DNA from: Podarcis cretensis | Taxonomy: Eukaryota | Length of the DNA stretch: 64,000 bases | Assembly: GCA_951804945.1 (NCBI GenBank) | Contig: OX638151.1 | Span: 63,922,001-63,986,000, forward strand | Direction: 5' to 3' | Shown: one piece after another, positions 1-64,000 of the stretch | Numbering within the stretch: the first letter of the stretch is position 1 | How the letters are laid out: every line of letters begins with the position of its first letter | The notes under the pieces: generated by a model | Database searches by the model: none | Seen by the model: the letters and a program-made list of their open reading frames with translations, nothing else | Told to the model about the DNA's origin: nothing | Made by a program: the position numbers and the translations under genes

Positions 1-2578
1 TGCATTACCGGGAAAAGACATTATGTAGCACCTGTAATAGTGCCAATTCTGCTGACTGAAGTGGTTGCATGGTCACATACGGGGGACAAGGTGATTTCGT
101 AGATTTTCATGTGCTTCAGGGCTTATTCTAAAATGCAGCTCTTATTTTTGAGATGAGTTTGGTTCACACATCTGGCATGTTTATTCATTGCTTTGCATTT
201 AAAATTAGTATATGTGCCTTCAAATTTAATGTATCAGTGCTTCTGAATTAGGTATTTCTTACCCTTTTTTGAACTTGGGCCCATCTTCTATTCTTGCATC
301 ATCTTCTAGCTCCTGCCCCCCTGCTCTGTGATGTGGGCAGCCATTTATTCAGTCTCTCTTATGAGATTTCAGGGCTTTCTAAATTTTTCTTGGGGCAGGA
401 GGCATGTCACAAGGAACACTGGTCATAAAATTTAGGATTGGATGAGTGCAAGCTGCAGGTGCAGGAGCAGCTAACAAAACTTTCATTGCAGATTTAAATA
501 TTGGCTGGCGTTAAAACTGCTTAGGGAAGCTAGAAAAGATGCTTTTTATCCCAGGAGGGCAACTTCAGTTTGACAATGACATAGCCTTCATTCATGACAG
601 AAGCATAATGCTGCAACAATAACAATTCATTGTAATCTTCCTTGATTCCAGAGGAGAAAAACCAAGCGTAATAACAAGCGTAATAACTGAGATGGCGTTG
701 TACCGTCTTAAAAATCAGGTTTAGTTTTCAGATATTTTTAGATCCAGCGTTGCTGATGGATGCCCTAGTGTTGTCGATAACTTGTAGTGACTTTCATCAA
801 TGTCAGTTCAGTTGCTATGACAGCTGCAGTGCAGGAGAGTACTTTATTCTGTGTTGTAACATCCATGCTAGTGAATGGCAAGAAGTGTTTACATGTTGTT
901 TTGCTTTTTGAAAGGGCCCAGAAACTACAACTGGTACAGAGTCCATGGGCCGGATTGTTAACTGCTACAGTCTTCTTTAACTGAATGTTAAAAGACATTC
1001 AGTGGGCTCCCAGTTAATTTCCAGTCCAGTTCAAAGTGCTGTTATTTACATTTGAAGCCCTAAATGTCCTACCTGCTAAAGAAAATCAAATTCTGAGGTC
1101 ACCCCCACTGAGCTCAGGCAGATGGCTCTTCTTTCCTCTCCTTTGAACTGCTCCTATGGAACTCTCTCCCTAGGTGTACTTGCTGTGACTTAGGATAGAA
1201 TCTGAAGACAGAGTCATCATGACTGCCTACATAGTCATTTGTGTTGCACAGCCTAAGTCACACACACGTATGCAGACCGCTAGCTAGGAAGAATCAGGTT
1301 GCTTCTGCACTAGCTTCCCCTTTGATATTGCCAGCCTTGGTTACTCACTTTTTTGTGGACAACCCAGATTGTGTCACTGATAAATCATTACATCCCAGTG
1401 TTGTGTTTTCTGTCTTAATTGTCCTCCCATCTTTTCATGGACCTGTTGATTTGTGTCATTAAAAAAAAAAAAAAAGTTAAAATGCAATTTTAGTCCAAGC
1501 CTGTCAAATGTTGAAAGACAAACATCTTTCAGGGCTATTAATTAAAAGTTTCCTCCTTGCTGGCTCTGCCCTTTCTTTCCCATCCTGTTGACTGTGGCTC
1601 AGGGAGCATTAATGAATAGCCTGTATATCACTCCTCAGATAACCTATTTTAGGATTGTGGTGTAGTGTTATTTGCCCCTGGTTATCAGTTTCTCCTCCAA
1701 AGTGGTGTCTGTGCTTTCCATTCCTTTTTTATTTTCATTTTTATATAGTGAAACAGCCGTATTATCCTAAATCAAAATTTAAACAAAAAACAGTGGGGAA
1801 ATTCCCTTAGCCACATCCAACGGGAATTGATAAAATAGGCTGGAAACTATATGCAGAAAGCTTTTTAAGTAACATTGGCTGAACAGAATGTGCTTCTGAG
1901 TAAACATTACTAGAAGAATCTTAGCCACAGAGAAAGACTTTGGTGGAAATATTAGAGGCTGTAGAGGTTGTGTGTTTGAATTCTATATTTAGATGATTGA
2001 AGAAAGCACTCAGAGGTGCTTAAGGGGATTGAGTGTGGAACCAATCATTTTATTTGTTCTGAATGGATTCCTAGGAAGAATTGCTTCCCAGTTCACAACT
2101 GTGGCTTATATTGTGGTGTGTGTTTTTTGTCAGAAGTTGGTTGCCAGGTGGGGTGGAGACATAGCACCAGCTTCTCAACAGGTGGGTCACTGTTGGTTAC
2201 TGGGAAGGAGAGGAGAGTGGCAAGGCAGCAGAGACTTTTACCAGTTCATTTGCCCCACACTGATCTTCCTGCCACCTCACCCTTGCATCCTTCCTGGCAA
2301 GCAACAGTGACCCACCTGCTGGGAAGCTGGGATGGTGGGATGGTGGGTCCACACCACCCAGTTTGTTTTTGAATATTTGACACATTCTTTACCAGCTCTT
2401 TAAGGCCACATAAACTTAATGAAGCAGGATCTGCATGAGCATCTTGCACCCACACAGTTTTGTTTGGGGGTTTTTTTTGTCCATCTTCTTTCATTCCTCT
2501 GCTCAAGTTAATGGCTTCCTAACAAGACACCATTCAAAATCTAATTTTAAACAATGATTGTGTGATTGTGAACAATAT

Positions 2579-2911
2579 GGTGTTGTTTGCATGTCACAAT
2601 AAACCATAGTTAATGGTTTACTACGAACATGGAAATCGTTTCTCCTTTGCTCCTACACTAGCATTAGAGGGAGCGACAAACCACAAGCCTGGCTTAGTGT
2701 TACATAGAAAGCAGAATTTGTTGTTTGTTTCACTCAGATCTTGATACTAAATTATAGTTTGCATGAACAATTCACAATCCCAGGTTTGGATGCAACTGTA
2801 AGCCAAGCATTGTGGTTTCTTGTTACTACTAAGAGAGGAGTAAAGTGGGAGCCATCTCTGTGTTCATGGCAAGCCGTTAACTATGGTTTACTGTGATGTG
2901 TAAAGACAGCC
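2579..2911. mobile_element. Degenerate fold-back non-autonomous DNA transposon
   Basis: Left arm tcacaataaaccatagttaatgg pairs with right arm ccgttaactatggtttactgtga; inner arms are also complementary. Confidence 0.6.
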
Positions 2912-5900
2912 TGTGTATTTTTCTTTGAATTTTTGACAGTGTTTTCTGACACAATATATGTTTCAGAAGTGCAGCCATGCTTATTTTTGGTAGCAAAATC
3001 AACAAGAAATCCTTTGGCAATTTTAAAGACTGAAGTATTTATTGTGGTGCAATTCTTAATAGCCTGGAGATTGCTGAGTGAGATGTATGAGGTTGTATGA
3101 TAAAGTATAGAATATATTTATATGATAATAATTGAACTAATTTTAGATGAGTTTTCAGGTCAATAACCATTGATGATACCATGCTGTGAGCAATAGTCTT
3201 GCCTTTCCCGATTTCATTAAACTATTTGTGTCTGTCTGGGCTACCTTCTTCTGTGTTGATATAAGCAAAGTCCCTCATCATATGTAGCAGTAATATGAAC
3301 TATTTCCTTAATATTCCCTTAATATTGCTGGCTTTGTCTCCAGAGCAGTGTCATTAAAATTTCATGCATGGAGTATTGGAAATAAACTATTTGGTATATT
3401 CAGTGAGTATAGAATGTCATAAGAATACTTAGTGAAACTCATGCCTAGAGCTTATTTCTAACTTATTTAATAAAATATTGCTGAAATTTTGTTCTTTGCA
3501 TACTGTATGAGGCCTATGGTGTTTCGTTTTACTACAGATTTACATTTCTGTGACTTAAATCAAGGCTTTGAAACCAACAGGATGTCTCCTTCCTGGTTAC
3601 ATAACAAAATGCATGATTTTATGGAAGAGCACAGGGATTCATGTGCCTAGAAAATTTGATGCGAAGAATCTCTACCCCAGGAATTATATAGCTGTAAACG
3701 ATCAGAAGACAATTTATTCTGAATCTTTGCACATGCAAATGGGTCTTTCGTAACAGACCACTAAAACTATTTACTTCTTTACTTTTAAAGCAGATAGGCA
3801 CGAAACATGGTACAGTAATTCCAATAGTTAAAGCTCTGTTACTGGTTTACAGCCTTAAACTTATTATTTAGGTTGGTTTAAAACACAAGAAAAGAAGGGA
3901 TGAAACCATATAATAGAAAGTACAAATAATCTAGAATAGCTCATCTGGCCTCTTTCTCTCCCCATTCGGTTTGTATCTGTTGCTCAGGATCCTGTGTGCG
4001 CAGTATAACAATGGCTGCTGCATGTAAACCTGCTCACTGTCCTTCTCACTGCAGCATGACCAGACTCAACTGGGTGTAGGGCAAGATGATGTTCAGACTG
4101 GATACAAGTTGAGGTGGGCCACAGGGTTCTGGCTAGAGCTCTGGGACACACAGAGCAAGCTAAAATTGAGCCCTTCTCCAGCAGTAGCACCAGGTACAAC
4201 ATAACTGTTAGTGCCACCTGTGCTGCAGGATGCTGCTGTACTTAAAAGGACTCAATCTTTTTCTACAAAACTCCTATTGGAACAGAGCAAGGTAGGGTCA
4301 GGTATTCTAGGGTCTCCTAGAGAGGCTTTAGGGTCCTCTAGAAAGGATAGCAGTGGCACATTCTTGGGCTGGGAAGAGACCACCGCCTACCCCAGGTTCA
4401 TCTGGTACCAGTGCCTCTGGGGTTAGCCCTGCATTATCTTCCTTTCAGCCTCAATCACCTGATGAGGAGTCTGACTCTCAGTTCATGAGACATATGTGTT
4501 AAGATCACCTACAAAGACTCTTTTCTAGGTGTTTCTGTTGCCTGAAGACTGGTGGGTGGTGTCTGCTGACAGCACCTTCTCAGTTGTGGTTCCTAGTCAG
4601 GGGTGGGGTGCTTGGGAGTGTCACATTTTTTTACCTTTAAGCGCCGCAGGAGAACCTTTATATCTTCCCAGAACTTTTTAAAATTCTAGTTGAGTTTGAT
4701 TCTATTTTGTGGCCTTGCATATGTTTTCTCTTTAATCAAACATTATTATTTTTTTAAAGTTATATTGTCATTGGTTAGTTGTTGTTTTTTAACTGCCAAA
4801 GTTAATACAGTTTCAAATAATAAATAAATAGAAGTTTGGCCGTGGCCATGAGATATTTGTTCTCATGGAATCTCATGTGACAAAGTGTCCATTTGCATTA
4901 CCTTAAAAGGGGGGGGGAGTGACTGCAAATTAAGCACCTACCAGAAGCAACAGGTGTGCTGGACTCAGTAACAGCTCCAGCAGAGGCAGTGGAGCTCACC
5001 TGCTGGACAGTTCCAGGGCTGTTAATCTAAAGCAGTGGTTCTGAATCTTGCTCACATTCCGAGTACACTTTCCAAGTTGACTGGTCTGCTGAGGGACCTG
5101 ATCCTATGCGGACAGAGTGCATAGGCAAAGAACGCTTTCCTATGGCTGTGTATTGTCGATGAAAATTGGGAGCTGCCTGAGTTAATTGATGGATAAAAAT
5201 ATATCAGCACAGGAAAAGGAATTAAGCAGATGGAAGTGTAAATCATTGCCCTGTTTGTAATAATAAATGTTTGTACTCATTGATTCTTTTAAAAGTAGCT
5301 TATGTTTGTAAGAACATTTTCAGACTACATCAGGGAACCCTTTCCCCCCACATTGATTTGGCTGACTCTCTCTTGAAGTACTTGTTTTTGGACCATGTTC
5401 AAATACAGCAGCTTAGTCTCTGAATTTAACATTTGGTGCTTTCTGCCAATTTTAAGGAAGTGATTAACCTTGAACTTCCCACAAACAATAAAACCTTTTC
5501 AAATACTATTGGATTTTAAAGTTTATTAAATCCCCATGAGGGGTTCATAGAAGAGAGCTTCTCTCTTTGGAAGATAGGGAGAGCTTTATACCAAGTCGTA
5601 CCAATGGCCCTTCTAGCTCAGTATTGTCAACTCTGACTGGCAGTAGCTCTCCAGGGTTTCAGAGTGGGAGTCTTTCCCACTGAGCTATGGCTCTTCCCTC
5701 TTGAGTCTTGAGATGCCCCCTTTCTAGTATTGGACCATCTGGTGTGTACAGGTATCATTGTCTTAATTACTACCCATTTCTTATGGCAGTGGTTTGTATT
5801 TCATATGTAGTGGGGGCGATGATTGAACAGGGAGAATATGTAGGAAGAAAAGAGGTGGCAAGAGACAATAAAGAAGGACTGCATCTTTCATAATGGCAGC

Positions 5901-6226
5901 ATGTACTTGGTTATTAGGTTGTGTGTATTCTGTACTAGAATTTAAAATAAAACTTGCTCATGTAACTCAAATTCTACAGCCTGCGCAAATAGATGTAACT
6001 GCTCATTCTGCACAATCCACTCCACTTCTAATAGCCATGGAAGGAACAGAAGGCCCTGCATTCCTAGCCAATGGAAATCCCATTGAACCCCTTCTTTGCA
6101 GAGTTGCACTGCGTAGTAAATTTTGCCTTGGCTATTGCAAGGTTTGTGTGACTAGAACAAAGGTGGCTTGACTCAGTAGTAGTGGTCTGATTAACTGATA
6201 TTCTTTTCTCCCTCTTTTTGTGTTAG

Positions 6227-46196
<39,970 letters not shown>

Positions 46197-46854
46197 TCTC
46201 TGCTTGCAAATTACCAAAGGTGGCATAAAAGTCTCTGCAGCCAGTGGAGTTCCTTACATGCTATGAAGGAGTGTGGTAGTTTTTGCACTCTCGAGTTTTC
46301 TAAAGATTTCTTGGACACTGTTTTTTTTTTGGGTTTTTTAAGGCCATAGTAAAACCAGCAGAAGAATTTATTGGGAATAGACTTGGATTACCTTTCTATC
46401 AAATAGATCTCACCACTAGGAAAAATCATGTTTCATGTGCATAAATTGCTTATATCCAGCAAGTTCCTTTGGTTAGCATAACAGATATTTTCCGCATTCT
46501 TGAAGACAAAAGCTTCACTGGATTCTAACAATAACGGGCTGATTGGGGTAATGGACTTGTTTTCTGTTGTTTTTGAAGATGGGTATTTGGTTTTAAAAGG
46601 TATTTAAAATCAGCAAAATATCTTTTACATTTTACGGATTGAATACTTGAAAAGTAAATGCCTCACTGCTCTACAAGTAGGGCTACTGGGGTGTTTTTTT
46701 ATTTAAGCCTTTTGGTTTAAATATTATTGCAGAGAACTCTTAATTATGGGGGCAACATAGAGGCTTCTGTATCAGGTTCTTGTAAATGTAACTCCTACAT
46801 GGACATTCTGTATATTTAGGCATCACTACTGTCTTCTTGCATTTTCTTCTAAAA

Positions 46855-46979
46855 AATAAAATAACATAGCAGGTTTTAAAATGTGAAAAATCGAAAGCAT
46901 TATTTTTTCATGGATGAAATGGAAAACCTGTTGTTATCCTAGATAATGTATTTATTAATTTTGTTCTGTACAAAATAAA
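46855..46979 (+). terminator. Candidate proximal MAP7 polyadenylation signals (AATAAA at 46855-46860 and 46974-46979)
   Basis: Canonical hexamers in AT-rich sequence downstream of the stop codon. Confidence 0.45.
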
Positions 46980-48584
46980 TCATAGAAAATGTGCTTAAAA
47001 ACTACATTGTAAACTTGATTTTTCCTAGTTTCCCTTCTGTAAGGGAATTCAGGGGATAAAAGCAAAATCTTCTGGCATGATGTGGGTCATTCAGCCCCAT
47101 ACTTGGATAGTAATGGGGAGTGGAGAGCTCTCTTTAGCTGATGATGTGATTGATGCAAGAGACTTCTACACACCCGGACCAGATCTTTTTCTCATGGTGT
47201 TTTGGAAATGCAGATCTCTGTGTGTGGTCAACAAGTACTGCAATAGAAAATAATTTGGAAGGCTCCAGTCCTTTCTGTTAAGGTTCTGGCAGGGACAGCA
47301 GGACTTGGGCTGCCTGTAGCCTGATTGACTTAGACTGAGCAACCCTGGTTAGGATTCTTTCAGCGTACAAGTGCTGCAGGCTACTCAGGTGAAAGTTGTA
47401 TGTTCAGCAGGAAGCTCTCATGTCCTGTGATTCCATGTGCTGCTCCTGACATTTCCCCCCTCTGATTTTGCACCTCTTACTGCTATGCCCAGACCTGTAA
47501 AAACACTGCCTACCTTTCAGTTTGGTCTTTTGCTTTTATATCAAACTTGCTATAAGTGGTTATCGCTAAAGTGATACGTTGCACTTTAAAGTGCTGGATG
47601 ATGTGCCAGTTCAAGTCAAAAGGAGTCCTGGGTGTTAGCGTGTGATTGGGCAGTTAGTGTGTAGCAGGAAATCAATCTCCAAGGGGATGCTGTCATAAAG
47701 AGAAGTGATTTGCAACACACTTGAATTCATGTAATTTATTGGGTGCATGCTGTGTCAAAGAAAATTATGCCAACTGTGTTGGAAATTATGTGAGACGATG
47801 CTGCTTTGTGGGCTAGAGTGAATTGGAGGAGAGGAACAAAAGCCAGTCTGGACTTTTTAGTAATTGTGGTATAGCAAAAACAAAATATTTTTATGTTGTT
47901 CTCTATGCTCCCTGTACATAGCTATTATTATTTTTTAAAATGCCCCAAATATGTAGTTTTTGCTTCTATATAGGATATACGTATCAAGTAAACTTCATAT
48001 AAAACATGTGCATTTTTAATATTTACTTGTTGGTGCACTGGTTGCTGTTGAACAAATATAATGTGTCTATTTGGGGAGCTGAATAGAGGAAATTTCATCT
48101 TAGCTCTTTTGTGTTCGAGTTGGAGATGGGTTTCAGATGATGCACTTTAGGTTAATACAAAACTGCTGTGTTCCTGTTTCCTGTATAGAGGGCAGTATTT
48201 AGTTTTTAAACCCTTTTTATTTTTCAGCAGAAGGCTGAGAGAAAATAGCCACCAGTGTCATCCTGACTCCTGTGTGCACAGTGGAACTCCTGAACAGACA
48301 GGCTTTCCCATTCATGTCAATGGAAGGGCAGGGTCTGAATATGCTTTCCGTTTGTGAACACATCTCTCCTCTCTGATAGATAACAGGGGAAGCCCTTATA
48401 GGCAGGAGAGCTCTGTGTTGGCTGTGGAAGCCTTTGTACATGCAAGTTAAGAAGCTACTGATGTATTGGGGCATTTGCACTTTTTAAATACATAGAGAAA
48501 ATCAGTGTGCTCGTGTTGAATTGTAGCCATATAGTTGAGCTACTAGTCACATGAAATAACATAAAAGCAACAGTAGTCGAGCAA

Positions 48585-48870
48585 TGTTACAATGGCCACC
48601 AGCTTTGAAGGTTTTAAAAGGGGGTTAGACAAATGAATGGGGGACAAGGCTAAAAATGGCTACTAGCCATTGGTGTGGCTGAATCCTACCTTCAGCATAT
48701 GTATGCCTCTGAATACCAGTTGCTGGGAATCACAAGTCAGGGTTGTTGTACTGAAGTCCTGCTTATATGGTTGTTCTAAGGTTCTGCAAATGGTTAGACA
48801 ATTTGAGAACAGGATGCAGGACAAGATGGGCCTTTGCTGTGATCCAGCAAGCCTCTTATTGTGTTCCTAA
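48585..48870 (+). mobile_element. CR1-type LINE 3' fragment
   Basis: aatggccaccagcttt...tttaaaagggggttagacaaat...ggctactagcc...gatccagcaagcctcttat. Confidence 0.7.
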
Positions 48871-49675
48871 GCACATTCAAAAGCAGTTAATCCAAGATGA
48901 CATTGACTTAAATCCAAGGGTTCTTTTCCTCCAATAAGAAGGACTTCTTCCCTAGGAGGATCCAACCCAATTATTCTCAAATGTTACCGCAATGAATATT
49001 ACAAGAAGATAGGAACTGAGGGAAAGAGTTTATTTCTTTTGACATGACTCCTCCTAAAGCACAATAGTGGTCTCTGTATGATTTGTTATTTGGGCAATGT
49101 AAAATTTACCTGCCCTTAATCAAGAGTGCCGTCATTCATAACATGGTATCATAAATGCCCTTGCCATAATTCAACTTAACATCCATTTTCTATTAAAAGT
49201 AACACTCATGGGAACTTTTTAGAGGAAAATATTACAACATGGTTTCAAATTTACTGCTCAAAAGTTTTTCCAAATTATTGCAAATTTGTTCTGACATCCA
49301 TAGGTATGGTCTATTCGAAAATGATGTGTATTAAACGAGGGATCAGTGTCAGGGACCCTGCATAACAACTTTCTGAAGTGTTTGAATTAGGGAAAGAGTT
49401 TTGATAGACAGCAGAAAGAGAATTGCAAACAGAGATAAATGGATGATACTTGTGTTTCTCACTTTAGGACATATCAAAGTGAATGCCGGTGAAGTCCTAC
49501 TCATTTGCTAGTGAGGCAGTTATAAAAACTAGTGATCCAGGATTGTCTAGATGGTTCCTGCCAGGTATTTTTGGTGTGTGTGTGTGTGTGTATAGGGATG
49601 CAGTGAATTTGGATGACATGGGGTATCTACTGCTTTTCTAGAATTTGTTGCTCTTGGGTTAAAATCATCCAGGGG

Positions 49676-49722
<47 letters not shown>

Positions 49723-50042
49723 AAGCTGAAGGAATACTATTTTAATTAAATCCTGGAGAAAGCTAATCAGTTTTCTGAAATGTGCCAACAAATTCATGCT
49801 TTGGATAATGTGCTAAAATCCTCATGCTGAAAACTGAGGTCTCAAAAGCTGTAAAGTGTTCCACCACAACATATCCTTAGGCAATGAAAGTACTGATTGG
49901 TCATTCATGTATAAACACAGGCTGACTTGGTAGCATTATATAATGGTACCAGCTAGCATGATACATACTTTTCACACACATTTCTTTCTCAAAATGTAGA
50001 TTTTAATAAAAGATTATAAAATATCACTTGAAAAGCTACGAT

Positions 50043-50048
50043 TTTATT
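50043..50048 (-). terminator. Candidate polyadenylation signal of the Vac8-like gene
   Basis: TTTATT on + (AATAAA on -), about 670 nt downstream of the stop codon. Confidence 0.55.
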
Positions 50049-50717
50049 ATTTACAACTGGTTATCTGGAAGGGGTGAAATTAGGGTTCAGGTATTCTGAA
50101 ATGGGAGACTGCCATCAACTTGCAGATGAGTTTAAGGCCATCAGAAATGCCTAGGCAGCATGAAGATATTTGCCTCGTGAAATGGATTGTATGCTGCCAG
50201 AGCTGAACCTAGAGCAAGATTGATTAGTCTACCAGTATAGGGTCTCACAGTTCATGAATGCCTCAACAAGGACAATGCAATGCTACAGTACATTGTACAT
50301 CTAAGGATAGTGAAAGTATCCTCAGGCCTGGCTTATGCATGCACATCCATGTATCAAATAATGAGATGCATTGTATGAATCAGCCATCATGGATCAAATA
50401 GCACTAACAGACCTTTTATAAAACTTCAAGCACAGTGCTTTTTAGTAGAATCTGCAGAATCTGCCCACACATCCTACTGTGAGTCATCAAGCGCTGAATA
50501 ATGGAGCAGTAATACATTACTGTGTAAACTGGTCCCTAATTTCCACCCATATGGAAGTTAAAAGTCCTATTGCGCATGTGCTTGCTGTGGATTTGCCCAC
50601 AGCCATAGCGTGAAACTGAGACACCCACATTATGAGTCAGCTCCCTATACAGAGGCAACAAGCTAGCCACCCAGAGCGACACCACCTAGAGCAAAACGCA
50701 TAGGGTGAAACAGTTCT

Positions 50718-50839
50718 TCAGGTGTCCATATGTCTGACAGCAATACTGAGAAGCTCCTGTGTTTCTGCAGTTTGTTGACGGACTTGGTCAAGGTGCTTCT
50801 TCAGTTGGCTCTGGTTGAATGCTAATGAAAACTCTGCAT
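50718..50839 (-). CDS. Vac8-like exon 14: DAEFSLAFNQSQLKKHLDQVRQQTAETQELLSIAVRHMDT-stop
   Basis: ttttag acceptor, TGA at 50720-50718; ORF 50718..50918. Confidence 0.88.
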
Positions 50840-53800
50840 CTAAAAAATAGGGAAGCAACAACTCAACTTCTAGACCTGCACAACTCATCATATGTGTACA
50901 TCTTGCCCTGGTCCACAACTATACAAAACATTGGAGAGAGGTTTTGTTCTCCTGTCTTGCATTCAGCTTGGATCTACAAAAATCTGACATTCATATCAAA
51001 GCCAAATTGACCAACTTTGAGAACAGGAGACTCACACCTAATATATTCCTTGTTGTTTTAATACTTTCCAAGAGTAAGTTAGATACATCCTTTGATCATT
51101 TACTTGTTCAACAATGTCTCCTGAGAATCTTGCTTCCTGCTTTCTTTGCTAGGGGTATTTCCCCACTTTCAGACACAGAGTGTGATAATAATCTAAGCCA
51201 TTTATCAAACATTTATGCATGGAAGTTATTTTGCATTCCATGTTAACCAATACATTTTTTAAAAAAGTAAGTCAGGTTTGTTTGGTGCTGGAAGGTGCAT
51301 GCATAACTACTTTTCCACTGTGATTTTTTAAAACTGCCAAAAAAGAAGACTACTCCCCACTTTTTTATGAGAACCGTAAATAGCTGTTTCCAGGATTCAT
51401 ATATGCGATTATGAGAACAGATTCAGTTCCAGTAGGAAGCTTGTAATGAATACGGCAAATGAGCCTGTATAAAGTTCTGATTGCATTCTCAGTGAAATGA
51501 GAGTCAATTAACTTTCCACCAAACCTTTTTTAAAGGAGGACTTTGGTTTTCATTACCAGAAACAGGCAGGACTCAGCTGCGCATTATAGCTGCGGTGCTT
51601 CTGGTAAGTACTAATGAGCTTAGCTGTTATGCCATAGCATAGGAATCCCATGGGATGTTATGTGGCGAGTGATACAGCAGTCCATACCTTTCTGTAATAT
51701 GCAGAGAGTGGATATGCCCAGATGCTGAAAGCGATTCTCTTGATGAATAAGATACTTGATGAGGTATTGCTGTACCTTGCTCATATGAGATTTCAACAAA
51801 GACACCACCTCTTCTGTGCAATTAATTTGGAGACAGGAATAATTACAAAACTGAATGCACGAGGCAACATTTTACACACTTAACCTGGGAGTAAGTCACT
51901 GAACAAAGTGGGATTTCTTCTGAGTAAACATGCACTGTAAAATGTTGATACCCCATTACATTGCTGATGCACTACTTGGTTTTCTTGTTACTAAGTTGTT
52001 GGGTGAATGACAAATTATAAATTGGTATTCATAGTTTGGGAATGCTTATGATAATTTTATGGTGGGAAATGTATGCTTGGGCAGATGTTTAGTGCGATCA
52101 TTTTTATTGTGTTTTTTATATTTGTTTACTATGTGATTTGCCTTGAGACCTTAATAAATAAAGATTTTATAATGCTAATTAATAATATTCAGAATTCATA
52201 TATACCAATCATGAATGCCAGTATGGTATGGAGAATAGAGCCTTAAACTTCAGGTTTGGTTCATAAAGTTGAAGTTTGTAACTCAGAATAATAAGATTTC
52301 TTGCTGATTTTGGCCGCTATAATAATAATATACACTCACTGTGATTATTCTGACTCTAACACTTATAACATCTGTTATTTTTAAATGTTATATGGTGCAT
52401 TCAACAGAAACATTATGTTTATGTTATCATTGGTTATTCAAATTAAGCATCACTTCATATGGCACACAGTGATGTACAAATATTTTAGCGGCTTTGTGCA
52501 GTGTTGCTATCTTCAGTAGGGAAATGTAATACTGAGAAAAGGATTTACACAAGCAAGACAGAAGCTCCTGCCATGAACTCAACATGTATTCTTTACACCC
52601 AAAGGAGTCTGCTGGTGTGGGACAACTGGTAGATGCAGCTGCCACTTAGTCCAGAAAGAAAAAAAAATCTTAGGGAGTCCTATTGTAGCCCAGGGAACTC
52701 ACTGAAAACTATCCTAGAATTAGCAGGATTGGAAAATAAATAAAAGTTTTGTCAAAGCTGACTGGTACAGTGTTCTCCCCTGCTATTCAACCTGTTTGGG
52801 CCCATGGGACTTCTGTTGTTGTCACTTGAGTGATATCAGGCATGCTGGAAATGCAAACATCAGATCTTTTACATTGATACGTACTGTGCTGTAGGAGGTG
52901 TTTGATCACAAGGGCAGCGTGGAACGAAAGCTCTGCTTGTTCCACTTGGCCAGCCAGTGTTGCCAGACTGCATACCACTGAGTCATCCACCAATTCCAGC
53001 ATGCGCACTGTGGCTCCCTCTGGTGGTAGAAGAGCAGAGTAAAAGACTAAATCAGCAGAGTTGAAATAAAAGGAGACAAATGAACAGGCCTAGGGCCAAG
53101 GCTGAAAAGAGACTAGCAGAGCTTCAGAGGCCAGTAAAATGGATTTCAGAAGACTGAAATACATACATAGAAAGGGGGGTGTCAAAATGTTCAGAAGCAG
53201 ATATAAGCGGGAAGATTCCTTAGGGAGGGTTTCACCAATGGGAAATGTGATGCTCTGCTGCCCTGCTGCTCTGCTACCTCCCTTTCCATATATTCAGCTA
53301 GTAAACACCCAGAGGGTACCATGTTTGCCTCTGCTGGTCTAGAAGCACTAGAGAAATTACTAGCAATGTCAACACTGTTACCGATACAACACTTTGAGTT
53401 GGGATTAAAATCACTTGTCTGCTGTGTTTCACTCCTGTTAGCAGCTCTGTTAGCTATGCAGCCAGTGGGATAACGTAGAACTGTGGGAATCTGTTGATTT
53501 TACGACTGCCCTTTGGTTCCCTCTGTGCCCCAAAATTGTAAGGCTGCTGCAACCCTGTGCACACTGACTTTTGCATAGGTAAAGGCTACAGCACTACCTT
53601 CTGAGCAGACATGCATAACACTGTGCTGTAAAGTTGGCAGCAGCAACGGAAATCAATGAGTACAAAATGTGTGTGCTATCAGCCCATCCACTCAGCACTC
53701 TGGATGCCCCCTTACCATGTTTCATCAGGTCAACAAGAGAAGACATCACACAGTGAAGAGATTCCTCTTCTAGAAAGTCTACACTCTGGACAGCTTGAAA

Positions 53801-56800
53801 AAGTCCTTCAATGCATGGACTTTCTATGACTCTCTGCAAATAACAAAAATAGATGATGTTGTTACATTCATTCTGAAAATTGTGGTGTCCCCCCGCCACA
53901 ATTATAGATACCAAGCTCTTAGTTTGCCTTGGGCCTTCAGGGCTGTGCCTATTCAGCTGTTAAGCCCAGAAATGTGTGCAACAAAGGCATCTGTGGGGAT
54001 TTAATCTATGCAAATGCATGTTCTATTAAATGCCCTAGTTATGCATCATGACGCCCTGAGACTGTCCCACCAGGAGAGTTCAAATTACACAAATGTGCTT
54101 GAAATTAATGAATACAGAGTAAGTCTGCAATGATATGTGTTACAATAGCCTTCATTTCACAAGAAGCCATCAAGTGTGTGATAACAAGGCAATCTGGGAG
54201 ATGGTATGAGGAGCCAAGAATATATGGCATATTTCCTGCAAACATTTATCCATACACAGTGGGTTTCCACTTTCTTGAGCAATTATCATCTAAGGCCCTT
54301 CTTTGTGTGCCTCCTCCATGAGAGGTCTGGAGGATGGCAACATGAAAATGGGCCTTTTCTGCAGTTGCTCCCTGTTTGTGGAATGCTCCCACCAGGGAGG
54401 CTTTCCTGGTGCCTTCATTATATAGCCTTAGGTGCCAGGCAAAAATGTTTCTCTATAGCCAGGTCTTTGGTTGGTTGAGCATTCTATGGCCTTTTAAATG
54501 TGTTTGTGGGAAGGGGTGTTATTGGTTGGTTTTTGCTTTTGTTTTATTATGTATTTTGTGTTCTCATTTTGTATTTTTATGTTGTGAACTGCCCTATGGT
54601 CTTCAAATGGAGAACAGTATACAAATTTAATGAAGGAGAAGGAGGGGGGGGGAGGAACAGGAACAACCTAGTTGAAAAAGCATGTATACCAACAAAGCCA
54701 AATTTCCAAAAAGCCTACAGTGAAGGCGTAAAAGTCACAACTTGCTTTTTATTTGTTGGTAAGATTTTTCTTGTGTACTTTTTGAAACACGTGGTCATTT
54801 ACTCCCTTGAATGAAGCAAAGACGATGTTTCATTTTAATTATAAGGTTAGCAGATGTCCCTGTTTCCCGGGGACAGTCCCCAGATTTACAAATCAGTCCC
54901 CATACAAAATCCATTGAAGTTGAAAAGTGTCCCCAGATTCATTGAAAAAAATCTGGTAACCTTATTTTAATATCACTTAGTGAAGTGAAGCCTTCAGAAC
55001 AATGTGTAATCCTGAAAGGGAGACTTGGCACTCACCTGTATGCTTCTGGAAAGGCTGAGATTTTTAATAAAGCAGGCAGCGTGACCTACAATCACTGGGT
55101 CCATTTTCCAGGTGAGCAGCAGCTTCCCTACCGCCTGCAGCACTTCATCACACATCAGTGCATCCTGCAAAGGGAAAGGTAGCCAGTGAGTAGCTGAAAT
55201 GAAGGCAGCAGAAGAGACATGGTTCTACCATACCACTGTGAATGGGACTAGAGATGGGTGATTGAGATATATAGATATCTATATCACTTAATTGTTAATA
55301 AAATCTCAAAGCAGGTAAAAAAAGAATAAAAACAATAATCAGTAAAAAACATCCCCAATTAAAACAAGTATTTAAAACATTTTTTAAAAAATTAAAAATC
55401 AGCAATAAACTAAAACCAGAAAACACATGCCAATATTCTGCATGTCCAGACAAACCTTTTGAAACAAACATGCTTTTCTTTTTTAAGCAGGCACCAAAAA
55501 GAGTAGAGAGAATGAATTACTAAGGAATCAAAGAGATATGCTTTAAGTTTTTAAAACTCTTTACATTTAGGATGAACTGCAACAAGTGTATGGCAATTTG
55601 GGAGCTACAAAGCTGGGATGGAGAATTATGAAAAGCTCCACAAATTGTTGTCTCTTTGTGTTTCAGTCCCAACTCAGGGCAGCAATGCAGAGAAATCAAG
55701 CCTCCACTACCTCCAAACCACATCAGATGATCTTGAAATGTGTGTGTGCATCCAATGGTACATGCAGGATTTGACTTTCCTGTTCCACCACAAACCTCCC
55801 ATGTTACAACCTCCATTCATTTTATTGATGCCTTTGTCCCACCATATAGAGACTCATATATCAATCCCACATCCGAATGCAGATGGCAAGTTTATATTAC
55901 AAAGATGTGGGGCTTTTCTGTTTGTTAAGGAATGAAGGTGCTATGAAGTCAACCAAACCCAAAGTCACCAAAGAACAAATGATTTCTTCTTCCCTAGGAA
56001 CACAGTGTAGTGTTGGTAACCACTGAAACATTAGTTCATCTTGATTGGAAATGTTAGCTTTGTCCCACAGTTTGTTTTCCTGCTGGGGTTCCCATGGAGA
56101 GCTCCTTTTCTCCTTCACTTGGAATTCAGGTCAGAGCAGAATGGGAATCCTTGAAAAGGTCTTTAAAAAAACAACCCCAGTCTGGAGGGCATTGAAACCA
56201 GTACTCTGGGCAAACCAAGATGAAAAGCTGACCCAACAGAAGACAATATAAACATCTCTACTGAGGATTAATTGTTCAGGTTTCCTCTGTCACAGAACAT
56301 TTTCTCCAATGCCAAAGCAGCTATACCATCCATCACAACCACAAATGGATATTTGCTACACAGAATGTGAATCTCAAGAAGACAAATTAGAACCCAATAT
56401 GATTATAATCAGAATTTGTTCCCAGCGCTCCCTTTCCAACCTTATTTCTGGATATGCACATCATCCCACACTTTCAAATGCATGCTGAAGCCTTTTCAGA
56501 ATGAATTTTGAATTATTGTCTACTGATCACCTGGCCGCGTCAATCTGTCATTTTAAATGTGTTACCTTTGATGAAACTTTCGTCCACTGTCATCTTTCAA
56601 GGTTGAGCTGCCTCGGAGCATTACGGCCATGCACATTTGACTAAAGCTTACAAGGCAAAGGGTAATATAAAACAGAAATGTGTACCTGGTTGTCTGGGTG
56701 CTGGGATAAAATCCGGAGAAGAATGATGGAATTGTGCTGAGTGTCTTTCCTGTTAGATGCCAGGAGAGGGAGCAGGTGAGACGGGATCTCCAAAGCAACG

Positions 56801-57185
56801 ATGCTGGTCTGACCACTCTCTGTTTGGAAAATGAGAAGGTTGCTCAAGGTCATGTGTGTAGATCAATAGAAGCTGCTTTGGAGAAAAGGATTTGTGAGAG
56901 AAAGGGGCCTCCTCTAGACTGACTCAATCAAGTCAGCTGGACTTCACAGATCAGGCAATGTTATGTTATGACAGTATAGAAGTTAAACTTTAGGTTCTGA
57001 TTTTAATGAAAAGTCAAAAGAAGATGAAGACAAGAGGGTTGGACTGGTGTTTGTAGAAAGGCACTGCTGGAAAGAATTTTCTTCAGAATCAGGGGACTGA
57101 AATTGATAGAAAGGGTACAAAGAGTTGTGTTTCTGTAACTTTGGTTGGGATTGTGGTTGTGCAAAATCAGCTGCTAGGCGCAAGT

Positions 57186-57217
<32 letters not shown>

Positions 57218-57365
57218 CAGTGCTTTTTTCGGGGGGAATGTATAGGGGCACTCTCATTTTCCTATTCATAGGAATACTATTGAAATACTGCCCCTCAATG
57301 CGGCCAAACGTAGATTCACAAAATGTTTAGGAGTATGCATGCCCCTGCGGCACCCCAGAAAAAGC

Positions 57366-57396
<31 letters not shown>

Positions 57397-60300
57397 CCTT
57401 ATTCTTGTCTACTTTATCTTCACAGAATTGACAGTTTAAGAATGGTAAAAGGAAGTGTATGGATTTGTAGTTATAATCCATATTAATGATCTTGCTTGTC
57501 GATTTAAAACACAGAGAGACATCTTTCATTACAAGCACATGAGCAAAAATGTCAGTGGCCAGGGATATTTTTCACCAACTCCTTCTTCAGTCTCTTTTCT
57601 CCTTTTCTAGATGGTGTAAAACTGCCACATGATCTTTCTCCTGCCCCAAACATCTGTGGCAGAAATGTGCCTTGAGCATTGTAAGGTATTGGTCAATCAA
57701 GTTTTACTAATCTTTACATCAGTCTGAATGCTGGATTGGTTTGCAGTCACCTTCTCTAAAAAACTGAACCCGTGATTGTTGGTATACTTTAGAACAACAG
57801 TACTGTCACTCTCACAGCCTCTGGTAACTGAAGGGTTCATTAACTTTCAAAAAAAAAAAAGTCACACCATCCACGCGCCTGAAACCAAAACATGGTATTC
57901 ATCTTACTTAAAAGAACAAAGAGTGACTTGAGGACATTCCTTCCAGAGGCTAGACTGTACAAAACACAGGAAGGAGGGGGGTTCTATTTTTGTATGTTTT
58001 AAGTGACTGCAATTTTTCGTTTATTAGCATGCTAGGACTGTAGTACTTACCACTCGCGGCTAAATTCCTGAGACAGACACAAGCCTGGTTGGAAACCTAG
58101 TTGCAGAAAACAAAGAAATCAGAACCCAACAGAGAAAGAACTTTTGGCTGTGAAAAGGCCACAAAGCTGACTGGTCCACAATAGCTTTGTGCAATACTTG
58201 CTAAACCTCCAAAATGTTCTGACAGGATTATGGGTCAATGATGGGTAAAGTTAAAATGTAAGCATGTCCTCTGTGGCAACATGAGGCAAAACTAAGCCTT
58301 TAAAGCCAACTGTGAGAGTGCCCCATAGATATCTGAGAGATACTCAAAAAAGCGCCACTTATGGGTGCCTAAAAGTACAAGGATGTGTAGCCTTTCAGAA
58401 GAACAAATTGCTCTTGGTTTAAGGTGCATACACACCATATATTTAAAACATATTTAAAACACATGACAATCCCCCCCAAAAAGGAAAGAATAATGGAGCT
58501 GTAGTTTAACAGTGCTACAAATGGAAGCTCTGTGAGGGGTAAACTACAGTGCTCAGAATACTCTGAGGGAAGTCACGTGCTTTAAATGCATGGTGTGTAT
58601 GCAGCCTTAGTGAACAATCCAGTTAATTTTGCATTTGTTTGGGAAGATCTGTAATTGTGAAATTTTACTCTCCACACTACCTCACAATCTTCTCCAGGCA
58701 GAGATTAGGAAAAAGCCCATCCCTATATTCCCAGGCCATCACTGTGAGAATGAAAATATTGAACCAAGAGATCTCACCATTATTTAAACATGGAATCCCC
58801 TCTGACTGTAGGAGATTCTGAGTTTGATCTCTTAGAAATTCATGGAAGATGCCACATCTAGCTAACTCCAGCCTTTGTGTATTCTTGTGCCCCCATGCTG
58901 AAGAAAGCATCTTTTCAGTCATTTCCCTATACACAAGATATTTAGCCTGCAGTCCTAAGCATACCTTACTTGGAAATACACCCCACTGGTATCAAAATAA
59001 TATTTCTGAATAAACCAGGGGGGCTGTTAGTAAAACAAACCTGCATAATCCACAGCTTTACCTTGTCCACAGATGAAGACAGAAGGAAAAGGAGCATCCG
59101 CAGAAGAAACCTATCACAGGTTTGGAGCATGGCTTTATGGTGCTGCGAGTTTGTGGCCATGTTGCTCAGAGCTGCACAGCTATAATACTGTAAGAAAGAG
59201 AAGTGTTGTGATTTTGAGAAAGGAAAGCTTGTGGCCAAGGATTCTTAAACTGTGGTCAAGACCTCACAGCGAATGAAAGGGACCATGACTGATGATGGCG
59301 TTCCTAGGGTGATAAAATTGAGAGAGTATTTACATACAGCATCTCCCTGCATTTTCTGGATTGGCACTGTAGTACACCTCCAGGAGTTTTGGGAATGTCC
59401 CAGGAAAAAAGAATATTTGTCCAACGAGACACAACTGTGATTGCTACAGTCCACACTGTGTAGAGAGTCTGGATGTCTAAGAGTCAAAAAAGGGGGACAA
59501 TACTGCATCGGTGAGATGACCAGATCCCTTTTCTTAACAAATCACTCACACACTATTTTGTCCCCTTCTGCTAGGCATACTGCATAGATTCTGCTAGGCA
59601 AATGGCATTCCTTGCATTCATAAAATACTCATCATGAGGCTGTTTACAATTCTCAGGAGTCATAGTAAGAACAGAATAAAAGTCTACACTCCAGTCATGT
59701 ATTTTACATGTTTGCATTTCTCTTGCACTAGCCTGTTTGAAGATGAGAAAGAAGTATTTGTTCAGTTCTTGAATCTCAAACAGGTTAGTGCCTATTAATA
59801 GCTATTTCCAAACAAAAGTTGAGAACAGAACTGAGGAACTGGAATACCCCCTGGCTATTTTCTTTAACCCTACAACAAATCTGAACTATGAAATGAGCAC
59901 CTTTCTTCAAGCTGCAATGACCTGTTTTTTCATTTCACTAAAAAGCTTAGCAGTTCATTTCCAAGGTGCACAAACATATGTAGTACCCCCCTCCAAGCAA
60001 AAGTATGTGCAACACCATTGAATTACTAATTTCTGGAAGTTAAAATGTTAAAAGACTACTGTCTCGTCTATCTTTTCCTGCATCTGTAGGTTCAGTTGAG
60101 CAGCTGACTATTTCCACAGCTTTGAATGCTCAAAAACTTCTGTTTTAATGTCAAGTTTACCTGTACTTCTGAATCGGGAGACTGTAACAAAAGGGTGAGG
60201 ACTGGAAGAGCACCTTGTCGAAACAAAATTTGCTGAATCCGTTCTGCAAGGGAAGAGTGGTATTGCTAATGAGCTATTTTGACCAAATGAACATTCTCCT

Positions 60301-63300
60301 TATCATCACTGCATAGATAAGAGCTAAAAATAGCATTTTCTGGGAATAAGCCCAATTGGAATCAATTGGCTTTCCCGCTGAGTAGACATGATTTAGCATT
60401 GTACTTGAAGTAAAACATTTCATTTTAAAGAAAACAATAGCTTTGACGATAAGTTTCCCTTGCCACAAATTTCTGTTTCAATGCACTTGGTCCATTGAAA
60501 TAAATCTCCTGCAGCCTAATACCTGATTGTGTGAGGTTAAAAATTGCTCCAACTGCATTTTGTTGGACTCTTGGATCATAGGATTTAGAAAGGGCCAGTA
60601 AGGGTACCACTCCTCCTGCTGCTGCGATGGCTTCATGGCTGACATCTGGCAAAACAACAGGGCAAAATAGAAATCAATGAGGTTTCTTTGGAGGAAGAAG
60701 TATCCATGTTCCTCCAGGCACACTTTAAAGAACAGAGAGTGGACAGCACAAAACAGTTGCAGCATATGAGTTGGGGGTCCTGGGTGCCTAGTGGCAGAAT
60801 GAATAATGTTAAGAGTTTACCATCAGGTTTTTGTGAAGAAGCTTATTGCTATAGGTCACCTTGAAGCAAAACCTGACTTTAGAAAGTACACTTCATCATT
60901 TATTAATATCTGAACCCAGGACTCCAAGGCCAACTTTATATTTCTTGCACAGTATGGGGCCAGTGACTAGGCAGTTCTTAGGCAATCCTGGAGGACTGCA
61001 TTGGCTCCACTTGTGTGTCTGTGAAGCACCAAGCGTGTCACCACCCAGAGCCATCCAGGTAAGCTGCAGTCAAACTGGTGTCAGAAGTGTGCCTCCACAA
61101 GCTCTGCCCCACTACACTGACCACGTCTAGTTATAGCATACCAATGTGAATAATCCACTCTGCTCGCAGAATTCAGCTCTTCTTGATTCAGAATTTCTAT
61201 AACGATAAGGCACATCATTACCTCTCAATCACAAGGTGTGGATGTGACATTGTCCCTGGACCTGATTATTGCGCTATGCTTTGGACATGCTCCTCACCTG
61301 TGACAGCTAGTGTCATTATGCATGCACAGGAATTACACTGGACTGTGGCATCTTCAGACTCAAGCAGTTCCAGAATTGGCTCAATTAGATCCATTTGGAC
61401 GACATGATCCTTGGTTACTGTTTGTCAGTAAAAGCAGGAGTAAATGTTATGTTTACAGTGCCTTTAATTCAGCTATATACTGGAGAGAGAAAAGGATTGC
61501 CATCAGCGCACAATATCACTAGTGCATCTTACACCGGAATAAATGATTTCTCACCCCTTTGGTACGAGAAGTAAGCAAAACCCATCCTCTGAATGAATGC
61601 TCCCCCCCCCCCCAAAAAAAACCACATTTTATCAGGGCAAACATCCATCCTACTGATTATCACTTTTTAGTATAGGAATTTATATCCTGCCCTTCAAATA
61701 AAATACCAGGGCAACTGGACAGTGGTAGTTCCTAAGATCACAGCTGATGCTGATGGAGACTTCAGGATATGGTATCTTGGGCATTTACTCACCACTTCCT
61801 TCCAGTAAGAAATTCACAAGGGACGACGATGAAATCTGCTGAACCTCCAAGTCATTAGACTTCAACAAAGCATAGTATATTTCCAGATGCTCTCGAGGCA
61901 GCTGGATGTTCACTGCAAGAATGAGATGAAATGCTGATTGCAAAAAGCTCTTCTGGAACACTTGTCCCTTACATCTTCAAACACTTGATGCTTTTGGAGC
62001 AACACCTAGATGGCCTACTTTGCCTTTCAAAATACCTTATAGCCCTCCTTTCAGCTGTCTGTGCAAACTCACGTGAAAACTAAACCTGTATTACTTATTT
62101 TTACTAGCCCCTCTTCTGCCAACCTCTCATATGAGTAAAAAGCCAGCTAGCACTCGCCCACCTCTATAAAATAATAAAATGGGAGACTAGTAACTGCAAA
62201 AGTTGTGCCACATTATCTGGGCTCCAAGTAAATATCCACAGAACTTGCATTAGAAGGGGCTAGACCCAATTCACACATGCTAGGGAACCAGTAAGACTGC
62301 CTTGGGCACAACTCAGCTACGTTTGGGAGAAATTGTTTTGCTTCTCCAGGTTTCTACATTTTTTTAAAAAAGAGAGTATGGAATGGATCTTACAGTTTTG
62401 ATGATTTATGTTCAAGTAATAGAGAGCAGCAGACTTTTGCAAGCCGGGGTTCTCTGAAAACGCCAAGGTCCTCAGAGCCTCTAGGGAGACCTTGCCAAGT
62501 GGTGACATTTCAAAACCTTAAGAAAGATGTGATAATAACAGAGTCTGAATTGTGTCAGAAGAAGTTAAATACCTGAAGAGTCCAAATGCACAGAATTTAA
62601 AGCAACAGATAAAACACGACAGAGACAAACTTCCATGTAGAAATATTCTCTCCTTTAAAATTAGCATACTAGATAGAGCTGAATTTTTGCAGTCCAAACC
62701 TCATGTGAGAAAAAAGTTGTTATATATGCCAGTTTGTGAGAGTAGTTGGGACATTCCAAACTTGGATTTCTGTTACTGTATTTAGCAAACCAGCTTAGCC
62801 ATGCTATTTCCTTGATTATCAAGGATGAAAACAAAAGATGGGAGCACTTAAGAGTTGGAAGAAGTGGACAGCATTCCATTTGATGTCTTTCTGTTTTCAA
62901 ATAATAAATTCAACTCCAATCCTCTAATACCTAATAGGTTTTTACAGAGAGTATTTCAATGTTGGCTTAGGAAAGTGCTCGTGCTTGTAGCAAAAGTACG
63001 ATATGTGTTTGTTAGTCTTTTAAGATGCCACAATATTTCTTGTTGCTTTTATGCAAGAGGCTAACAGGTCTACCCCTTGCTATGATGCCTTTTGTAGAAC
63101 TGGGATTTCAAATGCTGAATGAGAGTAATTTAATCAATCGGCCTGGAACTGGGATCCACTGCTTTGTCTGAATATTTGGTGCTGGTGAAATACTGGTTCC
63201 CCCATTCTCCCTTCATTGCTTATAAGAGCAGAAGCATAAACAGCTCTGTGTCATTCACTTTATACGATCACTGAACTGCATGATCTTAAACAAAGCAACC

Positions 63301-63587
63301 GAGCTCAAGTAAACATCTCTCCAACTTTGGCTGCCCCACCTTCATAACAGAAACTTCTCACCTCTTTCAATGTGCTGCAGAAACTCCTGAGCAATCTCCT
63401 CTTCCTGGGTCCGAAGGGCAGGCTTGTATAGCTGCTTTGTTTTAAAGTTTTTCCGTTTCAGACAGGGGCACTCATGGATCTGACCCAAGCACTCCTGAAT
63501 ATCCTGCACCAGACCCGAAGACAGTGTTTTTACTGAGAGAGCCAAGTCACAAAGCAACTGGACACACTTTGTACACAGCTGACCCAT
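50718..63587 (-). CDS. Vac8-like armadillo-repeat protein, complete 14-exon CDS, 1731 nt / 576 aa
   Basis: 14 GT-AG exons join in phase with no stop or frameshift. ATG is in good Kozak context (atcATGG). Translation is colinear with recalled yeast Vac8 (e.g. KSYDPRVQQNAVGAIFNLTQS vs [36 protein letters not shown] vs [15 protein letters not shown]). Confidence 0.92.
51688..51813 (-). CDS. Vac8-like exon 13: KEVVSLLKSHMSKVQQYLIKYLIHQENRFQHLGISTLCILQK
   Basis: gcacag/gtatgg, 126 nt; ORF 51620..51808. Confidence 0.9.
52885..53019 (-). CDS. Vac8-like exon 12: EGATVRMLELVDDSVVCSLATLAGQVEQAELSFHAALVIKHLLQH
   Basis: caccag/gtacgt, 135 nt; ORF 52787..53008. Confidence 0.88.
53716..53833 (-). CDS. 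Vac8-like exon 11: RVIESPCIEGLFQAVQSVDFLEEESLHCVMSSLVDLMKH
   Basis: ttgcag/gtaagg, 118 nt; ORF 53594..53914. Confidence 0.88.
54290..54630 (+). mobile_element. L2-like LINE 3' remnant (similar remnants near 1000-1200, 4400-4830 and 11500-11650)
   Basis: gggccttttctgcagttgctccctgtttgtggaatgctccc...tgtgaactgccctatgg...tatacaaattta. Confidence 0.5.
54842..54964. mobile_element. Short hAT-like MITE
   Basis: TIR TAAGGTTAGCAGAT ... ATCTGGTAACCTTA, with imperfect AT-rich 8-bp flanks. Confidence 0.7.
55036..55164 (-). CDS. Vac8-like exon 10: DALMCDEVLQAVGKLLLTWKMDPVIVGHAACFIKNLSLSRSIQ
   Basis: ttgcag/gtgagt, 129 nt. Confidence 0.9.
56686..56819 (-). CDS. Vac8-like exon 9: ESGQTSIVALEIPSHLLPLLASNRKDTQHNSIILLRILSQHPDNQ
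   Basis: aaacag/gtacac, 134 nt; ORF 56641..56853. Confidence 0.9.
58051..58096 (-). CDS. Vac8-like exon 8: [15 protein letters not shown]
   Basis: aactag/gtaagt, 46 nt, phase 0-1. Confidence 0.92.
58420..58609. mobile_element. Palindromic MITE remnant
   Basis: aaggtgcatacacaccatatatttaaa ... tttaaatgcatggtgtgtatgcagcctt. Confidence 0.65.
59062..59187 (-). CDS. Vac8-like exon 7: [42 protein letters not shown]
   Basis: ttacag/gtaaag, 126 nt; ORF 58966..59238. Confidence 0.94.
60161..60243 (-). CDS. Vac8-like exon 6: [28 protein letters not shown]
   Basis: ttgcag/gtaaac, 83 nt, phase 1-0. Confidence 0.93.
60523..60645 (-). CDS. Vac8-like exon 5: DVSHEAIAAAGGVVPLLALSKSYDPRVQQNAVGAIFNLTQS
   Basis: tgccag/gtatta, 123 nt; canonical ARM repeat; ORF 60425..60652. 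Confidence 0.95.
61298..61417 (-). CDS. Vac8-like exon 4: [40 protein letters not shown]
   Basis: aaacag/gtgagg, 120 nt. Confidence 0.92.
61793..61912 (-). CDS. Vac8-like exon 3: LNIQLPREHLEIYYALLKSNDLEVQQISSSSLVNFLLEGS
   Basis: ttgcag/gtgagt, 120 nt. Confidence 0.92.
62394..62516 (-). CDS. Vac8-like exon 2: GFEMSPLGKVSLEALRTLAFSENPGLQKSAALYYLNINHQN
   Basis: cttaag/gtaaga, 123 nt, phase 1-1. Confidence 0.92.
63362..63587 (-). CDS. Vac8-like exon 1: MGQLCTKCVQLLCDLALSVKTLSSGLVQDIQECLGQIHECPCLKRKNFKTKQLYKPALRTQEEEIAQEFLQHIER
   Basis: ATG 63587, donor gtgaga, 226 nt; ORF 63342..63587. Confidence 0.88.
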
Positions 63588-64000
63588 GATTAACTTTCGG
63601 ATCCAACAGAAAATCAGAAATGCAGACTGAGAGTTTGTACTGCCACTGTTGCTTCTGTGTTCCCTTGTACTGGCAGATTGCGATCTAGATAACTCAAAAA
63701 ATAATTATCTAGACAAGTTGGAAGGGAAAGCTACTGCTGCTTTCTGTGTTCAAGCAGCATGGCTGAGCAAAATCTAACCACTGTTCTCTCTTGCGAAGCA
63801 TAAGAAATACTTTTAAAACTTTAGGCTGCAGCCAGTGGTGATCACCTTTCCTCTATCTTAGGAAGGAGAAAAATTAGGCGGTCAAACAAAAACAGTACAT
63901 TCAGAATCCACCTCTGTTCTGTAGCAGAGAAATCATGTTTTGTAAGCCAAGAATAAGGTCAACTGTTTTGGAAGGCTAGCAGCACCAGCCTCTGGGATAA

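Follow-up and report, generated by a model that had tools for sequence, protein, structure and literature searches.

The window analysed here is a stretch of 64,000 nucleotides from Podarcis cretensis (GenBank assembly GCA_951804945.1, contig OX638151.1, positions 63,922,001 to 63,986,000 of the forward strand), and carries on its minus strand a gene of 14 exons running from 63587 to 50718 (Table 1). Exons were delimited by three-frame reading and splice-site bookkeeping: introns are all GT-AG with continuous phases, and the CDS of 1728 nt gives 576 codons plus a stop, with no internal stops. The initial annotation, made from the letters alone, had claimed an intact gene of 14 in-phase GT-AG exons with an uninterrupted 576-aa product, and the same exons, frame and length were recovered. 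The joined 576-aa reading was used for length and stop count only; homology comparisons were carried out with orthologous proxies and, directly, with window exons 2, 5 and 7. The Podarcis muralis RefSeq protein XP_028579352 (576 aa), a proxy approximately 95% identical to the window protein (in-exon identity likewise ~95%), gave 14 tblastn segments that fall on the same 14 window exons, ten at 93-100% identity (exon 1 at 97% to residues 1-76) and the others at 63-88%, extending into intron. A coelacanth protein of 580 aa was colinear with 13 of the 14 exons.

Splicing was assessed in contigs from three public runs (X1, X6 and X7) belonging to three studies of related lizards. These contigs reproduce introns 1-7 exactly, as well as the exon 8/exon 9 junction. 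Contigs of all three runs pass from the exon 1 donor to exon 2, intron 7 (exon 7 to exon 8) is skipped in contigs of X1, X6 and X7, a contig loose end at 58051 runs directly into exon 9, and a 2876-nt spliced contig from run X6 reaches roughly 590 nt past the coding part. At the 61418/61796 joint, two additional letters correspond to a one-base species difference (Ser in the window, Asn in the relatives). The locus thereby proves to be a genuine lizard gene that is conserved and spliced, with splicing seen in transcripts of its relatives.

Table 1. Features of the 14-exon gene, with positions numbered within the window.
Feature	Position	Strand	Remarks
Exon 1	63362..63587	-	226 nt; aa 1-75 + 1 base; vertebrate-specific N-terminal region
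Start ATG	63585-63587	-	A at -3, G at +4
Codons 1-8, MGQLCTKC	63564..63587	-	Gly2, Thr6, Lys7: N-myristoylation-type context; Cys5, Cys8: candidate palmitoylation sites
Codons 40-42, Cys-Pro-Cys	63462..63470	-	Second invariant cysteine pair, in low-confidence linker
Exon 2	62394..62516	-	123 nt; ARM1 region
Exon 3	61793..61912	-	120 nt; ARM2; introns 2 and 3 skipped in spliced contigs
Exon 4	61298..61417	-	120 nt; ARM3; Pfam Arm E 5e-6
Exon 5	60523..60645	-	123 nt; ARM4; Pfam Arm E 2e-7; carries the most conserved H3 helix
Exon 6	60161..60243	-	83 nt; ARM5 helices one and two; Pfam Arm match
Exon 7	59062..59187	-	126 nt; ARM5 H3 + ARM6 H1, H2
Exon 8	58051..58096	-	46 nt; ARM6 H3; 100% identity to XP_028579352 residues 308-322
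Exon 9	56686..56819	-	134 nt; ARM7; 96% identity to XP_028579352 residues 322-367
Exon 10	55036..55164	-	129 nt; ARM8; coelacanth colinearity + Podarcis tblastn
Exon 11	53716..53833	-	118 nt; ARM9; coelacanth colinearity + Podarcis tblastn
Exon 12	52885..53019	-	135 nt; ARM10; coelacanth colinearity + Podarcis tblastn
Exon 13	51688..51813	-	126 nt; ARM11; coelacanth colinearity + Podarcis tblastn
Exon 14, coding part	50718..50839	-	119 nt (50721-50839) + stop TGA 50718-50720; last ARM + conserved C-terminal helix
AATAAA	50043..50048	-	669 nt past stop; candidate polyadenylation signal (pattern search)

The window protein begins MGQLCTKC, in which Gly2 and the nearby cysteines form an acylation-type motif, and from this sequence we infer N-terminal lipidation. 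Cys5, Cys8, Cys40 and Cys42 are invariant in 43 aligned orthologues. Gly2 is kept in squamates, tuatara, crocodilians, birds, frogs, axolotl, coelacanth and sturgeon, and is missing from turtles, a caecilian and cartilaginous fishes; its absence in some lineages counts against a Vac8-like reading of the protein. In the AlphaFold model (pLDDT 88, pTM 0.78), about 12 ARM repeats are flanked by a helix at residues 6-38, a segment with pLDDT below 50 at residues 41-58, and a C-terminal helix at 548-572. Pfam returned ARM/HEAT-type matches only, through to the C-terminus, with no IBB or any other non-ARM/HEAT domain.

The model was compared with solved structures, Vac8 among them as the initial annotation had suggested, and Vac8 crystal structures came top in both programs used. 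By Foldseek, Vac8 entries rank 1-5, with TM of 0.77-0.82 by target and 29-30% identity (beta-catenin, 0.55-0.63); by VIA-align, Vac8 reaches Z of 33-34.5 over 464-491 residues, and importin-alpha and beta-catenin about 29, a gap between Vac8 and other ARM proteins of only about 4-5 units. Conservation is highest on the H3 helices of ARM3-6 (0.84-0.96, with the exon 5/ARM4 H3 at 0.96), the ARM7 H3 helix is poorly conserved (0.57), and Asn positions in the ARM3-6 H3 helices line up with those of Vac8 in the profile alignment. In Vac8, ARM4-7 supply the contacts common to Vac17, Nvj1 and Atg13 (PMC10161063).

Sequence comparison with solved structures was performed using a family profile built from the 43 orthologues. 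By HMMER against PDB, this profile matched yeast Vac8 in a single colinear stretch (query 59-534 vs Vac8 13-485; 281 bits, E 1.6e-82), and the coelacanth orthologue did so in one stretch of 59-530 vs 13-481 (202 bits, 1.4e-58; beta-catenin, 7e-18). Vac8 is thus the best natural match among solved structures, at 202-281 bits vs 68-80 for the next natural families, beta-catenin and importin-alpha scoring about 80 bits with the profile, and yeast Vac8 is by far the nearest solved relative. The colinearity beyond generic ARM consensus that was first proposed on yeast peptides holds by this measure, and those peptides are present in Vac8 chains and aligned where claimed. ARMC3, ARMC4 and ANKAR were absent among the PDB matches listed, and the ranking covers the families in that list. 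Of the exons searched alone against PDB, exon 2 matched Vac8 chains only (residues 40-66, E 0.007), exon 7 matched Vac8 only (217-253, E 0.01), exon 5 had Vac8 as its best natural match at the colinear position 153-188 (3e-14), and exons 9 and 13 gave no match; within the family profile, exon 13 aligns with Vac8 residues about 456-485.

We infer from these alignments a probable shared descent with fungal Vac8 from one ancestral gene; strict Vac8 orthology, as proposed in the initial annotation, stands as a hypothesis. The alternative that best survives, though we consider it unlikely, is a vertebrate ARM family not orthologous to Vac8, such as an old paralogue related to ARMC3 or RAP1GDS1, that scores well through near-consensus repeats. 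The designed consensus ARM protein 4rv1 reaches 140-200 bits in several overlapping stretches, and therefore part of the Vac8 score reflects near-consensus repeats; one such designed protein outscores Vac8 on exon 5. By contrast, Vac8 is matched colinearly in a single stretch of ~475 residues with few gaps that includes the atypical first repeat as well as the last repeats, the exons that match Vac8 only (2 and 7) are non-consensus, and natural ARM families in PDB reach only a third to a quarter of the Vac8 score. The non-orthologous alternative is also favoured by language-model features (Atlas), which place RAP1GDS1 clusters level with those of fungal Vac8 (both 0.96) and an ARMC3 cluster at 0.94, and by the vertebrate-specific N-terminal 58 residues and C-terminal helix. 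Against it stand the absence of RAP1GDS1 among the 60 best PDB sequence matches listed, provided that this copy of PDB includes a chain of it, and the length class and kind of acylation motif, which are the same as in Vac8.

The lizard protein resembles fungal Vac8 (S. cerevisiae; PDB 5xjg, 6kbm, 6kbn and 7ycj) in size class (576 aa, against 578 aa for yeast Vac8), in its about 12 ARM repeats, which run colinearly with those of Vac8 for ~475 residues (29-33% identity), in having a cluster of cysteines after an N-terminal Met-Gly, and in conserved Asn-bearing H3 helices of the central repeats. It differs in having 13 introns, in that Gly2 is not found in every vertebrate lineage, and in extra sequence, comprising about 45 N-terminal residues (with helix 6-38 and the invariant Cys-x-Cys) and the C-terminal helix; these additions, without counterpart in the Vac8 alignment, count against a Vac8-like reading. 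Importin-alpha and beta-catenin/plakoglobin share the ARM superhelix with a peptide-binding groove (Z about 29), but at 14-18% identity and about 80 bits vs 281 for Vac8, and these families are not known to carry a lipidation motif. Importin-alpha begins with an IBB domain ahead of its 10 ARM repeats, whereas the present protein has no IBB match and aligns structurally with importin-alpha at 14-15% identity. RAP1GDS1 (SmgGDS), at about 600 aa, is another vertebrate protein built entirely of ARM repeats; it is not known to have an N-terminal Gly/Cys motif, and it did not figure in the Foldseek and VIA-align rows listed. ARMC3, of about 870 aa, carries an extra C-terminal non-ARM domain after its ARM region, a description that sets it apart from the 576-aa window protein with its Pfam ARM/HEAT matches only. 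ARMC3 has been called the mammalian homologue or orthologue of Vac8, and has been tied by authors to Vac8 and autophagy (ribophagy in spermatids) (PMC8664900, PMC13423387, bioRxiv 10.64898/2026.10.05.756849); in an earlier phylogeny, armc3 and vac8p formed separate monophyletic clades (PMC3141441).

What the locus holds is the lacertid version of a gene present as a single copy in jawed vertebrates. It is already in databases, where RefSeq and UniProt name it 'vacuolar protein 8(-like)', as the initial annotation had predicted, or 'uncharacterized'; the '-like' label stands on entries from sharks, amphibians, reptiles and birds. Annotated copies of the same gene include Podarcis muralis LOC114594173, chicken LOC421690, Xenopus 'vacuolar protein 8' and coelacanth LOC102356241; the window holds another lacertid's copy with no substantive difference from these, and its own protein was absent among the named cluster members. 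The sequence is not a discovery, the label having been carried by annotation pipelines for years across hundreds of genomes. The gene was found in sharks, rays, chimaera, sturgeon, bowfin, tarpon, coelacanth, amphibians, turtles, crocodilians, birds, tuatara and squamates, so that the view of a gene retained in reptiles stands as to its presence there and falls as to any restriction to them. Mammals were absent among the best 120 matches of a word-indexed protein search, and a metagenome scan returned two loci only, both vertebrate-like. The 43-orthologue tree agrees with that of the species: a branch sets apart each of cartilaginous fishes, amphibians, squamates, and turtles plus archosaurs, and vertical single-copy inheritance follows from this. 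Across these orthologues, sharks and lizards included, 77 columns of the alignment do not vary.

Matches in the protein searches, one with a short query among them, were all vertebrate among the best 120 listed, which suits a vertebrate family separate from Vac8 and would also suit horizontal transfer of a fungal or protist Vac8 into the jawed-vertebrate ancestor with introns gained later, fungal Vac8 being the nearest non-vertebrate relative in the PDB and Atlas searches. These word-indexed listings of the best 120, however, could not have shown invertebrate members, and the absence of invertebrates is therefore not evidence. Transfer is made highly improbable by the 13 spliceosomal introns, of which about nine sit at ARM-repeat boundaries, by the low identity to Vac8 of only 29-33%, and by vertical inheritance since the gnathostome ancestor in the tree. 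The very low expression of the chicken gene (0.56-0.82 in pituitary; PMC5148799, the sole paper found to mention it) might point to a gene that is decaying or not expressed, or to open stretches stitched together artefactually; this explanation was rejected as having next to no likelihood given the open 576-codon frame with canonical splice sites throughout, the ~95% in-exon identity to Podarcis muralis, the invariant columns, and spliced contigs in three studies.

The reading we prefer, and consider likely, is that this single-copy jawed-vertebrate gene encodes an ARM-repeat membrane adaptor with an acylation motif that works as Vac8 does in outline. The protein comprises four parts: the MGQLCTKC motif followed by the vertebrate-specific helix and invariant Cys-x-Cys; a short helix that aligns with the helix region at the Vac8 N-terminus; the about twelve ARM repeats colinear with fungal Vac8 (29-33% identity); and the conserved C-terminal helix. 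Lipids at the N-terminus would tether the protein to a membrane on its cytosolic side, and extended peptide segments of partner proteins would bind in the concave groove, whose lining is formed by H3 helices from the central repeats; because of this lipid tether and groove binding, the protein would act as a membrane-anchored adaptor. A role at lysosome contact sites or in autophagy is speculation; Vac8 itself is an acylated vacuolar adaptor of 12 ARM repeats that serves vacuole inheritance, the NVJ and Cvt/autophagy. Its partners Nvj1 and Vac17 belong to fungi, which counts against a Vac8-like reading of the lizard protein, and Nvj1 homologues have not been found outside Saccharomycetes (PMC6240307). 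The initial annotation knew of no functional work on the gene, and none on a vertebrate 'vacuolar protein 8-like' gene was found in the searchable literature.

A stronger version of the adaptor reading, which we put forward tentatively and with considerable doubt, is that a genuine Vac8 persists in jawed vertebrates other than mammals, as an ARM hub anchored by lipids to lysosomes or related organelles (serving contact sites, organelle transport or autophagy initiation), and that mammals and most teleosts have lost it, with ARMC3 a more distant paralogue. Reviews have held that there is no obvious mammalian Vac8 orthologue (PMC4951168), and Hollenstein et al. raised the question of whether animals have a Vac8-like coordinator of autophagosome formation. 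The vertebrate gene described here looks far more Vac8-like, judged by its length, the order of its repeats and the motif at its N-terminus. If a tree confirms Vac8 orthology, the evolutionary account in which Vac8 is fungal-specific, or ARMC3 its orthologue, would need correction, and a Vac8-type membrane adaptor would become directly testable in a vertebrate; the gene is present in the tractable species Xenopus and chicken.

Exons were modelled from splice sites and reading phase on the minus strand, where frame translation gave stop-free stretches with armadillo-repeat (ARM)-like content from 63587 down to 50721. All 13 introns run from GT to AG with pyrimidine-rich acceptors and unbroken phases, and the joined exons form a coding sequence of 1728 nt, or 576 codons with no internal stop, exactly the 576-aa length stated in the initial annotation. 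Around the start ATG, positions -3 and +4 are A and G, respectively; the nearest upstream in-frame stop lies 40 codons off with no intervening ATG, and a pattern search placed AATAAA 669 nt downstream of the stop codon. When exon ends were compared with the repeats of the predicted structure, approximately 9 of the 13 introns lay no more than 4 residues from a boundary between ARM repeats. Roughly one repeat (~40-45 aa) is encoded by each of exons 4, 5 and 9-14, ARM5 and ARM6 are divided differently, over exons 6-8, and phase 1 introns number 9 of 13. A second gene copy in the window was rejected, as gene-strand tblastn matches were confined to 50.7-63.6 kb save for one weak internal-repeat match.

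Exons and stop codon of the Vac8-like gene (window positions)
Feature	Position	Strand	Basis
E1	63362-63587	-	splice-site and phase model
E2	62394-62516	-	splice-site and phase model
E3	61793-61912	-	splice-site and phase model
E4	61298-61417	-	splice-site and phase model
E5	60523-60645	-	splice-site and phase model
E6	60161-60243	-	splice-site and phase model
E7	59062-59187	-	splice-site and phase model
E8	58051-58096	-	splice-site and phase model
E9	56686-56819	-	splice-site and phase model
E10	55036-55164	-	splice-site and phase model
E11	53716-53833	-	splice-site and phase model
E12	52885-53019	-	splice-site and phase model
E13	51688-51813	-	splice-site and phase model
E14	50721-50839	-	splice-site and phase model
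Stop codon	50718-50720	-	directly after E14

Transcription was assessed with public sequencing runs sharing words with the window (X1-X18), which come from related species, not from the animal that supplied the window, and whose RNA nature is a guess. These runs contain 5-15% of the words sampled from 57600-63599, as expected of spliced RNA given that exons 1-8 account for 16% of the interval. Contigs from X1, X6 and X7, which represent three studies and three coded organisms and are 90-99% alike, were mapped on the same interval and omit exactly 845, 481, 375, 652, 279, 973 and 965 bases, corresponding to introns 1-7 at the modelled boundaries; two extra letters at the intron 3 joint reflect a one-base species difference. 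Exons 1-7 are consecutive in one X6 contig of 2876 nt, and loose contig ends at 58051 run straight into the opening bases of exon 9. Intron-less forms joined at the predicted junctions are good evidence of a spliced transcript in these runs, presumed to be RNA from relatives, and with that presumption the gene is confirmed as real and expressed. A pseudogene or stitching artefact was ruled out by the open 576-codon frame, by conservation across an alignment of 43 vertebrate orthologues (A1) and by the spliced contigs. RefSeq holds many lacertid isoforms of 498-646 aa (cluster members of P0141, the Podarcis muralis protein, and of P0148), with alternative splicing or first exons predicted; the 576-aa form was the one checked here.

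Database searches were carried out with single window exons or with the near-identical P0141 (XP_028579352, 576 aa) as a stand-in for the joined protein. XP_028579352 was the closest protein among the matches listed, and the window's own protein was absent from the named cluster members. By tblastn it gave 14 segments on the 14 window exons, 10 of them at 93-100% identity, the other four being less identical and extending into intron. This match assigns the window to a lacertid lizard. A search with exon 1 (75 aa) among 1.84 billion representative proteins returned 18 matches, including 580-aa coelacanth and shark proteins and a cobra fragment, with the source names 'vacuolar protein 8-like', 'Vacuolar protein 8' and 'uncharacterized'. 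Thirteen of the 14 window exons align colinearly with the coelacanth protein, which as a query gave 270 clusters at E <= 1e-10. Only vertebrates were present among the best 120 of these 270: fishes (chimaera, sharks, rays, sturgeon), amphibians (caecilians, frogs including Xenopus, axolotl) and sauropsids (turtles, crocodilians, many birds including chicken, tuatara, many squamates). A query of ARM1-5 of protein P0007, with a length filter to exclude full-length orthologues, returned 17 matches, all vertebrate, and added bowfin and tarpon (one early-branching teleost). Mammals were missing from the matches listed (best 120 of 270 and the ARM1-5 search), which agrees with the literature, where Vac8 is said to lack obvious orthologs in mammals (PMC4951168), and is no proof of absence. 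The tree of the 43 orthologues matches vertebrate phylogeny, with the major groups each on one side of a branch. From these sequences the gene is read as a single one, vertically inherited from the jawed-vertebrate ancestor onward. Its sequence is not new: the label 'vacuolar protein 8-like', which the initial annotation had anticipated from pipelines, stands on orthologues throughout jawed vertebrates. A metagenome profile scan with A1 returned two loci and no fungal gene; both loci (L001:3001-3126 and L002:479-607, on contigs of 10.5 and 40 kb) contain a piece resembling exon 10, with 63-64% identity to the vertebrate family and are presumably vertebrate host DNA in the samples.

Likeness to yeast Vac8 was measured against all PDB sequences. 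With the coelacanth protein, Vac8 matched at 1.4e-58 (202 bits) in a single stretch, 59-530 against 13-481, followed by beta-catenin (7e-18) and importin-alpha (near 5e-16). The 43-orthologue profile gave Vac8 281 bits (E 1.6e-82, 59-534 against 13-485), and natural ARM rivals ~80 bits. Searched alone against the whole PDB, exon 2 (the first, atypical repeat) and exon 7 matched Vac8 chains only, at Vac8 40-66 and 217-253, respectively. For exon 5 the best natural match was Vac8 (3e-14, colinear at 153-188) and the second natural protein reached 0.07; exons 9 and 13, searched singly against the PDB, gave no match. Each yeast Vac8 peptide cited in the initial annotation was located in the Vac8 alignments at the corresponding position. 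The designed consensus ARM protein 4rv1 scored 140-200 bits across multiple overlapping stretches and outscored Vac8 on exon 5, so part of the Vac8 score comes from near-consensus repeats. Pfam families matched were of ARM/HEAT type only, with ARM recognised exon-wise in exons 4-6 only, and language-model features gave 0.96 for RAP1GDS1 clusters, 0.96 for fungal Vac8 clusters and 0.94 for ARMC3.

An AlphaFold2 model was built with the P. muralis protein as query and A1 as input (pLDDT 88, pTM 0.78). It comprises a helix (6-38), a disordered linker (39-58), a helix (59-76), roughly 12 ARM repeats spanning 84-546 and a final helix (548-572). In Foldseek the top ranks went to crystal structures of Vac8 (TM by target 0.77-0.82, 29-30% identity), with beta-catenin at TM 0.55-0.63 and 18% identity; VIA-align gave Vac8 Z 33-34.5 across 464-491 residues and importin-alpha and beta-catenin Z ~29 at 14-18% identity. 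The product of this gene is the most Vac8-like vertebrate protein for which evidence was found, and by descent the gene likely belongs to the Vac8 family.

ARMC3 has been described as a potential Vac8 homologue (PMC8664900), as the mammalian Vac8 homolog (PMC13423387) and as a Vac8 'ortholog' (2026 preprint, bioRxiv 10.64898/2026.10.05.756849); an older phylogeny placed armc3 and vac8p in separate monophyletic clades (PMC3141441). In the searchable literature under 'vacuolar protein 8-like', the vertebrate gene appeared only as chicken LOC421690, a table row with values of 0.56-0.82 in pituitary (PMC5148799), and no discussion of it was found. The point of interest is a mismatch between the database label on the vertebrate gene and published work in which ARMC3 is named the animal counterpart, along with the occurrence of the gene in Xenopus and chicken.

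The encoded N-terminus, MGQLCTKC, fits by sequence the N-myristoyltransferase consensus (Gly2, a small residue at position 6, Lys7). Cys5, Cys8, Cys40 and Cys42 are invariant in 43 of 43 orthologues. Squamates, tuatara, crocodilians, birds, frogs, axolotl, coelacanth and sturgeon carry Gly2; at this position turtles, a caecilian and every cartilaginous fish in the alignment have Ala, Ser, Asp or Glu instead. Constant cysteines with a variable Gly2 point to palmitoylation as the common anchor, which many lineages, that of the window among them, would supplement with myristoylation, and the lipid anchor may differ among vertebrate lineages.

Within vertebrates, conservation is highest on the H3 helices of ARM3-6 (0.84-0.96 versus 0.71 overall), where Asn residues align with Vac8 Asn residues. 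In Vac8, conserved side chains of ARM4-7 recognise the main chain of Vac17, Nvj1 and Atg13 (PMC10161063). The likeliest mechanism would be a lipid-anchored ARM platform whose groove binds extended partner peptides. Nvj1 and Vac17 are proteins of fungi (PMC6240307). For the vertebrate gene, the lysosome, contact-site or autophagy role suggested in the initial annotation would be speculative, though a reasonable guess.

Elsewhere in the window, an open stretch at 36696-37112 (+), in a GC-richer part (36-40 kb, GC 0.45-0.48), encodes a coiled-coil segment rich in Glu, Lys and Arg, for which Pfam gives a marginal MAP7 match (29.0 bits against a cut-off of 28.5); the stretch may be a MAP7-family exon lying tail-to-tail with the Vac8-like gene, or low-complexity sequence only. 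A run of 143 N at 35625-35767 is either a masked stretch or a gap in the assembly. Two (CA/TG)n microsatellite tracts in intron 8 (~57170-57420) appear as Cys-Val or Thr-His runs in frame translations. At ~58528-58611 (intron 7) and 61599-61640 (intron 3), many unrelated contigs from four runs start or stop in loose ends, at very high depth (up to ~320 in X2), and these stretches look like pieces of interspersed repeats.

Follow-up and report, generated by a model that had tools for sequence, protein, structure and literature searches.

A lizard Vac8 orthologue with a conserved ARM3-6 peptide groove and a probably regained arginine at its rim

The 64,000-nucleotide stretch of the Podarcis cretensis genome analysed here (the window) carries a gene whose product we regard as likely to be a lipid-anchored armadillo scaffold that would hold an extended peptide mainly by means of an asparagine ladder, a tyrosine pair and R317. 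Two further basic residues, R358 and K401, would be variable positions at the rim of the groove, with R358 probably regained in lizards.

A single-copy orthologue of Vac8

The gene occupies positions 50718..63587 of the minus strand (stop included) and comprises 14 coding exons specifying 576 aa. Its exons, and one exon of the neighbouring gene, are as follows.

Minus strand, exons 1-5: 63587-63362, 62516-62394, 61912-61793, 61417-61298, 60645-60523
Minus strand, exons 6-10: 60243-60161, 59187-59062, 58096-58051, 56819-56686, 55164-55036
Minus strand, exons 11-14: 53833-53716, 53019-52885, 51813-51688, 50839-50718 (including stop)
35780..36019, plus strand: exon of a MAP7-family gene (Pfam MAP7, E 4.7e-13, above cut-off)

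All 13 introns are GT-AG and the frame of 576 codons is uninterrupted. In the joint table, 12 of the 13 introns are joined by contigs from relatives, which are guessed to be RNA, and one of these joins has two other letters; at the remaining intron the relatives' match consists of adjacent pieces of one contig. The Vac8 and MAP7-family genes lie tail to tail, a marker of synteny, and the locus corresponds to the MAP7-BCLAF1 interval. Every one of 13 matches fell at this locus, the single such locus among 18 scored genome candidates, and on this basis the gene is single-copy in the lizard.

The best PDB sequence match is to Vac8, in one stretch (residues 84-533, E 2e-50), ahead of a designed ARM protein (2e-32) and beta-catenin (5e-13); a lone exon gave no match in PDB. 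Structure was compared by way of the predicted model of the Podarcis muralis protein P0002 (mean pLDDT 88), from which the window protein differs at 12 residues (98% identity). The top structural match is a Vac8-type fold: the first five Foldseek hits are all Vac8 (TMq 0.69-0.73), with beta-catenin at 0.49-0.56. All 10 scoring frames are colinear on a profile of five non-animal Vac8 proteins. The gene tree mirrors the species tree, with fungi and Ichthyophonus followed by sponge, invertebrates, cyclostomes and finally jawed vertebrates, and with vertebrates supported at 100/100; it was built without the triad columns and from Vac8 sequences only, and so demonstrates congruence rather than exclusion of other families.

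Identity to non-vertebrate members is about 30%, and a representative search gives high scores to many unrelated long ARM proteins, as would be expected of a generic armadillo protein that owes the name Vac8 to automatic annotation. Such a reading is scarcely tenable: the full-length single-stretch match, the colinear exons and the species-like tree already largely refute it, and the N-terminal Gly/Cys, the H1/ARM1 residues and the C-terminal motif are all held in common with Vac8. We conclude from sequence and modelled fold that the gene is a Vac8 orthologue, as the initial annotation had assigned it.

Two features at the N-terminal end bear on membrane attachment and self-association.

63564..63587, minus strand: N-terminus with Gly2, Cys5 and Cys8, a myristoylation and S-acylation anchor predicted from the motif only
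62394..62516, minus strand: exon 2, ARM1 with A89, L90 and L93, equivalent to yeast A51, L52 and L55

Gly2 together with two Cys among residues 1-12 is present in 97 of 127 tetrapod rows; Gly2 is absent from several turtles, caecilians and sharks. The corresponding anchor residues of yeast Vac8 are G2, C4, C5 and C7, while yeast A51/L52/L55 form the surface for H1 docking and self-association. Among named vertebrates A89 is kept in 38 of 41, L90 in 41 of 42 and L93 in 40 of 42, and H1 residues E62, F69 and L70 (yeast numbering inferred) in 38-40 of 41-42. By analogy, the protein would be anchored through Gly2/Cys5/Cys8, probably to endolysosomes, and H1/ARM1 may act as a switch.

The groove and its basic residues

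The residues of the groove considered here are all encoded on the minus strand.

60536..60559, minus strand: N226 and N233 (yeast N186 and N193), backbone-binding Asn
59161..59187, minus strand: Y266, Y267 and N274 (yeast Y226, Y227 and N234), aromatic pocket and essential Asn
58067..58069, minus strand: R317 (yeast R276), codon AGG in CLRNL, sole well-kept triad member
58064..58066, minus strand: N318 (yeast N277), which in yeast is indispensable for binding Vac17
56713..56715, minus strand: R358 (yeast R317), codon CGG in LLRIL, lizard-type state
56710..56712, minus strand: I359 (yeast N318), in place of the groove Asn that vertebrates have lost
55063..55065, minus strand: K401 (yeast R359), codon AAA in FIKNL, variable

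The ARM3-6 core, defined by yeast N145, N186, N193, Y226, Y227, N234 and N277, is complete in the window protein (seven of seven), and each core residue is found in 36-41 of 42-43 named vertebrates. Taken singly, N226 is kept in 38 of 43, N233 in 40, a Tyr or Phe at 266 and at 267 in 41 each, N274 in 39, and N318 in 36 (and in 119 of 127 tetrapod rows). The ladder is nonetheless incomplete: yeast N152 is absent from 42 of 42 vertebrates and H196 from 42 of 43, and teleosts and cyclostomes show further losses. Identity between vertebrates is 0.63-0.70 over repeats 1-6 and 0.45-0.47 over repeats 7-10. Vertebrates, as judged from these alignments, keep the ARM3-6 Asn ladder, the Tyr pair and R317; this is the part of the groove with most weight for yeast Atg13 and Vac17. 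In yeast, mutants of the Atg13 interface with ARM7-10, including the His that contacts R317, bind as before, the interface with ARM2-6 being the critical one, and mutation of Vac8 N234 or N277 abolishes binding of Vac17. The initial annotation predicted that the groove still binds an extended peptide; this is very likely, and binding would be backbone-directed and antiparallel.

A second claim was that the Vac8 cationic triad is conserved in R317, R358 and K401. The name, and the roles of yeast R276 and R359 in gripping peptide, we take as given; Jeong and colleagues are said to have found, in 2017, that the triad is needed for recognition of both Nvj1 and Atg13, a finding that weighs against a mere rim role for R358 and K401. 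As to position, the claim is accurate. CLRNL, LLRIL and FIKNL are all encoded on the minus strand, by three successive exons, the spacings are 41 and 43 residues, and in a HMMER alignment R317, R358 and K401 face yeast R276, R317 and R359 (5xjg_A positions 267, 308 and 350; the construct spans residues 10-515, an offset of +9 counted by hand). The P0002 model places each of them at the C-terminus of a long helix (306-319, 347-361 and 390-403), directly before the armadillo Asn position. A groove Asn does not follow R358, its place being taken by I359; Asn at this site occurs in none of 43 named vertebrates, in six of six invertebrates and in five of five non-animal proteins, which amounts to one change on the tree.

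As to conservation, the claim is true of lizards and not of vertebrates. Of 117 tetrapod rows only 18 (17 lizard, one turtle) have a basic residue at all three positions, and among 43 named vertebrates the number is 13, all but one of them lizards. Three basic residues are likewise present in seven of eight named invertebrates and four of five non-animal proteins, and the full Arg-Asn triad is present in chytrids, sponge, molluscs and amphioxus. Free variation among orthologues, set beforehand as a ground for rejecting the claim, is what is seen at sites 358 and 401. Across 127 tetrapod rows site 358 is W in 79, R in 21, Q in 18 and C in four, with five gaps; site 401 is K in 100, Q in 12, R in five, E in four and another residue in three, with three gaps. 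Site 358 is matched or exceeded in uniformity by 74% of all columns, and site 401 by 59%. The latter is R or K in 25 of 43 named vertebrates and undergoes 15 letter changes on the 54-row tree. Site 317 is R in 115 of the 127 rows (the others being four frogs with N, six gaps and two misaligned models) and R or K in 35 of 43 named vertebrates.

The history of site 358

Arg at 358 is found in all 14 named non-snake lizards (geckos, skinks, lacertids, anguimorphs and agamids) and in one of the 29 other named vertebrates, 28 of which, plus hagfish, have W, Q, C, S, N or H. Snakes have Gln, birds hold Trp steadily and the side-necked turtle Emydura has Arg. Outside tetrapods, lamprey has N, hagfish H, and sharks, bowfin, coelacanth and four of five teleosts S. 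The history of the site was reconstructed from change counts together with hand counts, and codons were taken from the P. cretensis genome alone. Scored as basic or not, site 358 changes five times on the tree, and the Arg of lizards was probably regained. In the vertebrate ancestor repeat 7 would have been deprived of its R-N pair, Arg giving way to a Ser-type residue and Asn being lost once; tetrapods would mostly have come to carry Trp, with Arg returning in lizards and one side-necked turtle.

One alternative is that Arg descended unbroken to lizards, while other lineages acquired Trp, Cys, Gln and Ser repeatedly, in part through CpG decay. A single CpG-type change can turn an Arg codon into one for W, Q or C, so that simple counting may underestimate the age of Arg in tetrapods, and Emydura likewise has Arg. 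We consider this improbable: Ser and Asn, the residues of sharks, bowfin, teleosts, coelacanth and lamprey, are not CpG products, the His of hagfish is equally unexplained, and nine losses (hand count) are needed in place of five changes. Even if true, repeated loss would mark the site as dispensable.

A stronger contender, though still the less probable reading, is that the triad is functional in lizards, a change of ligand in squamates having led to selection for Arg358 and the rebuilding of a three-basic patch. CpG codons such as CGG mutate fast if neutral. The R358 codon of P. cretensis is CGG, and the retention of Arg in 14 of 14 named non-snake lizards, 12 of which have all three residues basic, therefore makes selection in lizards possible. 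Against this, snakes have Gln, agamids have Gln at 401, the neighbouring Asn was not regained (0 of 43), and Trp is equally steady in birds, so the site may merely tolerate long flat side chains. We retain a rim position, with Arg probably regained, as the preferred reading of R358.

Ligand, lineage and known systems

The initial annotation expected an acidic peptide as ligand and offered ATG13 as a possible partner. The first expectation is not borne out by yeast: in the part of the source available, none of 11 Atg13 residues that make contact or were mutated is acidic, and R317 bonds with a His of Atg13 and with a backbone carbonyl of Vac17. The second, that an inherited triad binds ATG13 as in yeast, is very improbable. 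It can call on the exact positional alignment, the retained core groove and the presence of a lizard ATG13, located via its neighbour F2, with a long disordered and partly acidic tail. However, 99 of 117 tetrapod rows lack the complete triad; the Vac8-binding part of Atg13 (within 522-738) is described for yeast Atg13 only; and the critical spacing F-x-A-x-x-x-F (yeast F678/A680/F684) was found by a crude pattern test in none of 118 vertebrate ATG13 tails. Moreover, the tail is 89-96% identical overall among lizards, birds and mammals though site 358 differs and no mammalian Vac8 is among the matches listed. A Pfam ATG13 search of the genome returned nothing real, and one candidate, L007, was rejected as not being ATG13.

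Nvj1 is confined to Saccharomycetes. The partner is probably a protein other than ATG13; among conserved candidates our best guess, a tentative one drawn by analogy, is FIP200 or autophagy PI3K complex I, since the corresponding yeast components, Atg11 and PI3K complex I, are likewise bound by Vac8. A conserved triad directed at ATG13 would misdirect mutagenesis, for which N274, N318, Y266/Y267 and R317 are better targets.

The lineage spans sponge to birds, with no mammal among the matches listed. We hold it an even chance that this is a true and unstudied animal Vac8 lineage, lost by mammals from the MAP7-BCLAF1 interval and with ARMC3 as its paralogue, whose vertebrate ancestor remodelled the half comprising repeats 7-10 and whose lizards rebuilt the basic patch. 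The ligand would be ancient, since chytrids, sponge, molluscs and amphioxus still carry the full Arg-Asn triad and are all expected to lack the yeast ligands. In those parts of the literature available to us, ARMC3 is called the mammalian orthologue of Vac8, and elsewhere a 'potential homolog', and a Vac8-like organiser in animals is posed as a question, one that matters to biologists of autophagy and the lysosome. With a true orthologue present in chicken, frog and fish, that question becomes directly testable in standard non-mammalian models.

Both ARMC3 and the lizard Vac8 gene encode armadillo repeats; their loci differ. An ARMC3-like gene lies on contig C12, and we take it to be ARMC3 from its N-terminal sequence and its position beside an MSRB-family gene. 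Its frames do not follow the order of the non-animal Vac8 profile. PDB searches with two of its exons did not name ARMC3, and one exon matched Vac8 (E 6.5e-16), which makes clear how ARMC3 can pass for Vac8. The window gene was rejected as ARMC3 on account of its MAP7-BCLAF1 locus and the separate gene on C12, and separate vac8p and armc3 clades have been reported (PMC3141441). It belongs instead with the genes automatically annotated 'vacuolar protein 8-like' (chicken LOC421690, Latimeria XP_006007785); the chicken protein is 62% identical to P0002. Our literature search for functional studies of these vertebrate genes found none, the sole mention of LOC421690 being one row in a table of a pituitary transcriptome.

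Beta-catenin and importin-alpha share the fold of the lizard protein, whereas their sequence and structure matches are far weaker and partial. Like it, both have Asn at the helix-3 position, the one that binds the backbone of extended peptides; to our knowledge neither has an N-terminal Gly/Cys anchor. With yeast Vac8 (PDB 5XJG, 6KBM, 6KBN, 7YCJ) the lizard protein shares its length class, H1 followed by about 12 armadillo repeats, the N-terminal Gly/Cys, the ARM1 A51/L52/L55 equivalents, and those of N145, N186, N193, Y226, Y227, N234, R276, N277 and N360. It differs in having about 40 more N-terminal residues, predicted to form a helix, in the loss of the N152, H196 and N318 equivalents, and in an R317 equivalent that is variable among vertebrates.

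The Vac8 gene and its family

The gene has 14 exons, their bounds set by tblastn and splice signals, with GT-AG ends at 13 of 13 introns and an open frame of 576 codons; its product differs at 12 residues from the Podarcis muralis homologue (P0002), which marks the window as lacertid lizard DNA. In contigs of relatives, presumed to be RNA-derived, 12 of the 13 introns appear joined in a joint table (4 of 20 listed runs), and the two sides of the 13th are adjacent pieces of a single contig. Searching the genome with P0002 yielded 13 matches, every one at this gene. The order across 50718-63587 and flanking loci L001-L005 is a MAP7-family gene, the Vac8 gene on the opposite strand, a BCLAF1-family gene and an MTFR-family gene.

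Several exons each correspond to roughly one repeat. For 60523-60645 and 61298-61417, shorter isoforms are annotated in many homologues, and the difference of approximately 40 residues fits the skipping of one whole-repeat exon. The repeats at 54300-54970 and 57170-57410, within introns, are high-depth interspersed elements and CA/GT microsatellites.

The top PDB match of the protein is yeast Vac8 in a single stretch (84-533, E 2e-50), followed more weakly by a designed repeat protein (E 2e-32) and beta-catenin (E 5e-13). Foldseek with the AlphaFold model of P0002 (pLDDT 88, pTM 0.79) placed Vac8 chains at ranks 1-5. The 30 of 150 representatives that were looked up include, among vertebrates, coelacanth, sharks, bowfin, bichir, teleosts, lamprey and hagfish and, beyond them, amphioxus, a hemichordate, molluscs, an annelid, a nemertean, a sponge, Ichthyophonus and early-branching fungi. 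Gene trees built without the triad columns (51 and 54 named rows) agree with the species tree; rows lacking a name and four that were redundant or partial were excluded, long branches were flagged, and all rows are Vac8, with no outside family. We conclude that the gene is a Vac8-family member, already annotated and unstudied: literature searches found no study of a vertebrate Vac8-like gene, which appears as a table entry in a chicken transcriptome (PMC5148799).

Residues of the ARM1 surface and N-terminal Gly2, Cys5 and Cys8 are retained among vertebrates; the yeast acylation sites, and the term 'cationic groove', are given in PMC9143426. The vertebrate N-terminus (63470-63587) has a predicted 38-residue helix ahead of H1 and extra cysteines at 33, 40 and 42. 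Because several turtles, caecilians and sharks lack Gly2, the predicted anchoring may depend on S-acylation in those animals.

ARMC3 and the mammals

A second armadillo gene, which we take to be ARMC3, lies on the minus strand of contig C12 of the same genome (L038-L042, about 23.03-23.07 Mb), adjoining an MSRB-family gene. Mapped onto a profile made from five non-animal Vac8 proteins, all 10 scoring frames of the Vac8 gene keep their order and those of the C12 gene do not. The C12 gene coexists with a Vac8 orthologue and lacks colinearity with the fungal protein. ARMC3 is named the mammalian Vac8 orthologue or homologue in PMC9735501, PMC12859697 and bioRxiv 10.64898/2026.10.05.756849, but only a 'potential' counterpart in PMC8664900; vac8p and armc3 form distinct clades in PMC3141441. 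For the chicken protein, the Atlas ranking sets fungal Vac8 clusters above ARMC3.

No mammal occurs among the 77 and 120 (of 211) matches listed, or among the 30 named representatives; by contrast, the ATG13 search returned many mammals. Loss of the Vac8 orthologue in mammals is therefore likely. MAP7 and BCLAF1 are, we presume, adjacent in the human genome.

The triad sites across lineages

Motifs and codons are as follows.

Exons 8, 9 and 10, minus strand: CLRNL, LLRIL and FIKNL motifs, respectively
58069-58067, minus strand: R317, codon AGG
56715-56713, minus strand: R358, codon CGG
55065-55063, minus strand: K401, codon AAA

The residue numbers, and the codon position given there for R317, are exactly those of the initial annotation, and the three sites stand opposite yeast R276, R317 and R359 in the PDB-match alignment (counted by hand, with a numbering offset). 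Membership of the Vac8 family and alignment with the yeast triad are upheld; conservation of the triad as a vertebrate feature is refuted by that annotation's own criterion, free variation among orthologues. From 131 tetrapod sequences fetched, four fragments below 440 aa were removed and isoforms kept, leaving a bird-heavy set of 127. Site 317 is R in 115 of these; sites 358 (W 79, R 21, Q 18, C 4, gap 5) and 401 (K 100, Q 12, R 5, E 4, other 3, gap 3) vary. Of the 117 rows that cover the three sites, 18 have a basic residue at each: 17 lizard rows and the turtle Emydura.

In the deeper set the three basic residues occur in four of five non-animal proteins and five of six invertebrates, as well as in sponge and annelid, and in non-animal and invertebrate triads Asn directly follows each Arg. 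At site 358, lamprey has N and hagfish H; S occurs in sharks, bowfin, coelacanth and four of five teleosts, and C in Fundulus and frogs. Caecilians, crocodilians, birds, tuatara and three of four turtles have W there, snakes have Q, and the other lizards (14 of 14) have R. The adjacent Asn is missing from every one of the 43 vertebrates, which takes one change on the tree. Since basicity at 358 needs five changes, against nine losses (hand count) were Arg to run unbroken to lizards, and the neighboring Asn was lost once, R358 was probably regained; its CGG codon is one transition from a Trp codon. Because CpG decay of Arg codons likewise yields W, Q and C, the regain may date back to tetrapods. 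Persistence of Arg358 across lizards hints at selection there.

Possible binding partners and the groove core

The initial annotation had proposed ATG13, or else an unknown protein, as partner. Lizard ATG13 lies on the minus strand of contig C1 (L025-L027, about 51.99-52.01 Mb), near F2. According to Park et al., the part of Atg13 from residue 522 to the end, containing the Vac8 site, is yeast-only (PMC7469494); from 120 vertebrate homologues fetched, a crude pattern test matched the spacing of yeast Atg13's three critical residues in 0 of 118 tails. Nvj1 is restricted to Saccharomycetes (PMC6240307) and Cryptococcus is described as without Nvj1 and Vac17 (PMC12734321); given the full triad in distant fungi and invertebrates, its residues must therefore have a different and older ligand. 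Yeast Vac8 also binds Atg11 and PI3K complex I (PMC9735501, PMC10337603), tentatively the best candidate partners of the vertebrate protein.

Equivalents of yeast N145, N186, N193, Y226, Y227, N234 and N277 are retained in 36-41 of 42-43 named vertebrates; those of N152 (0 of 42) and H196 (1 of 43) are not. Identity among vertebrates is 63-70% in repeats 1-6 and 45-47% in repeats 7-10, with approximate repeat bounds. Much of the groove Asn series is lost too in lamprey, hagfish and several teleosts (P0167, P0183, P0142, P0143, P0145), pointing to possible degeneration or repurposing of the groove in these animals. Geckos carry Tyr at the otherwise conserved N226, and caecilians and milkfish carry Lys at N274, a residue essential in yeast (P0003, P0006, P0009 and P0082 jointly).

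In yeast, Park et al. describe Atg13 as held tightly on ARM2-6 by the retained Asn and Tyr residues named above; mutating Atg13 where it meets ARM7-10, its R317-bonded His included, left binding unaffected (PMC7469494). Kim et al. describe Vac17 backbone carbonyls held by Vac8 R317, N318, N277, N234 and H196, with mutation of N234 or N277 abolishing binding (PMC10161063). The weight of our work lies on orthology and groove remodelling, not on the triad. The main counterweight to these yeast data is Jeong et al. 2017, who reportedly found it necessary for recognition of Nvj1 and Atg13. The vertebrate pattern, with repeats 1-6 more conserved than repeats 7-10, agrees with the yeast Vac8 binding data.
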